A stretch of DNA of 64,000 nt from an uncultured Bacilli bacterium (GTDB lineage Bacteria > Bacillota_I > Bacilli_A > RF39 > UBA660): assembly GCA_963931685.1 (NCBI GenBank), contig OZ007038.1, positions 975,632 to 1,039,631 of the forward strand, read 5' to 3'. This document shows, one piece after another, positions 1 through 64,000 of the stretch. The notes under the pieces were generated by a model. It saw only the letters and a program-made list of their open reading frames with translations. It was not told the origin of the DNA and made no database searches. Made by a program: the position numbers and the translations under genes. How positions within the stretch are numbered: the first letter of the stretch is position 1; every line of letters starts with the position of its first letter.

Positions 1-240
1 TTCTTTTTCGTTTAATGTTTTTTCTAATTCTTTAAATAATTTTTTATAATAAGCTGTTGCGGTATCTTTTAATGTATAACCGTAGGCATCTATTGAGGCT
101 ACTTCTTTTATTTCTTTCGTGTTACTTTCTTTATGCGTTAATTTACTGATTGTTAAAATGGATCCAGCAATTATAAGTGCGAGCAGGATTATTAAAATTG
201 CTACTCTTTTAACATTTACTTTACGTTTTTTCTTTTTCAT
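1..240 (-). CDS. Hypothetical membrane-anchored protein; C-terminus runs off the window
   Basis: Manual translation from ATG at 240, overlapping the ltaS stop as ATGA: MKKKKRKVNVKRVAILIILLALIIAGSILTISKLTHKES... Basic N-terminus plus one TM helix; open to base 1. Confidence 0.75.
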   Translation of the reverse strand, partial: MKKKKRKVNVKRVAILIILLALIIAGSILTISKLTHKESNTKEIKEVASIDAYGYTLKDTATAYYKKLFKELEKTLNEKE

Positions 241-2297
241 TTTTGCCCTCCTTTTATTACTTCATCTGATTCTTTAGTCTTTTTAATTAAATCATGAACA
301 ATTATATCGTTAGAAACGGCAATTTCTTTTTCTGCTTTTTCCGAGTATTTGGAAATGTAATCTTTACTAATAACTGATTCTTCATCAAAGACAATGGCCT
401 CTCCATTTTGATTGTCATAGTACATTTTATCTGTTATCCAATTTCCATTTGGAAATACTACATAGTGATCATCTGTACTGAATACATCATGACCTAAAGC
501 GTATGGATTTTCTATACCTAACATATTACCTAAAGTTGGAAGTACGTCATACATTCCAGTTACGGTAGTTATTTCTTTATTTATTTTCTTTTTTAAATCT
601 TTATCTTTTGTCCAGATGATAAACGGTACTTTTCTATTCAATTCATAATCATATTTAGTAAATTCTTTATATTCAGGGTCACTTTTAGATCTTTTAGAGT
701 CTGTTTCTGGATTGTAGTTATAATAGTAATCATATTCACCTCTTTTAACTTTGGCATCATGATCACCATAAATAACTAAAACTGTATCTTCTAATAATCC
801 TTCTTTATCTAATTCTTCAACAAATTCACCTATGGCTTCATCTGCATAATGAGCTGTTGTAAAATATCTACCTAAGGTAGTGTTTTTTAAATAATCATTT
901 ACAACCTCTGTTTGCTCACCAGTAACTTCATCTGTTTTTGTATACTTATATGTTAAGTCTAAATCTGTTGTATCTTCAAATCCTTCAAAAGGTGTATGGT
1001 TCGTAAGCATTATTAGTAGTCCATAATATTTATCATGTTTTTCTTGGATATCTTTTATTTTTTGAACTGATTGTTTGAAGAATGATTTATCTGATAAACC
1101 TAAACCAACCATATCATCTAATTTATAATCTTTATCATAGTAATAAAATCTATCATATCCTAATTGTTTATGCATTACTTCTCTATTCCACATATTACCT
1201 TTATTAGCATGCATACTAAATACATAATAATCTTCTTCTTTTAAGAATTTTTGTATTGAAGGATATTCTCTATCCCAATAACTTACAAAGACTGTACCAC
1301 TACTTGCTGGAAGTAATGATGTACTATATGTAAATTCTGTATCACTACTTGTTCCAACACTTTCTTGTGAATAAAAGTTAGAAAAATACATTCCTTCTTC
1401 AGCTAATTTTTTTAAATTAGGAGCAATAGTTTTACCATTAATCTCTGTATCTAATAAATAGTTTTGCATACTTTCAGCATGTATTACTATAACATTTTTA
1501 CCTTTAAATATATCAGTATATTCATTATCTTTATGTTCTTCTTTATTTTCATTATAATATTCACGGAATTCTTTAGCTGCTGTATCATATCCAAAAAGTG
1601 GACTTATTTGTGGTTTTAAACTGGCAATTAAATCATTTCCTTGATAAGTATATATACCAAATTTCATGACAACATATTCTCTATTCCACTGTTTATATAA
1701 TCTACTAATATCGGTTCCAGTTAAAGTTGATAAAAAGAAGCCTAAAACAATGGTTGCGGCAACTAAAACTTTTAATACTGCCACTTTTGGTTTTTCTTTA
1801 GTTTTTAACTTAGAATAATAACCTTGTTTTAAGAGTTTACGGTGTATAAATAATAATGTTATAGGAGCCCATATATAGCATATATCTTTTAGTTCCATTA
1901 TTGTTCCTAAAGCATCACTTACACCAGCTAATTGCAATGATGTTGCTAGAAGTGAAAATGACGTAAATGAAATATAGTTTGTATAATAAACTGAATTAAT
2001 TAAACAAATAGCTGTAAATATTACTGACCATACCATATAATATTTAAATCTATTTTTAGGTTTAAAGAAATATGCTATAGAACCTACAAATAAAATAAAG
2101 GCTAAATCAGCTAATATAGGTGATATAGCCGTATAATTTTTTACTGTTAAAAAACGAATCAAACAACCATTAATTAAGGAAGTTATGATAAATGTGGTAA
2201 ATAAAACATTGTTTTTGAAAAAATATATTGTATTATCTTTTGCTTTTTTAAAAACGCCAATTAATTTGTGGCCAAATTTTTTCATATTCCACCTCAA
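237..2297 (-). CDS. ltaS: LTA synthase family protein (sulfatase-fold phosphoglycerol transferase)
   Basis: N-terminal multi-TM region, then NVIVIHAESMQ, GTSSDTEF, HANKGNMWNR, LTNHTPF and YGDH motifs typical of the LtaS family. Confidence 0.85.
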   Translation of the reverse strand: MRWNMKKFGHKLIGVFKKAKDNTIYFFKNNVLFTTFIITSLINGCLIRFLTVKNYTAISPILADLAFILFVGSIAYFFKPKNRFKYYMVWSVIFTAICLINSVYYTNYISFTSFSLLATSLQLAGVSDALGTIMELKDICYIWAPITLLFIHRKLLKQGYYSKLKTKEKPKVAVLKVLVAATIVLGFFLSTLTGTDISRLYKQWNREYVVMKFGIYTYQGNDLIASLKPQISPLFGYDTAAKEFREYYNENKEEHKDNEYTDIFKGKNVIVIHAESMQNYLLDTEINGKTIAPNLKKLAEEGMYFSNFYSQESVGTSSDTEFTYSTSLLPASSGTVFVSYWDREYPSIQKFLKEEDYYVFSMHANKGNMWNREVMHKQLGYDRFYYYDKDYKLDDMVGLGLSDKSFFKQSVQKIKDIQEKHDKYYGLLIMLTNHTPFEGFEDTTDLDLTYKYTKTDEVTGEQTEVVNDYLKNTTLGRYFTTAHYADEAIGEFVEELDKEGLLEDTVLVIYGDHDAKVKRGEYDYYYNYNPETDSKRSKSDPEYKEFTKYDYELNRKVPFIIWTKDKDLKKKINKEITTVTGMYDVLPTLGNMLGIENPYALGHDVFSTDDHYVVFPNGNWITDKMYYDNQNGEAIVFDEESVISKDYISKYSEKAEKEIAVSNDIIVHDLIKKTKESDEVIKGGQK

Positions 2298-2382
2298 TTA
2301 CTTTTAACATTATAGCACTTTTTTAGAATAAAAAAAAGTATTTGGAATATACTTTAAGAATGTTTACTTTGAACATATTAAA

Positions 2383-2401
2383 AGTGGCTTATTAAGCCAC
2401 T
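2383..2401 (-). terminator. Intrinsic terminator after the YihY/BrkB gene
   Basis: Inverted repeat agtggctt/aagccact followed by a T-run on the minus strand. Confidence 0.6.
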
Positions 2402-2499
2402 AGGAGACTATTACCTTTAATACTTTATTTTGATTCATTAATCATTAAAGTACTAGTAGTCTGCACTGTAAGCATATACCGGTAATAAATATATGCCCA

Positions 2500-3342
2500 T
2501 TAGTTATTTTGATTTGTTTTTTTATTTTTATACACGTTTTTAAATCTATTATATTCATCAGCATTTATAGCTATACCCATAACAAATATATAAGTCAGTA
2601 TATACACCCAAATCATCATAACAATTATTCCAGATATACTTCCATAAAATAGGCTATAATTTGCCAGATTAGAGACATAATATGAATATACTGAAGTTGT
2701 TACTATCCAACATACGGTTGTGAATAGTGCACCTTTATTCATAAATTTACTAGAAATTTTTTCATCAGGTGAAATTGTATATATTATTTTTAGTATCCAG
2801 AATATTAAGACAAAAGCTACGGGCCATTTTAATAAGACAAAAATATAATAGACATTATTGCTTATTGATTGCATAATTTCTAAACTTAAAATCTTTTCTA
2901 AAATGATATTTCCATAAGCTAGAACTACAAAGATAAATATAAAAAGGAACATTAATAGAATTATCATAAAAAAGGCTTTAACTCTATCTTTTATATAGTC
3001 ATCGTTTTTTATATTATATAGTTCATTAGAAGTTATAATTATTGAATATGTACCATTTGAAACTAATATAAAACCAACTATCATAAAAAATAATACATTG
3101 GTTGTAATATGGCTATTTTCTATGAATGGTAAGACTATCTGCATAACATTTTCTGGGACTATTTCTCCAATTGTATTTATTAATGGTTCAAAGAAGTATA
3201 CCATTTTTGAACCAATATAACCAAATAATGTTAAGAGAGGAAAGATGGCTAAAATTAAGAAAAATGCTAACTGACCAGGCAATATTTTCATCTCTGGCCT
3301 TTTTATCAAATTTAATATTCTTTTTAAATATGATTTTATCAT
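2500..3342 (-). CDS. YihY/virulence factor BrkB family membrane protein
   Basis: LPGQLAFFLILAIFPLL start, multiple TM helices, YSLFYGSISGIIVMMIWVY motif. Confidence 0.85.
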   Translation of the reverse strand: MIKSYLKRILNLIKRPEMKILPGQLAFFLILAIFPLLTLFGYIGSKMVYFFEPLINTIGEIVPENVMQIVLPFIENSHITTNVLFFMIVGFILVSNGTYSIIITSNELYNIKNDDYIKDRVKAFFMIILLMFLFIFIFVVLAYGNIILEKILSLEIMQSISNNVYYIFVLLKWPVAFVLIFWILKIIYTISPDEKISSKFMNKGALFTTVCWIVTTSVYSYYVSNLANYSLFYGSISGIIVMMIWVYILTYIFVMGIAINADEYNRFKNVYKNKKTNQNN

Positions 3343-3362
3343 ACAGCCTCTTTCCTTTCAAT

Positions 3363-5393
3363 TTAATTTTTTACTTCTTCTTTATTATTTCTCATGTCTA
3401 AAGTAGCTTCATTAATAGCATCATCAATAGTTTTTATTTCATCATTAATCATACTATAACCAATAGCAGCTCCAAATCCATGAGATAATTCTTTAAATTC
3501 TTTATTTAATTTTCTAATATAAGTTACTACAGATTTTTCATCATGACCTATAATAAATATCAAAAATTCATTTCCGTTAGTTCTAAGTATTTCACTATCA
3601 CTTAGTTGGTGATTAATTAAAATACTAGCTGCTTCAACTATTACTTTATCACCTTCAGCGTGACCAAAGTTATCATTAATATAAGCAATATTATTTAAGT
3701 CAATGATAATTACTGATTGTGGATATGCTTCACTACTATCCCATGCGGTCATGTTATCATTTAAATAATTACGATTTTTAAGTGATGTTAGAGTATCAAC
3801 GTAACGTAATTTATCTGTTTTTGAGAGTTTACTATTAATATTTTTTTTCTTACCAAAAATTATTTTAGTGATAATTCCGGCAATAGCAAGTAAAACAATT
3901 ACTATACAACTTAATATTAATTGTAAATTCTTATTATTATTATTTGATAAAAGTAAATTTTTATAACTATCGTTCATCATCTCTTTGACATTTACAAATG
4001 ATAAATAGAAATTGAAGAAATCATTTAGGTTTTCATTTTTATTTTGTGAAATAAATCCATAATTATTATCAATATCTAAGGTATTAAGTTTCTTATAGTT
4101 TTTTAGTTCTAGTCTAACATAATAATCATAAGTGTATTCATCTATAGCCGCAATGTCATCAGCTTTAATTTTGTTTATTAAATCTTTAATATTTTGATAT
4201 TCTTTAGTTTTAACACCATTTGATTTTAAATATCTTGATATTTTACTATCCTTTATGGTTAATATTGTTTTATCTTGTAATGATGTGACGTTGTTAACTG
4301 TTAGGTCTGTATTTTTATCTGTTATAATAGCTATTTTACTATCATATACAGGAAGTGTTTTAAATGTTTTTATATTTATTTTGCTATTATTGAAATTATT
4401 TAATAATAAATCTAATTTATTTGTTTCAAAATCTTTAAGCATATTTTCAACTGATGAATATTGCTTATAATCTATTTCAATACCTGCTACTTTAGCAAAA
4501 TCACTAATTATTTCATGATTAAATCCTTTTAAACTACCATTTATAGCCATATCATATGGAGGATTTGCGACAAATCCATATGTATATCTTCTACTTCTAA
4601 AATCAGTTTGATTTTTTTCACTAATTTCTTTATAAGTAAAATAGGTGTTGGCAAGATGTTTATTAAATGAATCTTTTAAATCTTTTTTTTGCCATTTATT
4701 AAAGTATTTGGTGATAATTTTATTGAGTTTATCGTTATCACCTAATTTTATTGTATAATTTGTTTTATATTCAGTTATATTGTAGACAATATGCATGTCA
4801 TCTGTTTTTAAAATATTTTCTAAATAATCTAATTTGGGTAAAACTATAGCGTTTACTTCATTATTTGCTAAAGCAGTTAATAATTCATCGTTTGTATTAT
4901 ATCCTTGATAGGTTAGATTTAAAGAACCTTTTAGATAGTTTTCTACATCTTTTAAGCTATCATTTAAAACTCCAACTTTTAAATCTTTTATTTCATCAAT
5001 ACTAGTATAATATTTTTCTTCTTTAGAAATTAAGGCGTAATTATCTTGATATAAAACTAAATCTTTGGAAGTTGATTTATCTTTTTTTAATAATGCATAT
5101 TCAGTTTGAGGATTGTTATTTTCTTCATATGATAATTTATTAAATTCAAGATTAGTATCACTTTCTAGGTCAGTTATGAAATCAAATAATAATCCACTTC
5201 CATTATCATTTATAATTGGAATATTGTTTAATGCTGAAAAGTCAATTACTTTATTTTTGTTATCTTCAATCCATTTTTTTTCGATGACTGTTAATGTTGT
5301 TTTTTGGTCTTCTTTAGTAAAAAAACGGACTACGCCGATAGAACCTAAAATTAAAATAACAACTATGGCAATTATTCCGATTTTTTTATTCAC
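3363..5393 (-). CDS. Membrane-anchored solute-binding-domain protein with a C-terminal degenerate GGDEF domain
   Basis: N-terminal TM, two PBP-like regions (YGFVANPPYD), second TM, then DTLTSLKNR...IDLNNIAYINDNFGHAEGD...RTNGNEF. Confidence 0.85.
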   Translation of the reverse strand: MNKKIGIIAIVVILILGSIGVVRFFTKEDQKTTLTVIEKKWIEDNKNKVIDFSALNNIPIINDNGSGLLFDFITDLESDTNLEFNKLSYEENNNPQTEYALLKKDKSTSKDLVLYQDNYALISKEEKYYTSIDEIKDLKVGVLNDSLKDVENYLKGSLNLTYQGYNTNDELLTALANNEVNAIVLPKLDYLENILKTDDMHIVYNITEYKTNYTIKLGDNDKLNKIITKYFNKWQKKDLKDSFNKHLANTYFTYKEISEKNQTDFRSRRYTYGFVANPPYDMAINGSLKGFNHEIISDFAKVAGIEIDYKQYSSVENMLKDFETNKLDLLLNNFNNSKINIKTFKTLPVYDSKIAIITDKNTDLTVNNVTSLQDKTILTIKDSKISRYLKSNGVKTKEYQNIKDLINKIKADDIAAIDEYTYDYYVRLELKNYKKLNTLDIDNNYGFISQNKNENLNDFFNFYLSFVNVKEMMNDSYKNLLLSNNNNKNLQLILSCIVIVLLAIAGIITKIIFGKKKNINSKLSKTDKLRYVDTLTSLKNRNYLNDNMTAWDSSEAYPQSVIIIDLNNIAYINDNFGHAEGDKVIVEAASILINHQLSDSEILRTNGNEFLIFIIGHDEKSVVTYIRKLNKEFKELSHGFGAAIGYSMINDEIKTIDDAINEATLDMRNNKEEVKN

Positions 5394-5898
5394 TGCTTTC
5401 TACCTCACTTCCGTAATCAAAGCTGTTTTCTGTTTTATGTTTGTATCCAGCTATTGGGTAATTTTCATTTTCTTCTTCAGTATCTATTAAAATTTGGATA
5501 TCATAATATTCTTTATTTTTATCAGATATTTTATCTAAAATAGTATCCCCTAATTTTTTTGCATCATCTTTACTCATATCAGGAGCAACAGTAATAATAA
5601 AGTTTAATATACGTCCCTCATTATGATATTCAACATCATTAACCATCTTGTTTTCTTTTAATGTACTTTCAATATCATCGATTACCCCAGAGGAAATTTT
5701 ATGGTCTTCAATACCTTCTAGACGGTCACCATATTTATTATTACTAAAAACAGGTACAATAAACAACCATATAATTATTACAAAGAAGATAATTAAAAAT
5801 GCAGCAGCTCCAATTATACATTGTTTTTTATGATTTTTTATAAATTCCTTCATTATATCACCTTCAAACATTATACTATATTTTATATGAATTTTCAA
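5386..5898 (-). CDS. Hypothetical membrane-anchored protein
   Basis: One N-terminal TM helix; overlaps both neighbours, consistent with translational coupling. Confidence 0.7.
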   Translation of the reverse strand: MKIHIKYSIMFEGDIMKEFIKNHKKQCIIGAAAFLIIFFVIIIWLFIVPVFSNNKYGDRLEGIEDHKISSGVIDDIESTLKENKMVNDVEYHNEGRILNFIITVAPDMSKDDAKKLGDTILDKISDKNKEYYDIQILIDTEEENENYPIAGYKHKTENSFDYGSEVESSE

Positions 5899-6938
5899 AC
5901 CGCGTTAATTATATATGGATTATTTTCAGATCCAGTTCCGCCAATTATTTTAGAGTCTTTATTAATAGTTAAAACTGGTCTGACATTTAACGATGCATTA
6001 CTATTTTCTGTATCTATTATTCCATTTTCAATTGTGTAAATATTAGTTCCATTATTATTTATAGTGTACTCTGGGCCATTTTCTATTGAAAAGTCTGATA
6101 AGTAATTTCCTTTCGTACATTCTACTTCAGTACCATTTATACATTTTAAATTATTTGAGGCATTTAAATAATCTCTAGTTGTTAATAGTCCAACATTAAC
6201 ATTTTCTTTTTCTATACATTTTTCGTTTTCGTATGATGTACAAAATGATGTGTTTTCAAATTCTGAAACTGTATCTAAGCTTGTGAAAAATGTATTATTT
6301 AGATATGTTTTTACAGTAGAATTATCAAAGTTAATATTTCCATCAAGACTCCATGAGATTTGGGCTGTTTCATCATTACTAATAATTTTTATACTTCCAT
6401 CACTATTATTACTAATTATTCGCCATAATTTTCCATTTAGTTTTAAATAATTATCGGGATTTTCTCCTTTATAAATACCATTTTGCGCTAATAAAACATC
6501 TTTTTTTTTAGAGTTATTAATTATAGTAGTGGCTAAATCATTCATAGCTATATCTTCATCTTCACTTTTATCAACATATGTAAATATAAACTGTTTTTTA
6601 GAGCTATCATATTTTATTTCAACATTACCTTTTAAGTTTTCACTGCTATGACGTGGATCTTTAATTTCATCATTTGAAATATATCCTTCATTTACTAATG
6701 TGTCAACTGGAAGACGGTATACTGAACCATCATCTGGCAATATATTTGCATGTTTTAAACTCCATGTTTTAGCAGCTTTTTCAATGACAGCTACCTGATC
6801 GTTATATGCACTTTCTCTTGAATTTCTGATAACTGATGCGATTGCTGGATAAACAACTAATGCTATTAAGCCTAATATAGCTACAACAGCGATTAACTCA
6901 ACTAATGTAAATCCCTTTATTTTTTTCATTTTTATCAC
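5895..6938 (-). CDS. Type IV prepilin-like protein with a C-terminal DUF6273-like domain
   Basis: KGFTLVELIAVVAILGLIALVVYP class III signal. C-terminus GENPDNYLKLNGKLWRII...VRPVLTI...GTGSENNPY matches the repeated domains of 28317-32099. Confidence 0.8.
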   Translation of the reverse strand: MIKMKKIKGFTLVELIAVVAILGLIALVVYPAIASVIRNSRESAYNDQVAVIEKAAKTWSLKHANILPDDGSVYRLPVDTLVNEGYISNDEIKDPRHSSENLKGNVEIKYDSSKKQFIFTYVDKSEDEDIAMNDLATTIINNSKKKDVLLAQNGIYKGENPDNYLKLNGKLWRIISNNSDGSIKIISNDETAQISWSLDGNINFDNSTVKTYLNNTFFTSLDTVSEFENTSFCTSYENEKCIEKENVNVGLLTTRDYLNASNNLKCINGTEVECTKGNYLSDFSIENGPEYTINNNGTNIYTIENGIIDTENSNASLNVRPVLTINKDSKIIGGTGSENNPYIINAV

Positions 6939-7026
6939 CTATTCTATTATAAATTATAAAATAATTAGTGTTCAAAGTCAACTAACCATGATATAATACT
7001 TTTGTAAATTTACGGGGTGAGATTTT

Positions 7027-9111
7027 ATGTTTAAAACTGAGCTTTTAAGTCCAGCTGGAAATATGAAAACTTTAATTTCGGCAGTTAATAATGGCGCGGA
7101 TGCAGTCTATATTGGGGGCAAAATGTTTGGGGCAAGAGCTTTTGCGGATAATTTTTCTTTTGACGAGATAAATGAAGCTATTAAATACTGCCATTTATAT
7201 GGTGTTAAACTTTATGTTACGGCTAATACAGTTATTTTTGAAAATGAGATTGAAGAGTTTTTAGATTATATGAAATTTTTATATGAATCTGGTGTGGATG
7301 CTGTTATTATGCAAGATTTAGGAATGATTAATTTAGTTAGAAGATTAATTCCTGATTTAGAGATTCATGCATCTACACAGATTAATGCTCATAATGATGA
7401 GAGTTTATATTTACTTGAAAGTATGGGTGTTAAAAGAGCTGTTTTAGCTAGAGAGATGAGTTTAGATGAGATTAAAGGCTTAAAATGTCCTATAGAAAAA
7501 GAAATATTTATTCATGGGGCTTTATGTGTTTCTTATAGTGGTCAATGTTTATTTAGTAGTTTAAATGGCGGTAGAAGTGGCAATAGAGGTAGATGTGTAC
7601 AATCTTGTAGATTACCTTATGAACTTTATGATGATAAAAAAATTAAAACTGAAGGTAAATATTTACTTAGTACTAAGGAACTTTGTTTAGTTAATAATAT
7701 TAAGGATATTTTGGATGCGAATATTGATAGTTTAAAAATAGAAGGAAGAATGAAAAGCCCAGAATATGTTGGATATGTTACTAAAGTTTATAGAAGACTA
7801 ATTGATGAATATTATTTAGGATTAGAACCTAAGGTTACAGAAGAAGAAATATATAATTTGAATGTTTTATTTAATAGAAAATTTACTAATGGATATTTGT
7901 TTAATGATGATATTTATAATATTAAAACTTCTAATCATTTAGGCGCACCTATTGGTAAAGTTATTAAGGTTAATGATCATAAGATTTATATTAAATTAGA
8001 TCATGATTTATTTCAAGAAGATGGAATTAGATTTTGTGAGAGTTCGAAAGGAATGATTATAAATAAGCTTTATAATGAAAAAGGACTACTTGTTAATCAT
8101 GTTTCTAAAGGTTCTATTGCAGTGGTTGATAATAAGGTGGGGCTTAATAGTAAAGACTTGGTCAATAAAACTGTTTCTAAGAATTTAATTAATGAGATGA
8201 AAAAAAGTAATGATAAGAAAGTTTTCATTTCATTTAAATTAAAAGCTTTAGTTAATAGTCCTTTGGAACTTACTATTGATGATGGTGTTAATCGTATTTG
8301 TGAAAAATCAATTTTATTAGATAAGGCTAAAAATAAAGCTACTACTAAGGAAGAGGTTTATTCTAAGTTAAACAAGCTAGGCTCTACTCCATTTTGTTTA
8401 GATAAATGTGATATAGAGTTAGATGATGTATTTATTCCAATGAGCGTTTTAAATGAACTTAGAAGAAAAGTTTGTGATGAATTAATATTTAAAAGATGTG
8501 AATGTAATAATAAAGTTAATTTTAAATACGAGAAAAAAATTATTGAACAAAGTAATGATTCTATGAGCATTTTAGTTAGAAATGAGAAACAACTTAAATG
8601 TGTTTTGGGTAAATTTAGAATATATACGGAATATTATGAATTATATAAAAAATATAAAGATAAAAATGTCTTTTATAAATTACCTAGAATAATGCATGAA
8701 TTCCCTTCATTTGAAAATGAAAATTTACTTGTTAGTGAACTTGGAGGTATTTATAAGTATAGTAAAAATAATAATGTTATAGCAGATTATCCACTCAATA
8801 TTACTAACAGTGAAACTGTTAATTTCTTGCATAGTTTGGGAGTTAAAATATCGACTATCTCTCCAGAAGTTTCTGACTTTGAATTAGAAAAATATAGCTT
8901 TCCTACTGAAAAAATTATTTATGGTAAGCCTGATTTAATGATTTTAAAGAAATTTAGAAAAGATGGTAAATATTTAAAAAATAATTTGAATAATTATTTT
9001 CCTATTATTCATGGGGATTATACAACTATTTTACATCATCAAAATATCGATTTAAGAAAGTATAAAGGTAGAATTTTACTATTTGACGAAACCAAAAAAA
9101 TTAGGAACTAA
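7027..9111 (+). CDS. U32 family peptidase-like protein (long form, probably an RNA hydroxylase)
   Basis: ELLSPAG, GADAVYIGG, IHASTQ, FIHGALCVSYSGQCLFSS...SGNRGRCVQSCR and SLKIEGRMK motifs. Confidence 0.9.
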   Translation: MFKTELLSPAGNMKTLISAVNNGADAVYIGGKMFGARAFADNFSFDEINEAIKYCHLYGVKLYVTANTVIFENEIEEFLDYMKFLYESGVDAVIMQDLGMINLVRRLIPDLEIHASTQINAHNDESLYLLESMGVKRAVLAREMSLDEIKGLKCPIEKEIFIHGALCVSYSGQCLFSSLNGGRSGNRGRCVQSCRLPYELYDDKKIKTEGKYLLSTKELCLVNNIKDILDANIDSLKIEGRMKSPEYVGYVTKVYRRLIDEYYLGLEPKVTEEEIYNLNVLFNRKFTNGYLFNDDIYNIKTSNHLGAPIGKVIKVNDHKIYIKLDHDLFQEDGIRFCESSKGMIINKLYNEKGLLVNHVSKGSIAVVDNKVGLNSKDLVNKTVSKNLINEMKKSNDKKVFISFKLKALVNSPLELTIDDGVNRICEKSILLDKAKNKATTKEEVYSKLNKLGSTPFCLDKCDIELDDVFIPMSVLNELRRKVCDELIFKRCECNNKVNFKYEKKIIEQSNDSMSILVRNEKQLKCVLGKFRIYTEYYELYKKYKDKNVFYKLPRIMHEFPSFENENLLVSELGGIYKYSKNNNVIADYPLNITNSETVNFLHSLGVKISTISPEVSDFELEKYSFPTEKIIYGKPDLMILKKFRKDGKYLKNNLNNYFPIIHGDYTTILHHQNIDLRKYKGRILLFDETKKIRN

Positions 9112-9114
9112 GTC

Positions 9115-10215
9115 CTAATTTTTCTTGAAATGATCAAAATCTGATTCTCTTAAGGTAAATTTATATGCATTATTATTATTTACAATTACAAATACACTTT
9201 CAACATTTTCTTTAACTTCGAAGTATAAAATTGGTGAATGTAATTCTTCTTCTACATCTACTAAGTCGTTAAAGTTTTTAATATTAATAACATCGTATTG
9301 TTCTAAATCTGGCATGTTATGTGTTTCAGCAATAATGTCGGCATATTCTTTTAAGATTTTGTTAAGTGCTAGAACATATTCTGATTTTCTAGTTACTGCA
9401 AGTAAACTCTTAACTAATACTTTGAATGCTATTAATGAACCAACTAATAATACAACACCAAATGCTAGTAATGGAACATTCATTTCAGTTTCTGTTTCTG
9501 CTGATTTATAGATCGTATCTCCTCCATTATTTACATAGTTTGGTTTAATATTTATTGTTTGTTGTAATAACGGTATTTCTAATGACATAGTATTAGATGC
9601 TTGTAGGTCATTTTCATCACTATCTTTTAGTCCTGCTTTAATATTAATCTTCATACTTAAATCAACTCTAGCATCAATCGATAATCCGAATTGATTACGG
9701 AAATCGGTCATAATATCATTATATTCATTATAATTTAATTGAACATTTTTATTAATTGTAAATGTTTTACCAGTGCCACTTTGATTAGCTTGATTGTCTA
9801 TAGGATAAGTTTTTGTCCAAACTTCAACATCTTCACCTTCTGTGTTTTGATATAACCCTTTTGCAGTTGCCACTATTTCATAGTTATAACTGTAATCTAA
9901 TTCTTCAGTACTTTGGAAATTATAAACTGCATCAACATCAATATGATCAATTAATGATGAGATATATTGTTTATTCATTCCAATATAAGGTGATGTAAAG
10001 AATTGGTTATTCTTTAAATAAACCTTATAATTTAAATTTGAAGTATAATTATATGAATATAATTTTTCTCTAGATGCTTGCTCAGGATTAACAGCTTTAA
10101 CAATTGACACAATGGATACCACCATTAAGGCAATTACAGCGATTAAAAAGAATACTCTAATCCACTGTTTTAAAATTATTTTGTTTTCATTTTTTTGTTT
10201 CTTTTTATTTTCCAT
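9115..10215 (-). CDS. DUF5305-like membrane protein (two TM helices around an extracellular domain)
   Basis: NLNYKVYLKNNQFF...WTKTYPI pattern; directly downstream of the SipW-type peptidase. Start placed at MENKKK (10215) behind an RBS; the ORF track starts at 10248. Confidence 0.65.
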   Translation of the reverse strand: MENKKKQKNENKIILKQWIRVFFLIAVIALMVVSIVSIVKAVNPEQASREKLYSYNYTSNLNYKVYLKNNQFFTSPYIGMNKQYISSLIDHIDVDAVYNFQSTEELDYSYNYEIVATAKGLYQNTEGEDVEVWTKTYPIDNQANQSGTGKTFTINKNVQLNYNEYNDIMTDFRNQFGLSIDARVDLSMKINIKAGLKDSDENDLQASNTMSLEIPLLQQTINIKPNYVNNGGDTIYKSAETETEMNVPLLAFGVVLLVGSLIAFKVLVKSLLAVTRKSEYVLALNKILKEYADIIAETHNMPDLEQYDVINIKNFNDLVDVEEELHSPILYFEVKENVESVFVIVNNNNAYKFTLRESDFDHFKKN

Positions 10216-10231
10216 TTTTCTTCTCCCCTTC

Positions 10232-11380
10232 TTATGATATTGCACCACTTAACCATACTGATGGATATCCAATCAATGGTATAACAAATGATACTTTTCC
10301 TTTTACATCTTCTAAAGCAACCTTACCTTCATCAATGGTGTTGTTGTGATCACCTTTTGTAATAAATTGTTTGTTTCCATAACTGTCATTAGTAATATCT
10401 ACAATTCTATGGACAACATATTTTGTTCCACTTACAAATTGAATTATATCACCTTTTTTTAGTTCATTCTTTTCTCTAGTGTTAAGTTTATTAACAACTA
10501 CTGCATCTCCTCTATTAAATGTTGGTGACATACTACCTGATAAAACAGCAATTGGTTGGTATTTAAATAATCCCATTACGAAGCCAGCAAGCAGTGCTAT
10601 AAAAGCAAAAACTGGAACATAAACTACCGGATTATAATTTCTTCTTTCTCTTTTTGATAATCTTTCTGATCTATTTACATGAACATAATTCATATAAATA
10701 TAAATTGCAAGTGGTAATGTAACGCCAACTATGGCAGTTGCAAACCAATCTAGGTTAGGAATGATTGGTACTATGAATGGTGGAATTGTAACAAATAATC
10801 TATATATTATAGAGAATTTTGCACCACCTATATATACTAGATAAGTAGCAATTGCACTTTCTAATATAGCTGGAATTAAAGTTGTTGAAGAATAAATAAA
10901 TATTTCTTTCAAATCTGTAAAATGACTTTCAATATTAGAATAATTTAAGTTAATTAACATAAATAAGATTGTCATTAAAATATAATTCCAATGTTTTTTC
11001 TTTTCATTTTTTACTAATGCTTCTCTTATAAATTCTTGGAAGAAAATTAGTCCACCAAAACTCCATAAGTTTTTCAATATGCTAAATAAATCTTTTGAAT
11101 ATGGTGTTTTTTCAAATCCAAAAATTAATCCTAGTAAGAAGTAACCAATTATATAAATAATTAGTGCTATAATTAAGCTTTGTGTTTTGTCTTTTTCACC
11201 TTTAACTCTTAATCCAGAGTCTTTACTCAAATAAACTGCTACACCACATATGATTATCCACATAAGTGGGTGGAATATTTCATTATAATAATCGAGACTA
11301 AGTGGAATGATGACAAAAACATTTAAAACTAAATATATAATTAACAAACTATATATTATTAGGTTTTTTTTCATATTCAT
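10232..11380 (-). CDS. sipW: Signal peptidase I of the SipW/S26B type with a large N-terminal polytopic membrane domain
   Basis: AVLSGSMSPTFNRGD (catalytic Ser), YVVHRIV (His, SipW/ER type), FITKGDHN; about 270 aa hydrophobic N-terminal extension. Confidence 0.85.
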   Translation of the reverse strand: MNMKKNLIIYSLLIIYLVLNVFVIIPLSLDYYNEIFHPLMWIIICGVAVYLSKDSGLRVKGEKDKTQSLIIALIIYIIGYFLLGLIFGFEKTPYSKDLFSILKNLWSFGGLIFFQEFIREALVKNEKKKHWNYILMTILFMLINLNYSNIESHFTDLKEIFIYSSTTLIPAILESAIATYLVYIGGAKFSIIYRLFVTIPPFIVPIIPNLDWFATAIVGVTLPLAIYIYMNYVHVNRSERLSKRERRNYNPVVYVPVFAFIALLAGFVMGLFKYQPIAVLSGSMSPTFNRGDAVVVNKLNTREKNELKKGDIIQFVSGTKYVVHRIVDITNDSYGNKQFITKGDHNNTIDEGKVALEDVKGKVSFVIPLIGYPSVWLSGAIS

Positions 11381-11418
11381 ACCCCTTTTTAATAGTTATC
11401 CCTACTATTCTATAATGA

Positions 11419-11447
11419 ATTATAGCATAACATTTTGAAGTTGACAA
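11419..11447 (-). promoter_or_regulatory. SigA-type promoter for sipW-DUF5305
   Basis: TTGTCA-17 nt-TATAAT with an extended TGn on the minus strand. Confidence 0.65.
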
Positions 11448-11508
11448 CTGTTAACAGGAAAGTTTTAATGATATTTTTTTGCTTGACAATTTTTTTGGTT
11501 ATTTATGT

Positions 11509-11548
11509 AAATTAAAAGAAAAACATTAATTTGTTTTTCTTTTAATTT
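11509..11548 (-). terminator. Terminator after subunit gene 1
   Basis: 17-bp perfect inverted repeat aaattaaaagaaaaaca/tgtttttcttttaattt. Confidence 0.7.
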
Positions 11549-11553
11549 AAATT

Positions 11554-12138
11554 TTACTGTGCTTGTGAAGCATTCATATTAACAGTGATACTTGCAGAAG
11601 TGGCTTTACCAACAGATGTTGCAGAACTAATGAATTCAGCTTTTACTTTCATAGTAACTGTATCATTTTGATTCATTGTTGTAGTAGCTGCTGGTGTTAC
11701 AGTAAATTGAATATTACCTTTTCTAGCAACTAATGGTTGAACATCTTCGTCACCAGTCATTTCAACAGTTGGAGTACCTACAGTAGCAGGAATTGTACCA
11801 TTATTTTTAATTGTTAGTGTAAATGTAACAGTATCTCCTGGTTGATATAATGTTGCACTAATATTTGCATTATGATCATCGTTATCATAACCTATTGTTC
11901 CGGTTGGAGTTGTTCCTCCAGCAAAACCAGCTACTGCATCAACTACACCTGGAGTAGCTTCTGTTTTTGTTGAATCATATTTTACATCCCAAGTTGAAGT
12001 GATTTCAGCACTTCCGTTAATTGTTAATTGTTGTGCAAATGCGGCATAACCAACTGCCATTACAAATACTACTGCAAGTAATGCTCCAATCAATATGTTT
12101 TTGTGTTTACTTTCCATTTTTTCCATCCTTTCTCTCAA
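11554..12138 (-). CDS. SipW-class signal peptide protein (TasA/CalY-like subunit), paralog 1
   Basis: Basic N-terminus, hydrophobic helix, VGYAAF, then LTINGSAEITSTWDV and LYQPGDTVTFTLTIKNNGTIPA; adjacent to sipW. Confidence 0.75.
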   Translation of the reverse strand: MRERMEKMESKHKNILIGALLAVVFVMAVGYAAFAQQLTINGSAEITSTWDVKYDSTKTEATPGVVDAVAGFAGGTTPTGTIGYDNDDHNANISATLYQPGDTVTFTLTIKNNGTIPATVGTPTVEMTGDEDVQPLVARKGNIQFTVTPAATTTMNQNDTVTMKVKAEFISSATSVGKATSASITVNMNASQAQ

Positions 12139-12162
12139 GTAGCTTTCTCCTACTTTATTTAT

Positions 12163-12191
12163 AATATATCATAATTGGTTTTTTCATTCAA
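12163..12191 (-). promoter_or_regulatory. SigA-like promoter of paralog 1
   Basis: TTGAAT-17 nt-TATATT with TGn. Confidence 0.55.
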
Positions 12192-12194
12192 GAC

Positions 12195-12229
12195 AAAACA
12201 AAAAAAACTATAAAAAGTTTTTTTGTTTT
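12195..12229 (-). terminator. Terminator after paralog 2
   Basis: Near-perfect inverted repeat aaaacaaaaaaaact/agtttttttgtttt. Confidence 0.55.
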
Positions 12230-12234
12230 ACACT

Positions 12235-12798
12235 TTACGCTGTTGCTTGAGAAGCGTTCATGTTAATTGTAACGTCTGCTGTAGTAGTATCACCAACAGA
12301 TGTTGCAGAACTAATGAATTCAGCTTTTACTGTCATAGTAACTGTTTCAGTTTGGTTAATTGTTTTTGTGTCTGCAGCAGTTACAGTAAATTGAATATTA
12401 CCTTTTCTAGCAATTAATGGTTCACCAGCTTGGTCACCATCCATAGCAACAGTAGGCGCTCCTACAGTAGCAGGAATTGTACCATTATTTACAATTGTTA
12501 ATGTAAATAAAACGGTATCTCCTGGTTGATATAATGTTGCGCTTATGTTTGCGTTATGATTTCCATTATCATAACCTATTGTTCCGGTTGGAGTTTGACC
12601 ACCAACCATACCTGCTGTAGCATCAACTATACCTGCTCCGGTTTTTTTAGAAGGGTCGAATGTTACATCCCATGTAGATGTAATTTCAGCACTTCCGTTG
12701 ATTGTTAATTGTTGAGCAAATGCGGCATAACCAACTGCCATTACAAATACTACTGCTAATAATGCACCAATTAACGCATTTTTGTGTTTACTTTCCAT
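12235..12798 (-). CDS. SipW-class signal peptide protein, paralog 2
   Basis: MESKHKNALIGALLAVVFVMAVGYAAFAQQLTINGSAEITSTWDV; highly similar to paralog 1. Confidence 0.75.
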   Translation of the reverse strand: MESKHKNALIGALLAVVFVMAVGYAAFAQQLTINGSAEITSTWDVTFDPSKKTGAGIVDATAGMVGGQTPTGTIGYDNGNHNANISATLYQPGDTVLFTLTIVNNGTIPATVGAPTVAMDGDQAGEPLIARKGNIQFTVTAADTKTINQTETVTMTVKAEFISSATSVGDTTTADVTINMNASQATA

Positions 12799-12849
12799 TT
12801 TTTTCCTTCCTTCCTATAATATTCTAAGTAGCTTCCCTACTCTATAATG

Positions 12850-12878
12850 ATATTATCATATTTTGATTTACAATTCAA
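12850..12878 (-). promoter_or_regulatory. SigA-like promoter of paralog 2
   Basis: TTGAAT-17 nt-TAATAT with TGn. Confidence 0.55.
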
Positions 12879-12937
12879 GAAATTTTTCTCGTTTTTTGTA
12901 TACATTTGTTAAATGTGTTTAAATTACATAATAAAAA

Positions 12938-12957
12938 CTTAAGCAAAAATGCTTAAG
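12938..12957 (-). terminator. Terminator after paralog 3
   Basis: Inverted repeat cttaagca/tgcttaag overlapping the stop codon. Confidence 0.5.
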
Positions 12958-13516
12958 CTTGAACATAGTTCATTGTTACTGTTAATTGAGCTGAAAGATT
13001 TTGAAGGTTACCTTGTCCTTCTGCCCTGTTAACAAATTCAGCGACAATAGTTATTTGAGCTGTACCGTTATTAGCATTTAATATTCCTGTACCTGGACTA
13101 GTAACAGTATATTTAATATCACCATCTTTTGTTGTAGCAGTTAAACTTCTATTATCAACAACCATTTCTGGAGTTTCACTTGATAAAGTAATTGTACTTA
13201 ATTTAGCATTTAATGTTCCAGTATTTTCGATTGGAATCACATAAGTAACGGTATCTCCTGGACTCATTAATTCTGAAGTAAATGTAGCTGTTAGTCCGCC
13301 TTCATCAACAGTAACATCTCCAGTAGGGGCTGTTCCCATTGTAGAATTTGGTGTTGCAGTTGCTCCTTCTTGTTTCATATGAACATCCCATCTTGAGGTG
13401 ATTTCAGCACTTCCGTTAATTGTTAATTGTTGTGCAAATGCGGCATAACCAACTGCCATTACAAATACTACTGCAAGTAATGCTCCAATTAAGGCATTTT
13501 TGTGTTTTGCTTCCAT
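12953..13516 (-). CDS. SipW-class signal peptide protein, paralog 3
   Basis: Same N-terminal 40 aa as paralogs 1 and 2; divergent core with LMSPGDTVTYVIPIENTGTLNA. Confidence 0.75.
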   Translation of the reverse strand: MEAKHKNALIGALLAVVFVMAVGYAAFAQQLTINGSAEITSRWDVHMKQEGATATPNSTMGTAPTGDVTVDEGGLTATFTSELMSPGDTVTYVIPIENTGTLNAKLSTITLSSETPEMVVDNRSLTATTKDGDIKYTVTSPGTGILNANNGTAQITIVAEFVNRAEGQGNLQNLSAQLTVTMNYVQA

Positions 13517-13564
13517 TTTTCTTCCCTCCTATAATATTCTAAGTAGCTTCTCTACTCTATTATG

Positions 13565-13593
13565 ATATTATCACATTTGTTGCCTTATTTCAA
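13565..13593 (-). promoter_or_regulatory. SigA-like promoter of paralog 3
   Basis: TTGAAA-17 nt-TAATAT with TGn. Confidence 0.55.
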
Positions 13594-13766
13594 GAATAAA
13601 ATTTTTTTAAGTTTCGGTATTTTACTAAACTCTCACATAAAAACTAACTTTCAATCAAACAACTTATAATAAATTTGATTTGTAAAGGAAATTTATAAAT
13701 TTTTTTCATGCTAACGCAGGGCATTAATCATGTCCTTTTTTAATATTATTCTAAAAATAATTATCT

Positions 13767-15050
13767 CTATAATTTTAACTGTAATTGTTTAAATTTCTCT
13801 CTGCTTTCTATCTTTTGCCATTTTCTTATTCCTTCATGGGCATATGATAGTATATTTCTTATCCCCCTAGATATTTGTCCATACCATACTATAGCTGTCT
13901 TTTTAATTGATTTACTTGCCTCTATTATTTTTATAATCAATAATTTAAAATCTATCTTGTCTGAGAGTATTCCTATATGTAACATTACACAACTTAATAT
14001 TAAATTTAAATTATTGATCCCTCTTAAATTTCTTACTCTAAAATTTTCAAAATCATAATTCTGTTTCTTAGCTTTAAAATATTCTTCTATTTTCCATCTC
14101 ATCATATAGGTCCTAGCTATTTTTAAAACATCATCTTTTGTTTTGATTGGTAAATCTGATAGTAAATACATCGGATCACTTTCTTCATCTTTTCTATATA
14201 TTATAACTAGGCTTAAGTCTTTTTCTTTCATCTTTGGAAATTGTACTGTCGTATATGATATATAACAATCTGTATTTTCGCCTTTATACATTAATTTAGT
14301 ATGAATCTTTCCTTTTCTTGTGGCTGCCACTTCTTTTACTAATCTCTTTTTCCCTTTAAATAACATATGTCTGTCACCATCTAATCTAACTATAAACGAT
14401 ATTTTATTTTTTATTGTTTCTTCAAACAAGTTATAGGAATCATAACCTCTATCTTTTACTACTATTATCTTTATCTTTTCGTTTTCTTTCCTTAATTTAC
14501 TTATAACTTCTTTTTCAGATTTCTTGGTTTCATCTGGACAGCTGATAAACCCGGAAGTTTCTGTAGAGTATATTTTTGAATATAAACTGACTGGTTGTTT
14601 TTCATTTTTCGTAAGCCCAACTACTTCACACACATGATAGCCATTAACGTATCTATCTTCCTTACTACTGGCATCTTTCACTGTGCATAAATCTTCTAGT
14701 TTTCTACTATATTCTTTATTTACATCAGAATCATCTTCTACTAATATTACTTCATCGTCTGGCAATTGTTTTATTGCTTCATTTAAATAGTTCTCTTTTA
14801 TTTTTTCTATACTTTCATCTGACAAATAATTACATCTATCACATAATCTTTCAATAGTATTTTTAAGTTTATTTTCCTCATTCAAAGCTCTAGCTATATC
14901 ACTAAATAAAATACTTCCACTTTTTTCTATGCCATATAACATATCAGCTATGAACTTTTTGTCAGGCTTACATAAGCCTTCTGAAATTTTTTTCGAAAAA
15001 TTTAAAATATCTCTTTTCACCTCATAGGTATTTGTAGTAAAATTATTCAT
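13767..15050 (-). mobile_element. DDE transposase (IS4-superfamily-like), intact ORF; terminal inverted repeats not confidently found
   Basis: EDDSDVNKEYSRKLE, VVKDRGYD and YMMRWKIEEYFKAKKQ (Y-x2-R-x3-E-x6-K) motifs; inserted between paralogs 3 and 4. Confidence 0.85.
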
Positions 15051-15244
15051 GGAAAGACCTCCTTATTTTTTGTTTATTAGTAAAAGTTTTTTCAATTTAA
15101 TTATACTAAATTTGGAATGGTTTTTCCTTATTTTTAAAGTAAAAAGATGAATTCTTTTCCACAGGATTCATCTTTTTTTATTAGCCATTTAAATTTCACC
15201 GGAACTTAAATAAAATTTTATAATTTATGGAAATGATGTAAAGA

Positions 15245-15280
15245 AAGAAACATTAGAATTTATGCTTTCTAATGTTTCTT
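15245..15280 (-). terminator. Terminator after paralog 4
   Basis: 14-bp perfect inverted repeat aagaaacattagaa/ttctaatgtttctt. Confidence 0.65.
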
Positions 15281-15779
15281 AAGCTTGAACAAATGTTAAA
15301 ATCATAATTAAATTACCTGTCTTGTTAGCAGGGGTTGTAGTATAACTTTCGTTAAATTTTACAGTAACTGTAAATGTTTTGGAACCGTCTGCATTAATAA
15401 CATCATTCTGTGAAATACCTTCATAACTATATTGGATAGCATCATTATTATCAGCATCAAATGTAATTGTATCTAATTTGGCATTTAATGTTCCAGCATT
15501 TTTTACTGTTATATTATAAGTTACTCCACTACCCGGACTCACTAATTCAGCTTGAAATGTAGCACTTAATTTATCATCTCCAACGGTGGCACTAACATTT
15601 TTTCCATCTAATATTTCATGATTTACAGCAATATCTTCAATGTGAACATCCCATTTTGAAGTTATTTCGGCAGTTCCGTTGATTGTTAATGCTTGGGCGA
15701 ATGCGGCATAACCTATAGCCATAACTAGGACTACTGCTACTAAAACCATAATTAGTGAAGATTTATGCATATCTTCCAT
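15279..15779 (-). CDS. SipW-class signal peptide protein, paralog 4
   Basis: VLVMAIGYAAFAQALTINGTAEITSKWDV; LVSPGSGVTYNITVKNAGTLNAKL. Confidence 0.75.
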   Translation of the reverse strand: MEDMHKSSLIMVLVAVVLVMAIGYAAFAQALTINGTAEITSKWDVHIEDIAVNHEILDGKNVSATVGDDKLSATFQAELVSPGSGVTYNITVKNAGTLNAKLDTITFDADNNDAIQYSYEGISQNDVINADGSKTFTVTVKFNESYTTTPANKTGNLIMILTFVQA

Positions 15780-15803
15780 ATTCCCATCTCCTATCTTGAT
15801 ATT

Positions 15804-15832
15804 AATATATCATAATTGAAGTTTCTTTTCAA
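15804..15832 (-). promoter_or_regulatory. SigA-like promoter of paralog 4
   Basis: TTGAAA-17 nt-TATATT with TGn. Confidence 0.55.
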
Positions 15833-15837
15833 CTGTT

Positions 15838-17523
15838 TTACATTGTTTTTGGAATATGAATACCTAATAATTCTAGTAAAGATTTTAATACAAAATTACT
15901 ATATGTTAAAACTATGTCGTAATCATTTTTTATACTTTCTTCTAAGTTTGCCATATGATTTGTTTGATAAAAGTTATTAGCAATTACAGATAATTCGTAT
16001 AAATAATTAGCTATAATATGAGGTCTTCTTTCTTTTGAGGCTTCATCAATAACTGAGCTTACTTCTAATAATTTTAAGCGTAAAATTCTGTCTATATCAT
16101 TATATATTTTATCTGATAAATTTCCATTATTTTTAGTTAATAATTTGTTTATTCTTAAATATGTATACAAGATGTAAGGACCTGTTTTACCATTAACTTC
16201 ACTAAATTTTTTGATATCAAAAATGTAATTTCTAGTTAGGTCATTTTGTAAATCAGCAAATTTTAAAATAGAGTTAACTATTTTATCTAAGTCTTCTTTA
16301 TCCATGTTTTTATTTTCTTTACGTAGATTTATGAATTCTTCTTTTACTGCTTTAATTAAATCTTCAAGTTTTAAGGCACCACCTGTTCTTGTTTTAAAAG
16401 GTTTATTATCTTTACCATTGACAGTTCCATTACCATAATGAATTAGCTTTCCTTCATAAATTCCTGTTTTTTTGGCCACTCTAAAGACTTGAGTAAAATA
16501 CATGCTTTGTCTTGCATCAACAACATATATTATTTCGTCTGGGTTAAAGTCTTTTTTTCTTTGCCAAATTGTTCCTAAGTCAGATGTAGCATATAAATAA
16601 GCGCCATCTGATTTTTGAATTATACAAGGTGGAATATCTATTTTATCATTTTCTTCTTTAACATCAACAACTTTAGCTCCATTATCTATTCTAACGCATG
16701 GCTGTTTATCTAAATATTCCATCATTTCTGGGAAAACTTTATAAGCATCACTTTCTCCATACCAATAATCAAAATGTACATCTAAGTAATCATATATTCT
16801 TTTAATATCAGAAACTGATAGTTTATATATTTTTTCCCATAGTATATGATAATTTGGATCACCTTCTTGAAGTTTTTTTGTTATTTCAGCGCAGGCTTTA
16901 CGAACATTTTCATTCTCTTTACATAAAGCACTCATTTTAGGATATGTGACATTTAAGTAATTTAAATCAAATTCAATATCTTCATATTTTGTGTTTGGAA
17001 AATCATTTAAGATACCATAAATAACTTGTCCCATTTGGGCACCAATATCACCTAGATGAACATCTCCTATTGTATGATTACCTTTGAATTTTAAAATATT
17101 ATTTATAGCTTGTCCAATTATAGCGGTTCTTAGATGTCCTACGTGCAGTGGTTTAGCAACGTTTGGTCCACCATAATCAATGACGATTGTTTCATTTTCT
17201 AAAGTGGCTCCTAGTTTATCTTTTTGCATTAATGATTTTAATGAATCGTTGATTAATTTATCACTGACATTAATATTAATGAAACCTGGTTTAGAGACGG
17301 AAACTTCTTTGAAATAATTTTCAAATTTTTCGTTTTCTTTTAATTGGTTTACAATTTCTTCAGCAATAATGTATGGAGCTTTATGATAAAGTTTTGCTAA
17401 TTTAAAAGCGTCATCACACTGGAAATCTACACCATCCATGTTTGATTTTACAACTTTTATTTTATATTCATAGTTTAAATTTTTTAATGTTTCATTTAAG
17501 ATGTTTTCTAATTTTTCAATCAT
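15838..17523 (-). CDS. argS: Arginyl-tRNA synthetase
   Basis: DYGGPNVAKPLHVGHLRT (HIGH), HLGDIG, PFKTRTG (KMSKS-like), GKTGPYILY; Arg T-box upstream. Confidence 0.95.
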   Translation of the reverse strand: MIEKLENILNETLKNLNYEYKIKVVKSNMDGVDFQCDDAFKLAKLYHKAPYIIAEEIVNQLKENEKFENYFKEVSVSKPGFININVSDKLINDSLKSLMQKDKLGATLENETIVIDYGGPNVAKPLHVGHLRTAIIGQAINNILKFKGNHTIGDVHLGDIGAQMGQVIYGILNDFPNTKYEDIEFDLNYLNVTYPKMSALCKENENVRKACAEITKKLQEGDPNYHILWEKIYKLSVSDIKRIYDYLDVHFDYWYGESDAYKVFPEMMEYLDKQPCVRIDNGAKVVDVKEENDKIDIPPCIIQKSDGAYLYATSDLGTIWQRKKDFNPDEIIYVVDARQSMYFTQVFRVAKKTGIYEGKLIHYGNGTVNGKDNKPFKTRTGGALKLEDLIKAVKEEFINLRKENKNMDKEDLDKIVNSILKFADLQNDLTRNYIFDIKKFSEVNGKTGPYILYTYLRINKLLTKNNGNLSDKIYNDIDRILRLKLLEVSSVIDEASKERRPHIIANYLYELSVIANNFYQTNHMANLEESIKNDYDIVLTYSNFVLKSLLELLGIHIPKTM

Positions 17524-17539
17524 TTTATTTCCTCCTTTT

Positions 17540-17745
17540 TATATAAAAATCCCTATAAAATAAGGACGAGTTTTTACCCGCGGTGCCACCTTACTTCATA
17601 GAGATTCTATGCGACTTTAATCTTTAATGCAGATTATACAACGACTGTTTTTAGGGATGCGTTCATAAGGATATATTGCTTAGCTTCCACTTATCTAAGC
17701 TCACTATAAATATATTTATCTTATTACTATTTCCCTCATGTCTTG
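17540..17745 (-). promoter_or_regulatory. T-box riboswitch with Arg (CGC) specifier
   Basis: Minus-strand AAGGTGGCACCGCG T-box at 17579-17592; specifier GAA-CGC-A (CGC at 17659-17661); terminator stem and T-run upstream of argS. Confidence 0.9.
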
Positions 17746-17751
17746 CTATTA

Positions 17752-17780
17752 ATTATATAAAAATGTGGTTTATTTGTCAA
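17752..17780 (-). promoter_or_regulatory. Consensus SigA promoter for the T-box-argS transcript
   Basis: TTGACA-17 nt-TATAAT exact. Confidence 0.8.
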
Positions 17781-17823
17781 ACTTTATGTACGATAAAAGA
17801 AAAGTCCATGGACTTTTCCCTTA

Positions 17824-17946
17824 TTAAAAGAATACAGACCCTAGTAAAATAGCTAAAAGTATATAAAGCACTAATACTATTAAGTAGCTATTATTACTTG
17901 TACATTGTCTTTCACATGGTCTTTCACATGAATTATTGCAAGCCAT
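17824..17946 (-). CDS. YjcZ/SscA-like small sporulation protein, 40 aa, not in the ORF track
   Basis: MACNNSCERPCERQCTSNNSYLIVLVLYILLAILLGSVFF; AGAAAGGAG RBS; hydrophobic IVLVLxILL tail. Confidence 0.7.
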   Translation of the reverse strand: MACNNSCERPCERQCTSNNSYLIVLVLYILLAILLGSVFF

Positions 17947-17965
17947 AATTACTCCTTTCTAGGGC

Positions 17966-18049
17966 TTATAAATAAGCTCCAAGTATGATTATTAAAAGAA
18001 TAAATAGTACTAATACGATTGCTGCTGAACTTACTCCAGTATTACACAT
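17966..18049 (-). CDS. YjcZ/SscA-like small sporulation protein, 27 aa, not in the ORF track
   Basis: MCNTGVSSAAIVLVLFILLIIILGAYL; AAGGAGG RBS; upstream SigK/SigE-like CACA...CATAAAATA. Confidence 0.75.
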   Translation of the reverse strand: MCNTGVSSAAIVLVLFILLIIILGAYL

Positions 18050-18206
18050 ATAAATCATCCTCCTTTTTACCTTTCACATTATTTTATGGAAATTTTTAGT
18101 TTGTGTGATTACTTATGGGTAAAAATAAATAAAAATGTTGAAATTTAAAGGAAAATTTGGTATTATTTTATATGTATGAAAGCATACATATGAAAGGAAG
18201 ATTGAC

Positions 18207-19196
18207 GTGAAAAAGAAAAAAATATTTGCTTTAGTGTTAGTGGCTACGTTAATGCTTACTGGTTGTGGCAGTAAAGCTACTTTAAAAAATGGTGAAGAAG
18301 TTGTAGCTACACTTAAAGGTAAATCTATTACTGCAGAAGATTTATATGATGAGCTAAAGAAACAAGGTGGTGCAGTTACTTTAACTAACATGATTGATGA
18401 GTTTGTTGTTAATAAGGAAATTAAAACTGATGACGATGCTGAGTCTTATGCTGAATCACAATTAAGTTCATATAAAAAATCTTATCAAAGTTATGGTCAA
18501 GATTTTAACGCCGCTCTAACTGCTGCTGGATATTCTGGTGAAGATGAATTTAAAGATGAACTTATTTTAGAGTATAAGAAAAATGTTGCAACAGAAAATT
18601 ATGTTAAGGATGAACTTACTGATGATGAAATTAAAAAATATTATGATGATAACATTTATGGAGATATTGAGGCTAGACATATTTTAATTAGTCCTAATAC
18701 TAAAGATGATATGACTGATGATGAAAAAGATGAAGCTGAAAAGAAAGCTAAAAAAGAAGCTGAGGATATTATTAAGAAACTTGACAAGGGTGAAAAATTT
18801 GAAGATTTAGCAAAAGAATATTCTGATGATGAAGGTACTGCTAGTAAAGGTGGAAAACTTACTGTTACTTATGGCTCTGTTGTTGATGAATTTTGGGATG
18901 GAGCTAGTGAGTTAAAAGATGGTGAATATTCTAAAGAACCAGTTAAATCTGAATATGGTTACCACATTATTTACCGTATTAAACAAAAAGAAAAACCTGA
19001 GTTAAAAGAAGTTAGAGATGATGTTATTGATAAATTAGTGGAAGAAAAAATGAATAATGACTCTACTTTACAAACTAAAGCTTTAATGGCTTTAAGGAAG
19101 AAATATAATTTAGAAATTTCTGATGATGAACTTAAAAAATCTTATGATAATTCGGTAAATAGTGCTTTAAGTGCAAATCAAAACAGTTCAAATTAA
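18207..19196 (+). CDS. prsA: Foldase PrsA (parvulin PPIase lipoprotein)
   Basis: Lipobox LTGC; EARHILI, FEDLAKEYSDDEGTASKGGKL, PVKSEYGYHII. Confidence 0.9.
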   Translation: MKKKKIFALVLVATLMLTGCGSKATLKNGEEVVATLKGKSITAEDLYDELKKQGGAVTLTNMIDEFVVNKEIKTDDDAESYAESQLSSYKKSYQSYGQDFNAALTAAGYSGEDEFKDELILEYKKNVATENYVKDELTDDEIKKYYDDNIYGDIEARHILISPNTKDDMTDDEKDEAEKKAKKEAEDIIKKLDKGEKFEDLAKEYSDDEGTASKGGKLTVTYGSVVDEFWDGASELKDGEYSKEPVKSEYGYHIIYRIKQKEKPELKEVRDDVIDKLVEEKMNNDSTLQTKALMALRKKYNLEISDDELKKSYDNSVNSALSANQNSSN

Positions 19197-19972
19197 TGAA
19201 CTGTTTTTTCTATGAAATCATTTATTTCTTCACTTGTAAATCCTTTTAAATATAGTTTTTGTTTTAATTTTGTTTTTAACGTATATCCTTCATATTTTGT
19301 TTTTAATTTATTATATATTTTTTCCATTTCTTTTTCTAATTTACTATTGTCTAATTTTATGTTTTCTAAATGATTATTAATATCTTCTTTACTATAACCT
19401 AAATTAGATAAATACAAGGTTAATTTTTGTTTAAAAATATGTTCTGTATCTTTGGTGTTTGATTTTATTTTTTTATTTATAATTTTTTCTATTTTTTCAT
19501 CAATTAAATTTTGCGTAAAATTATTTAAAGTATTTTCAATATATATGCTATCTATTTGATTTTCTTCTAATTCTTTTTTTATTTTATAAGGTCCTTCTAA
19601 GGTTAAATTAATTTTATCATTACAATAACTTTCAGCATATATTTCATCATTTAAAAGACCTATTTCTTTGAGCGCACAAATAATTTTGTTTTGATCTTTT
19701 GTTGAAACTCCATTTTTACTTAATGTTTTTCTTATTTCATATTCACTGCGAAGTTTTCTATTAATCATTTTTAAAACTTTATTATAATTTTCATAGTATA
19801 CTGTTTCTTCTTTTATTTTGTCTAATTCTTTTTTGTTTAATTTTTTATCATATAAAAGATTGTTATTAATAATAACTTGGTCATTTGTAGTTATTACTTC
19901 ATCATTATCTAAAATTATTTTATATTTATTTTTAATTTTTTTGATATTTTTTATTTTCATTGACATCACCAT
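19193..19972 (-). CDS. recX: RecX family regulator
   Basis: RKLRSEYEIRKTL, LKEIGLLNDEIYAESY, GPYKIKKEL and KLYLKGF motifs. Confidence 0.8.
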   Translation of the reverse strand: MVMSMKIKNIKKIKNKYKIILDNDEVITTNDQVIINNNLLYDKKLNKKELDKIKEETVYYENYNKVLKMINRKLRSEYEIRKTLSKNGVSTKDQNKIICALKEIGLLNDEIYAESYCNDKINLTLEGPYKIKKELEENQIDSIYIENTLNNFTQNLIDEKIEKIINKKIKSNTKDTEHIFKQKLTLYLSNLGYSKEDINNHLENIKLDNSKLEKEMEKIYNKLKTKYEGYTLKTKLKQKLYLKGFTSEEINDFIEKTVH

Positions 19973-20022
19973 ATTTAATTATATATACAAACAAATGTTT
20001 TGTAAAGAAAAAGAAAAACTTT

Positions 20023-20250
20023 TTATAGTTTTTCTATTAAAATATTTTTAGTATCTTTTAATCTTAAGGCCATAATTGTATTTTTTATTTTGTAGGCTCG
20101 CATATTATCACCAAAGTTTTTAAGTATTAGTTTTACTTTTTCTCCTTTTACAAAGCCTATATCCATGAGTCTTCTTTTAATATTTTTATCGGTATCTACT
20201 GATTTAATTATTCCCTCTTCATTTATTTTTAATTCATTTAAACTAATCAT
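20023..20250 (-). CDS. feoA: FeoA family SH3-like protein
   Basis: IKRRLMDIGFVKGEKVKL...ALRLKD. Confidence 0.8.
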   Translation of the reverse strand: MISLNELKINEEGIIKSVDTDKNIKRRLMDIGFVKGEKVKLILKNFGDNMRAYKIKNTIMALRLKDTKNILIEKL

Positions 20251-20271
20251 ATTATATTATATGTTTTTTTT

Positions 20272-20301
20272 GAATAATTGTTATATTTTAAGTACATAAT
20301 A
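20272..20301 (+). promoter_or_regulatory. SigG-type promoter of sspI
   Basis: GAATA-18 nt-CATAATA. Confidence 0.6.
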
Positions 20302-20319
20302 GATTTGAGGAGGGAAAAA

Positions 20320-20526
20320 ATGAATATAAGTATTAAGAATCATATTATGAATAATTTTAAAGGAGCAAGTAAGAATGATATTAAAGAATCAATTGTTTCA
20401 TCTTTTAATGATAAAGATGAAATAACTTTACCTGGTTTAGGAGTTTTTTTCGGGATTGTTTGGAGTAATAGTTCTCAAGAAGAACAAAATAGAATTTTAG
20501 ATATTTTAAAAGATAACCTTTCTTAG
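20320..20526 (+). CDS. sspI: Small acid-soluble spore protein SspI
   Basis: MNISIKNHIM...EITLPGLGVFFGIVW; start placed at ATG 20320 after GAGGAGGG. Confidence 0.8.
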   Translation: MNISIKNHIMNNFKGASKNDIKESIVSSFNDKDEITLPGLGVFFGIVWSNSSQEEQNRILDILKDNLS

Positions 20527-20536
20527 GGTTATCTTT

Positions 20537-21286
20537 TTAGTTTGTTCTAACAAATTCTGGTTTAGAAAACTTATCACCATTGATTGTTACTTGATATGTT
20601 GAACCATTTATTACTTGGTTAGATGTGTCTGTAAATCTTGTTTTAAATGTAATGTTTGTTTCTGTGAAGGTAAAACTATTTGGATCGATTGTTTTAGATG
20701 TTACTATATTGTCTATGTTTTGAATAGCTGGGTCTGCTATTTTAGTATCTTCTAGGGTTTCTTTTAAATCATATAATTTGACGGCATTATTTGAAAATAC
20801 TAAGACATTTGACTGTCCATCATTATTATCTAATGTGAATAGTTTATCACCATAAATTCCAAATTTAATATTGGATACATTATCAATTTTAGATGCATAT
20901 CTTTTATCATTTATGTATAACCCTGCTCTATTTCCATTTTGATCTGAGAATATAACTGTTACATTTAGTTTTTTACCATTTACTTCAAGATTATTTACAT
21001 TGTATCTGCTATAGCCATTTTTACATTTTGGACCAGTTAAACCATTATATTCATCCATAGTTAAATTAAATGTACATTCATTTGAGATTTCTGGATATGG
21101 GTTAATGTCCACCATTGGTACAGTTTTTGCTGTTTGTTCTTTTGGTTCTTCTTTTTTAGTACTATTTAAAATTGTAAATGTTAAAGCTATTATTAAACCA
21201 ATTACTACAATCATTAAAATATACACTAAAATTAACTTATTTTTTTCCCCTTTCATTTCTTTCACCTCTATTATATAGGATAACAC
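20537..21286 (-). CDS. Hypothetical membrane-anchored protein
   Basis: N-terminal TM helix and a beta-rich extracellular domain; family not recognised. Confidence 0.7.
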   Translation of the reverse strand: MLSYIIEVKEMKGEKNKLILVYILMIVVIGLIIALTFTILNSTKKEEPKEQTAKTVPMVDINPYPEISNECTFNLTMDEYNGLTGPKCKNGYSRYNVNNLEVNGKKLNVTVIFSDQNGNRAGLYINDKRYASKIDNVSNIKFGIYGDKLFTLDNNDGQSNVLVFSNNAVKLYDLKETLEDTKIADPAIQNIDNIVTSKTIDPNSFTFTETNITFKTRFTDTSNQVINGSTYQVTINGDKFSKPEFVRTN

Positions 21287-21310
21287 ATTTTTAATTAAAA
21301 ATATATAGTT

Positions 21311-24193
21311 TTAATTTAGTTTGAGAATTTTGTTTGCTATTATTTGATATTCATCATATCTTTTTTCTACTTTACCTGTTATTTTTAAAATATCACCTAT
21401 TTCAATTGCTGGAGATATTTTATAGGTTCTTGGGAAGACTACTATATCAGCTTGAGATAGTTCATCACTGGCAGTAATAAACATCATTTTTTCTTTAGCT
21501 TTTGTATCAATTTCTTTTATTTTATCGACATAGATAATGGCTTCAATTATTTTATCAAAGTAATTACTAATATCTTTTAGTTCTATGGCTTTTGGGTTTT
21601 GTTTTTTATATTCTGTTACCGGATGATTACTTAAATAAAATCCGAATACTTCTAGTTCTTTTTGCATTAATTCTTTTTTAGTAAATTCTGGGTATAATTC
21701 TAATTCTGGTTTAAAGGTATCATCAGAAACATAAGCTCCTATTTCACTATAATTAGTAATAAGTTCTAAGTTTAGAATTAATGTTTTTTTATTAAATCCA
21801 AAGGAATCAAAAGTTCCAGCATATATTAAATTTTCTAATGTTTTAGAGTTTATAGTGCCTCCATAACAACGACAGACAAAATCAAATATATCTTTAAATT
21901 TTCTTTTATTTCTTTCCTCTAATATTATTTTAGTGGCATTTGTTCCGACATTTTTTATATTAGTTAAAGGAAATATTATTTGATTATTAATGGTTACATA
22001 GCTCTCTTCGCTTATGTTTATATCTGGTTTATGGATAATTATTCCATTTTTAGAACATTCATATATATATTCTTTAGTTTTTGTTTCACTATTAATAGCA
22101 CTAGATAAAAGATGTTTCATAAATATTTTGGGATAGTGAGCTTTTAGGTAAGCCATGCGGTAAGATATCATGGCATAAGCAACTGAATGTGAACGGTTAA
22201 ATCCATAATCAGCAAATCTAAAAATCATGTCATAGACGTTTTGAGCAAGTTCTTTATCATAACCTTTTTCAATACTACCTTTAATAAATTTATCTTTTTC
22301 CTTTAACAAAATATTTTCACTTTTTTTACTCATAGCTCTTCTAAGTAAATCTGCTTCAGCCAAGGTATAGCCAGCCATAGTACTTGCTATATGCATTATT
22401 TGTTCTTGATAAACAATGATACCATATGTTGGTTTTAAAATTGGTTCTAAGTCTTTATGAAAATAATCGATCTTTTCTAATCCTTTTTTTCTTCTAATAT
22501 ATGAGTCAATATTTTTCATGGGTCCTGGTCTAAATAGCGCTAGAGCGGATACAATGTCTTCAAAGGTAGTTGGTTTAAATTTTTGTAGAAACTTTTTCAT
22601 ACCTTCTGATTCAAATTGAAATATGCCTATGGTATTTACTTGATTGAAAATGTTTAAAGCTTTTGGATCATCTTCTGGAATGGTATCAAATTCTAAGTTT
22701 TCTATTTCTTTTAAAATGTTTGTTATTAATGTTAAGTTTTTTAGACCTAAGAAATCCATTTTAAGTAATCCTAGTTCTTCTAGATGGTCTTTATCATATT
22801 CTGTTGCGTAAAATTCGTCATGAGTTTTATCTAATGGTATATAATCATCTAGATTATATTTAGACATAACAATACCGGCGGCGTGCAAGGACGTATGACG
22901 TTTTAATCCTTCAAATCTAGAGGCTATTTTATAAATGGGTTTAAATTCTGGATTTATTTCTAAAAATCTTTTTACTTTAGGATTTTGATAGTTTTGCTTT
23001 AGGGTTAATCTTGAGTCTAAGAGTTTACTTAGGTGGTCTACTCTATCTTGTTCAATGTTTATGGTTCTACAAACATCTTTAATGGCTTGTTTAGCGGCTA
23101 AAGTTCCAAAGGTAACTATTAGTGCTACTTTTTTTAATCCATATTTTTGCATGCAATACTCTATTACTTCTTCTCTTCTTGTGTCTTCAAAGTCGACATC
23201 GATATCAGGCATGGTTATTCTTTCTGGGTTTAAGAATCTTTCAAATAATAAATTATATTTTAAAGGATCAATAGTTGTTATATTTAATGTATAAGCTACT
23301 AATGAACCTGCCGCACTTCCCCTACCGGGTCCAACTAAAATGCCTTTATTTTTTGCGTATTTAATGTAGTCTGATACAATTAAAAAATAATCACAAAAAC
23401 CCATTTTATTTATTATTTCTAATTCATGTTTTAATCTTATGGCATATTTTTTAGGGGCTTTGCTTCCAAATATTTTTTTCATACCTTCAATGCATGCTTT
23501 TTTTAATTCTGTATAAGCGTCTTGATTTTTATTAAATACCGGTAACAAATCTTGATGTGTTTTTATTTTGACATCGCATAAGCTTACTAATAATTCGTTA
23601 TTTTTATCTTGATTTGGGAGTGGTAATAAGCTGACATTTATGAAGTTTTCTTTTACTTCATTTACTTTAATGCCTTCTTTAATAGCTTTTAAGTATTTTA
23701 AGTATTTTTCGTCTTCTTTATTTATACATAAAATTTCATTCATATATAATATATTACTAGCTTTTATTTTAGATTTTTGCTGTTCATCTTTATAAGTTAT
23801 AAAAATATGTTTATATAGTTTTGTTAATTCGTTATATAATTTCCTACTTTCATAAGGAACTAGACAAACAAGGTTAGATGAATATTCAGATAAATCATCG
23901 ATGGTGAGTTTTTTTTCTGACTTGATTGTTGTTAATTTAATTAGGTTTTTATATCCTTCATAATTTTGAGCATATAAAATTACTATTTCGGGTAAGGATA
24001 ATTCTAAACCAATTATTGGTTTAATATTATATTTTTGACACGCTTTATAAAAATCTAAGACTCCATACATATTATTATCAGTAATAGTTAGAGCTTCTAT
24101 GTGGTTTTCAAAGGCAGTTTTAACTAAATCTTCAATTTTTATCATACTTTTTAAAAGTGAGTTACATGTTTTTATATTGAGTGGTGCATACAT
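21311..24193 (-). CDS. dnaE: DNA polymerase III alpha subunit
   Basis: PHP domain, GPGRGSAAGSLVAY, FERFLNPERITMPDIDVDF, GFNRSHSVAY, C-terminal OB fold. Confidence 0.95.
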   Translation of the reverse strand: MYAPLNIKTCNSLLKSMIKIEDLVKTAFENHIEALTITDNNMYGVLDFYKACQKYNIKPIIGLELSLPEIVILYAQNYEGYKNLIKLTTIKSEKKLTIDDLSEYSSNLVCLVPYESRKLYNELTKLYKHIFITYKDEQQKSKIKASNILYMNEILCINKEDEKYLKYLKAIKEGIKVNEVKENFINVSLLPLPNQDKNNELLVSLCDVKIKTHQDLLPVFNKNQDAYTELKKACIEGMKKIFGSKAPKKYAIRLKHELEIINKMGFCDYFLIVSDYIKYAKNKGILVGPGRGSAAGSLVAYTLNITTIDPLKYNLLFERFLNPERITMPDIDVDFEDTRREEVIEYCMQKYGLKKVALIVTFGTLAAKQAIKDVCRTINIEQDRVDHLSKLLDSRLTLKQNYQNPKVKRFLEINPEFKPIYKIASRFEGLKRHTSLHAAGIVMSKYNLDDYIPLDKTHDEFYATEYDKDHLEELGLLKMDFLGLKNLTLITNILKEIENLEFDTIPEDDPKALNIFNQVNTIGIFQFESEGMKKFLQKFKPTTFEDIVSALALFRPGPMKNIDSYIRRKKGLEKIDYFHKDLEPILKPTYGIIVYQEQIMHIASTMAGYTLAEADLLRRAMSKKSENILLKEKDKFIKGSIEKGYDKELAQNVYDMIFRFADYGFNRSHSVAYAMISYRMAYLKAHYPKIFMKHLLSSAINSETKTKEYIYECSKNGIIIHKPDINISEESYVTINNQIIFPLTNIKNVGTNATKIILEERNKRKFKDIFDFVCRCYGGTINSKTLENLIYAGTFDSFGFNKKTLILNLELITNYSEIGAYVSDDTFKPELELYPEFTKKELMQKELEVFGFYLSNHPVTEYKKQNPKAIELKDISNYFDKIIEAIIYVDKIKEIDTKAKEKMMFITASDELSQADIVVFPRTYKISPAIEIGDILKITGKVEKRYDEYQIIANKILKLN

Positions 24194-24318
24194 AATATCC
24201 CTCCATTTTTATTTTACTATAATTTTTAAATATTCTAAAGAAAAACTTGTTGTTTTTCTTTACATTTATCTTTATTCATTGATATAATAATCCTTAACAG
24301 TTAGAAAGGACATTTGAT

Positions 24319-25728
24319 ATGAATATTATAAATAATTTTAGTTTAGATGATATTGTTAAAAATTTAGGTATTGGTTATATTTATAAAGTTAGACATGGGG
24401 TTGTTAATAAACTTAGAGGAGTTCAAGATTATTATGAGGTGGAATGTGCTGATTTAGGTTTTTTGGCTGCCGATGATATTTTTGTTTCACTAATGAATGA
24501 TGTAGGAACAACATATCCAATGGGAAATTGTTTTGATGAAGATAAGTTTGTTATTGATTTTAAATCTTTTTCAGATCTTAGTAGTGAATATACAGGATAC
24601 GAACCAGAGTTATTTTTAGAAAAATATAAATCAGGAGTAGGAAAATTTTATACTTGGGATTTTGAAAAAAAAGATTTCGAAGAGATTACTGATAAGAAAT
24701 TTTTAGCTAAACAAAAGAAGAAGGAAAAGGTAAATTTAAACGATTTAGATATTTTAAAAATGTATGATGAAGTTAAGAAGACTATTATTGCTCAAGATGA
24801 GCAAGTTAAACAGGTTTTATCTTCTGTTTATAAGAATCAAAGAATCATTAATTCTTCTTTAGATGATGAGACTATTTCAAAATTAAAAGAAAATATTATT
24901 GTTTACGGTCCTACAGGGACTGGTAAAACAGAAATTCTTTCACAAATTGCCAAATTATGTGAGGTTCCTATTGTTATTGAAGATGTAACTTCTTTTTCCG
25001 AAACGGGATATGTTGGTAGAGATGTATCTGAAATGCTTAGTGATTTATATGCAAGAGCAGGAATGGATTTAGAATTTGCCCAAAAAGGAATTTTAGTTAT
25101 TGATGAATTTGATAAGATTGCCGAAGGTGGAATGGATGGGAATACAGAGGGTCCTTCTAGAAATGGTGTTCAAAGATCTCTTTTAAAATTACTAGATGGT
25201 GGCACTATTAATTTTAGGGAAGATAATTATGATGGAACTATGATTGATTTTAACACTTCTAAACTAACTGTAGTTGCACTGGGAGCTTTTAGCGGAATTA
25301 AAAAAAATGATGACTACTCTGATATTGCTACTAAGGATTTTATAGATTATGGAATTATGAGAGAAGTTATGGGAAGATTTTCTAAACTTGTTTCAATGAA
25401 CGCTTTTTCTAAGGAAGAGTATAAAAGAATTTTATTAGAATCAAATTTAAGTCCTTTAAATACTTATAAAAAATTATTTGAAGAAATGGGAATTAGATTT
25501 TCTTACGATGATGATTTAATCGACTATATTGCTGATGAAGCTGTTGCATTAGATTGTGGGGCTAGAAGTTTAAAAACGGTATTCGATGGAATTATAAGTG
25601 ATAGTTTATTTGATTTATTTGCTGGTAATACTAAGGAAATACATTTGACTAAGCCAGCTGACATGAGCAAATCATATAGAGCTAAAAAGTTAGCTTCTGA
25701 AAATAGAAAACAAGTAGGTTTTTATTAG
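24319..25728 (+). CDS. ClpX/HslU-like AAA+ ATPase with an atypical N-terminal domain
   Basis: Walker A GPTGTGKT, SETGYVGRDV, Walker B LVIDEFDKI, GVQRSLLKLLDG, GARSLKT; no Cys4 zinc domain. Confidence 0.75.
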   Translation: MNIINNFSLDDIVKNLGIGYIYKVRHGVVNKLRGVQDYYEVECADLGFLAADDIFVSLMNDVGTTYPMGNCFDEDKFVIDFKSFSDLSSEYTGYEPELFLEKYKSGVGKFYTWDFEKKDFEEITDKKFLAKQKKKEKVNLNDLDILKMYDEVKKTIIAQDEQVKQVLSSVYKNQRIINSSLDDETISKLKENIIVYGPTGTGKTEILSQIAKLCEVPIVIEDVTSFSETGYVGRDVSEMLSDLYARAGMDLEFAQKGILVIDEFDKIAEGGMDGNTEGPSRNGVQRSLLKLLDGGTINFREDNYDGTMIDFNTSKLTVVALGAFSGIKKNDDYSDIATKDFIDYGIMREVMGRFSKLVSMNAFSKEEYKRILLESNLSPLNTYKKLFEEMGIRFSYDDDLIDYIADEAVALDCGARSLKTVFDGIISDSLFDLFAGNTKEIHLTKPADMSKSYRAKKLASENRKQVGFY

Positions 25729-25809
25729 ATTTATTTATAAATATTTGACTTATTAATGATATTGTGATAAAGTTATATAGCGAAGAAAAAAACTTAAGGA
25801 GGGATAATC

Positions 25810-25983
25810 ATGGCAAAAAAAATAACTGAGGCTAAACCATTATTTGGTAATCGCCGTTCACATGCTTTAAATGCAACTAAACATGCTTTTAAACCAAATT
25901 TACAAACAGTAACTATTAATGGAAAAAAATATAGAGTTTCTGCTAGAGAATTAAAAAGTATCAAAAAAATGTTAGCTGCTTAA
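25810..25983 (+). CDS. rpmB: 50S ribosomal protein L28, not in the ORF track
   Basis: [32 protein letters not shown]...[11 protein letters not shown] (57 aa); GGAGG RBS; terminator follows. Confidence 0.9.
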
Positions 25984-26041
25984 GTCCATGGTTATGGACT
26001 TTTTTTCATGTTAAAAGAAAGCCTGAGAGAATAAGGCTTTC

Positions 26042-27301
26042 TTATTTTATTATAAAGGAGATTCCGGTACGTTCGTTTTTGGCAGTTACTTCATACCCTA
26101 GTAGGGATAGGGTTTGTTTAACAATCGATAACCCCAATCCAAACTGTCCGTTAATTCCTTTTTTGTAAGGAGTAAACATGTCGTTTAAAATGCTTTCATC
26201 GATATTCGGTCCATCATTATAAAAGGTAATACGTTTATTTTTTACTGTTATCTTCACCTCTTTTTTTGCATACCTTATGAAATTACTTAAGATATTATCA
26301 ATAATGGCTTCCCACATATCTTGGGTTCCTTTAAAATCCGTCTTCTTATCTAGAATATCAATTTGCCATTTAATATCTGGCCTAGTCATTTTAAACTTAG
26401 ATACGGAATTTTCTAATATATCAACAACATTTATCATGCCACTTTTATAGTTTTCCATATCTTTAAAATACGTTAATTTATTCAAATATAGTAAGGAGTG
26501 TACTTTAATTTCTAATTTTTTTATTTCTTGTTTTATTATATTAAGTCCTGTTTTTTCGTCTTCTACACCATCTTCAATAGCTTCTATATATGATTTTATA
26601 ACGGTGAGAGGGGTTTTAAAATCATGAGAAATATTTTGATACATTTGGTTTTTATATTCTTCTTGTTTATGTAGGGTAAGCTTCATTTCATCGATGGCTT
26701 TAGATAGGACTTTTAATTCATCATCTACTTTATAATTATATTTGTCGACGTAGTTATCATTATCTAAATTATCTACTTTTTCTTTTAGATGACGAATCTT
26801 TTGGGCGAGGGACTGACTCCACCATGCTACTATAGCAAGCATTAGTAGCAAAGTGATTAATAGGACTGGGAATAGAGCCTCTAGTATGTCAGCCCGCATT
26901 TGACGTACATAATTATCATTTGTAATTGCGACACGATAACTTGCATTGTCATTTAGTGTATTATAATAGTAAGTTTTTCCTTGGTAATTAAATTTACCAT
27001 ATTCCCCGTTTATGTTCTCTAAAATTTGATTAGCTGAAAGATTTATTACTTCTTTTAAATTACTAGATGTAGTAATTATATTATTTTTTTCATATATATA
27101 AGCTATACTGCTATCAATTTCAGTAGAATTTACATCTGATTTTACAACATCTAGTGGAGTTTTTAGATATAAGTATATATTTTTTTCGTAAATTGGTATT
27201 AAGACTTTTGGGAGTATAATCGCAAAACTTATATATATAAGGGCAAACATTATTAAGACAATAGTTAGAATTTGTCTATATAAATTATGTCTTAAGTTCA
27301 T
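26042..27301 (-). CDS. Two-component sensor histidine kinase (CssS-like)
   Basis: Two TMs, HAMP, H-box QNISHDFKTPL, N-box IDNILSNFIRY, GQFGLGLSIV. Confidence 0.9.
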   Translation of the reverse strand: MNLRHNLYRQILTIVLIMFALIYISFAIILPKVLIPIYEKNIYLYLKTPLDVVKSDVNSTEIDSSIAYIYEKNNIITTSSNLKEVINLSANQILENINGEYGKFNYQGKTYYYNTLNDNASYRVAITNDNYVRQMRADILEALFPVLLITLLLMLAIVAWWSQSLAQKIRHLKEKVDNLDNDNYVDKYNYKVDDELKVLSKAIDEMKLTLHKQEEYKNQMYQNISHDFKTPLTVIKSYIEAIEDGVEDEKTGLNIIKQEIKKLEIKVHSLLYLNKLTYFKDMENYKSGMINVVDILENSVSKFKMTRPDIKWQIDILDKKTDFKGTQDMWEAIIDNILSNFIRYAKKEVKITVKNKRITFYNDGPNIDESILNDMFTPYKKGINGQFGLGLSIVKQTLSLLGYEVTAKNERTGISFIIK

Positions 27302-27951
27302 GACAATCTATATCCATATCCATAAATAGTATTTAATCTTAGCTTTGGCATTTTCTTTCTAAGTCTTCTTACTAAGTCATCTACTACTCTATCACTACCG
27401 AAGTAGTTATCTCCCCAAACTGTTTCTAATATATGACTTCTAGAAAATGATTTGTTTTTATTTTGGACTAGCATTAATAGTAAATCGAATTCCAAAGTAG
27501 TGAGAGAAAGTTCTTTAGATTCATCTTTAACTAGTCTTTTATCAATATCTATTTCATATGTATCGTACATTATTTTTTGGGTTTGGCCCATATAAGTTCT
27601 TTTTATAATATTATTAACTCTTAATACTAATTCTTTTGGTGAGTATGGCTTAGTTACGTAATCATCACTCCCTAACTCTAAGCCAATTATTTTATCTAAA
27701 TCTTGATCACGAGCTGATGTAAATATTACAGGAACATCATTGCTTTCTCTTATTTTTTTTATAATGTCATAACCACTTATTTCATCGCCTAACATTATAT
27801 CTAATATCCATAAATTAACTTTATCAGTTACGTGATTTAAAGCATCGGTTCCATTATAATATTGTATTACTTCATACCCTGCTCTTTCTAAATATGATTT
27901 TATTAATCCATTTAAATTTTTTTCATCTTCAACTAAACAAATCTTATACAT
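27298..27951 (-). CDS. OmpR-family response regulator
   Basis: LVEDE, ILDIML, GSDDYVTKPYSPKEL; winged helix IYGYGY. Confidence 0.92.
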   Translation of the reverse strand: MYKICLVEDEKNLNGLIKSYLERAGYEVIQYYNGTDALNHVTDKVNLWILDIMLGDEISGYDIIKKIRESNDVPVIFTSARDQDLDKIIGLELGSDDYVTKPYSPKELVLRVNNIIKRTYMGQTQKIMYDTYEIDIDKRLVKDESKELSLTTLEFDLLLMLVQNKNKSFSRSHILETVWGDNYFGSDRVVDDLVRRLRKKMPKLRLNTIYGYGYRLS

Positions 27952-28216
27952 TAATTATCGCCTCATTTATAGTATAACACTATTTTTGAAATTTCTCATC
28001 TATCACGACCTTTCTAAGAGCTTTTCTTTTGCTCTGTAATAATCATACTAAATCATTGTGGTGTAATTTTGATAAAAATATGGGAAATTGTGGTAATAAA
28101 AATTTCAATTAAAAATCTTGTCAAGTATAGTTATAAATATCATCTAATTTTCTCTTTGAACAATCATTAATAGTTAATTTTTCACTTTTACCAACTCCAT
28201 TTCATACATATTAAAA

Positions 28217-28316
28217 ATCTAGTGTGTTTTTTAATTTACACACTAGATTATACACCATCAATGAAAAAATTTACACACTAATCTTGACAAGACCACACTA
28301 GATTATACACAGTCTA
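28217..28316. repeat. Cluster of IS256-like terminal sequences: 17-bp direct repeat plus 11-bp hairpin
   Basis: cacactagattatacac at 28239-28255 and 28294-28310; 31-mer at 28264-28294 identical to 37549-37579; inverted repeat aatctagtgtg/cacactagatt at 28216-28249. Confidence 0.6.
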
Positions 28317-31300
28317 TTAATTTGTAATAACATAAGGGTTACCAGAACTTCCATCACCTGTTAAGATGGTATCAGATGTTAGATATAGAGTTGGGGAAAC
28401 GCTGAGATAAAGAGACACGTATTCGTTGCTAAGCCTGCCGGCACTACTAGTATCGCCGGACACATAGAAGACCAAATAACTGGTACTGGCGTCAGGCGAA
28501 ATAGTCCATAAATAATTTTCCTGTGGAACAATATTATACATCCAATTTGTGGTTAAACATGTTGTATTATTTGTATTATTTAAACTATAATTTCCACATT
28601 GTTCTGTATTGGTATTTGCTCTTAAATATTCTGATGCAGTTATCATACCAATACTAGTAGCTTGAGACTGTTTTCCATTTTCTGAAATAATTTGGCCGGC
28701 TAAATCACTATTACCATATGTTACTCTACCTATACTCCAAGTATGAGGTACTATTTTATCTGCATTTGTAGTTATTGTTGGTAAATAAGTATCATTCAAA
28801 TATGTTTTTATATCTGATAGTTTCCATGCATTACTATTAGTTGCATCCCATATCTGATTTCCTATACTTTCGTTTCGAATTATTTTTATTGTATTATCTG
28901 CACCTATAGAAATTATTCTCCACATTTCATTATTAAAAGTTATATAGTTATTTGGATTGGCTCCTTTATATGTATATTTTCCTTCTTCATAAGTATCTTC
29001 ATATAATCCATCACCTTCAGAAACAACTAATTCTTTTAAATCTTCAGAAATTGTTCCTATTTTTACGCTATAACTGCTACTAAATGTATCTGTTCCTTTA
29101 GTAACTGTGGCGACTACTGAACCATTTGTTGTAAATTCGACAGCTACTGTTTGATTTGTTACATTTACTATTTTTTCATTATCCTTTTGATATGTGCATG
29201 TTAATGTACTTCCACATCCTTCTGGATAGTTAATATTTACCGTCTTTGGATTTGTTCCACTTTCAGAGAATGTTGGAATATATTTTGAATAATCTTCTAA
29301 CTGATATGGATTATTACTTGTTCCTTCTCCTCCAATTATTTTTATATTTGATTTTAAATATAATGAAGGTCTATAGTTATCAATTACATTAACAGAATTA
29401 CTATTAATCTGTCCAGATGCTTGAATGTTTCTTGAACTTGTTCCATTGCTTGCTGGAGAAAAAGTCCAATACTGTTTTCCTGTAAATAACCACGAGGTAC
29501 TTTTACATGTACTATAGTTCGTGTTTATTAAACTAAAATTTCCACATTTACTTGTATTAGTGTTTGATCTGATGTAATCACTAATATTTATTAAACCTAT
29601 TTTACCATTCCAAATAGTTCCATTTTCATCTGATATTTGTGTTCCTAAATTGGTGTTGTTCCATACTACTTCACCTATGCCAAAATTATGAGATGCAATT
29701 TGTGATTTTGCCGCACTTGTTAATGATGCATAATAATCTCCATTTAAATATGTATTAAGAGTTGCTGGTCTTGCCCAATTATTACTATTAGATGTATCCC
29801 AGGCTTTATTTGTTAAAATTTCGTTTCTAGTTATTTTTATTGAGCCATCTTTTTCTTTAGAAATTATTCTCCATAGTTCATCATTAAATTCTACATAATT
29901 ATTTGGGTTTGCTCCTTTATATACATATCTACCATCTTCATATGTATCTTCATATAAACCATCTCCAGTTGTTGTTATGTCATCTGTTATATCAATTCCT
30001 ACTTTTACATTATAACTACTACTTACTTCATTTGTTCCATCAGATGCTTTGGCTAGAAGTGTTCCATTATTAGTAAATTCTATGTCTACTGTTTTACTAG
30101 TTACTTCCATTTCTTCTCCATTATCTTTTTGGTATGTGCATGTTAATGTACTTCCACATCCTTCCGGATATGTGATTGTAACTGTTTTTGGTAATGTACC
30201 ACTTTCAGAGAATGTTGGTTTTTCTAGTTCTGGTAATGATACCCCATTTAAAATTTTGAATGGATCATCTGAAGTTCCACTTCCACTCAAAGTAGTATCA
30301 GATTTCAAAAAGACAACTGGGCGAGGAGCGACAGTACTATAGAGCGCACGAGCGTGGCGCACGCGCGCGTATGAACCACTAGCACTACCATACCAGGCGT
30401 AATGCGAACGACCACCAGACTCGTAAGAAGAAGCATTTATTGTCCAGTAATATAATGTACTTGCTCCTTTATCTAATAAGTAATTGCTATTACATTCATT
30501 AGTACCGTTATATGAAGTTGTGGCTGATGTACATAGTGGGTTTGTACTTGCTCTTAAGATATCTGATACGTTAGCTAGTCCTACATTTCCTGTCCATTGG
30601 TACATTTTCTCTCCTGCTATATTTTTTTCTATACTATCTGCTTCGGCTTCGCTTTCATTTAAATATTCTACTGCCCCTATATTAAATGGATGGCTTGTCA
30701 TTTGTCCTTTAGCTGTTTCATTTATATTATTTACATAGTAATCATCATTTAAATATATTTTGATACTTGAATCTTCGGTTACTGTTCCACTTTGTGATCC
30801 GCTAGGTGAAGAGAATGTTCCATCAACTGCTGCATATACTCCGCAGCTAGATGTATCAGCACAATAAGTAGAAGATGCTGTACGATTTTGATTGTCAAAG
30901 GCTCGGTCTGCTAAAACATCGTTTCTAATTATTTTATATGTTCCATCTGTTTCTTTAGCTATGATTCTCCATAGTTCATCATTAAACATTATATAGTTAT
31001 TTGGATTTTGGCCTCTATAAACATATCTACCTTCTTCATAAGCATCCTCATATAAGCCATCACCAGTAGTTGTAACATCATCTGTTATGTCTATTCCACT
31101 ACCAACTTGATCTTCAGCAGTTAATTCAGTTCCATTTGTTACCCTAACTTTGATATTATAATTTGTATCTGATTTTAAATTAGTAAATGTATAGACATTG
31201 TTATTTCCATTATCTATATAATTTCCATCATTTATTGAAAATTCATATTTACTTATTCCACTTTCATCATCGTGAGCGGCAACGACTACAGTAATTGAAT

Positions 31301-32099
31301 TTGAGGTTGTAGATGTTGATATATTATCTATAATTGGTGGAGTCGTATCTTTAGCTTTAAATATAGCATATAAAGTTATATCTGTATCTCCTACTGTTAA
31401 TTCTGTTAATACTTCTTTTGAATCTTTATCAGTATTCCATCCAGCAAAGTCATAGTTATCTTTTGTTCCAGTTTTAGTTAAGTCTACTGGTGTTCCAGTT
31501 ACTAAATATTCATTATTACTTGAACAGTCATTTCCTCCATTAGTGATGCAGTCATATGTTATTAAATGGGTATTTTCTGGAGGTGATGTTTCATCATTGT
31601 TTTGTCCATAATCAAAGTTTATTTCGACTTCACTTGAAGTTTCTTCCCCTTCATAGTTTGGATTATATTCTATTTTGACGTGTATTATTTTGATACTTTT
31701 TGATTTTAATATTTCTCCTTTGGTGTAACCTGTGAATGTTATATTAACAGCTTCACTATTTGAGTTTTCTAAGTTGGTTAATATATTATTTAATTTGGCA
31801 TCTATAGTTCCTTTATTTTCTATGGTGACGTCATATTCCATGGCATCACCTTTTTCATACAAATCTGCTTCCATTGAGGCTGTTAGAGCATCCCATTTAG
31901 GGGCGACTGTATTTTCGGCTGAACCTGTTGGGGTACCAGGGGTTACATTTGTTATTTCTATATCCCAATTACTTGTTACTTTAGAGGTTCCTGATATTTT
32001 AAGTTCTGTATTAAAGGCAGCATACCCTATTCCCATACAAAAAAGAATTCCTATTAAACTAAATATTACTATATTTCTTTTTTTCTTACTCCTATACAT
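28317..32099 (-). CDS. 1260-aa surface adhesin: GYAAF signal and TasA-like domain, InlB-B/Flg_new repeat, FN3-like domain, three DUF6273-like domains
   Basis: MGIGYAAFNTELKISGTSKVTSNWDI; YDFAGWNTD...ITLYAIF; DTTPP...YNIKVRVTN; three GxNPNNYxxFNxExWRII...xPxxxL...GxxxxPY units; PTFSESGTxPKT...CTYQKDN linker twice. Confidence 0.8.
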   Translation of the reverse strand: MYRSKKKRNIVIFSLIGILFCMGIGYAAFNTELKISGTSKVTSNWDIEITNVTPGTPTGSAENTVAPKWDALTASMEADLYEKGDAMEYDVTIENKGTIDAKLNNILTNLENSNSEAVNITFTGYTKGEILKSKSIKIIHVKIEYNPNYEGEETSSEVEINFDYGQNNDETSPPENTHLITYDCITNGGNDCSSNNEYLVTGTPVDLTKTGTKDNYDFAGWNTDKDSKEVLTELTVGDTDITLYAIFKAKDTTPPIIDNISTSTTSNSITVVVAAHDDESGISKYEFSINDGNYIDNGNNNVYTFTNLKSDTNYNIKVRVTNGTELTAEDQVGSGIDITDDVTTTGDGLYEDAYEEGRYVYRGQNPNNYIMFNDELWRIIAKETDGTYKIIRNDVLADRAFDNQNRTASSTYCADTSSCGVYAAVDGTFSSPSGSQSGTVTEDSSIKIYLNDDYYVNNINETAKGQMTSHPFNIGAVEYLNESEAEADSIEKNIAGEKMYQWTGNVGLANVSDILRASTNPLCTSATTSYNGTNECNSNYLLDKGASTLYYWTINASSYESGGRSHYAWYGSASGSYARVRHARALYSTVAPRPVVFLKSDTTLSGSGTSDDPFKILNGVSLPELEKPTFSESGTLPKTVTITYPEGCGSTLTCTYQKDNGEEMEVTSKTVDIEFTNNGTLLAKASDGTNEVSSSYNVKVGIDITDDITTTGDGLYEDTYEDGRYVYKGANPNNYVEFNDELWRIISKEKDGSIKITRNEILTNKAWDTSNSNNWARPATLNTYLNGDYYASLTSAAKSQIASHNFGIGEVVWNNTNLGTQISDENGTIWNGKIGLINISDYIRSNTNTSKCGNFSLINTNYSTCKSTSWLFTGKQYWTFSPASNGTSSRNIQASGQINSNSVNVIDNYRPSLYLKSNIKIIGGEGTSNNPYQLEDYSKYIPTFSESGTNPKTVNINYPEGCGSTLTCTYQKDNEKIVNVTNQTVAVEFTTNGSVVATVTKGTDTFSSSYSVKIGTISEDLKELVVSEGDGLYEDTYEEGKYTYKGANPNNYITFNNEMWRIISIGADNTIKIIRNESIGNQIWDATNSNAWKLSDIKTYLNDTYLPTITTNADKIVPHTWSIGRVTYGNSDLAGQIISENGKQSQATSIGMITASEYLRANTNTEQCGNYSLNNTNNTTCLTTNWMYNIVPQENYLWTISPDASTSYLVFYVSGDTSSAGRLSNEYVSLYLSVSPTLYLTSDTILTGDGSSGNPYVITN
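28385..28510 (-). other. Putative DGR variable region in the third domain
   Basis: 28401-28500 hand count: 50% GC, 19% coding-strand A; mostly NNC/NNT codons between WTISP and PTLYL. Confidence 0.6.
30310..30435 (-). other. Putative DGR variable region in the first domain
   Basis: 30321-30420 hand count: 60% GC, 11% coding-strand A; NNY codons with interspersed TCG/TGG/GCG/GTG between YWTIN and RPVVFL. Confidence 0.65.
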
Positions 32100-32206
32100 T
32101 TTATCTACTCCTTTATTTTCTATATTATAGTCTTTTATACTTTAATTTTATCCAACAGTTCCGAAAAAGTCAATGATTAGCATTTTTCTATTTACAATGA
32201 ATTTAG

Positions 32207-32688
32207 GTGAGTTACTGTATGCTAATAAAGTTTAAAAGAATTGATGACTTAAGGAATGATAATGATTTAAAAATAAGAGAAATCGCAAATATTTTAGGAA
32301 TAAGTATTGATAATTATTTTGATTATGCAAATGGTAGAAGTAATTTTCCATTAGATAAATTAAATATACTAGCAAATTATTTTAAAGTAAGTTTTGATTA
32401 TATTACTGGTCTTTCTGATGTAAAGGAAAAATATGATGGTAATATTAATATTGGTACTTTAAAAAAAGAATTAAAGAGATACGGATTCAAAAGGGATTCT
32501 CACAGGAAAAAGTGGCACGCATTATTGGTGATAAACAATCTACTTACTGGAATTATGAGAGTGGTAATTCTATTATTCCTATTTCAAAACTTTATTTACT
32601 AGCAAAATTTTACAATATTTCTATAGATTATTTTGTCGGAAAAACTGGTGATAAAAATATACAAAAAAGGAGAAAAGTTTCTAACTAA
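32207..32688 (+). CDS. Tandem XRE-family HTH regulator split by a -1 frameshift at the A7 tract (32461-32467)
   Basis: HTH1 in 32207-32460; the -1 frame from 32467 reads RIKEIRIQKGFSQEKVARIIGDKQSTYWNYESGNSIIPISKLYLLAKFYNISIDYFVG...VSN, stop at 32686-32688. Confidence 0.75.
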
Positions 32689-32694
32689 TCTCCT

Positions 32695-32901
32695 TTATTT
32701 ATTATGATACATTGTTTGAATCAATGTTTTTTTATTATTATTCATTTGATTCGTTTTTAGTTGTTTACATTGCATAGCTGTAATACCTGCAGTTTCAATT
32801 ATCATACCTGCACAAAATGTTGTACTATCAGCATTTAGCACACCATGTGTGATTGCTAAAGCTCCTGCAAAAATTGTAATTTTATCACTTATTGTATTCA
32901 T
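32695..32901 (-). CDS. Small hypothetical protein
   Basis: MNTISDKITIFAGALAIT...; GAGG RBS before ATG 32901; overlaps the end of trmK. Confidence 0.5.
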   Translation of the reverse strand: MNTISDKITIFAGALAITHGVLNADSTTFCAGMIIETAGITAMQCKQLKTNQMNNNKKTLIQTMYHNK

Positions 32902-33355
32902 TTGTTCCTCCTTTATATTTTGCACATATAATATCATATGTTTTTCCATCTTCAATAATTACTTCTTTTTCTATATAATATTTTTTTGATTTTAAGAATT
33001 CTTTTAGTTCGTCAATATTTGTATGACTAGATAATATTAAGTCATTTGTAATATTAAAATTTAAAATTTTAATTATATTACGTGTTCCCATACCACTTAT
33101 AACAATTATTTCGTTATTAAGCTTTATATTATTTAAACCATCATTGGTAACAGCTATAATATTTGCTTCATATTTTTTGGCGTTTTCTATTGCTGTTTTT
33201 GTACAAAATTTTGATTTATCAATTGCGAGACATTCACAGTTTTTATATTTATTTAAATAGATGTCTAAAAAGGCGTGGTCGGAACCAACGTCTATTATTT
33301 TACTATTTGGATTTATTAAATCACTGATAGCTTGCAATCTTTTAGATAATTTCAT
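32885..33355 (-). CDS. trmK: tRNA (adenine22-N1)-methyltransferase, short form
   Basis: MKLSKRLQAI, IDVGSDHAFL, NDGL, ISGMG; conserved position after sigA. Confidence 0.8.
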   Translation of the reverse strand: MKLSKRLQAISDLINPNSKIIDVGSDHAFLDIYLNKYKNCECLAIDKSKFCTKTAIENAKKYEANIIAVTNDGLNNIKLNNEIIVISGMGTRNIIKILNFNITNDLILSSHTNIDELKEFLKSKKYYIEKEVIIEDGKTYDIICAKYKGGTNEYNK

Positions 33356-34429
33356 TTAATCACCTAAGTAATCTTTTAATTTTCTACTTCTAGATGGATG
33401 ACGTAATTTTCTTAGTGCTTTAGCTTCAATTTGTCTAATACGTTCACGGGTAACACCAAATAACTGGCCAACTTCTTCTAAGGTTCTAGGTCTTCCATCT
33501 TCTAAGCCGAATCTTAATCTGATTACTTTTTCTTCTCTTTCAGTTAGGGTTAATAAAACTTCTGATATTTCATCTTTTAATAGTTCATTAACTGCGAAAT
33601 CTTCTGGACTCATATTGGTTTCATCTGGGATGAAATCTCCTAAATGAGAGTCATCTTCTTCTCCAATTGGAATCTCTAAACTAACTGGCTCTTGAGATAT
33701 TTTATAAATATCTCTAATTTTTTCTACACTTGTTCCCATCTTCTTAGATAGTTCTTCTTCTGTTGGTTCTCTATTTAACTCTAGTGTTAATTGTCTTTCT
33801 ACTCTAGCTAATTTATTTATTGTTTCTACCATGTGAACTGGAACTCTTATTGTTCTTGCTTGGTCGGCAATGGCTCTTGTTATTGCTTGTCTAATCCACC
33901 ATGTAGCATATGTTGAAAATTTATATCCTTTGGTAACATCAAATTTTTCAACGGCTTTCATTAATCCTATATTTCCTTCTTGAATTAAGTCCAAAAATAG
34001 CATTCCTCTTCCAACATATCTTTTAGCAATACTAACGACTAAACGTAAATTAGCTTCAGCTAATGTAGCTTTGGCCTGTTCATCACCGGCAGTAATTCTA
34101 TCAGCTAATTCCAATTCTTCTTCGGTGGTTAACAATTTTATTTGACCAATTTCTTTTAAATACATTCTTACAGGGTCATTAATAGTTAAATCTTTTGTTA
34201 ATAGTTCATTACTAACACCACTAGGGTCTTCATCATCTTCTTCGTTTTCTGAAACAACACTAATATTGTTTTCACTTAAGGTGTTATATAAATCATCTAA
34301 TGAATCAGCATCCAATTCTAAATTTTTTAATTTTTCTGCTAATTCTTCATAGGTAATACTTCCCTTTTTTTTACCTAATTCGATTAGTTCTTTTTTTCTC
34401 TCTTCAAAAGTTTTCATTTCTTCAAACAT
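33356..34429 (-). CDS. rpoD: Primary sigma factor SigA/RpoD
   Basis: [73 protein letters not shown]. Confidence 0.98.
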
Positions 34430-36152
34430 TCATAACACTCCTTTTTAATCCAACAATTTCCTCAGCTATTTTAGCCTTATCTAATGGGTCTGTCAAGTTT
34501 TTCATCTTATTTGTAAGTCTTTTTATTTCTTCTTTAACATTATAATCTCTTATTACATTAATATAATCTTCAATTTCTTCTAAAGTATAAGTTTCTTTGG
34601 TGTTGTTTTTATTTATTTTACTAATTGTTGTCATAAGGTCTTCATCACATTCAATATAATCAATAAAGTCGGCTTCGTTAATAAAACCAAAGTTTTTATA
34701 GAAACTACTTATTTCTCTAGCAAGCATACGGTATTCTTTGTTTGGAATATAAGTTACTTTATTATTATACATGGTAATGACTTCTGGACTTTTAAGCATA
34801 TAATATACTAAACCACTTTCAGCTTTTTCATATTTGGTTGTTAAAACTTTGTTTTCTGTTTTTTTAGGTTTAATTTGCTTTATTTCTTTTTTCTCGAGGT
34901 GTTTTCTAATTAAATCTTCATCAATATCCATTTCAGTAGCTACTTTTTTAATAGTTAAATCTTTTAAAATTTCATCATCGATTTTGTTTAATTCGGTTAT
35001 TAGTTCACTGATATATTTTGCGCCATCAACACTACTTGTTAAATCTTTTCCCTTTTTTAAATAAGATAATTTAAAATCCATAATATTTATTGGATTGTCA
35101 ATCTTTTTTTGAAAGGCTTCTTTACCATATTTTTGAATGTATTCATCAGGATCTAGGTTATCTTCAAGTCTTATTACTTTTGGAGTTACTCCTATTTTTA
35201 ATAGTTCGTTAGAACATGACATTGTTGCTTTGGCACCAGCTTCATCACCGTCAAAACATAATATTATTTCTTTAGCCATTCTTTTTATTAAATTTGCTTG
35301 AACTTCGGTTACTGCTGTTCCCATGGTAGCCACTACATTTTTAACTCCTATGGTGTAAGCTCTAATGACATCCATAAAACCTTCCATTATAAGAACTTTA
35401 TTTTTTCTTCTAGCTTCATCTTTAGCCCTATGGTAATTATATAAAAGTTCACCTTTTTTAAATATCTCTGTTTCAATGGTGTTAAAATACTTTGAATTAT
35501 CTTGTCTATTATATATTCGTCCGCTATAAGCTACAGGATTACCATCTAAATCATAAAGTGGGAACATTATTCTTTCATAAAATAAATCATAATATCCATA
35601 GTCATTTTTACCAACTAAGCCACTTTTTAAAACATCTTCTGGCTTAAATTTTTTTATTAATATTTTAGATAATGTATCTTTTTTTAAAGCTAATCCTATT
35701 TGAAATTCTTTAATAATATCTTCACTTATATTTCTTTTGTTTAAATATTCTTTGGCTTCTCTTCCCTGAGCTGTATTTAAATTATTAATATAAAATTTTA
35801 GACTTAAATCATATATTTGATGTAATTCTGTATTGGTCTTTTTTTTATGAATCTTACCTATGTTGACAGCTATTCCGCCTAAATCAGCGACTTTTTTTAC
35901 TGCTTCCATAAATGAAATGTTTTCATAGTCCATGATAAATTTAAAAACGGTTCCAGTTGCACCACAAGAGAAACATTTGTAAATTTGTCTGGACGGGCTT
36001 ACACTCATAGATGGATTTGTGTCATCATGAAATGGACAAACTCCAAAATAGTTTTTTCCTTTTGGCGTAAGTGGTATGTAAGAGGAGATAACATCTACAA
36101 TGTTAACACTATTTCTTATTTCATTTATTTTTTCTTGACTAAGTGTATTCAT
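34422..36152 (-). CDS. dnaG: DNA primase
   Basis: [10 protein letters not shown]...CFSC zinc finger, [24 protein letters not shown] (TOPRIM); start placed at MNTLSQ (36152). Confidence 0.96.
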
Positions 36153-36281
36153 GAAAATTCCTCCCCTATATATTAATATACGATTTTTTTTGCTTATTTC
36201 CTTTTTTTTTCGTAAAAAAGTTGCAAAAAAGTATATTTTTTTGAAAAACCACATATAATATTCTTAAAATGAGGCGATTTT

Positions 36282-36815
36282 ATGACTCTAAAGAAAATAA
36301 AAATGATTAGTATTTTTGGCATGTTTGCTTTATGTTTTTTAACACATTTTTTGTATAACTGGTTTCCAAATTCTTTGTTTAGTATATTTTTCCCCGTTAA
36401 TGAAAGTATTTGGGAGCATATGAAAATGATGACTAGTAGTATTTTAATTTGGAGTATTTTAGAGTATTTTCTTTATAAAAAATATAGAGTAAATCACAAT
36501 AATTTTGTTTTGAGTTTATTTTTAGAAATTACTTTATCTATTATTATTTTTTTAATTATATATTTACCAATATATCATTTTACTGGTTCTATTTTTATTT
36601 TAAATTTAATTACCTTATTTATAAGTTTATATTTTGTGAATGTGATAAGTTATTATATTTTAAATCTAAGGCCACTTCATAAGGAGATTTTAGCTATAAT
36701 TGGAGTTATTTTGCTTTATATTATTTTTGGTATTTTAACATATAACCCACCTTATAATTATATATTTTTTGATAAGGTGGAAAATAAATATGGCATTAAT
36801 ATTTATGAACTTTGA
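36282..36815 (+). CDS. DUF6512-like integral membrane protein
   Basis: LTHFLYNW...FFPVNESIWEHMKM motif; five TM helices. Confidence 0.65.
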   Translation: MTLKKIKMISIFGMFALCFLTHFLYNWFPNSLFSIFFPVNESIWEHMKMMTSSILIWSILEYFLYKKYRVNHNNFVLSLFLEITLSIIIFLIIYLPIYHFTGSIFILNLITLFISLYFVNVISYYILNLRPLHKEILAIIGVILLYIIFGILTYNPPYNYIFFDKVENKYGINIYEL

Positions 36816-37216
36816 GTAAATATACTAGATATTTTTTTGTGATAGTTTAATTGTTCGGCAGCGGTTAAATAAGCCTCTTCTTTGGTGCATATTGTATATA
36901 TAATATCACCTGGAATATATACTTTATAGCCACCTTCTTTATTTAAACCTATTTTGTTTTTAGTTAATAATTCCTCAACATAAGGTGTATTTTCATCCCC
37001 TACTTTAATTACAATATTATTTAATTTTAATGATTTATATGGGGTTATTTTAAATAGATGAAAAGTATAGGAGGGCTTTAGTTTTTTCTTTCTAGATTCT
37101 ATTTCCAATAGTTCAATTGGAATGGTCGCATATTGTGATTTTGATGTCATTTTACATTCCTCCTGCTTCTGTGTAGTTATTATATACAGATGCTTTTTTT
37201 TGTCAATTGGTTTCAC
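36803..37216 (-). CDS. Hypothetical protein (start probably about 37150)
   Basis: Open frame with GGAGG RBS before MTSKSQ; family not recognised. Confidence 0.5.
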   Translation of the reverse strand: MKPIDKKKHLYIITTQKQEECKMTSKSQYATIPIELLEIESRKKKLKPSYTFHLFKITPYKSLKLNNIVIKVGDENTPYVEELLTKNKIGLNKEGGYKVYIPGDIIYTICTKEEAYLTAAEQLNYHKKISSIFTQSS

Positions 37217-37246
37217 ATTAATTTCTAAAAAATGTCAGAAAACAAG

Positions 37247-37543
37247 GTTACTATTCACAGACTAATATATAAAAGCACAGAAAAATAGCGAATATCTCCA
37301 CTATTTTTCTGTGCTTAGTTTTCATCATTCAAAATTTCTTCTAAAGTAAAAGGTACACTTATTGATAGTCTAAATAGTGCATACATAAGATTTATACCAT
37401 TTCTATAGCTTGTTTATATGTATGTCTTTATATTGGCATAGTCCATATCTCTATCAATATTTTTAAATTGTCCAGATACTTTTTGATTAGTCTTACTAGA
37501 TCTAGGTGAACGTTCGTTACTATTCCGGGTTGTGAATAGTAAC
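37247..37543 (-). mobile_element. Internally deleted IS66-family-like element (297 bp) with both terminal inverted repeats
   Basis: 13-bp perfect IR gttactattcaca/tgtgaatagtaac; interior encodes NERSPRSSKTNQKVSGQFK...YANIKTYI*TSYRNGINLMYALFRL, resembling an IS66 TnpC C-terminus; internal hairpin at about 37272-37316; no target-site duplication seen. Confidence 0.7.
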
Positions 37544-37548
37544 TTCAA

Positions 37549-37579
37549 AAAAAATTTACACACTAATCTTGACAAGACC
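37549..37579 (-). mobile_element. IS256-like terminal remnant (31 bp)
   Basis: GGTCTTGTCAAGATTAGTGTGTAAATTTTTT on the minus strand, identical to 28264-28294. Confidence 0.5.
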
Positions 37580-37582
37580 CTT

Positions 37583-37699
37583 TTAGGTACCTGATATTTT
37601 AAGTTCTGTATTAAAAGCGGCATATCCTATTGCCATACAAAATAAAATTCCTATTAAACTAAATATTACTATATTTCTTTTCTTTTTGCTTCTATGCAT
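37583..37699 (-). pseudogene. Truncated 5' stub of a paralog of the 1260-aa adhesin
   Basis: MHRSKKKRNIVIFSLIGILFCMAIGYAAFNTELKISGT* (38 aa), 36 of 38 identical to the adhesin N-terminus; ends just before the IS256-like end. Confidence 0.85.
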
Positions 37700-37853
37700 A
37701 ATACTTCACCTCTATTTTAAATTATAATTATTCCAATTATTAGATATTGTCGTATTTTCCTATTATTAATTATAAATTATTTATAGGGGTAATGCAAGTA
37801 TCTTATTTATATTTACCATATCATATACAATTTTGGTGGAAAGTGGTGAATAA

Positions 37854-38069
37854 ATGGTAAATGTAAATATTGAGGAAGTACTAAAAAAGAAAAAAAGGAG
37901 CAAATATTGGTTATGTCAAAAGATGAATATTACTTCAAGAAATTTAAATAGGATTATTAGAGGGGAAACGACTTCTATTTCTTTTAAATATATAGAAGAG
38001 TTTTGTTTATATTTGAACTGCAGTCCTGGAGAGTTATTTACAATAAAGCCTAGTTTAGTAAAAAACTAG
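37854..38069 (+). CDS. Cro/C1-type HTH transcriptional regulator
   Basis: SKYWLCQKMNITSRNLNRIIRGETTSISF...LNCSPGELF. Confidence 0.85.
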   Translation: MVNVNIEEVLKKKKRSKYWLCQKMNITSRNLNRIIRGETTSISFKYIEEFCLYLNCSPGELFTIKPSLVKN

Positions 38070-38071
38070 GC

Positions 38072-39040
38072 TTATATTTTAGCAAATTCATCAATTACTT
38101 TTAAAAATTCTTCTTTAGTTTTAGTTTGGAATAATTTTAATTTATATGGAGCAGCACCGGGAATACCTTTTAAGTAATAGCTGGCTTCTGTTCTCATTTC
38201 TAATAAGGCAACTTTTTCTGGTTTTATTTCTAGCAAATAATTTAGATGTTTTTTTATCATATTTATTTTATCTTCTTTAGTAGGATCTTCTAATAATTCA
38301 CCTGTTTCTAAATAATGAACTGTATTTTTTATTATCCAAGGGTTTCCAAGGGATGCTCTTGCTATCATGATGGCGTCACAATTTGTTTCATCTAACATTC
38401 TTTTAGCGTCTATTGGAGATTTAATATCACCATTTCCTATTACTGGAATATTAACGTTTTTCTTAACTTCTTTAATAATATTCCAATCTGCTTTACCACT
38501 ATATCCTTGAGCTCTAGTTCTCCCATGAACAGTTACAGCACTTGCGCCAGCTTTTTCACAAATTTGCGCTATTTCAACAGCATTTATACTATTACTATCC
38601 CAACCACTTCTAATTTTAACAGTTACTGGAATGCTTACAGCTTCTACTACAGCCTTAACTATTTCATAAACTTTATCTGGATTTTTTAATAAGGCACTAC
38701 CTGCCTGGCTTGATACAGCAACTTTTGGAACTGGACAGCCCATATTTATATCAATTATATCTGGGTGCATGTTCTTTTCAATATAAAGGGCAGCTTGGAC
38801 GAATGATTCCTTATCATTACCAAAGATTTGCTGTGAAAGAGGTCTTTCATATTCTGTCATATAAAGCATATCAATTGTTTTTTTACTACCATAGCAAATA
38901 GCTTTATCACTGACCATTTCGGCAACTATTAGACCACATCCCATTTCTTTAGCAATTCTTCTAAAGGCACTATTACTTATTCCGGCCATTGGTCCTAATA
39001 CAACTTTATTTTCTATTTCAACATTTCCAATCTTCCACAT
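38072..39040 (-). CDS. dusB: tRNA-dihydrouridine synthase
   Basis: LGPMAGIS, DINMGCPVPKV, VTVKIRSG, TVHGRTRAQGYSGKADW, GNGDI; start placed at MWKIG (39040). Confidence 0.93.
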   Translation of the reverse strand: MWKIGNVEIENKVVLGPMAGISNSAFRRIAKEMGCGLIVAEMVSDKAICYGSKKTIDMLYMTEYERPLSQQIFGNDKESFVQAALYIEKNMHPDIIDINMGCPVPKVAVSSQAGSALLKNPDKVYEIVKAVVEAVSIPVTVKIRSGWDSNSINAVEIAQICEKAGASAVTVHGRTRAQGYSGKADWNIIKEVKKNVNIPVIGNGDIKSPIDAKRMLDETNCDAIMIARASLGNPWIIKNTVHYLETGELLEDPTKEDKINMIKKHLNYLLEIKPEKVALLEMRTEASYYLKGIPGAAPYKLKLFQTKTKEEFLKVIDEFAKI

Positions 39041-39358
39041 TGATATCACACCTTTTTTAATATTTGATAACAAAGATTTCCTCAAACGAATTATATACTA
39101 ATTTAGCACATAATACAAGTAAATTATTTTAAGGATACTGGATAAAAACAAAAAATTGAATTAGATTCAATGAAATATGAAAAAAAGTAAAAAAACATGT
39201 TAAATTTAATTTTGAGTATCAAAAATGACTGAAATTGTATATTTTTTCTAAGGGAAAACTTAATTTTAAGTTGGTTTTTTTATTTAAAATATTTATTTTG
39301 GTCTTTTGTTTTGTTAAAAACTTTTCTATATACTACTAACCCGAAAGGAGAAAAAAGT

Positions 39359-40189
39359 ATGAAAAAAAAGTTTTATAAAGGAACAAATGACCAAATGTTT
39401 AAAGCAATATTTACAGCAAAGAAAAATGAATACCTTTTAAAAGAATTTATTAGAAGGAGTTTAAAAAATGTTTTAAATAGTAATTTAGATGATTTAAAAA
39501 TATTATCTACAGAAGTAGTTAAAACAAATATAAATATAAAAGGAAAAACTGTTGATGTTTTGGCTGAAACAAAAGATGAGATTCTTAATATTGAACTTAA
39601 TAATACATATTATTCATCATTACATAAAAGGAATGCGGCATATATATTTAGTAAGTATTCTGAAGAGACAAAGGTAAGTGAAACATATGATAAAATGAAA
39701 ACCTTTATACAAATAAATTTAACTAAAGGGTTAAAAAAAGAATATCCATTATTAGAAATCTATACATTAAAAGGAGAAAAATCAGATAATAAATATATTG
39801 ATAATTTAATAATCCTTGAATTTAATATAGATAAAATAAAGGATAGCTGGTATAATGGAGATAAAGAATTTAACTTTGTAGCTGCCTTAGATTTAGAAGA
39901 AAAAGAATTAGATAAAATATGTGAAGGTGATGAATATATGGAACTATTTGAAAAAGAGGTAAAAAGACTTAATGAAGACCAAAAATTTACAGCTTTTATG
40001 TCTGATGAAGAAGAAGCTGAAAAATTAAGAAAGACATTAATATCAGAGGCCAAAACAGAAGGTATAAAAGAAGGTACTACTAAAAGAAATATTGAGATTG
40101 CTAAAAACATGTTGGAAAGCGATATGCTTCCAGAGGTCATTTCAAAAATAACTGGACTTTCAATCGCTGAAATTGAAGCATTAAAATAG
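39359..40189 (+). CDS. Rpn-family PD-(D/E)XK nuclease / putative transposase
   Basis: NDQMFKAIF, VDVLAE...LNIELN, C-terminal EGIKEG...IEIAKNML...ISKITGLSIAEI. Confidence 0.8.
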   Translation: MKKKFYKGTNDQMFKAIFTAKKNEYLLKEFIRRSLKNVLNSNLDDLKILSTEVVKTNINIKGKTVDVLAETKDEILNIELNNTYYSSLHKRNAAYIFSKYSEETKVSETYDKMKTFIQINLTKGLKKEYPLLEIYTLKGEKSDNKYIDNLIILEFNIDKIKDSWYNGDKEFNFVAALDLEEKELDKICEGDEYMELFEKEVKRLNEDQKFTAFMSDEEEAEKLRKTLISEAKTEGIKEGTTKRNIEIAKNMLESDMLPEVISKITGLSIAEIEALK

Positions 40190-40250
40190 AACTTTCAAAT
40201 AAAATTTTGATAGTTCTTTTTTTTAATAAAAACATACCTTATCAGTATGT

Positions 40251-40724
40251 TTAACATGGTGATTTATCTAATTTGCATTCAGATGGGTCTTTTTTTGTTA
40301 ACGTTACTTTTTTATCACCAGGGTTTTTAGTAGCACAGTCACCGGTTGCTTTATTATAAACAGCCATATAAACATCACCATTACTATCAATGAATATATT
40401 ACCACTATCTGGGTTTTGACCTGTATATTCAATTATTCTTTCGTTAGATGTTTCACACTGCTTATTAGCATTATTCAAATATTTATTAGTTTCTTCCCTA
40501 TTTTTAAAAGTAACTAATAGCGGAAGTTTAGTATCACTTTTTAAAGTTAAAGCTGTGTAGTAACTATCGGCAGCTTTAGATAAACTAAGGGCATTATCTT
40601 CAAAGGCTTGTGATGAAGATGTGTTTAAAATATTAAGAACTATGGGTGCTGTTATAGTTGCTAGAAGTGCAATAATGGCTAAAACCGCTAATAGTTCAAC
40701 TAAGCTAAAACCTTTATTATTCAT
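40251..40724 (-). CDS. Type IV prepilin-like protein
   Basis: KGFSLVELLAVLAIIALLATITAP. Confidence 0.85.
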   Translation of the reverse strand: MNNKGFSLVELLAVLAIIALLATITAPIVLNILNTSSSQAFEDNALSLSKAADSYYTALTLKSDTKLPLLVTFKNREETNKYLNNANKQCETSNERIIEYTGQNPDSGNIFIDSNGDVYMAVYNKATGDCATKNPGDKKVTLTKKDPSECKLDKSPC

Positions 40725-40725
40725 T

Positions 40726-41121
40726 TTAACATTCTCCTTCTACTTCGACATATTTATAGTTATATTTTTTTGAATCACTAGTTACTGTAATATAATCATT
40801 TAACATTTGACAGTTTTTTTCACTATTAATCGTTGTACTATCAATATATCCTTCATCCAGTAATGTTTGAATTTTAATATTACCATCATTTCCATATGTT
40901 TTTTCACTAGTATCAGTAGCTAGAGCTTTTGGAAATGAATCCATATTATCATTAACATATTCTCTAGTTGCACTAACAGCAAAATCTTGCATAGATTTAT
41001 CTGTTTCTTCTTGTGAGCTATTTAATAATCCTAGAACAGCTGGAAATACTATTACTGCAATTATAGCTAAAATAACGATTGCTCCTAATAATTCTGCTAA
41101 AGTAAATCCTTTATTTTTCAT
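40726..41121 (-). CDS. Type IV prepilin-like protein
   Basis: KGFTLAELLGAIVILAIIAVIVFP. Confidence 0.85.
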   Translation of the reverse strand: MKNKGFTLAELLGAIVILAIIAVIVFPAVLGLLNSSQEETDKSMQDFAVSATREYVNDNMDSFPKALATDTSEKTYGNDGNIKIQTLLDEGYIDSTTINSEKNCQMLNDYITVTSDSKKYNYKYVEVEGEC

Positions 41122-41168
41122 TTTCTCACCTACTTTAGTATAATTATACCATAAAAAAAAGAAAAAGA

Positions 41169-41933
41169 TTAGTTTACTTGATGAAAATCTAATCTTAATT
41201 TATCAGCAATTGTAACCATAAATTCTGAGTTAGTGGGTTTCGCTTTATCTATATCAACGCTAAAGCCAAATATTTCTTCCATAAATTCTAAATTTCCTCT
41301 GTTCCAACTTACTTCTATTGCATGTCTTATGGCTCTTTCAACTCTAGAGGTTGTTGTATTAAATTTCTTAGCTAGCTCTGGATATAATTCTTTTGTAATT
41401 CCACCAATTACTGATGGATTTTCAAAAATTATATTTACAGCTTCTCTTATATACTGATATCCTTTAATATGTGAAGGAATACCTAATTCATGGAGCATTT
41501 TAGTTATTGAAACTTGTAAGTTACTTGCATAGAAATCTATATTTTGTTTTTTATTTTCTTTTTTAGTTATATCATATATTCTTTTTTCTAAATCTGTTAA
41601 ATCAAAAGGTTTTAGAATGTAATAGCTTACTCCAAATTCTGATACTTCTCTTATTACTTCAGCGGCATTATAGCTAGTTGCGACTATTACTTTTTTATTT
41701 ATGCCACGTTTTTTCATTTCGCTTAAAACGTATATTCCATCTTTATGTGGCATAATTAAATCTAAAATTATTAAGTCTATTTTATCTTTGTTTTTAGTTA
41801 ATTCGTTTATTCCTTCTTCTCCATCATGAGCTTCAAAGGTGATTTCTACTTCTTCATTATCTTTAAAATATTCTTTAACCATTTCTATAAGATTTATATT
41901 GTCATCAATCATTAAAATATTAATTCTTTCCAT
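41169..41933 (-). CDS. spo0A: Sporulation master regulator Spo0A
   Basis: Receiver domain IDDN/LDLIMP/KPF; effector [42 protein letters not shown]. Confidence 0.97.
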
Positions 41934-42008
41934 TTTTCATTCCCCTTTACTATATTCAAATTATACAAAAGATTGACACTATTTTCTAGAGTAAAAAATA
42001 GCTAGTTT

Positions 42009-42015
42009 TGTCGAA
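42009..42015 (+). promoter_or_regulatory. Spo0A box upstream of spo0A
   Basis: Exact TGTCGAA about 76 bp before the start codon. Confidence 0.6.
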
Positions 42016-42037
42016 TAAAAATTTAAAAAAATAGAAG

Positions 42038-42733
42038 TTACGTGTGTGCAACTTCTATAATTTTTTTTAAACTGTTTGGATTTGTAGCAGCTTTACCAAT
42101 TAAGAAACCATCAATATTTGTTATTTGATTTAATTTTTCTATGTTTTCTTCGGAAACACTACCACCATATAAAACTTTTATTTTATAGTTAAATAAGCTT
42201 TTAATGTAATTTACAATATCCGTTATTTCTTCGTTTGTTGGTGTTTTACCAGTTCCTATAGCCCATACTGGTTCATAGGAGATAATTATTTCTTTATCTA
42301 CGTCTTTTAAGGCGTTAAATATTTGTGTTTTTAATATTTCTTTTGTTTGGTTTTGATTATATGCTTCTAAATTTTCACCAATACATAATATAGGTATTAA
42401 GTCATGATTTAAAGCATTTTTAATTTTAATATTGATTAAGTCGTCTGTTTCATTATTACTTTGTCTGATTTCACTATGACCTATTAATATGTACTTTGCC
42501 CCCATATCTTTGATGGATAGTGCGGATGTCTCTCCTGTATGTGGGCCTTCTTTATGAATAGAGATATTTTGTATTCCGCATGTATATCCATTTTGAATAA
42601 ATCTATCTAAGTAGATAATTGGTGGAAAAGCAATGAATTTATCTTTTTCTTTGTTTAAATCATTTAAGTAGTTTTTAACATCTATTTTAGTATTTTGATA
42701 CATTTTAAGGTTAGCTAATATTAATTTTTTCAT
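42038..42733 (-). CDS. tpiA: Triosephosphate isomerase
   Basis: ANLKM, GPHTGETS, IGHSEIR, SYEPVWAIGTG, LYGGSV. Confidence 0.95.
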   Translation of the reverse strand: MKKLILANLKMYQNTKIDVKNYLNDLNKEKDKFIAFPPIIYLDRFIQNGYTCGIQNISIHKEGPHTGETSALSIKDMGAKYILIGHSEIRQSNNETDDLINIKIKNALNHDLIPILCIGENLEAYNQNQTKEILKTQIFNALKDVDKEIIISYEPVWAIGTGKTPTNEEITDIVNYIKSLFNYKIKVLYGGSVSEENIEKLNQITNIDGFLIGKAATNPNSLKKIIEVAHT

Positions 42734-43953
42734 GAAAAAACCTTTCTAATTAAGTTTACTATTTTTTCTCTATAGCCTGGTTTACGGTTATTAATGGCTA
42801 ATTTATATACATCTAAAACTTTTTCAGCAAAGTATTTTGACGAATGAAGTTCAGCACTATTTCTAGCTCCATTTTGAATTTGACTTAATAATTTTTTATC
42901 ATTCATAATTTTTAAAATTTTCTCTTTACAAGATGTTTCATCTTTAAATAAATAACCATTTAAATCATCGACTACTGTATCTCTAAAACTTTCATCATCA
43001 ATGCATAAAGCTGGTAATGATGCGGCCATAGCTTCTATAATGGTTAAACCTTGAGTCTCACTTTGAGATGCAGATATGAAAATATCGGCTAGCTGGTAGT
43101 AAATTGGAATATCATCCCATGGTACTTTACCAGTAAATATTATATTATTTTCTGCGTGTTTTTCTTTAGTTAGTTTTTCATATGCTTCTTTATCAGGTCC
43201 ATCCCCTATTATTAATAATTTGAAGTTTGGGTTTGCTTGAATTAAATCTTCGGTTATATTAATTAAAAAAGGGATATTTTTTTCTTCTGCTATACGACCA
43301 ACAAAAACGGCTGTAAAATCTTTTTTAGAAATATTATACTGTTTTTTTAAGATGTTTATTTTTTTAGGATCTATTTTTTCTTTATAAAATCTTTCTACTT
43401 CAATACCAGTTGGGATTATATGTATATTTCTTTCAACATTATATTTCTTTTTAAATAAGTCATAAGCTTTTTTTGTCGGAACAATTAGTTCATTGATTGT
43501 TTTATCACAGTAGAACTTGGTTAAATATTCTACTAGTTTTTTACTTGATCTATCAAAATGCCCTCTAGTTATATAATGAACATAATCTTCATACATTGTA
43601 TGATATGTATGAACGATTGGAATATTATATTGTTTTGCGAATAATCTAGCAAATGTTCCAATTGCAAATTCTGTTTGTGAATGGATAACATCTAAATTCC
43701 AGCTTTTTATTTTATTTATAGCTTTTATTGGATAAATGCTTGTTAATCTAGAATCATATATTCCGGTTGGAATTCCTGGGATTCTTAAAACTTTTTCTTT
43801 TTCATCATATTCATATTTGGAGCTTATTAAATTGGCGGTAACGACATATACTTCATGTCCTTTTTTTTCTAGGGCTTTTTTTAACATGAGTTCACTGGTG
43901 ACTAGTCCACTAATATATGGTGTGTATGTTTCTGTAAATATTCCTATACGCAT
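42730..43953 (-). CDS. GT4 glycosyltransferase (diacylglycerol glucosyltransferase-like)
   Basis: MRIGIFTETYTPYISG, HSQTEF, HTYHTMYEDY, FVGRIAEEKN, SETQGLTIIEAMAA. Confidence 0.88.
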   Translation of the reverse strand: MRIGIFTETYTPYISGLVTSELMLKKALEKKGHEVYVVTANLISSKYEYDEKEKVLRIPGIPTGIYDSRLTSIYPIKAINKIKSWNLDVIHSQTEFAIGTFARLFAKQYNIPIVHTYHTMYEDYVHYITRGHFDRSSKKLVEYLTKFYCDKTINELIVPTKKAYDLFKKKYNVERNIHIIPTGIEVERFYKEKIDPKKINILKKQYNISKKDFTAVFVGRIAEEKNIPFLINITEDLIQANPNFKLLIIGDGPDKEAYEKLTKEKHAENNIIFTGKVPWDDIPIYYQLADIFISASQSETQGLTIIEAMAASLPALCIDDESFRDTVVDDLNGYLFKDETSCKEKILKIMNDKKLLSQIQNGARNSAELHSSKYFAEKVLDVYKLAINNRKPGYREKIVNLIRKVFS

Positions 43954-44951
43954 TATTTTGCCTCCCTATTAAAGTTTAAAGCTATACCGCCAACTAAGAT
44001 TCCAAAATAGTATGTTACTAATCTCCAGACAATCATGATAATTGATAGTTTAGGACCTGTAACAAAGTTTTTGAAGAATGCTAAGAAACTAAATTCTAAG
44101 CCACCGGTACCTCCTGGAATTGGAACCATTGAACCAATTAACATAACATAAGCAGATGTTATTATTACTAGTAATGGATTTATATATATTCCGAGTCCCA
44201 TTAATAAAGTGAATGGTATTAGGTACTGTCCAACTAAGGCTATGAAATTTAAAGAAATTATTCTAATCATGTTAAATTTATCTTTGAATAAAATAATAGC
44301 ACTTTGATGAAAGTTGTGGATAAATTTTTCTGATTTTTTTAGTTTTTCCTCTTTATCTTTTATAATTTTTAATTTATGTAATAAAGTTACTGTACCATCA
44401 ATTATTTTTTTATTCCATTTTTTACTAAATGCGACAACAAATAATACTATGACAACTACTGTGTTTATAATAAAACCAATTGTAACTAATTTTTTTAGTA
44501 ATGAATCACTTGGAAAAATGTGCATTATATAATTAGCAGTTATTGCACACCCGCCTAAGAAAACTAGGGCTATTTGGTATGCTATAAAATCTTGAATTAC
44601 AACGTTTGTGGACTGTCCCAATGTTAATCCATCTTTTTTTAATTTATATATTTGCCATGGTTGACCACCAGCTGCGAACGGTGTAATGGCGTGAAAAAAC
44701 TGGGTAGTTATCATTAATAGAATTCCCTTTTTCTCGGTATATTTTTTATTTACTTTTGAAGCGCAGTAATATAACACTAATCCTTTTAAAAACCAATAAG
44801 CGATAATTAAAAGAAATGATAGTATTAACCATTTTATATCAAAAGATAATAAGTATTCTATTTTTTGAGCAAAGTTATCTTTTAATACAAAGTATAATAT
44901 TATGGCGGTGATGGCTATAATTATTATAAAGTTTCTTTTATTTTTTTTCAT
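43953..44951 (-). CDS. UPF0104 / lysylphosphatidylglycerol-synthase-TM flippase-like protein
   Basis: QFFHAITPFAAGGQP, PIPGGTGGLEFSF, WRLVTYY. Confidence 0.82.
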   Translation of the reverse strand: MKKNKRNFIIIIAITAIILYFVLKDNFAQKIEYLLSFDIKWLILSFLLIIAYWFLKGLVLYYCASKVNKKYTEKKGILLMITTQFFHAITPFAAGGQPWQIYKLKKDGLTLGQSTNVVIQDFIAYQIALVFLGGCAITANYIMHIFPSDSLLKKLVTIGFIINTVVVIVLFVVAFSKKWNKKIIDGTVTLLHKLKIIKDKEEKLKKSEKFIHNFHQSAIILFKDKFNMIRIISLNFIALVGQYLIPFTLLMGLGIYINPLLVIITSAYVMLIGSMVPIPGGTGGLEFSFLAFFKNFVTGPKLSIIMIVWRLVTYYFGILVGGIALNFNREAK

Positions 44952-46125
44952 TAATTATTTTTAGAGCTGGAAGCTCAATTCCTTCTAAGAAAGCGAGTGA
45001 TGCCCCACCACCTGTTGATACATGACTAATTTTATTTTCATAGTTAAAAGTTGCAGCTGCTCTAGCCGTGTCTCCTCCACCAACTAATGTATAGGCTTTA
45101 GTATTAGTAATGATTTCAAATAATTCTTTTGTACCGTTTTCAAACCCTTTTGTTTCAAAACAGCCAACTGGACCATTCCAAAATATGGTTTTACAATCAT
45201 CTAAATATTGTTTGAAAACTTCTAATGTTCTTGGTCCTATATCTAGTCCCATTTCATCTTCTTCAATTTCATTAATGAATCTTTCATGAGTTTTGGTATT
45301 ATCTTTTATTTCAGTGGCGGTTATTACATCAATTGGTAATATTAATTTATCAGGGTAGTTTTCTAACATTTCTTTACAGTATGCTAGTTTTTCTCTTTCA
45401 CATAATGAAGAGCCTATATTAAATCCAGCTGCTTTTAGAAATGTAAAGGCCATACCGCCACCTATTAGAATATAGTCTGCTTTGGTTATTAAATTACTAA
45501 TGACACCAATTTTATCACTGACTTTAGCTCCACCTAAAATAATTGTATATGGTTTTCTAGGTTTATTTGTTAGTTTGGTTAATTTTTTTATTTCTTCTTC
45601 TACAAGAAAACCTAAACCATTTGGAATATTACTGGCAATTCCTAGGTTAGAAGCATGGGATCTATGAATTGTTCCAAAGGCATCATTAATGAAAATATCA
45701 CCTAAGCTAGCCCAATATTTACCTAATTCTTTATCATTATTACTTTCTTTTTTTCCATCTAAATCTTCAAATCTTGTGTTTTCTATTAAGATAACATCTT
45801 TATCTTTCATGTTATCAATGGCATTTTCTAGATTTTGTCCTCTAGTTTCATTAATAAATTTTACTTTTTTTCTTAATAATTTTGAAAGTCTTTCAGCAAC
45901 TGGTTTTAGGGTATATTTTTCTTTATCTTCTATGGTTTTTACCCTTCCTAAATGAGACATTAAAATAACTTTAGCGCCTTGTTTTCTAGCGTATCTAATT
46001 GTTTTTAAACTTTTCTTTATTCTGCTTTCATCTTTAATGATTCCATTTTCAATTGGAACATTAAAATCACATCTAATAATTACTTTTTTACCACTTAAAT
46101 CATAGTCTTTGATTGTTTTTTTCAT
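44938..46125 (-). CDS. pgk: Phosphoglycerate kinase
   Basis: RCDFNVP, SHLGR, ENTRF, NDAFGTIHRSHAS, GGAKVSDKI, VSTGGGASL. Confidence 0.97.
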   Translation of the reverse strand: MKKTIKDYDLSGKKVIIRCDFNVPIENGIIKDESRIKKSLKTIRYARKQGAKVILMSHLGRVKTIEDKEKYTLKPVAERLSKLLRKKVKFINETRGQNLENAIDNMKDKDVILIENTRFEDLDGKKESNNDKELGKYWASLGDIFINDAFGTIHRSHASNLGIASNIPNGLGFLVEEEIKKLTKLTNKPRKPYTIILGGAKVSDKIGVISNLITKADYILIGGGMAFTFLKAAGFNIGSSLCEREKLAYCKEMLENYPDKLILPIDVITATEIKDNTKTHERFINEIEEDEMGLDIGPRTLEVFKQYLDDCKTIFWNGPVGCFETKGFENGTKELFEIITNTKAYTLVGGGDTARAAATFNYENKISHVSTGGGASLAFLEGIELPALKIINEKK

Positions 46126-46136
46126 TAGTTTTCCTC

Positions 46137-46517
46137 CTAACTAGAATAAGTATATTTAAGTGTGCCGTTTTGATTTCTTACTGTGACAGAACCCCCTTCT
46201 TCAATTAGTGGTCTATCTGTTTTCGGATTTCTTAAGGTACCTTGGATAACACCACTTGCGACTAAAACATCTGTGTGAATATTTACAGATGCTCCATTTG
46301 TAGTTTTTAAATTTGCATATTCGGACCTATCAGAATGCGTTTCAACATATATTTCGGCAGCGTTTTCAATATTATCAACATATCTTTTATAATTTTGCTC
46401 TTGTGATTTTTTATTTGTCGATACAATGCTTGGAACAGAAACTAATATAATTGCTCCTAATAAAACTAATATGGCTAGTAATTCAATTAGCGTAAACCCA
46501 TTTTTCATTCTTATCAC
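46137..46517 (-). CDS. Type IV prepilin-like protein
   Basis: NGFTLIELLAILVLLGAIILVSVP. Confidence 0.85.
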   Translation of the reverse strand: MIRMKNGFTLIELLAILVLLGAIILVSVPSIVSTNKKSQEQNYKRYVDNIENAAEIYVETHSDRSEYANLKTTNGASVNIHTDVLVASGVIQGTLRNPKTDRPLIEEGGSVTVRNQNGTLKYTYSS

Positions 46518-46614
46518 CTACTTTTTATTTTATACTATTTTTTCGATAATAACAAGTTTATTTTAGGTTTTATAATAATTATGGTTTTACATTTTACAAA
46601 TAAAACCCCATGTT

Positions 46615-47403
46615 TTAAATGGGGTTGTTTGAAGAATCTGAATTTTCTTCTTTATTATTTTCTTCTGTATCTTCGCTTTTTTCTGGTAAATTTACATTTT
46701 CTTCTTTTTTTGAAACTGTAATAACAACTATTTCTGTGTTTTCTATTTTTTTACCAGCTTTAACACTTTGTTTTAATACTATATTTTCTTCATCTGATGT
46801 TTCATATTCTATTTCATATTTTATTTTATTTTTATTTAACAAGGTTATTGCATTATCTAGGGTTAAGCCTTCAACATCTGGCATGGTTACTTTTGTGTCT
46901 AACACACCGACTGTTAATTTAATAATTGTATTTTCCATAACTTTGGAGCCAGCTTTTTTATTTTGTTTTATAACTACTCCAACTTCATCTTCATCAGTAA
47001 CTAACTTCTCGGTCATTTGAGCTTGTAAGTTTGATTCTTTTAACAAATCTTCAGCATCTTCATAGGTATAGCCTTCAACATCAGGAACTACTATATTTTG
47101 ATTTTGATAGATATAATATCCTAGAAAAGCAGCAGCTCCTAAGGCCGCTATACTTAATAATATGAAGAAAAACATCATAAAGCTTTGAAAAAAACTCATT
47201 TTACCTTTTTGTTTATCATTATTATTTTTATATTTTATCTTAGTTTTTGTTCTACTTTTAGTTTTGGTTTTACCGCGTTTGTGTTTTGGTTTTAAATTAC
47301 TTTTTTGATTATAATTTTCGACTTCTTCATCTAGTGGGAAACCACATCTTTTACAGAAGAATGAGTCATAATCGTTTTCCATTCCACATTTTGGACAATT
47401 CAT
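46615..47403 (-). CDS. Zinc-ribbon / TM / tandem PASTA domain protein
   Basis: CPKCG...CKRCG, one TM helix, VVPDVEGYTYEDA and TMPDVEGLTLDNA PASTA repeats. Confidence 0.85.
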   Translation of the reverse strand: MNCPKCGMENDYDSFFCKRCGFPLDEEVENYNQKSNLKPKHKRGKTKTKSRTKTKIKYKNNNDKQKGKMSFFQSFMMFFFILLSIAALGAAAFLGYYIYQNQNIVVPDVEGYTYEDAEDLLKESNLQAQMTEKLVTDEDEVGVVIKQNKKAGSKVMENTIIKLTVGVLDTKVTMPDVEGLTLDNAITLLNKNKIKYEIEYETSDEENIVLKQSVKAGKKIENTEIVVITVSKKEENVNLPEKSEDTEENNKEENSDSSNNPI

Positions 47404-47477
47404 AATATCACCTCACACTAATATTATAGTCTTTTTATAAATTTTGACAAATTTAAAAGAAGATAAGTTTTATCTTC

Positions 47478-48479
47478 TTATTTGAATAAATATTTGGCAG
47501 TTCTAACCATTTGAGATGAATAACTCATTTCATTATCATACCATGCGACTACTTTTACTAAATCACCGTTTTCGGTTTCTAAAACGTCTGTTAGTAATCC
47601 ATCGACAATTCCTCCATGAGTTTCACCAATGACATCACTTGAAACAATTGGGTCCGTAGTATAACCTAATGTTTCATTTTGATTTTGTTTGAATACTTCA
47701 TTTATTTCTTCTTTTGTCACTTTTTTATTTAACTCTAAGGTTAAATCAACAACAGAACCTGTAGTTACTGGAACTCTAATGGCATTTCCATCTAATTTAC
47801 CATTTAAACTAGGTATTACTAACCCTAGGGCACTAGCGGCTCCTGTTGAAGTTGGTATTATATTAGCAGCTGCAGCTCTACCTCTTCTTGATTTGGCGCC
47901 TTTTTTATGAGGAACATCTAATACTGATTGGTCATTAGTATAGGCATGAACAGTTGTCATATATCCTTTCTTTATTCCAAAAGCATTGTTTAAAATGTTG
48001 ACTACTGGAGCTAAACAATTCGTTGTACATGATGCAGCACTTATAATTTGTTCTGTTCCATCTAATGTATTTTCGTTTACTCCATAAACTATTGTTTTTA
48101 AATCGCCTTTTGCTGGTGCTGAAATAATTACTTTTTTTGCGCCTGCATTTATATGAGCTTCAGCTTTTTCTTTACTTGTGAATTTACCTGTACATTCAAA
48201 TACAGCATCTATATCTAATTCTTTCCATGGCAAATTATTTGGGTCCATTTCTTTATATATTTTTATTTTTCTTTGTTTTACAATGATACCATCTTCATCA
48301 TATGTGATTTCGTTTGGTAAGTATCTTCTATGTGATGTATCATATTTAAGAAGATATGCGAGGTCTTCTGGGCTTGTTAAGTCATTGATGGCAACTACTT
48401 CCATTTCTGGATCTTCTTCCATAATTCTAAATACTAATCTTCCTATACGGCCAAAACCATTAATTGCTACTTTTATCAT
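47478..48479 (-). CDS. gap: Glyceraldehyde-3-phosphate dehydrogenase
   Basis: VAINGFGRIGR, SAASCTTNCLAP, MTTVHAYT, WYDNE. Confidence 0.98.
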   Translation of the reverse strand: MIKVAINGFGRIGRLVFRIMEEDPEMEVVAINDLTSPEDLAYLLKYDTSHRRYLPNEITYDEDGIIVKQRKIKIYKEMDPNNLPWKELDIDAVFECTGKFTSKEKAEAHINAGAKKVIISAPAKGDLKTIVYGVNENTLDGTEQIISAASCTTNCLAPVVNILNNAFGIKKGYMTTVHAYTNDQSVLDVPHKKGAKSRRGRAAAANIIPTSTGAASALGLVIPSLNGKLDGNAIRVPVTTGSVVDLTLELNKKVTKEEINEVFKQNQNETLGYTTDPIVSSDVIGETHGGIVDGLLTDVLETENGDLVKVVAWYDNEMSYSSQMVRTAKYLFK

Positions 48480-48496
48480 TTTATCAAATCCTTTCT

Positions 48497-50158
48497 TTAT
48501 TCTTCAAAAATACTTCCACCAATAAATTCTCTTAAGATTGAATCTTTTGGAACTACTTCACTAGTTATTGGAAGGAAGTTTCTTAATAGATTAATTAATC
48601 TCATGGCTTCTGGATATTCTGGGCTTGTACTTTCTATTCCATATAATAGTGGTTCAGCATATATTCTGAGTACTGAAAGTTCATAACCTAATGAGGAGTT
48701 TATCATCGCATCTGCATCATCTTGATATGGATAGATGCTTAGTCTTGCTTCTTTATCAACGTTTGGCCACATGGCTAGTGTGGTTTCAGCGTTTGTTCCT
48801 CTAAATTGATTGTCTCTGACTATTCTTCTAATTTTTCTGACATCAGTTGTATGAACACGATTATGATTATCTAATTTTAGATGAATAAGTGGACTCATAA
48901 ATATTTTAAATTTATTTTCTCTCGGAATATTTTTAGTTAGTTTTTCATTTAAGGTATGAATTCCTTCAATGATTAATATATCATTTTCTTCTAATTTTAA
49001 ATATTTATTTTCATAGACTTTTTTTCCGGTTATAAAATCAAAGGTTGGCATTGATACTTTATGACCTGACAATAATTTTGTTAAGTGATTATTAAACAAG
49101 GCTGTATCAATTGATTCAATGCTTGAAAAGTCTAACTCACCATTTTCATCTCTTGGGGCATCTACTCTATCTACAAAATAATCATCTAATGAAATTTTAT
49201 GGCAATTTATTCCTTTTACTTTTAAATATAGAGATAATTTTTTAGCTGTTGTTGTTTTTCCACTTGAAGAAGGTCCAGCTAGTAAGATGATTTTTATTTG
49301 ATCTTTCTTTTTATAAATTGTTTCAGCTATTAAGGAAAGCTGGTCTTCATAATGGGTTTCAAACAATCTTAATACATCAACGTATTTTCCTTCAGTACAT
49401 ATTTTATTTAAATCTGGTGTGGTACTAATACCTATAGTTCTACCCCAATTTTGAAAGCTTTTATATGTATCAAAGGTTAATTTATGATGAATGTATTCGT
49501 CAACTTTTTCTGGATTATTAACGCTTGGATAAGTTAATATAAAACTATTTTCTTTTAGATAGACCATACCAAATTCTGTTAGTATTCCTGTGTTATAAAC
49601 AAGTGGTCCAAAGAAGTAATCATATATTCCATCTAATGAGTAAAGAGTTACGGTTCTATTAGTCATATATCTTAAACCTTCTACTTTATCTTGTTGATGG
49701 TGTTTTTTAAAATATTTTATGGCATCAAATCTATCAACAAGCATTTCTTTAAATGTAAATTTTTGATTAACCATTTTTCTCATTTCTTCTTCTATTTTTT
49801 GAGCGGTTATTTTTGTTATTCTCTGCCCTATTATTTCACAGTATATGCCATTTTCTAACGAATAATTTATTAAAATATCTGTTTCATCGCCTAAGATTTT
49901 TTTGGTGGCTACTGTTACTAAGAACTCTAAACTTCTTGCATAAATACGGTTTCCAACTGTTGATGATAGGTCATAGAATTTTACTTTTTCGTTACTGGTT
50001 ACTTTGGCATTTAAACCAACTAGAAATTCACCTAATCTAGCTCCAACAATTGGATATTTAAAATCATCTTTTACTTTTTTTGACACTTCATAAAGGGGTG
50101 TGTCTTCAGGAATGCCATCTAAGTAAGTATCGTTATATTTTAGTTTTAAGTCTCGCAT
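48497..50158 (-). CDS. Nucleoside/uridine kinase with a ThrRS-like N-terminal region
   Basis: AGPSSSGKTT, ISLDDYF, IIEGIH, RRIVRD; start placed at MRDLK (50158). Confidence 0.8.
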   Translation of the reverse strand: MRDLKLKYNDTYLDGIPEDTPLYEVSKKVKDDFKYPIVGARLGEFLVGLNAKVTSNEKVKFYDLSSTVGNRIYARSLEFLVTVATKKILGDETDILINYSLENGIYCEIIGQRITKITAQKIEEEMRKMVNQKFTFKEMLVDRFDAIKYFKKHHQQDKVEGLRYMTNRTVTLYSLDGIYDYFFGPLVYNTGILTEFGMVYLKENSFILTYPSVNNPEKVDEYIHHKLTFDTYKSFQNWGRTIGISTTPDLNKICTEGKYVDVLRLFETHYEDQLSLIAETIYKKKDQIKIILLAGPSSSGKTTTAKKLSLYLKVKGINCHKISLDDYFVDRVDAPRDENGELDFSSIESIDTALFNNHLTKLLSGHKVSMPTFDFITGKKVYENKYLKLEENDILIIEGIHTLNEKLTKNIPRENKFKIFMSPLIHLKLDNHNRVHTTDVRKIRRIVRDNQFRGTNAETTLAMWPNVDKEARLSIYPYQDDADAMINSSLGYELSVLRIYAEPLLYGIESTSPEYPEAMRLINLLRNFLPITSEVVPKDSILREFIGGSIFEE

Positions 50159-50274
50159 TTTATCCCCTCCTATTTTCCTATATTTTAGCTTAACACAAAT
50201 AATATAATTTGTCATGTTTTTTGATGAATAATATTTACTCTTTACACCTATTATAATTATGAGGAGGGATTTTT

Positions 50275-50859
50275 ATGTTGATACCAAGTGTTGTTGAGAA
50301 AAATAGTGATGGAGAGAGAGTTTATGATATATATTCTAGATTACTTAAAGATAGAATTATTATTTTAAGTGGGGAGATTGATGACAATTTAGCTAATTCA
50401 GTAGTGGCACAATTACTTTATTTAGATTCTATTAATCATGATCCAATTAATTTATATATTAATTCTCCAGGTGGAAGTATTACTGCTGGAATGGCTATTT
50501 ATGATACGATGAATTATATAAAAAGCAAGGTTTCAACTATTTGTATTGGAATGGCTGCTAGTATGGCTGCATTTTTACTTTCATCAGGTGAAAAAAAGAT
50601 GAGATATATTTTGCCTAATGGTGAGGTTATGATTCATCAGCCTTTAGGTGGGGCGCAAGGTCAAGCTACAGAAATTAAAATAGCGGCTGAGAGAATTTTA
50701 AAATTAAAAGAAAAATTAAATAAAATTTTAAGTGAAAATACTGGTCAAAGTTTAGGAAAAATTCAAAATGATACTGAAAGAGATTATTTTTTATCATCAT
50801 GTGAGGCTTTAGAATATGGACTTGTTGACAAAATTTTAAAAGAACAAAGGTCAAAATAA
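50275..50859 (+). CDS. clpP: ATP-dependent Clp protease proteolytic subunit
   Basis: [43 protein letters not shown]. Confidence 0.97.
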
Positions 50860-50864
50860 ATTTT

Positions 50865-50941
50865 GACTAGCTTACCTCGCGGTAAGCTTTTTCTACTTCA
50901 TTGGAATCTAAGATTCCTCCATAGACCAGTATCGGATAGTC
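50865..50941. other. GC-elevated multi-hairpin element; includes a possible clpP terminator
   Basis: AGCTTACC-tcgc-GGTAAGCT followed by TTTT; GGAATC/GATTCC; closing GACTA/TAGTC. Confidence 0.4.
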
Positions 50942-51023
50942 TTTTGCCCTAATTTATATTATTTGTTTGTCATTCAAAAATGCACTTTCTTTATATATAA
51001 AAATAAGCTATATTTCAAGCTTA

Positions 51024-51536
51024 TTAACTGTTTTGAACATAGTCTAAAGTTACATTAAGAGTACTATCTATATCAGCTGGCTGACTTGTTACATCTTTAT
51101 TATAAGATACTTTAACTGTAAATGTTGTGTTTGAGTGCTCACCTAAAACATCGTTTTCGCTAATTCCTGTGATTTCAAATAAAATCGCAGGATTATTTTC
51201 ATCAGTAACTGTTAGTTTATTTAATCTAGCTGGAATACTACCATCATTAGCAACGGTTACTTCATAAGTCATACTGTCACTAGGTGAAACTAAATTAGTT
51301 TTAAATATGGCTGTAGTATTATTTGTAACTTGTGGCTCTTCTGCATTGGTAGCACTTCCAGTAAAGCCTACAACGGTTATATCTGTAATTTTTATATCCC
51401 ACGTACTTTCAACTACAGCTGTTCCATTAATGGTTAGGCTTTGTGAAAAACTGGCATATCCAACAGCCATAAATAACACAATTAGGCATAAACCAACAAT
51501 CATCCAATTTTTTTGAGTTTGATTCATTTTTTTCAT
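51024..51536 (-). CDS. Orphan SipW-class signal peptide protein
   Basis: MAVGYASFSQSLTINGTAVVESTWDI; LVSPSDSMTYEVTVANDGSIPA; own TTGACT-17-TATAAT promoter at 51561-51589. Confidence 0.75.
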   Translation of the reverse strand: MKKMNQTQKNWMIVGLCLIVLFMAVGYASFSQSLTINGTAVVESTWDIKITDITVVGFTGSATNAEEPQVTNNTTAIFKTNLVSPSDSMTYEVTVANDGSIPARLNKLTVTDENNPAILFEITGISENDVLGEHSNTTFTVKVSYNKDVTSQPADIDSTLNVTLDYVQNS

Positions 51537-51723
51537 AAGTCTTCCCCTACCTTTAATATAATTATAAGGGTTTGTGTCAATAAAGTCAATTGTATTTTTT
51601 GTGATAATTTTTTATTATAAGAAAATCATTTTTTTATAATTAGTAAATTTTGATATATCTTTTGATCTCATTTTTTAAATGAAAAAAGACAGTATACTAA
51701 CTGCCCTTTATACTTTAGTTTAA

Positions 51724-51927
51724 TTATTTAGTATAATTAGAACCTGAAATTTGTTGTTGACCCATTTGTACAAGTCTTTTAGTAATTTCTCCACCTACTG
51801 AACCGTTAGCTCTACTAGTAGCATCTGGTCCCATTTTAACGCCTAATTCGTTAGCAATTTCATATTTCATTTGTTCAATTGCTTGTTTAGCGCCAGGAAC
51901 TACTAAACGAGAATTATTATTAGTCAT
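51724..51927 (-). CDS. Alpha/beta-type small acid-soluble spore protein
   Basis: [23 protein letters not shown]...[16 protein letters not shown]; SigG-like GCATT-17-CAATATA at 51952-51980. Confidence 0.95.
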
Positions 51928-52003
51928 ACATTTTCACCTCCTGTACACTTATATATTGTGTACATTTGAGGATTTAATGCATTTTTTTTATTGGTAATTT
52001 TTG

Positions 52004-53173
52004 TTAAAGAAGGTTTTCAAACTCATCTTCTTTAAAATTGGTTATTGTTTCAATATTATTAATAGCTTTTTCTATTAAAGTTTTATAATCAAAGTTATTT
52101 TCATAAGCTATACATTTTTCTAATTCCGGCTTAATTACTGGGTGTTTTGGAACAAATATAGTACAGCAATCTTCATATGGTAATATGCTTGTTTCATAGG
52201 TGTTTATTTTTTTTGCAATATCAATTATTTCTAATTTATCTAAACAAGCAACTGGGCGAATTACTGGCATATTTATAACATTATTTATGCAATACATACT
52301 ATCTAGTGTTTGACTTGCAACTTGTCCAATACTTTCACCATTAATTAATATTTTTGCTCCAATTTTTCCCGCATAAAGTTCAGCTATTCTATACATCATT
52401 CTTCGCATAATGGTTATCATATAAGTGTCAGGGCAATTTTTAAAAATAGCTTCTTGAATTAAAGTGAATGGTACAACATGAACTTTTACTCTACCAGAAT
52501 ATTCATTGATTATACTAGCTAGTTTGATAACTTTGTTTTTAGCTTCTAGACTAGTATGAGGTGGTGATTCAAAATATAAACATTCAACAGTTACTCCTCT
52601 TTTTTGAGCGAGGTAACCAGCAACTGGACTATCAATACCACCAGATAACATGAGTAAACCTTTGCCCGCGACACCAACCGGATATCCACCAGCGCCTTTT
52701 AATTCATCTATGTAGACAAATGTTCCTTCAGTTCTTATTTCAATGGTTAAGGTAATATCTGGATTATGAACATCTACTTTAAAATTAGAGTTTTTTAAAA
52801 TTAATCCACCTAGTTTTCTACTATAGTCCATCGAATGAATAGGGTAACTTTTGTCTGCTCTTTTAGTTACTACTTTGAATGTTTTCTTTGTTTTATCCAT
52901 AATTTCTAAAGATTTATTTAAGACATCTTCTATAGTATTATTTACCTTATAAGCTATAACTATACTTAGTATTCCGAATACTTTTTGTAATTTAATGGCA
53001 ATTGATTTGGCATTTTCACATTTAATAAACATTCTTACGTTGTCTTTTGTTATTTCTACTTTTTCACCTTCTAAAACTTTTTCGACATTTTGGGTTAAAA
53101 TATTTATAAAAATTTTTCGGTTTGCTTTTTTTGTTGTTAGTTCTCCATATTTAATCATGATTAATTCTTTCAT
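52004..53173 (-). CDS. thiI: tRNA 4-thiouridine synthetase ThiI
   Basis: IKYGELTTKKANR, THUMP domain, LSGGIDSPVA, GESIGQVASQT, PYEDCCTIF; start placed at MKELI. Confidence 0.95.
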   Translation of the reverse strand: MKELIMIKYGELTTKKANRKIFINILTQNVEKVLEGEKVEITKDNVRMFIKCENAKSIAIKLQKVFGILSIVIAYKVNNTIEDVLNKSLEIMDKTKKTFKVVTKRADKSYPIHSMDYSRKLGGLILKNSNFKVDVHNPDITLTIEIRTEGTFVYIDELKGAGGYPVGVAGKGLLMLSGGIDSPVAGYLAQKRGVTVECLYFESPPHTSLEAKNKVIKLASIINEYSGRVKVHVVPFTLIQEAIFKNCPDTYMITIMRRMMYRIAELYAGKIGAKILINGESIGQVASQTLDSMYCINNVINMPVIRPVACLDKLEIIDIAKKINTYETSILPYEDCCTIFVPKHPVIKPELEKCIAYENNFDYKTLIEKAINNIETITNFKEDEFENLL

Positions 53174-53258
53174 ACAAAAACCTCGTTTCTTTCCCAATTA
53201 TACTATTATTTTTTGATTTTTCAAAGAAAAAGAAAGTTCTAATGGAACTTTCTTTTGT

Positions 53259-54998
53259 TTATTCACTCATTCTTTCTTTTCCACCATATAATTTTAACAA
53301 TTTATCATAAATACCTGGTTCAATTTTATTTAAAGAATTGATAGTGAGTTCTAGAGATTTTTGATAATCTCCTTTAGCAAATAACATTTCAGAATATGTT
53401 AAGTTTCTATCTAAATCTTTTTCAGATGAACGGTATCTATTACCATATACAATGGCCATTTCAGCAAACATGGCTGTTTTCATCATTTCTTTTGTTTTAC
53501 CATATAGTTTTAAGGCAAGGTCACGGGCTGTATCTACTCTTGTGTTTAATATTTCAATGGTAATTGGTTTTTTATCTAATTCTTTAACTATTTCTTTCAT
53601 AGCATCTTTAGCTTCCTTTAATTCTACATAATATCTATTTGGTATTACTGGTAGATTGAATATTCTAATTTGTTTTTGTGAATTTTTAAGTAATTCTTCT
53701 ACTTCGGATAGTTGCTGACGAGCACGCATTTCATCATCATGCATGTTTCCAATAACATTTAATGTATTATCTAATTTGTTTTCTAGGTTAGATAATCTTA
53801 TTACTAAGTTTTCAATTTCTTCTGTTAATTTAGAATATGCAAAACTATGATTACTTGTATGAGCAATAAGTGTTTCATAATCTTCATTTAATTTTTCTAA
53901 ATCTTTTTTTACTTCATATAAAGCTTTAATATCATCTTCATTTAAACTATACATTTGTTTTAAATCATCAATTTGTTCAAAAATATCTTTAACTAAAACA
54001 TTTATTTTCTTTAGTTTGGTATTTAATGTTTTATTAGCGGCATCATAATCGGCTTTAATAACTTTCTCTTTTTCAAAGTCAGTGAACAAGTTTTCAAAAT
54101 ATTCTGTTAGCACTTTCAAGTCGAATAAGCTATCTTCTAAATTTAAGACTTTGGCTCTATCTAATATATCAGCAATTTTCTTTTTTGCTTCTTCTATATT
54201 ATATTCAACATTTAAATAGTCTAATGGATAACCAGCGGCAACCATTTTGTTATACATATCCATAATTTCTTCAATTTTTTTAGGTAAAATGCCTTCAGCT
54301 ATTAGAACGATTGATGGTAATTCATCGATGACTACTTCCATATGTTTTAAAAGTTCATCAATAACTTTTAATATGCTGGGCACTTCTGTATATTCATTTT
54401 CTTCCATTAATGCTTCAAAATCTTCAAATCTTTTAGTTATGTTTTCAAATTGTAATGCGACAACTTTAGCAAATTCACCAAATTCATTTCTTGTTTCTTC
54501 AAATTTTTCAAATAGTTCACGATATTTTGCTTTCAATTTAGTGATACTTGCTCTATTACGTTCTTCACTATTAGTAATGTCTTTTATTTCATTTAATAAG
54601 AAAGCGGAAGTTGCTCTTACTTTATATATTTCCATCTCTAATTTTGCTATTTTATACATGGTACTTTTGTAGTCTGTTTGTGATAATGAATATTCAGCTT
54701 CTATTAGCATATCTGTTATTTTTGGGATTTGAGTTTCTTTAATATCATTTAATCTTTCTTTCCAGTTTTTATAAAGAACTTCTAATTTTTCGTTGCTGGC
54801 ATAACTTTCAACTTTTGCGAGTTCTGGTCCTACTGGTGAAGTGTCAAGTCTATTTTTTTGATAATCTAATTCTTCAATTAGTTTTTTATATTTTTTCTTT
54901 TTACGTCCTTTTAACACTCCTAGGACAATAAATACAACTACTAGTGTTGTGCCTACAGCTGCAGCAATGATTATAGCAATGTTATCCATGTATATCAC
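53259..54998 (-). CDS. ezrA: Septation ring formation regulator EzrA
   Basis: N-terminal TM, long coiled coil, IVYGNRYRS (QNR patch), upstream of thiI. Confidence 0.88.
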   Translation of the reverse strand: MIYMDNIAIIIAAAVGTTLVVVFIVLGVLKGRKKKKYKKLIEELDYQKNRLDTSPVGPELAKVESYASNEKLEVLYKNWKERLNDIKETQIPKITDMLIEAEYSLSQTDYKSTMYKIAKLEMEIYKVRATSAFLLNEIKDITNSEERNRASITKLKAKYRELFEKFEETRNEFGEFAKVVALQFENITKRFEDFEALMEENEYTEVPSILKVIDELLKHMEVVIDELPSIVLIAEGILPKKIEEIMDMYNKMVAAGYPLDYLNVEYNIEEAKKKIADILDRAKVLNLEDSLFDLKVLTEYFENLFTDFEKEKVIKADYDAANKTLNTKLKKINVLVKDIFEQIDDLKQMYSLNEDDIKALYEVKKDLEKLNEDYETLIAHTSNHSFAYSKLTEEIENLVIRLSNLENKLDNTLNVIGNMHDDEMRARQQLSEVEELLKNSQKQIRIFNLPVIPNRYYVELKEAKDAMKEIVKELDKKPITIEILNTRVDTARDLALKLYGKTKEMMKTAMFAEMAIVYGNRYRSSEKDLDRNLTYSEMLFAKGDYQKSLELTINSLNKIEPGIYDKLLKLYGGKERMSE

Positions 54999-55113
54999 CC
55001 TAGTATAATTTTACCATAAATTTGTCTTTTTTTGTAAAAAAATGTCTAGTTTTTGTTAAATGTATAGTAATTAAAGAAATGATATATAAAAACTGTTGAT
55101 TTTTTCAACAGTT

Positions 55114-55821
55114 TTATAATGTTTGTGGACTAATTCTATAATGATATGTAGAATAATTATCTTTATTATTTAAATTTATTAATGGTTTAAATTTTATTAT
55201 TTGATTATATTTTTTCCCCGCTTTATCTTCATATGTGAGCATTCCTGTTAAAGTTAAATTTTCTAAAAAGTTATAATCTTTATAATAAGAACTTAAATAG
55301 CAAAGAAGATCTATATATGATGTATATTCATAGGGAAATAAGATAGTTATTTCATTAGACTCATTACCTTCAGATAAAAGGTAATCAATTTCATATGATA
55401 GGTTTTTAGGAGAATACGAATATAGTCCTGTACCATTATTAAGTCTATAAGATACTGTGTTATCAGTGGCTGAGATGAGAGCTACTTTGTCTTTATCAAT
55501 TTTATTTATCAAGGTTAAAAGGTTTTGTATATTATTTTCGTCCCAAATAAATGAGATATTTTTAGCTGGACTATTTCCGATATTTACTATTTTAAGATTA
55601 TTTGGTTCTTTTTTTAAATAGTTATTGTAGTAAATATTATTATGTTTAATAACTTGATAATTATTTTTATATGAAGTAACTATTAAGTTTGGTGCTTTTT
55701 TTTCAATAGACATTATTTGAATAAATGATGGTATTATAGCAAGGATAGCAATAATAGTTGTAATTATAAATTGAGGAGTAAAATGAGTTCCTTTTTTCTT
55801 ATTCTTTAAATTCGAATTCAT
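55114..55821 (-). CDS. Hypothetical protein with an N-terminal TM helix
   Basis: 235-aa AT-rich ORF overlapping the end of obgE; family not recognised. Confidence 0.6.
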   Translation of the reverse strand: MNSNLKNKKKGTHFTPQFIITTIIAILAIIPSFIQIMSIEKKAPNLIVTSYKNNYQVIKHNNIYYNNYLKKEPNNLKIVNIGNSPAKNISFIWDENNIQNLLTLINKIDKDKVALISATDNTVSYRLNNGTGLYSYSPKNLSYEIDYLLSEGNESNEITILFPYEYTSYIDLLCYLSSYYKDYNFLENLTLTGMLTYEDKAGKKYNQIIKFKPLINLNNKDNYSTYHYRISPQTL

Positions 55822-57079
55822 AATCCATTATTCTGATAGGATCACCATCTTTGGCTCCTAACTGTCTTAACTCATCATCTATTCCCATTTTTCTTAGTTT
55901 GTTTGAAAAGCGTAATATAGCTTCATCTGTATCCAATCTACTCATGATTAAGAGTTTTTCTATTTTGTCACCACTTATTACCCATGTATCATTATCTTTA
56001 GTTATATTATATGGTTTTTCTTCTTTAAATTTATAAATAACATGGCTTTCAAAGTTTTCATTTTTATAAAGATTTTCTTTTGGTATTTCATCTAACATAT
56101 CAGCTAATTTTAATAGTATTTTATTTATTCCTTCTCCATTAATTGCAGACATTTCATATACTTCTTTATCTACTTTTTCTTTGAATTTTTTTAGATTTTC
56201 TTTAGAAGAAGGCATATCCATTTTATTAGCTATTATTATTTGTGGTTTTTTGATTAATGATTCATCGAAGTTTTCTAGTTCTTTATTTATGGTTATGTAA
56301 TCTTTATATGGGTCATTAGTATAACCACTCATATCAATAATATGAGCAATTACTCTTGTTCTTTGTGTATGCTTTAAGAATCTATCACCTAGTCCATGTC
56401 CTAGGGAGGCACCTTCAATTAAGCCTGGCAAGTCGGCTACGACAAAGCTTCTATTATCGGATGTTTTGACAACTCCTAAATTAGGTTTTAATGTCGTAAA
56501 TGGATAGTCGGCAATTTTTGGTTTTGAGGCAGATATTTTGGAAATAAAGGTTGATTTTCCAACACTTGGCATTCCAACTAATCCAACGTCTGCCATTAGT
56601 TTTAATTCTATTTTTACTTTTACTATTTCTCCTGGTTCACCATTTTCTGCATAGTGCGGAGCAGGATTTGACTGAGTAGCAAAGGCCATGTTTCCTCTTC
56701 CACCTCTTCCACCTTTAGCAATAATGCACTCTTCTTTATCTTTAGTTAAATCAGCAATAATTAATCCTGTATCATAATCAGTTACAACAGTACCCGCTGG
56801 TACTGGTATAACTATATTTTCAGCATTTTTTCCGTGCATTCCTTTACCCATTCCATTTTCGCCTTTATATCCTTTGATTATTTTTTTATATTTAAAGTCA
56901 ACTAGAGTATTTAATCCAGCATCAACTTTGAATATAATGTCTGAACCTTTTCCACCATTACCACCGAATGGTCCGCCCATGGCAACATATTTTTCTCTTC
57001 TAAATGCGAGACACCCATTTCCACCACTACCTGCAATTAGTTCAACTACTGCTTCATCAATAAACATAATATCACCCAT
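55799..57079 (-). CDS. obgE: GTPase ObgE
   Basis: GSGGNGCLAFRREKY, GMPSVGKST, YPFTTL, DLPGLIEGA, ANKMD. Confidence 0.97.
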   Translation of the reverse strand: MGDIMFIDEAVVELIAGSGGNGCLAFRREKYVAMGGPFGGNGGKGSDIIFKVDAGLNTLVDFKYKKIIKGYKGENGMGKGMHGKNAENIVIPVPAGTVVTDYDTGLIIADLTKDKEECIIAKGGRGGRGNMAFATQSNPAPHYAENGEPGEIVKVKIELKLMADVGLVGMPSVGKSTFISKISASKPKIADYPFTTLKPNLGVVKTSDNRSFVVADLPGLIEGASLGHGLGDRFLKHTQRTRVIAHIIDMSGYTNDPYKDYITINKELENFDESLIKKPQIIIANKMDMPSSKENLKKFKEKVDKEVYEMSAINGEGINKILLKLADMLDEIPKENLYKNENFESHVIYKFKEEKPYNITKDNDTWVISGDKIEKLLIMSRLDTDEAILRFSNKLRKMGIDDELRQLGAKDGDPIRIMDYEFEFKE

Positions 57080-57126
57080 TTCCTAGGAATATTATACATG
57101 ATTTTAGGCAAAGAAAAAAGGATTAA

Positions 57127-57663
57127 TTAATAATCCCAATGAATTGTCGCATCTTTTGCTCCCCAAATAGTTCCGACTGAGTTATTTACTTCTTCTTGAG
57201 TTCCTGTGCCAACTACCTCTTCATTTTTAGCTTTAACATAAAATACCATTCCATCATTACCCGTGAATGCGGTTACATGAACTTCTTTTACATTTGACTT
57301 CATAGTAATATTTACTAATTTTTGATTATTGAAAGCACCTGGACCAATTGCATCAACCATTCTTCCATTTAAGTTTTCAGGAATAAAGACAGTTTTATCA
57401 CAAGTTGAATCATATCCAGTGATGGTTATATTTCCTCTAGAATTTGTCTGTGTTTGAAAACATGCAGGATCATTACTTAAGTTTTGTACATCATTTAAGG
57501 CACTTTCTTTTATTTTATCGTTAGCTAATTTTCTATTGGCTAAAATAGATACAGTTCCTAATACTAAAACTAAGAAAAGTGCGAGAATTCCATATAGTAA
57601 AGCTGATGTGATAAAACCTTTTTTATTCATTTTGCCATCCCCTATTCTGTTTAAATTATACAT
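57127..57663 (-). CDS. Minor-pilin-like protein with a BspA-type leucine-rich-repeat fragment
   Basis: MNKKGFITSALLYGILALFLVLVL; ITITGY...IPENLNGRMVDAIGPGAF. Confidence 0.6.
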   Translation of the reverse strand: MYNLNRIGDGKMNKKGFITSALLYGILALFLVLVLGTVSILANRKLANDKIKESALNDVQNLSNDPACFQTQTNSRGNITITGYDSTCDKTVFIPENLNGRMVDAIGPGAFNNQKLVNITMKSNVKEVHVTAFTGNDGMVFYVKAKNEEVVGTGTQEEVNNSVGTIWGAKDATIHWDY

Positions 57664-57746
57664 TATTTATAGGGTTTATACAAGTCTTTTAGGTTTATAT
57701 CATGCTTATTTATGAATAACTTGAATAAATTATTACAGGTGATATT

Positions 57747-57920
57747 ATGCGAAATTTTTGGTGTGGACGTGGTAAGTGGTCGCTTATTTGCTTAATTTGT
57801 ATGATTATTTTATTTTATCAAATTTTAATTACTATATTTGTAGTGACTAGATTTAATGTATTTTTATTATTTATTTTTATGATTTTACTATTTTGCTCTA
57901 TCTTTAGACTCTTTTGGTGA
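57747..57920 (+). CDS. Possible 57-aa hydrophobic peptide
   Basis: AGGTGA RBS, then MRNFWCGRGKWSLICLICMIILFYQILITIFVVTRFNVFLLFIFMILLFCSIFRLFW; overlaps the ysxE 3' end in antisense. Confidence 0.3.
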   Translation: MRNFWCGRGKWSLICLICMIILFYQILITIFVVTRFNVFLLFIFMILLFCSIFRLFW

Positions 57921-58778
57921 AATTAACATTTCTGTTTTATATATTTTGTCTATCATTTTACTAACTACTTTACAGTTTTGATATTCTGAATTTTTTAAGT
58001 TGATTAAATCTGGTTGAGAAATTAAAATAAATAGCAATTCTCTTTCATCTTTCATCAGGGGATATTGATTTTCATATTCATGAAGAATTGTTTCAAAGTC
58101 AAAGTCTAAAGCATGAGTTTGATACAGTTTGTATATGTCAAATACAGGGCTTCCAACTTTAGATTTATCCCAGCTGACTAAATATGGTTCATCTGCTTCT
58201 AAAAAATGATCTAGTTTTAAATTATTGTGAAGAATGACTCTACGTTCTTTTCTTTTTTCTTTTATGTGACTATGCCAATTTTCTAATCTTTTTTTATTTT
58301 CACTTATAGTATCATATATTTTAGTGATATTTCGTGCTAGTAGCTGTTCACTTGGACTCATATATACTTTAGATTCGATTAGTGTTATTAAGTCTGTGTA
58401 ATATAAATATAGATAGTTTAAATTATTATCTAAATCTTCATAAATTTCCTCATAATAATCTAAATCTATTTCTTTGTAATGTGTTGTTTTGCTATGGAGT
58501 AAAGCTGTTAGTTTTACTAAATCTAATATTTTTTGTTCTTTTGGAATATCTAAATCTTGAATATACGTGGTTAGTTGATATGGATCATCTTTTGCATTTA
58601 AAAAAAGAGGTAAATAATCAAAATTACGTGATTTTAAGTAATTTAAAATTTGTTTGTTTAGTTTTCCCTCTTTATAAATATATTTTCCATCTGTAGTTTC
58701 AATTATAGTTACTTTACCTTTTTTCTTATATCCTCTAGCAGTAATGCCTTTACTTTTTAATATTTCATTTATCTTCAT
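57888..58778 (-). CDS. ysxE: Spore coat protein YsxE/CotS-like (kinase fold)
   Basis: YLKSRNFDYLP, ALLHSKTT, LHNNLKLDHF, SWDKSKVGSPVFDI; downstream of the spoVID-like gene. Confidence 0.75.
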   Translation of the reverse strand: MKINEILKSKGITARGYKKKGKVTIIETTDGKYIYKEGKLNKQILNYLKSRNFDYLPLFLNAKDDPYQLTTYIQDLDIPKEQKILDLVKLTALLHSKTTHYKEIDLDYYEEIYEDLDNNLNYLYLYYTDLITLIESKVYMSPSEQLLARNITKIYDTISENKKRLENWHSHIKEKRKERRVILHNNLKLDHFLEADEPYLVSWDKSKVGSPVFDIYKLYQTHALDFDFETILHEYENQYPLMKDERELLFILISQPDLINLKNSEYQNCKVVSKMIDKIYKTEMLISPKESKDRAK

Positions 58779-59421
58779 GAGATGGAATAATTAATTTATC
58801 TCCTATTTTTAAGTCTGATAAATCATTATATGCTTCTAAATCTTCTCTATTTACATTATACTCACTAGATATTGACTCTATAGTGTCATTTTCGGTAACA
58901 ATGTGTACTTTATAAACAGCATATCTTTCATTTTCATCTAAGTCTTCAAAAATTGATTTAACATTTGTCTCTTCATTTACCTCTATTTCATTATTTTCTG
59001 CATTTACTGTTTGGGTTTGATTTTCTACTTCACGTGTTTCTTCTAGGGTTTCTATTTCATCAGTCAAGGTATTTTCCTCCTTTTCTTCTCTTGGCTTTTC
59101 TTCTAGGCCATCTAAAACAACTTCTATACTAACCGATAATATTTCGTTATTTGTGACTTCATAGTAAAAGTCATTTATATCCACATCGATATTTTTTGTA
59201 TCATATTTTTTATCTACACTGATATCGAATGGTAATTTATATTCAAATGGATCTACATTTAAACTTGCCTCAGTCATTTTATATGTTCCACTTATAATAA
59301 ATTCACCTGAAACTATGTTTTCCTCTTGGAGTTTTAAGGTGTGCTCCAACGAGATACTACTTATTTCTGCAATATTATTATCAAAGGAAATATCTTTTTT
59401 AAAAGGTACTATTTTTTTCAT
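58765..59421 (-). CDS. spoVID: SpoVID-like coat morphogenetic protein with a C-terminal LysM domain
   Basis: IAEISSISLE...GEF N-terminal domain, acidic linker, VHIVTENDTIESIS...GDKLIIP. Confidence 0.7.
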   Translation of the reverse strand: MKKIVPFKKDISFDNNIAEISSISLEHTLKLQEENIVSGEFIISGTYKMTEASLNVDPFEYKLPFDISVDKKYDTKNIDVDINDFYYEVTNNEILSVSIEVVLDGLEEKPREEKEENTLTDEIETLEETREVENQTQTVNAENNEIEVNEETNVKSIFEDLDENERYAVYKVHIVTENDTIESISSEYNVNREDLEAYNDLSDLKIGDKLIIPSHEDK

Positions 59422-59464
59422 TTTTTACTCTCCTCCTATATAAATATATGAATATATATTTTTT

Positions 59465-60055
59465 TTAGAATAATTTTTCATATATCTTACTGGCATTGTC
59501 AAAATTAGCTTTATTCCAAATATTTTCAATATATTTATTTCTTTCGTTTCTATATTTTAAATAGTAAGCGTGTTCCCAAAGATCTACTGTAAATAAAGGT
59601 GTTAGATCATATGAAAGTGGTGTTTCTTGGTTTGGAAGGTTTATGATTGTTAGATTTCCATTATTATCGGAAACTAAGAAAGTATATCCGGAACCAACTA
59701 AGTTTTTAGATTTGTTTATAAATATTTTTTTAAAGTTTTCAAAACTTCCATAATCATTATTTATTTTATTTAGTAGTTTTCCTTTAGGTGGTGTGGGAGT
59801 TTCATTTAAACTTTGCCAGTATAAGTTATGGTTTAATATGCCTCCTGCATTATATAAAATTTGACCTCTATCTTTTAATGGAAATTCATTTATTCTTTTT
59901 GGAATTTGTTCTAAAGGAATTGTTGATATTGTGAGTTTGTTTAAGTTTTCGGCATATTTTTTATGATGTTTATTATAATGAATATTTACAGTTTCTTCAT
60001 CTATTACTGGCTCTAGAGAATTATATGGATATGGGAGCATAATTACTTTATACAT
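59465..60055 (-). CDS. sodA: Fe/Mn superoxide dismutase, Mn-type signature
   Basis: LPYPYNSLEP, HYNKHH, NAGGILNHNLYW, NQE, DLWEHAYY. Confidence 0.9.
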   Translation of the reverse strand: MYKVIMLPYPYNSLEPVIDEETVNIHYNKHHKKYAENLNKLTISTIPLEQIPKRINEFPLKDRGQILYNAGGILNHNLYWQSLNETPTPPKGKLLNKINNDYGSFENFKKIFINKSKNLVGSGYTFLVSDNNGNLTIINLPNQETPLSYDLTPLFTVDLWEHAYYLKYRNERNKYIENIWNKANFDNASKIYEKLF

Positions 60056-60114
60056 GTTATCGCCTCCTTTTAATTATATTAAATAAACCGCTAAAAAAGA
60101 CAGTTAAAACTGTC

Positions 60115-62652
60115 TTATTTGTCAAAATCATCTAAAAAGTCATCTATAGTTAGTATTTGTTTATCTATTTGATCTAATGTTATTTGTTTTTCTTCTGAAG
60201 ATTCTTCTATCTCTTCATTATTTTCAGCACCGTTTTCTAAGTCTTTAGATGTTAATAATTCAGTGTTTATAAACACTTTTTTTATTTTGTCTTTAGTAAT
60301 AGTAGAACCCGTTTGATATCTATCACATATTGGAAATTCAGAGGTTTTATGATAAGTTATTTCATTTGTTAAAATACCAATTTCTTTTTTGTGATTGATA
60401 ACTGATGCATATATTAATTTATAAGGATTAGTTTTGACATCTCTTATAGCAAGTAATCCTTTTCTAGCTCTTGAACTAATATCAAATTCATCTATTTTAA
60501 CTCTTTTTCCTGTTCCTTTATCAGTTATAAATAAAGCATAATCAGCTTGGTTAAATGAATGTCCACTTATTACATAATCATCTTTTAGATTTATTGCTTT
60601 AACACCACTACCTCTTAGACCTGTTAATGGAATTTCTTCTGTTTTATATCTAAGTGCGAGTCCATTATGAGTAGTTACAAATACTTCACTCTTAGCTTTA
60701 ACAATAGATACGACTTTATCTTTTGGTTTTAATTTCATCAAATTTACAGGTTTGGTGTATCTTTGTACTTTTAAATCATTAATGTTAGTTTGTTTAACCA
60801 TGCCATTTTTAGTAAATGATAAAAAGTTTACATTTTCTTTAAAATCTTTAGTTAAATAGGATGAGATTATATCTTCATCACTACTAATTTTAATTATATT
60901 ACTAATATGTTTTCCCATATCTTTCCATTTTAAATCTGGTAGTTCGTAAACTGGAACGTAAAGGAAATTTCCGAGTGATGTAAATAATAATAAAGTGTCC
61001 ATGGTGTTTGCTTCATAAATGGCTGTTTTAAAGTCTTTGTCTTTTAATCCTGTTTCATCATTATTTGATGCGGTATAACTTCTTAAAGACACTCTTTTTA
61101 CATAGCCTTCATTTGTTAAAACAACAATGCAATCTTCCTTTTGTATTAGTGATGTTGCACTGATTTTTATTTCAGTTACTTCATCTTTAATTTCTGTTTT
61201 ACGAGGAGTAGCATACTCTTTTTTTATCATTTTTAGTTCTGTTTTCATGACATGTTTTAATGCTTCTTCATTTTCTAGAATTCCCGTCCATATAGCTATT
61301 TCTTTTTTCTTTTCTTCCATTTCTTTTTCAAGTTCAGTAACATCTGTATTTGTTAATTTATAAAGTTGTAAATTAACAATAGCTTCTGCTTGAGGTTTAG
61401 TAAAATCAAATTCTGTTTGTAAATTTTCTATAGCATTGGCTTTATTTTTAGAGGCTCTGATTACTTTAATTACTTCATCTAATATTGATAACGCTTTAAT
61501 TAAACCTTCTAAAATATGCATTCTAGCTTTTGCTAATTTTAAGTCGAATTCTGTTCTTCTTGTAATTACTTCTTTTTGATGAGCAATATAGGCATCTAAT
61601 ATTTCTAATATACCTAGAACCATTGGTCTACGGTTTACAATAGCGACCATATTATAGTTATATGAAATCATCATATCAGTGTTTTTTAGTAAATAGTTAA
61701 TAATTAATTCTTCGTTAGCATCTTTCTTTAAATCTATTGCTATTTGAAGACCATTTCTATCTGTTTCATCTCTTACTTCAGAAATGCCATCAATTTTCTT
61801 TTCAATTCTTATTTCGTCAATTTTTTTAACTAAAGCGGCTTTATTTACTTCATAAGGTATTTCAGAGATAATTATTTGCCGTTTTGATTTTGATCCAGTT
61901 ATTTCATATTTACATCTAACATTGATTTTCCCTTTACCAGTAGCGAAGGCATCTTTAATTCCTTTTAATCCTTCAGCAACTCCACCAGTTGGAAAGTCTG
62001 GACCTTTGACAATATCTAATATACTATCTAATCTACAATTTGGGCTATCAATTCTTTTTATTGTAGCATCAATTATTTCTCCTAGATTATGTGGTGGTAT
62101 ATTAGTGGCATATCCTGCTGATATACCGGTTGCGCCATTAACTAAAAGATTTGGAAATTTGGCTGGTAAAACAGTTGGTTCTAATAGTGTATCATCGTAG
62201 TTTAAACTCATTAAAACGGTATCTTTATTAATATCTTTTAAAAGTTCACCAGCGACTTTTGAAAGTCTTGCTTCAGTATAACGCATGGCAGCGGCTCCAT
62301 CTCCATCCATAGAACCATTATTACCTTGCATTTCAATATAACATAAGTTATTTTTCCACCACTGGCTCATTCTAACCATGGCATCATAGATACTTGAATC
62401 ACCGTGTGGATGATAAAAACCCATGATATTTCCGACAGCTTTTGCTGATTTTTTTGTTGGTTTATCGTAGGTATTTCCATCTTTATACATACCATATAAA
62501 ATTCTTCTTTGAACTGGTTTTAAACCATCTCTGACATCTGGTAAGGCTCTATCTTGAATAATTGCTTTGGCATATCTACTAAAGCTATCACCCATGATAT
62601 ATTCTAATGAGTAATCATATATTTTCTTTACTGCTTCTTCCAATTTTCTCAC
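60115..62652 (-). CDS. parC: DNA topoisomerase IV subunit A
   Basis: IIQDRALPDVRDGLKPVQRR, YHPHGDSSIYDAMVRMSQ, AAMRYTEARL; follows parE. Confidence 0.93.
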   Translation of the reverse strand: MRKLEEAVKKIYDYSLEYIMGDSFSRYAKAIIQDRALPDVRDGLKPVQRRILYGMYKDGNTYDKPTKKSAKAVGNIMGFYHPHGDSSIYDAMVRMSQWWKNNLCYIEMQGNNGSMDGDGAAAMRYTEARLSKVAGELLKDINKDTVLMSLNYDDTLLEPTVLPAKFPNLLVNGATGISAGYATNIPPHNLGEIIDATIKRIDSPNCRLDSILDIVKGPDFPTGGVAEGLKGIKDAFATGKGKINVRCKYEITGSKSKRQIIISEIPYEVNKAALVKKIDEIRIEKKIDGISEVRDETDRNGLQIAIDLKKDANEELIINYLLKNTDMMISYNYNMVAIVNRRPMVLGILEILDAYIAHQKEVITRRTEFDLKLAKARMHILEGLIKALSILDEVIKVIRASKNKANAIENLQTEFDFTKPQAEAIVNLQLYKLTNTDVTELEKEMEEKKKEIAIWTGILENEEALKHVMKTELKMIKKEYATPRKTEIKDEVTEIKISATSLIQKEDCIVVLTNEGYVKRVSLRSYTASNNDETGLKDKDFKTAIYEANTMDTLLLFTSLGNFLYVPVYELPDLKWKDMGKHISNIIKISSDEDIISSYLTKDFKENVNFLSFTKNGMVKQTNINDLKVQRYTKPVNLMKLKPKDKVVSIVKAKSEVFVTTHNGLALRYKTEEIPLTGLRGSGVKAINLKDDYVISGHSFNQADYALFITDKGTGKRVKIDEFDISSRARKGLLAIRDVKTNPYKLIYASVINHKKEIGILTNEITYHKTSEFPICDRYQTGSTITKDKIKKVFINTELLTSKDLENGAENNEEIEESSEEKQITLDQIDKQILTIDDFLDDFDK

Positions 62653-63999
62653 CTACTTTGCATAATTGTCTTCTAGGGTAAATTCGATGTTTTCTTCTAT
62701 CCACTGTTTTCTTGGTTCAACATTATCTCCCATTAATACGCTTACTCTTCTTTCTGCTAGAGCGGCGTCTGTGAGGTTTACTTTGATTAGACTTCTTTTA
62801 GATGGGTCCATGGTTGTTTCCCATAACTGTTCGGCGTTCATTTCACCTAAACCTTTATATCTTTGTTTTTCTAATTTTAATTTATTATTTTTTCTAATTT
62901 CTTCGGCCCCTTCATCATCCCAGGCATAACCATATATTTTGTTGCCATTTTTTAAGGCATATAAAGGTGGCATAGCAATATATAAATGGCCATTTTCTAT
63001 TAATGGTTTCATGAATCTATAAAAGAATGTTAATAGTAATATGGCAATATGGGCTCCATCATCATCGGCATCGGTCATGATTATTACTTTATCATAGTTA
63101 CAATCTTCAATTTTAAAATCACTACCTATTCCAGCTCCAATTGTTTGAATCATCGTATTTATTTCGTTGTTTGCTAAAACGTCGGTTAAAGAAGCTTTTT
63201 CTGTGTTTATTACTTTACCTCTTAATGGTAATATTGCTTGGAATTTTCTATCTCTACCTTGTTTTGCTGAACCTCCAGCTGAATCTCCTTCGACTAGGAA
63301 TAATTCGTTTATTTTTGGGTTTTTTGTTTGGGCTGGAGTGAATTTATCACTGATAGATTTTTCTTTTCTATTTTTACCTTTACCATTTCTAGCTTCATCT
63401 CTAGCTTTTCTAGCTGCTTCTCTAACTTGTTTTGATTTAACCATTTTTTCTAATATTTTTGTGGCTATTTCTTTATTTTCTTCTAAGAAGAATTGAAGGT
63501 GCTCGGTTGTAACACTATCAACTGCTGTTCTGGCAGCTGGTGAGCCTAATTTTCCTTTTGTTTGTCCTTCAAATTGTAATAGTTTTTCTGGGATTTGTAA
63601 GCTTATAATGGCTGTTAGTCCTTCTCTTGTATCTGGTCCTTCGAAGTTTTTATCTTTTTGCTTTAAATAGCCATTATTTCTAGCATAATCATTAAATACT
63701 CTTGTTAAGGCTGTTTTGAATCCGACTTCATGAGTACCACCATCTGATGTTTTAACATTATTGACAAAGGATATTATATTTTCAGAATAACTTTCAGTAT
63801 ATTGGAAAGCAACTTCTACATTGATGCCATCTTTGACTCCTTTAAAGTCATACGGCTTGTGAAGTACTTTTTTATCTGTGTTTAGGTATTCGGCAAATGA
63901 ATTTAAACCTTTTTCATAATGGTATGATTCTTTTCTGTCTGTATTTTCATCATATATTTCTATAGTTATATTTTTAAGTAAGAAGGCACTTTCTTGCAT
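62653..63999 (-). CDS. parE: DNA topoisomerase IV subunit B; N-terminus outside the window
   Basis: EGQTKGKL, LVEGDSAGGSAKQGRDR, PLRGKVIN, MTDADDDG, RYKGLGEMN. Confidence 0.93.
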   Translation of the reverse strand: MQESAFLLKNITIEIYDENTDRKESYHYEKGLNSFAEYLNTDKKVLHKPYDFKGVKDGINVEVAFQYTESYSENIISFVNNVKTSDGGTHEVGFKTALTRVFNDYARNNGYLKQKDKNFEGPDTREGLTAIISLQIPEKLLQFEGQTKGKLGSPAARTAVDSVTTEHLQFFLEENKEIATKILEKMVKSKQVREAARKARDEARNGKGKNRKEKSISDKFTPAQTKNPKINELFLVEGDSAGGSAKQGRDRKFQAILPLRGKVINTEKASLTDVLANNEINTMIQTIGAGIGSDFKIEDCNYDKVIIMTDADDDGAHIAILLLTFFYRFMKPLIENGHLYIAMPPLYALKNGNKIYGYAWDDEGAEEIRKNNKLKLEKQRYKGLGEMNAEQLWETTMDPSKRSLIKVNLTDAALAERRVSVLMGDNVEPRKQWIEENIEFTLEDNYAK

Positions 64000-64000
64000 T

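Follow-up and report, generated by a model that had tools for sequence, protein, structure and literature searches.

Can one gene carry two variable regions written by retroelements that lie far away in the genome, and are such regions still being rewritten? The question is raised by a single unbroken open reading frame (ORF) of 1260 aa, found by ORF reading in the window, by which we mean the whole stretch of 64,000 nucleotides analysed here (975632-1039631 of the contig). In a diversity-generating retroelement (DGR), an error-prone reverse transcriptase (RT) copies a template repeat (TR), adenines are randomised, and the cDNA replaces a variable region (VR). DGRs are, to our knowledge, the sole prokaryotic system of targeted protein hypermutation. 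A sequence-only reading of the ORF had proposed a new system, a DGR-diversified tip adhesin mounted on a fibre. The reading we prefer, with a probability of roughly 70%, is that of a composite adhesin that holds two relic DGR variable regions of two template lineages; the adhesin function is itself putative.

A composite protein with two adenine-poor segments

The gene product is best explained as a secreted or surface protein assembled from exchangeable modules (Table 1). Its N-terminus reads MYRSKKKRNIVIFSLIGILFCMGIGYAAFNTELKISG, and the GYAAF signal, the stalk domains and the three homologous domains described in the sequence-only reading were all recovered in the one frame. The three domains co-align, with identities of about 42-43% between domains 2 and 3 and about 32-37% between domain 1 and each of these (tblastn). 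In a motif scan of the genome, GYAAF-type signals were found at the start of 25 ORFs, one of which is probably a chance occurrence. Seven single-domain paralogues of DGR family 1 share 73-81% identity with domain 1, the cis target of cassette DGR-B shares 78% with domain 3, and the paralogous domain family counts about 28 copies genome-wide, with clear domain shuffling. The same lectin-like domain is also found after a type IV prepilin signal within the window. A search of a collection of 5.8 billion proteins gave no protein more than 73% identical to the target; closest to it came a positional orthologue (P0001, 61%) and a paralogue from another locus (P0002).

Table 1. Features of the target gene and of the fibre locus (window positions)
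Feature	Position	Strand	Evidence
Composite surface protein: signal, fibre-subunit-like module, stalk, three C-lectin-like domains	28317..32099	-	
SipW-class-like signal peptide, aa 1-28, ...GIGYAA|F	32016..32099	-	
N-terminal beta-sandwich module, aa 29-170	31590..32015	-	tblastn, alignment, AF2, Pfam on paralogues
Listeria-Bacteroides repeat (Flg_new) stalk domain, aa 180-250	31350..31562	-	Pfam 38.3 bits, cut-off 27
fn3-like stalk domain, aa 255-333	31101..31337	-	weak Pfam fn3, E 0.003, under cut-off
C-lectin-like domain 1, aa 335-620	30240..31097	-	homology to family-1 paralogues
VR1, aa 556-594, 118 nt, template class 'C'	30317..30434	-	A 11.9%, GC 58.5%
Linker 1, about 79 aa, Cys-containing Ig-like repeat, paralogous to linker 2	30003..30239	-	translation
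C-lectin-like domain 2, aa 700-935, without variable region	29295..30002	-	Pfam DUF6273 27.7 bits, cut-off 23.5
Linker 2	29061..29294	-	translation
C-lectin-like domain 3, aa 1014-1260	28320..29060	-	homology, AF2, Foldseek
VR3, aa 1200-1239, 120 nt, TR-B family	28383..28502	-	A 20.0%, GC 47.5%
Four small GYAAF-signal proteins, 166-194 aa, putative fibre subunits	11554..15779	-	
Multi-pass membrane domain fused to archaeal/SipW-type signal peptidase I	10232..11380	-	TIGR02228 92.9 bits, cut-off 51.85; also Peptidase_S26; hydrophobic segments
DUF5305 protein	9115..10248	-	Pfam 76.3 bits, cut-off 29

The fold prediction that had been suggested for the target domain points to a DUF6273 C-lectin-like domain, with the VR placed at its C-terminal strands. 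The AF2 model of domain 3 has a pLDDT of 89.9, and Foldseek matched it to phage DUF6273 proteins in BFVD at E 4e-10, with 19 matches at E <= 1e-3. Against the PDB, the structural matches were weak (E >= 0.12) and fell on the Lcl C-terminal domain, FGE-like domains and CTLDs, while a PDB sequence search with the domain profile gave no match. DUF6273 is a published C-lectin target of DGRs (PMC10743442).

The composition contrast on which the sequence-only reading was built holds over the VR cores of domains 1 and 3 (Table 1), as does the ordinary make-up of domain 2 at the corresponding place (A 37%, GC 30.5%). In 100-nt windows, the GC content peaks at 0.56 (30300-30399) and 0.51 (28400-28499) against 0.23-0.37 in the rest of the gene, and the AT skew of the plus strand is positive at both maxima, which means that the coding strand is depleted in A. 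The entire gene has an A content of 40.8%, and a 90-nt scan along it found sustained runs of A below 0.25 at VR1 and VR3 only; a lone extra window starts at 30884 (A 0.24), and three N-terminal windows exceed the threshold by GC alone. The positional orthologue, 94% identical in the flank, is without an A-depleted segment. A foreign island was rejected as the source of the GC-rich segments, which span about 120 nt each, keep the frame and lie between family-typical flanks. Domain 2 was considered as a naive VR and rejected, since the genome holds no TR- or VR-like relative of it.

Two template families and their remote cassettes

The sequence-only reading had seen neither an RT nor a template in the window, and the genome (1.54 Mb; assembly about 90% complete) bears this out: its three RVT_1 matches, at 846682-847404, 1470378-1470674 and 1474276-1474551, all fall outside. 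The search for RT and Avd genes and template repeats that it had recommended led to two remote cassettes with RT, bAvd and TR, namely cassette A at 0.848 Mb, whose TR-A is 158 kb from the gene, and cassette B at 1.469 Mb, whose TR-B is 465 kb from it. Group II intron RTs were rejected as an assignment on account of the adjoining bAvd and TR and the IGxxxSQ motif. Of a third cassette, only a stub remains.

Both cassettes are cut, each in a different part. In cassette A, where RT-A, bAvd and a MutS_I-like gene are all intact, TR-A is interrupted by a 1551-bp IS. An intron was rejected as the interruption, because the inserted sequence occurs five times in the genome, encodes a DDE transposase, has inverted ends and is flanked by an 8-bp target duplication. 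In TR-A it matches another genomic copy at 100% identity, so that cassette A must have been working until very recently. In cassette B, TR-B is an intact, AAC/AAT-rich non-coding copy of the VR3 family (genome BLAST), flanked by a 425-aa GYAAF target on one side and a MutS_I-like/bAvd/RT gene set on the other, and it is RT-B that is split, by a 3.4-kb element with three recombinases; the identical split is present in two other species. A complete set would be obtained only by mixing, with RT-A acting on TR-B. The two RTs are 62% identical, and the spacer of about 40 nt after TR-A is nearly identical to the one after TR-B.

How the two variable regions relate to these templates can be judged against a control pair. 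Once rejoined, TR-A differs from its cis VR (e850) at 22 positions, and 22/22 are template adenines. Genome BLAST found seven more copies of the VR1 family, and three more VRs besides TR-B for the VR3 family. VR3 differs from TR-B at 17 of the 36 adenines and at 10 of the 83 remaining bases (Fisher P = 7e-5), and VR1, which is 3 nt shorter than TR-A, differs from it at 24 of 36 adenines vs 23 of 87 other bases (P = 7e-5). Within the 118-nt class of VR1, comprising four distinct sequences of which one comes from another metagenome, the variable columns number 22, 21 and 7 at codon positions 1, 2 and 3, and the invariant columns read as an AAY-rich template. Across the eight family-1 paralogues, mean identity falls to 66.8% in the VR, compared with 83.5% over the 300 nt upstream of it and 91.3% over the 66 nt that follow. 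Both families end in a GC-rich, IMH-like motif at the 3' boundary, GCTCCCCGCCCAG in family 1 (the VR1 version is GCTCCTCGCCCAG) and GTTTCCCCAACTCT in family 3, where it is kept in VR3, and TR and VR diverge directly after it. VR1 and VR3 each sit in a repeat family with a bona fide TR/VR pair, and both combine adenine-biased divergence with NNY codons, a hypervariable core and conserved flanks.

These patterns leave very little room for an origin outside DGRs, in which ordinary hypervariable loops would have arisen through selection for binding loops rich in Gly, Ser, Tyr and Arg, together with gene conversion among paralogues. Such a history would sit well with the numerous non-adenine differences from the extant templates and with the shuffling among the paralogous domain copies. 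It is opposed by the non-coding AAY-rich TR-B next to an RT/Avd cassette and the adenine bias of the differences, by the sister VR that departs from TR-A at adenines alone, by the placing of variable columns at codon positions 1 and 2, and by a composition anomaly that is absent from domain 2 and from the domains of the orthologue. We consider this origin very improbable.

The best explanation of VR3 is descent from the TR-B lineage, and that of VR1 is descent from a sister of TR-A whose own template is gone from the genome. Candidates for the cognate VR1 template were sought on both strands of the genome by ungapped scanning that tolerates changes at adenines, with the whole VR and with 50-nt pieces; only sister VRs and the 3' half of TR-A came up. 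Among 65 genomes of the genus, a search with a 36-mer of the inferred template, with up to 3 mismatches allowed, found no template of the VR1 class. A related cassette (L022) has an intact TR, which was also tried as the VR1 template; judged by eye, the fit was no better. Of the proposal that two variable regions were written from two different remote templates, the DGR type, the two lineages and the remote cassettes therefore stand, but neither region is a clean copy of an extant template.

Past diversification and present activity

While the TR/VR differences of the control pair are confined to adenines, those of VR1 and VR3 are not. The view that the templates now in the genome wrote these regions is not supported as it stands, given the 10 non-adenine differences in VR3 and the 23 in VR1, the missing 3 nt of VR1 and the cuts in TR-A and RT-B. 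Both regions are probably frozen relics, a reading that we base on the many non-adenine differences from the extant templates, the very recent splitting of TR-A by the IS and the splitting of RT-B by the recombinases; their present inactivity is likewise an inference. VR1 and VR3 would have been diversified in the past and would not be rewritten now, and the diversification may have taken place even before the domains were fused into one ORF, via recombination among paralogous target genes.

The distribution of the mismatches in VR3 adds detail. Against TR-B, the 78 nt at its 5' end have only one internal non-adenine change, and the non-adenine mismatches are concentrated in the 3' third. Integration of the cDNA begins at the 3' end of a VR, and the clustering of mismatches there therefore argues against any recent homing from TR-B. 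The VRs h1468 (cis) and k1391 (remote) have three non-adenine states in common that are unlike TR-B, and thus TR-B itself has drifted. In family 1, a perfect match to TR-A is seen in the cis VR only; non-adenine changes have already built up in the remote VRs, with 6 in f652 and 9 in d185.

Could both regions nevertheless still be diversifying? In that case RT-A and its accessory proteins would act in trans on TR-B RNA and rewrite VR3 and the other family-3 VRs, and VR1 would draw on what is left of TR-A at its 3' end or on a template absent from the assembly, which is only about 90% complete. The near-identical spacers and the intact genes of cassette A suggest that RT-A might still use TR-B RNA, and the relatedness of the two RTs, the retention of the 3' boundary motifs in VR1 and VR3, the 91% conservation of the 66 nt 3' of the family-1 VRs and the recent function of cassette A are all in keeping with this. 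The 3' mismatches of VR3, however, speak against it, as do the different length class and the non-adenine differences of VR1, the remote family-1 VRs that are already imperfect next to a perfect cis VR, and a paralogue with a VR1-class region that is identical in two independent samples. We regard continued diversification of the two regions as unlikely. Current writing is rather improbable because neither region matches a template cleanly, no VR1-class template was found in this genome or in the 65 genus genomes, and both cassettes are cut.

Fibre context and known relatives

The signal and the N-terminal module connect the protein to a fibre locus in the same window. Along its entire length, the module is homologous to the four small proteins that stand alone (tblastn E 1e-14 to 1e-18), whose array is broken by an IS at 13767-15050; the genes for the TIGR02228 peptidase and the DUF5305 protein lie directly downstream of them, and the target gene is 16 kb off. 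DUF5305 is described as a signal-peptidase accessory in loci of TasA-superfamily fibres (10.64898/2026.01.04.697558; PMC12337348). Pfam Peptidase_M73 is matched by 5 of the 11 members of the module family (best E 1.7e-6), the target's own module being unmatched. The AF2 model of the module has a pLDDT of 79, with low confidence at residues 32-35, just past the predicted cleavage site, which is the sole hint of assembly by donor-strand complementation; Foldseek against the PDB gave generic Ig sandwiches with no TasA entry among the top 50. AbpX chains matched no better than E 0.56-0.63. A beta-sandwich of about 140 aa of the TasA/camelysin/AbpX superfamily is the best explanation of the module, and its homology and gene neighbourhood suggest that the target protein may be incorporated into a fibre. 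As for the proposed tip adhesin on a SipW/TasA-type fibre, the fibre context is borne out by the SipW-type peptidase, the DUF5305 gene and the four paralogues, and the tip role stays a conjecture.

A bolder version would make the DGR-diversified C-lectin domains the tip or minor subunits of a donor-strand fibre of the TasA/AbpX superfamily, with a two-headed protein fed by two templates and VR3 still rewritten in trans by RT-A with TR-B RNA. We think this improbable. If true, it would amount to a genome-wide repertoire of fibre-mounted programmable adhesins that survives the partial loss of either cassette.

What had been taken for a candidate new system is better described as a variant of the known DGR scheme. 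The cassettes have the same standard parts as the DGRs of BPP-1 (mtd VR/TR/avd/brt), of the Treponema denticola TvpA family and of Legionella LdtA: a target with a C-terminal VR, a TR, bAvd, and an RT with IGxxxSQ and YxDD. Adenine-specific differences (in the cis pair), a C-lectin-type carrier and many paralogous targets per genome are also shared with BPP-1-type and remote-target DGRs. Unlike in those systems, a single ORF here combines two VRs that belong to different template lineages, both VRs lack a clean match among the extant templates, and the cassettes add a MutS-domain-I-like gene and are both disrupted. ORFs with several VRs are known from DGR surveys, with 31 DGRs in one (PMC6642488) and 7 genes in another (PMC11661182), and most of these multi-VR DGRs have a single TR; two template lineages in separate domains are not described in the portions of the surveys available to us. 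In the ORF described here, the VRs come from two TR lineages, are housed in different homologous domains some 1.9 kb from each other and lie a long way from both cassettes.

The 'tentaclins' and Mtd-like receptor-binding proteins of gut phages (PMC10743442) belong to the same DUF6273 domain family as the target, and they too have the VR at the end of the lectin-like domain and Ig-like or fn3 spacer domains. In contrast to these phage proteins, the one described here is cellular and chromosomal, has a SipW-class signal and a fibre-subunit module instead of a phage tail, and carries three lectin-like domains in tandem where the phage targets have one. With the TasA/AbpX/Tafi donor-strand fibres (Bacillus subtilis TasA-SipW; 10.64898/2026.01.04.697558; PMC12337348), the locus has a grammar in common, in which a group of small subunits is accompanied by DUF5305 and by a multi-pass signal peptidase of the TIGR02228 type; the signal ends in GxxAAF much as that of TasA does, and some of the paralogues match Peptidase_M73. 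The AbpX preprint (10.64898/2026.01.04.697558) predicts larger proteins with a subunit module to be 'tip' or minor components of such loci. Unlike in those systems, the fibre here is a prediction from genes, the target gene lies apart from the locus and its own module lacks a significant TasA-family match. Our literature search found no paper that combines 'diversity-generating retroelement' with 'TasA'.

The structure on which DGRs are mounted reveals their use, and here a diversified lectin-like domain is fused to a putative TasA/AbpX-type fibre-subunit module. This fusion and the copy behind a type IV prepilin signal point to variable adhesins displayed on filaments in a wall-reduced lineage of gut Bacilli with a reduced genome. 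The ORF also indicates that VRs of different template lineages can end up in one frame through domain shuffling. The genome as a whole presents a graded decay of DGRs, from a perfect cis VR through drifting remote VRs and orphan VRs to an IS-hit template, a recombinase-hit RT and the stub of the third cassette. For DGR surveys this is a caution: relic VRs that are remote and have mixed mismatches would escape finders of TR/VR pairs or be mis-scored by them. A genome-wide composition scan for more VRs, though unspecific at the thresholds used, recovered all 13 known VR-like segments.

The composite protein and its two adenine-poor segments

The window covers bases 975632-1039631 of a single contig of 1.54 Mb (GC 27.7%) of an uncultured gut Bacilli, whose nearest public relatives are 'Firmicutes bacterium CAG:822' and Candidatus Coprosoma. 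The target gene is one ORF without interruption, encoding 1260 aa, and the layout proposed for it in the sequence-only reading, a GYAAF signal followed by stalk domains and three homologous domains, was borne out by translation, Pfam and domain alignment. No near-identical protein was found in a large protein collection. In our reading, the protein is probably a composite adhesin, displayed on a filament, that carries two relic variable regions (VRs) of diversity-generating retroelements (DGRs) from different template lineages.

The two regions, VR1 and VR3, lie at the ends of domains D1 and D3. The 100-nt profile of the gene has GC maxima of 0.56 (30300-30399) and 0.51 (28400-28499), and the AT skew on the plus strand is positive at both, which indicates a depletion of A on the coding strand. 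In a scan of the gene with 90-nt windows, sustained runs with A below 25% were found at the VR1 and VR3 sites only. Base counts thus agree with the earlier description of GC-rich, A-depleted ends of domains 1 and 3 and an ordinary domain 2.

Features of the target protein and gene, and related elements in the window and the genome
Feature	Position	Remarks
Signal peptide	aa 1-28	end GIGYAA/F
Beta-sandwich module	aa 29-170	
Listeria-Bacteroides repeat	aa 180-250	Pfam Flg_new, 38.3 bits
fn3-like domain, weak	aa 255-333	
Homologous domain D1	aa 335-620	
Linker 1	aa 621-699	Cys-containing
Homologous domain D2	aa 700-935	
Linker 2	aa 936-1013	Cys-containing, paralogous to linker 1
Homologous domain D3	aa 1014-1260	
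Target gene, whole	window 28317-32099 (-)	A 40.8%
VR1	window 30317-30434	A 11.9%, GC 58.5%
VR3	window 28383-28502	A 20%, GC 47.5%
D2, part equivalent to the VRs		A 37%, GC 30.5%
Four small GYAAF-signal proteins	window 11554-15779	166-194 aa
Template TR-B	genome 1469139-1469262	non-coding, AAC/AAT-rich relative of VR3
Recombinase-in-trio type element in RT-B	genome 1470861-1474302 (L005:6362-9803)	
Two family-1 VR genes with IS end after stop	genome 972549-971010; 382950 onward	first just outside the window
Two genes of the apparent third VR family	genome 59724-59883; 341697-853	
Stop-bearing paralogues	genome 445482, 58697, 1136399, 1392317, 417719, 1398456	

Templates, cassettes and repeat families

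Whole-genome BLAST searches placed each VR in a repeat family of its own. Family 1 comprises VR1 and seven further copies (74-83% identity), each terminal in a single-domain gene with a GYAAF signal. VR3 has three further coding copies and one non-coding copy, the template TR-B, which is part of the cassette DGR-B at 1.469 Mb. This cassette consists of a gene for a 425-aa target, TR-B, and then the genes for a MutS-domain-I-like protein, bAvd and the reverse transcriptase (RT); the genes of a second cassette, DGR-A (0.848 Mb), are arranged in the same way. Searching the genome for RT and Avd genes, as the sequence-only reading had proposed, thus yielded two cassettes, both with bAvd and RT, and its statement that the window itself holds no RT or template repeat was confirmed.

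The template of DGR-A, TR-A, is interrupted by an IS of 1551 bp that has inverted ends and is accompanied by an 8-bp duplication (GGGGTTTG). The genome contains five full-length copies of this IS; the TR-A copy and that at 3228-4778 are 100% identical, so the insertion is recent. When the IS is excised in silico, TR-A and its cis VR differ at 22 sites, each of which is an adenine in the template. This pair shows the classic DGR signature and provides an internal positive control.

The fit of VR1 and VR3 is looser. In VR3, 17 of the 36 adenines of TR-B are changed, against 10 of the 83 other bases (Fisher P = 7e-5); the first 78 nt contain a single internal non-adenine change, and the 3' third is far more diverged. 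The cis VR of DGR-B (h1468) and a remote VR (k1391) have three non-adenine states in common (GCG, TCT, TAC) that are absent from TR-B; the template itself has therefore drifted since it last wrote them. In VR1, which is one codon shorter than TR-A, changes affect 24 of the 36 adenines and 23 of the 87 other bases (P = 7e-5). Its 118-nt class includes two other distinct sequences in the genome, one of them as two identical copies, and a region in P0002, a paralogue of the target gene from another metagenome. The variable columns of this class number 22, 21 and 7 at codon positions 1, 2 and 3, and its invariant columns correspond to an AAY-rich template. The eight family-1 paralogues share on average 83.5% identity over the 300 nt before the VR, 66.8% within it and 91.3% over the 66 nt that follow; such a hypervariable core with conserved flanks is the pattern expected of a DGR target family.

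Judged by these sequence patterns, both VR1 and VR3 are DGR-derived, and they stem from two template lineages. The earlier proposal of two different remote templates holds to this extent, but neither VR is a fresh copy of any template now in the genome, the adenine bias being accompanied by 10 non-adenine changes in VR3 and 23 in VR1. The search for matching templates was likewise successful in part: TR-B belongs to the family of VR3, whereas a template of VR1's own was not found in an adenine-tolerant scan of the genome with the whole VR and 50-nt pieces, nor was one of its class in 65 genomes of the genus.

Several smaller observations were made among these repeats. In two other family-1 VR genes, the stop codon is immediately followed by the left end of the IS (CTGAATGACGGACAG). 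At 0.226 Mb (genome ~225980-226220; L006:3480-3720), a third DGR locus, now decayed, retains only a TR stub and an IS remnant, in the order 464-aa family-1 target, 45-nt TR 5' stub, ~170-nt remnant with IS ends, and clpC; no RT or Avd is left at this locus. There also appears to be a third VR family, as two more GYAAF-signal genes have A-depleted, GC-rich ends (…ADHSYRVWYVYGVGSLSYSS…, …ADNSGLVWIFVGDGSLFGNN…).

Decay of the machinery and evidence from relatives

The DGR cassettes of this genome are decaying. In cassette A, RT-A (369 aa) and the bAvd and MutS_I-like genes are intact. RT-B is interrupted by an element of 3.4 kb, with genes for three tyrosine recombinases, which lies between the GKGLPIG and SQILAIF motifs. 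RT genes of two further species in the genus (G063, G064) are broken at the same point, with an equal gap, and the element is therefore either old or travelling with the cassette. RT-A shares 62% identity with RT-B, and the ~40-nt spacers directly 3' of the two templates are almost identical, so it is conceivable that RT-A could work on TR-B in a mixed system. Of 61 genus genomes, 41 have DGR RTs, and many of these RTs contain stop codons. TR-A is matched perfectly by its cis VR alone; the remote copies f652 and d185 have accumulated 6 and 9 non-adenine changes, which suggests that remote VRs are rewritten seldom or no longer.

The positional orthologue of the target gene shares its response-regulator neighbour and a flank that is 94% identical, and none of its three domains has an A-depleted segment. 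P0002, at another locus in another strain, has one VR1-class region. These findings indicate that domains have been shuffled as modules among paralogous genes. Two independent samples carry the P0002 gene without a single base difference; the VR1-class region was stable in this, the only case open to checking. The contigs bearing it (L017 and L018) have 12 differences, all inside a 233-nt stretch (L018:5037-5269) of the adjacent rpsF region, suggestive of a small patch of recombination. In-frame stop codons are present in several paralogues of the N-terminal module or the lectin-like domain, and the family is rich in pseudogenes.

Fold, fibre context and precedents

D3, modelled with AF2 on the basis of 23 paralogues in the genome, reaches a pLDDT of 89.9, and the VR falls in the final strands of the model (residues 195-235). 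The fold prediction suggested in the sequence-only reading points to predicted phage DUF6273 proteins (E 4e-10; 19 matches with E <= 1e-3, DUF1566 proteins next); matches of the CLec type in the PDB are weak (E >= 0.12) and include the Legionella Lcl C-terminal domain, EgtB/OvoA FGE-like domains and animal C-type lectin domains. D2 scores above the Pfam DUF6273 threshold. DUF6273 domains have been reported as C-lectin targets of gut-phage DGRs (PMC10743442).

A genome motif scan found the GYAAF-type signal in 25 ORFs, one of them (genome 1087195) apparently a chance match. Four small proteins with this signal are encoded in the window, and the target's N-terminal module can be aligned with them along its full length. 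Directly downstream of their genes are two others, one for a multi-pass membrane protein whose end is a signal peptidase I of the archaeal/SipW type (TIGR02228, 92.9 bits; cut-off 51.85) and one for a DUF5305 protein. The TasA-superfamily fibre loci AbpX and Tafi have the same grammar, in which small subunits are accompanied by an SPase I with many TM segments and by DUF5305 (10.64898/2026.01.04.697558; PMC12337348), and the AbpX preprint (10.64898/2026.01.04.697558) predicts larger 'tip' proteins with the subunit module. Of 11 module paralogues, 5 match Pfam Peptidase_M73, the TasA/camelysin family (best E 1.7e-6). The target's own module gave no significant TasA-family match; its model (pLDDT 79) brought up only generic Ig sandwiches in structure searches, and AbpX chains in the PDB match the module at E ~0.6. 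Of the proposed tip adhesin on a SipW/TasA-type fibre, then, there is good support for the SipW-type export class, and the locus is AbpX/Tafi-like, but a place of the target in the fibre, at its tip, would follow by analogy.

In the literature searched, we found no description of a lectin domain diversified by a DGR and joined to a subunit module of the TasA/AbpX type, or of two template lineages in one protein, and no paper that brings 'diversity-generating retroelement' and 'TasA' together. Surveys do mention several VRs in one ORF (PMC6642488; PMC11661182), and multiple target genes, up to eight similar ones, are mentioned for Treponema denticola and Stenotrophomonas (cited in PMC10743442).

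Three further features may be recorded. The array of four small-subunit genes is split by a DDE_Tnp_1 transposase gene (window 13767-15050, minus strand; 427 aa) unlike the IS in TR-A. In a 347-aa protein (window 5895-6938, minus strand), a type IV prepilin-like leader (KGFTLVELIAVVAILG) is joined to the DUF6273-like domain also present in the target, so that the adhesin domain is carried by two types of filament subunit; the Asn-rich end segment of this protein is non-diversified. About 9 kb before the window, 784 nt (genome 965599-966382) have a GC content of 59%.

Follow-up and report, generated by a model that had tools for sequence, protein, structure and literature searches.

The gene of a 1260-aa surface protein, located on the minus strand at 28317..32099 of the window (the whole 64-kb stretch of DNA that was analysed, corresponding to C1:975632-1039631 of a single-contig genome of 1.54 Mb with 27.7% GC), contains in an internal position a GC-rich and adenine-poor segment, VR1, which in this strain is probably an orphan and frozen DGR variable region (VR) in a module-shuffled target. 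It is very likely that VR1 was historically written by a DGR. In the original prediction, the segment had been regarded as either an active internal target or a variable region frozen after domain accretion; of this, the DGR origin and the frozen state are upheld and the activity is not, as there is no cognate template, 21 non-adenine mismatches separate VR1 from the resident template TR-A, and the DGRs of the genome are disrupted.

The composition of the segment is as unusual as had been claimed. The 114 nt of coding sequence that had been quoted are found as an exact match on the minus strand inside 30310-30435, and these 126 nt, which had been described as the most GC-rich stretch of the window with 11% coding adenine, are with 56.3% GC indeed the top 126-mer of the window, about 5.3 SD above the mean of the window (27.7%, SD 5.4%). 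With 11.1% adenine on the coding strand, compared with a mean of 40.8% in the ORF, they are also the lowest-adenine 126-mer of ORF 28317-32099. VR1 ends at residue 594 (CCA, 30318-30320), and the stop codon follows about 2.0 kb downstream, in agreement with the predicted distance. The runner-up in GC content within the window, 28382-28507 (48% GC, 19% A), is the equivalent segment in the C-terminal module of the same ORF. The rise in GC at VR1 extends over only about 125 nt and the flanks are of ordinary composition. Coding-strand adenine amounts to 11% in VR1 as well as in VR-A, the VR of a DGR elsewhere in the genome, and since VR1 is as adenine-poor as VR-A, it shows no compositional decay, which points to either recent writing or selection.

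The N-terminus of the protein (P0001) is a membrane or signal anchor bearing a GYAAF motif. An Ig-like domain, a Flg_new repeat and an fn3-like domain come next, after which follow three homologous DUF6273-type modules in tandem, of about 250-290 aa each, that are separated by linker domains of about 85 aa. Module 1 (residues 334-622; 30234..31100, minus strand) is a DUF6273/C-lec-like binding module and harbours VR1, the DGR variable-region homologue (30317..30436, minus strand; GC 56-57%, A 11-13%). Linker domain 1 (residues 623-705; 29985..30233, minus strand; 'PELEKPTFSESGT..YPEGCG..TCTYQKDN') starts where the single-module paralogs have their stop codon, and the linker recurs between modules 2 and 3. 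Module 2 (approximately residues 706-945; 29265..29984, minus strand) is the best Pfam DUF6273 match of the three, and its VR-equivalent segment (29367-29486, minus strand; 33% GC, 38% A) is without DGR imprint. The C-terminal module 3 (residues 1017-1260; 28320..29051, minus strand) is 78% identical to the target of DGR-B and contains VR3 (28392..28511, minus strand; 48% GC, 19% A), an orphan C-terminal VR homologue of the DGR-B type. Module 1 is 39% identical to module 2 and 34% to module 3. The gene is surrounded by chromosomal genes with housekeeping functions (dnaE, a two-component system, an HTH protein, trmK, sigA, dnaG), and no RT or TR was found within the 64-kb window. A 38-codon fragment at 37583..37699 (minus strand) duplicates the N-terminus of the 1260-aa gene with 90% nucleotide identity and is a remnant of a paralog.

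The family assignment is based on sequence and on structure models. Against Pfam DUF6273 (PF19789), the whole protein reaches 27.7 bits, which is above the gathering score of 23.5; alone, module 2 reaches 22.1 bits and module 3 20.4 bits (same cut-off), and module 1 gives no match. The AlphaFold2 (AF2) model of module 1 (pLDDT 79, pTM 0.85) has its sole significant match in the PDB with 9qa6 (E 1.4e-6), an IgA protease of Thomasclavelia ramosa whose N-terminal domain is annotated as DUF6273, and its best matches in the BFVD are phage DUF6273 proteins (E 1.2e-6), although the TM-scores of the fold matches are modest (0.45); a PDB sequence-profile search with the module alignment gave no match. 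According to the literature, DUF6273 is a C-type-lectin-like domain targeted by DGRs, and its VR makes up a beta-hairpin on the surface (PMC10743442). The residues encoded by VR1 lie on the strands 234-241 and 244-251 of the model. VR1 thus probably codes for the hypervariable hairpin in module 1 of this three-module, C-type-lectin-like cell-surface protein.

The whole genome has three RVT_1 matches and contains two DGRs, both of which are broken by mobile elements, DGR-A in its TR and DGR-B in its RT. DGR-A (846.5-851.9 kb) comprises a 472-aa target with VR-A, the template TR-A, an Avd-like ORF and, downstream of the latter, an RT (RT-A) of 375 aa that is intact without stops, reaches 66 bits with RVT_1 and has a YQDD motif. 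TR-A is split by a 1.55-kb IS that is flanked by an 8-bp duplication (GGGGTTTG), and its 3' 94 nt still adjoin the spacer. If the IS is removed, VR-A and the reconstituted TR-A differ at 24 adenines and at only one other base, which lies outside the core, and as the two differ almost only at adenines, DGR-A is genuine and was active until recently. In DGR-B (1467.6-1474.7 kb), the target is 430 aa long, TR-B is intact and an Avd-like ORF is present, but a 3.4-kb insert with three tyrosine-recombinase-like genes interrupts the RT. The RTs of the two DGRs are 62-64% identical and their spacers are near-identical over about 38 nt. With such spacers, RT-A could be imagined to act on TR-B and thereby to service VR3; this was rejected because VR3 has non-adenine mismatches to TR-B. 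In a local alignment of 147 nt, VR3 and TR-B differ at 19 adenine sites, 16 other sites and 4 gaps, and by reading of the alignment about 9 of the 16 non-adenine mismatches lie inside the VR core, from which it follows that VR3 is not currently serviced.

The alignment of VR1 with TR-A extends from one end of the template to the other, and the pattern of differences is that of a DGR. All 14 AAY codons of TR-A are changed to non-AA codons in VR1, with the pyrimidine being kept at the third position in every case, and the 5' 25 nt differ at adenines only. By sequence comparison, the GC-rich 3' end of VR1 (GCTCCTCGCCCAG; 30317..30329, minus strand) takes the place of the IMH-like end of VR-A (GCTCCCCGCCCAG), with which it agrees in 12 of 13 bases. 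Over the full length there are, besides the adenine differences, the 21 non-adenine mismatches and a 3-nt indel. VR1 is in one family with VR-A and the VRs of six other paralogs, VR3 belonging to the DGR-B family, and compared with its sister VRs, VR1 differs at 55-72% of the A-templated columns and at 10-28% of the other columns (Fisher p from 1e-5 to 3e-9). In the 600 nt flanking VR1 and its sisters the divergence is 12-18%, which is near the level of the non-A columns. The concentration of differences in A-columns and the completely changed AAY codons constitute the signature of independent adenine mutagenesis and rule out a GC-rich donor or ordinary divergence. A convincing GC-rich hairpin or cruciform that could serve as a homing signal was found neither 3' of VR1 nor 3' of VR-A.

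It is hardly credible that the segment has nothing to do with a DGR and came with a GC-rich donor island or arose by selection for loops rich in Gly, Ser, Tyr and Arg. The encoded peptide is in fact rich in S, Y, G, R and A, and no TR matches VR1, but the GC-rich island is embedded in a domain with ordinary flanks that are 82-88% identical to those of the paralogs, its codons line up one by one with those of a TR/VR pair differing only at adenines, and all 14 AAY positions are hit, with the pyrimidines of the template preserved at the third codon positions. For the same reasons, the short extent of the island and its codon-by-codon alignment with the TR, horizontal transfer from a donor was rejected, and the scenario that had been set against the original prediction, namely that a GC-rich donor accounts for the whole domain, is excluded.

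In the genome, 23 DUF6273-type modules are found in 21 genes, and they are C-terminal single modules throughout, except for the three modules of the 1260-aa gene and for a module without imprint that is internal to a 930-aa protein. A GC-rich and A-poor VR-like segment is present in about 14 of the modules. Module 1 has seven single-module paralogs in the same genome with which it shares 72-82% protein identity. VR1 and the VRs of p225k, p972k/p1536k and the related protein P0002 share non-adenine states and the indel that are not found in TR-A, and as these are common to several paralogs, they point to a lost template variant ('TR-X'), presumably related to but distinct from TR-A. Next to p225k there is a truncated TR remnant, followed by the remnant of an IS end, which indicates that whole cassettes were once duplicated and have since decayed.

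A cognate template was searched for, as had been proposed, in an adenine-tolerant manner, by scanning the 1.54-Mb genome on both strands without gaps and counting mismatches only where the base of the candidate template was not A. The best non-self match to VR1 had 19 non-adenine mismatches and thus was not better than matches to shuffled VR1 (19-21), while VR-A as positive control recovered its TR with a single non-adenine mismatch. VR1 was also compared with a set of TRs obtained by a DNA search of 60 relatives and the own genome and by pattern scans of GTDB and the genus. There was no cognate TR among those from the DNA search of the 60 relatives and the own genome; a scan of the GTDB species representatives for the TR 5'-flank pattern gave 4 loci, none of them cognate; and a scan for the 3'-flank pattern in 65 genomes of the genus, which includes 'Firmicutes bacterium CAG:822' and Candidatus Coprosoma intestinipullorum, gave five loci outside the own genome, of which four have a TR-length stretch and one ends at the contig end, and again none is cognate. 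The best TR recovered from the genus has 16 non-adenine mismatches to VR1 in a full alignment, and IMG/VR contained no match to a cognate TR. A serviced VR has a template that differs from it essentially only at adenines, and in this genome VR1 has none. It is not serviced by TR-A, as one homing event would erase the 21 non-adenine differences and the indel. With the template missing from the genome and both DGRs disrupted, VR1 looks frozen in this strain.

VR1 could in principle still be an active internal target that is diversified in trans, be it by the machinery of DGR-A, by cross-use of TR-B, or by a DGR on a phage or plasmid that was not assembled. With RT-A and Avd-A both intact and the 3' part of TR-A still present, residual activity is conceivable, the two ends of VR1 match the ends of TR-A, and VR1 is fully depleted of adenines. 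Also remote and multiple DGR targets are known, including an ORF of three modules with three VRs (PMC3521204), a past mutagenesis at the internal position is indicated by the comparison with P0002, and a plasmid or phage with the cognate TR could be absent from a single-contig assembly. Nevertheless this explanation is unlikely, since homing from TR-A would have reset the non-adenine positions and the indel, the genome is without another template, TR-A is IS-split and TR-B is the template of another VR family, and the public full-length copies of the gene show no variant of VR1.

The exact 1260-aa protein is encoded on 6 public contigs, and VR1 is identical in all full-length copies. Also in the 90%-identity cluster of the protein there is no full-length member with a different VR1, and at the consensus level no DGR-type variant of VR1 was seen among the public copies; below that level, VR1 would likewise presumably not be diversifying at present. 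One of the contigs (L063) agrees with the genome over 9.8 kb at 100% identity, and in view of this the six may all derive from a single strain or study. A fragment from another sample (P0117 on contig L065) has 8 amino-acid changes in module 2 and an unchanged VR3, and its contig begins inside an IS of the kind that splits TR-A, which is inserted right after module 1. In the JGI metagenomes, a protein-pattern search for same-species orthologs gave only three loci, all of which are distant. In P0116, found on contig L064 and in 2 samples, the 5' part of the gene (100% identity) is joined to the VR, the stop codon, the 3' end and the downstream DNA of p1536k (likewise 100%), with an identical stretch of 60 nt as junction, and L064 may be a true recombinant or else a chimera of the short-read assembly.

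Such a hybrid of the 5' part of the 1260-aa gene and the 3' part of p1536k would be expected if the about 14 imprinted modules swapped VR cassettes through homologous recombination or gene conversion, in which case the frozen VRs would form an archive of binding specificities and VR1 would change by such swaps instead of retrohoming. The strongly conserved flanks around every VR are in line with this, and so are two features of P0002, namely the drop of identity at its VR from about 91% to about 78% and the position of a P0002-type gene at the rpsF locus, which in this genome is taken by a paralog with a single module. As a full account of VR1 the swapping is nevertheless improbable: L064, a contig assembled from short reads (k87), stops 178 nt past the gene and possibly is an assembly chimera, no swapped VR with both flanks retained was seen, and swapping can account for the movement of a VR but not for its writing.

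P0002 is informative also in another respect. This protein of 1046 aa, found in two ENA samples, has four parts in common with the 1260-aa protein, namely the N-terminal region, module 1, the linker and a second module, and its gene lies beside rpsF-ssb-rpsR, a locus that in this genome is occupied by a single-module paralog. The DNA identity of the two genes is about 91% upstream of the VR, 67-80% inside and about 78% downstream. Within the VR, 22 of 40 A-columns differ from VR1, as opposed to 9 of 81 other columns, and since the two thus differ mainly at A-columns, internal VRs of this family apparently have been mutagenised in place at some time. The alignment suggests that the VR was already internal in the common ancestor of P0002 and the 1260-aa gene and that at least one of the lineages was mutagenised later, which is plausible but unproven; the shift in identity may alternatively be due to a recombinational swap of the VR together with the downstream part. 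Of the original assumption that a frozen variable region was acquired by accretion, the frozen state therefore persists, whereas an acquisition in an already frozen condition is not fully right, as the A-column differences of P0002 suggest that mutagenesis took place once the VR was internal.

Related multi-module proteins have internal VR homologues of graded composition, from fresh ones with 56% GC and 13% A in P0002 and 47% and 16% in P0003 to decayed ones with 44% and 23% in P0011 and 40% and 25% in P0010. This series looks as would be expected for frozen VRs that drift towards the background of 28-32% GC, and VR1 is at the fresh end of it. Among about 35 VR sites of the family in genomes of the genus, only those of the 1260-aa gene and of P0002 are internal, and the remaining sites end 25-26 codons before the stop codon. 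For neither of the two internal VRs was a matching TR found among the genus VR sites.

For the history of VR1 the following order of events can be proposed. A template related to TR-A would have given rise to the VR1 sequence by adenine-specific mutagenic retrohoming, and recombination among the many paralogous target genes, that is module shuffling or accretion, would have brought the VR into its internal position. At least one round of mutagenesis may have followed when the VR was already internal, as the comparison with P0002 suggests. The cognate template would then have been lost and the resident DGRs disrupted, with VR1 being inherited from then on as ordinary coding sequence. A more specific picture, in which the heads of the protein were made by two DGR lineages (module 1 A-type, module 3 B-type), the internal head was mutagenised in place, and the about 14 unserviced VR cassettes are an archive that is reshuffled by recombination, is a tentative possibility that is rather doubted at present.

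The classical DGR of the Bordetella phage BPP-1 (mtd with its VR, TR, avd, brt) is active and has a C-terminal VR adjacent to the cassette. VR1 resembles that system in the way in which it presumably was written, with adenine-specific substitutions from an AAY-rich template into a C-lec fold, and in the GC-rich 3' end at the IMH position, but VR1 is internal, there is no evident GC-rich hairpin downstream, and no template is present. VRs that are remote from their DGR or orphan are known from multi-target DGRs, for example those of Treponema denticola and Bacteroides (surveys PMC3521204, PMC4891356). VR1 has in common with these the location far from the RT/TR cassette in a paralog of the cassette-adjacent target, as well as the substitutions at adenine sites and the conserved VR ends; it differs in that its non-adenine scaffold matches no template of the genome, and such accumulated non-A ('B') mutations, in the terms of these surveys, are the hallmark of a VR that has ceased to be serviced.

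Large surveys have found that VRs are typically C-terminal, perhaps so that the cis elements lie outside of the coding sequence (PMC8144416). One multi-module precedent comes from the DiGReF survey, in which the 3366-bp ORF MarpuDRAFT_1558 of Marichromatium purpuratum 984 has three tandem FGE-sulfatase modules with a VR in each (PMC3521204). Like the 1260-aa gene, it is one ORF with three tandem C-lec-type modules and two internal VR positions, but its three VRs are assigned to one DGR, whereas in the present case the modules are of the DUF6273 type, only modules 1 and 3 are imprinted, and these come from two DGR lineages with A-type and B-type templates, neither of which matches its template now. 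The gene with VR1 is thus a further case of a multi-module target and is set apart by the two DGR lineages, the unmatched VRs and the fact that both DGRs are broken. Another relevant class are the tentaclins, a group of phage proteins that are diversified by DGRs and whose VR lies in a DUF6273 domain at the N-terminus (PMC10743442). The similarity consists in a DUF6273 fold with the VR as surface beta-hairpin and in a VR that is not C-terminal but has Ig-like domains after it. Tentaclins are phage virion proteins with an N-terminal C-lec domain, followed by 1-4 Ig domains and a C-terminal anchoring Ig domain that has a consensus of its own, and P0001, which is chromosomal and has an N-terminal anchor, then Ig, Flg_new and fn3 domains, and only then the three C-lec modules, is outside of this class.

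The case implies that diversity made by a DGR outlives the retroelement, as about 14 imprinted modules persist in a 1.54-Mb genome of a gut Bacillota in which both DGRs are inactivated, and that, through module shuffling, one imprinted VR came to lie midway along an adhesin-like protein with three heads. With this gene, the rare class of VRs that are not C-terminal gains a DUF6273 member. The case also calls for caution in DGR surveys, as A-depleted GC-rich islands can be relics, and a match to a TR at the non-adenine positions is needed before a VR is called active. If it is true that the internal VR was mutagenised in place, the cis elements of retrohoming can work also when embedded in coding sequence, which, once confirmed, would bear on the proposed reason for the C-terminal placement of VRs (PMC8144416). 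If, moreover, the imprinted cassettes with their conserved flanks do represent an archive, it would be one that is reshuffled after the DGRs were knocked out by mobile elements.

The reverse transcriptase (RT) gene of DGR-B, the second DGR of this genome (C1:1470171-1474698, outside the window), is broken into pieces of 229 and 144 aa by a 3.4-kb insert with three consecutive tyrosine-recombinase-like ORFs of 356, 329 and 410 aa, and the template repeat (TR-B) and the Avd-like ORF are still intact. Next to the single-module paralog p225k there is a truncated TR copy, of which 43 nt of the 5' part are left (C1:225990-226215, outside the window), followed by short sequences similar to both IS ends. 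The TR 3' part, avd and RT are missing from this locus, so it is a decayed duplicate of a DGR cassette. A third type of imprinted segment resembling a variable region (VR), 'WWTISP...AAPRP', is found in two paralogs outside the window (C1:59738-59857 and 341704-341823), with 53-55% GC and 16-17% A, and no TR or RT matching these segments was seen anywhere in the genome.

Within the window, a 38-codon ORF on the minus strand (37583-37699) is a second copy of the N-terminal end of the 1260-aa gene (31985-32099), with 90% nucleotide identity, that then breaks off; it is the leftover of another family member. Two further paralogs carry identical VRs (C1:972549-973970, 1.7-3.1 kb to the left of where the window begins, and C1:1535296-1536747). 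The two genes differ at 49 aligned positions, and since nearly all of these differences fall in the 5' third while the VRs are identical, the comparison suggests that the 3' part was recently duplicated or converted between the genes, with no mutagenesis since. A hybrid of the 1260-aa gene and the paralog p1536k was encountered on a contig found in two samples (L064:8300-9326), with the crossover at window position ~30589-30648. As far as a 60-nt stretch common to p1536k, the contig matches the window gene with 100% identity, and from there on it is 100% identical to p1536k, covering the VR, the stop codon and the downstream DNA towards rpsF; the product of the hybrid gene is a single-module protein of 618 aa (P0116). 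This contig represents either a true recombination or inversion between inverted paralogs that are 530 kb apart, or a chimera of short-read assembly.

In Ca. Coprosoma intestinipullorum (DVFV01000135.1; L037, the same as L004/L019), a site ~170 nt downstream of a target gene has the 5' flank of a TR but a VR-like, adenine-depleted body, followed by a 3' flank of the VR type and a C-terminal coding remnant with stops. The site looks like a chimera formed by TR::VR recombination. The TR of an uncultured Bacilli MAG (CALVID010000013.1; L038/L047) has a VR-like, adenine-depleted 5' half, whereas its 3' half is AAY-rich as normal, which suggests a sequence transfer from VR to TR.

The IS that splits TR-A, the template repeat of DGR-A, is present in five copies in this genome, and in another sample the same IS interrupts the 1260-aa gene (L065:1-98, joined to window position ~30257; ENA ERZ16268051 scaffold_37696). 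The insertion point lies directly after module 1, at '..DDPF|KILNG', which is where the single-module paralogs end, and through this insertion VR1, the orphan VR in module 1, would become a near-C-terminal VR in a truncated protein.
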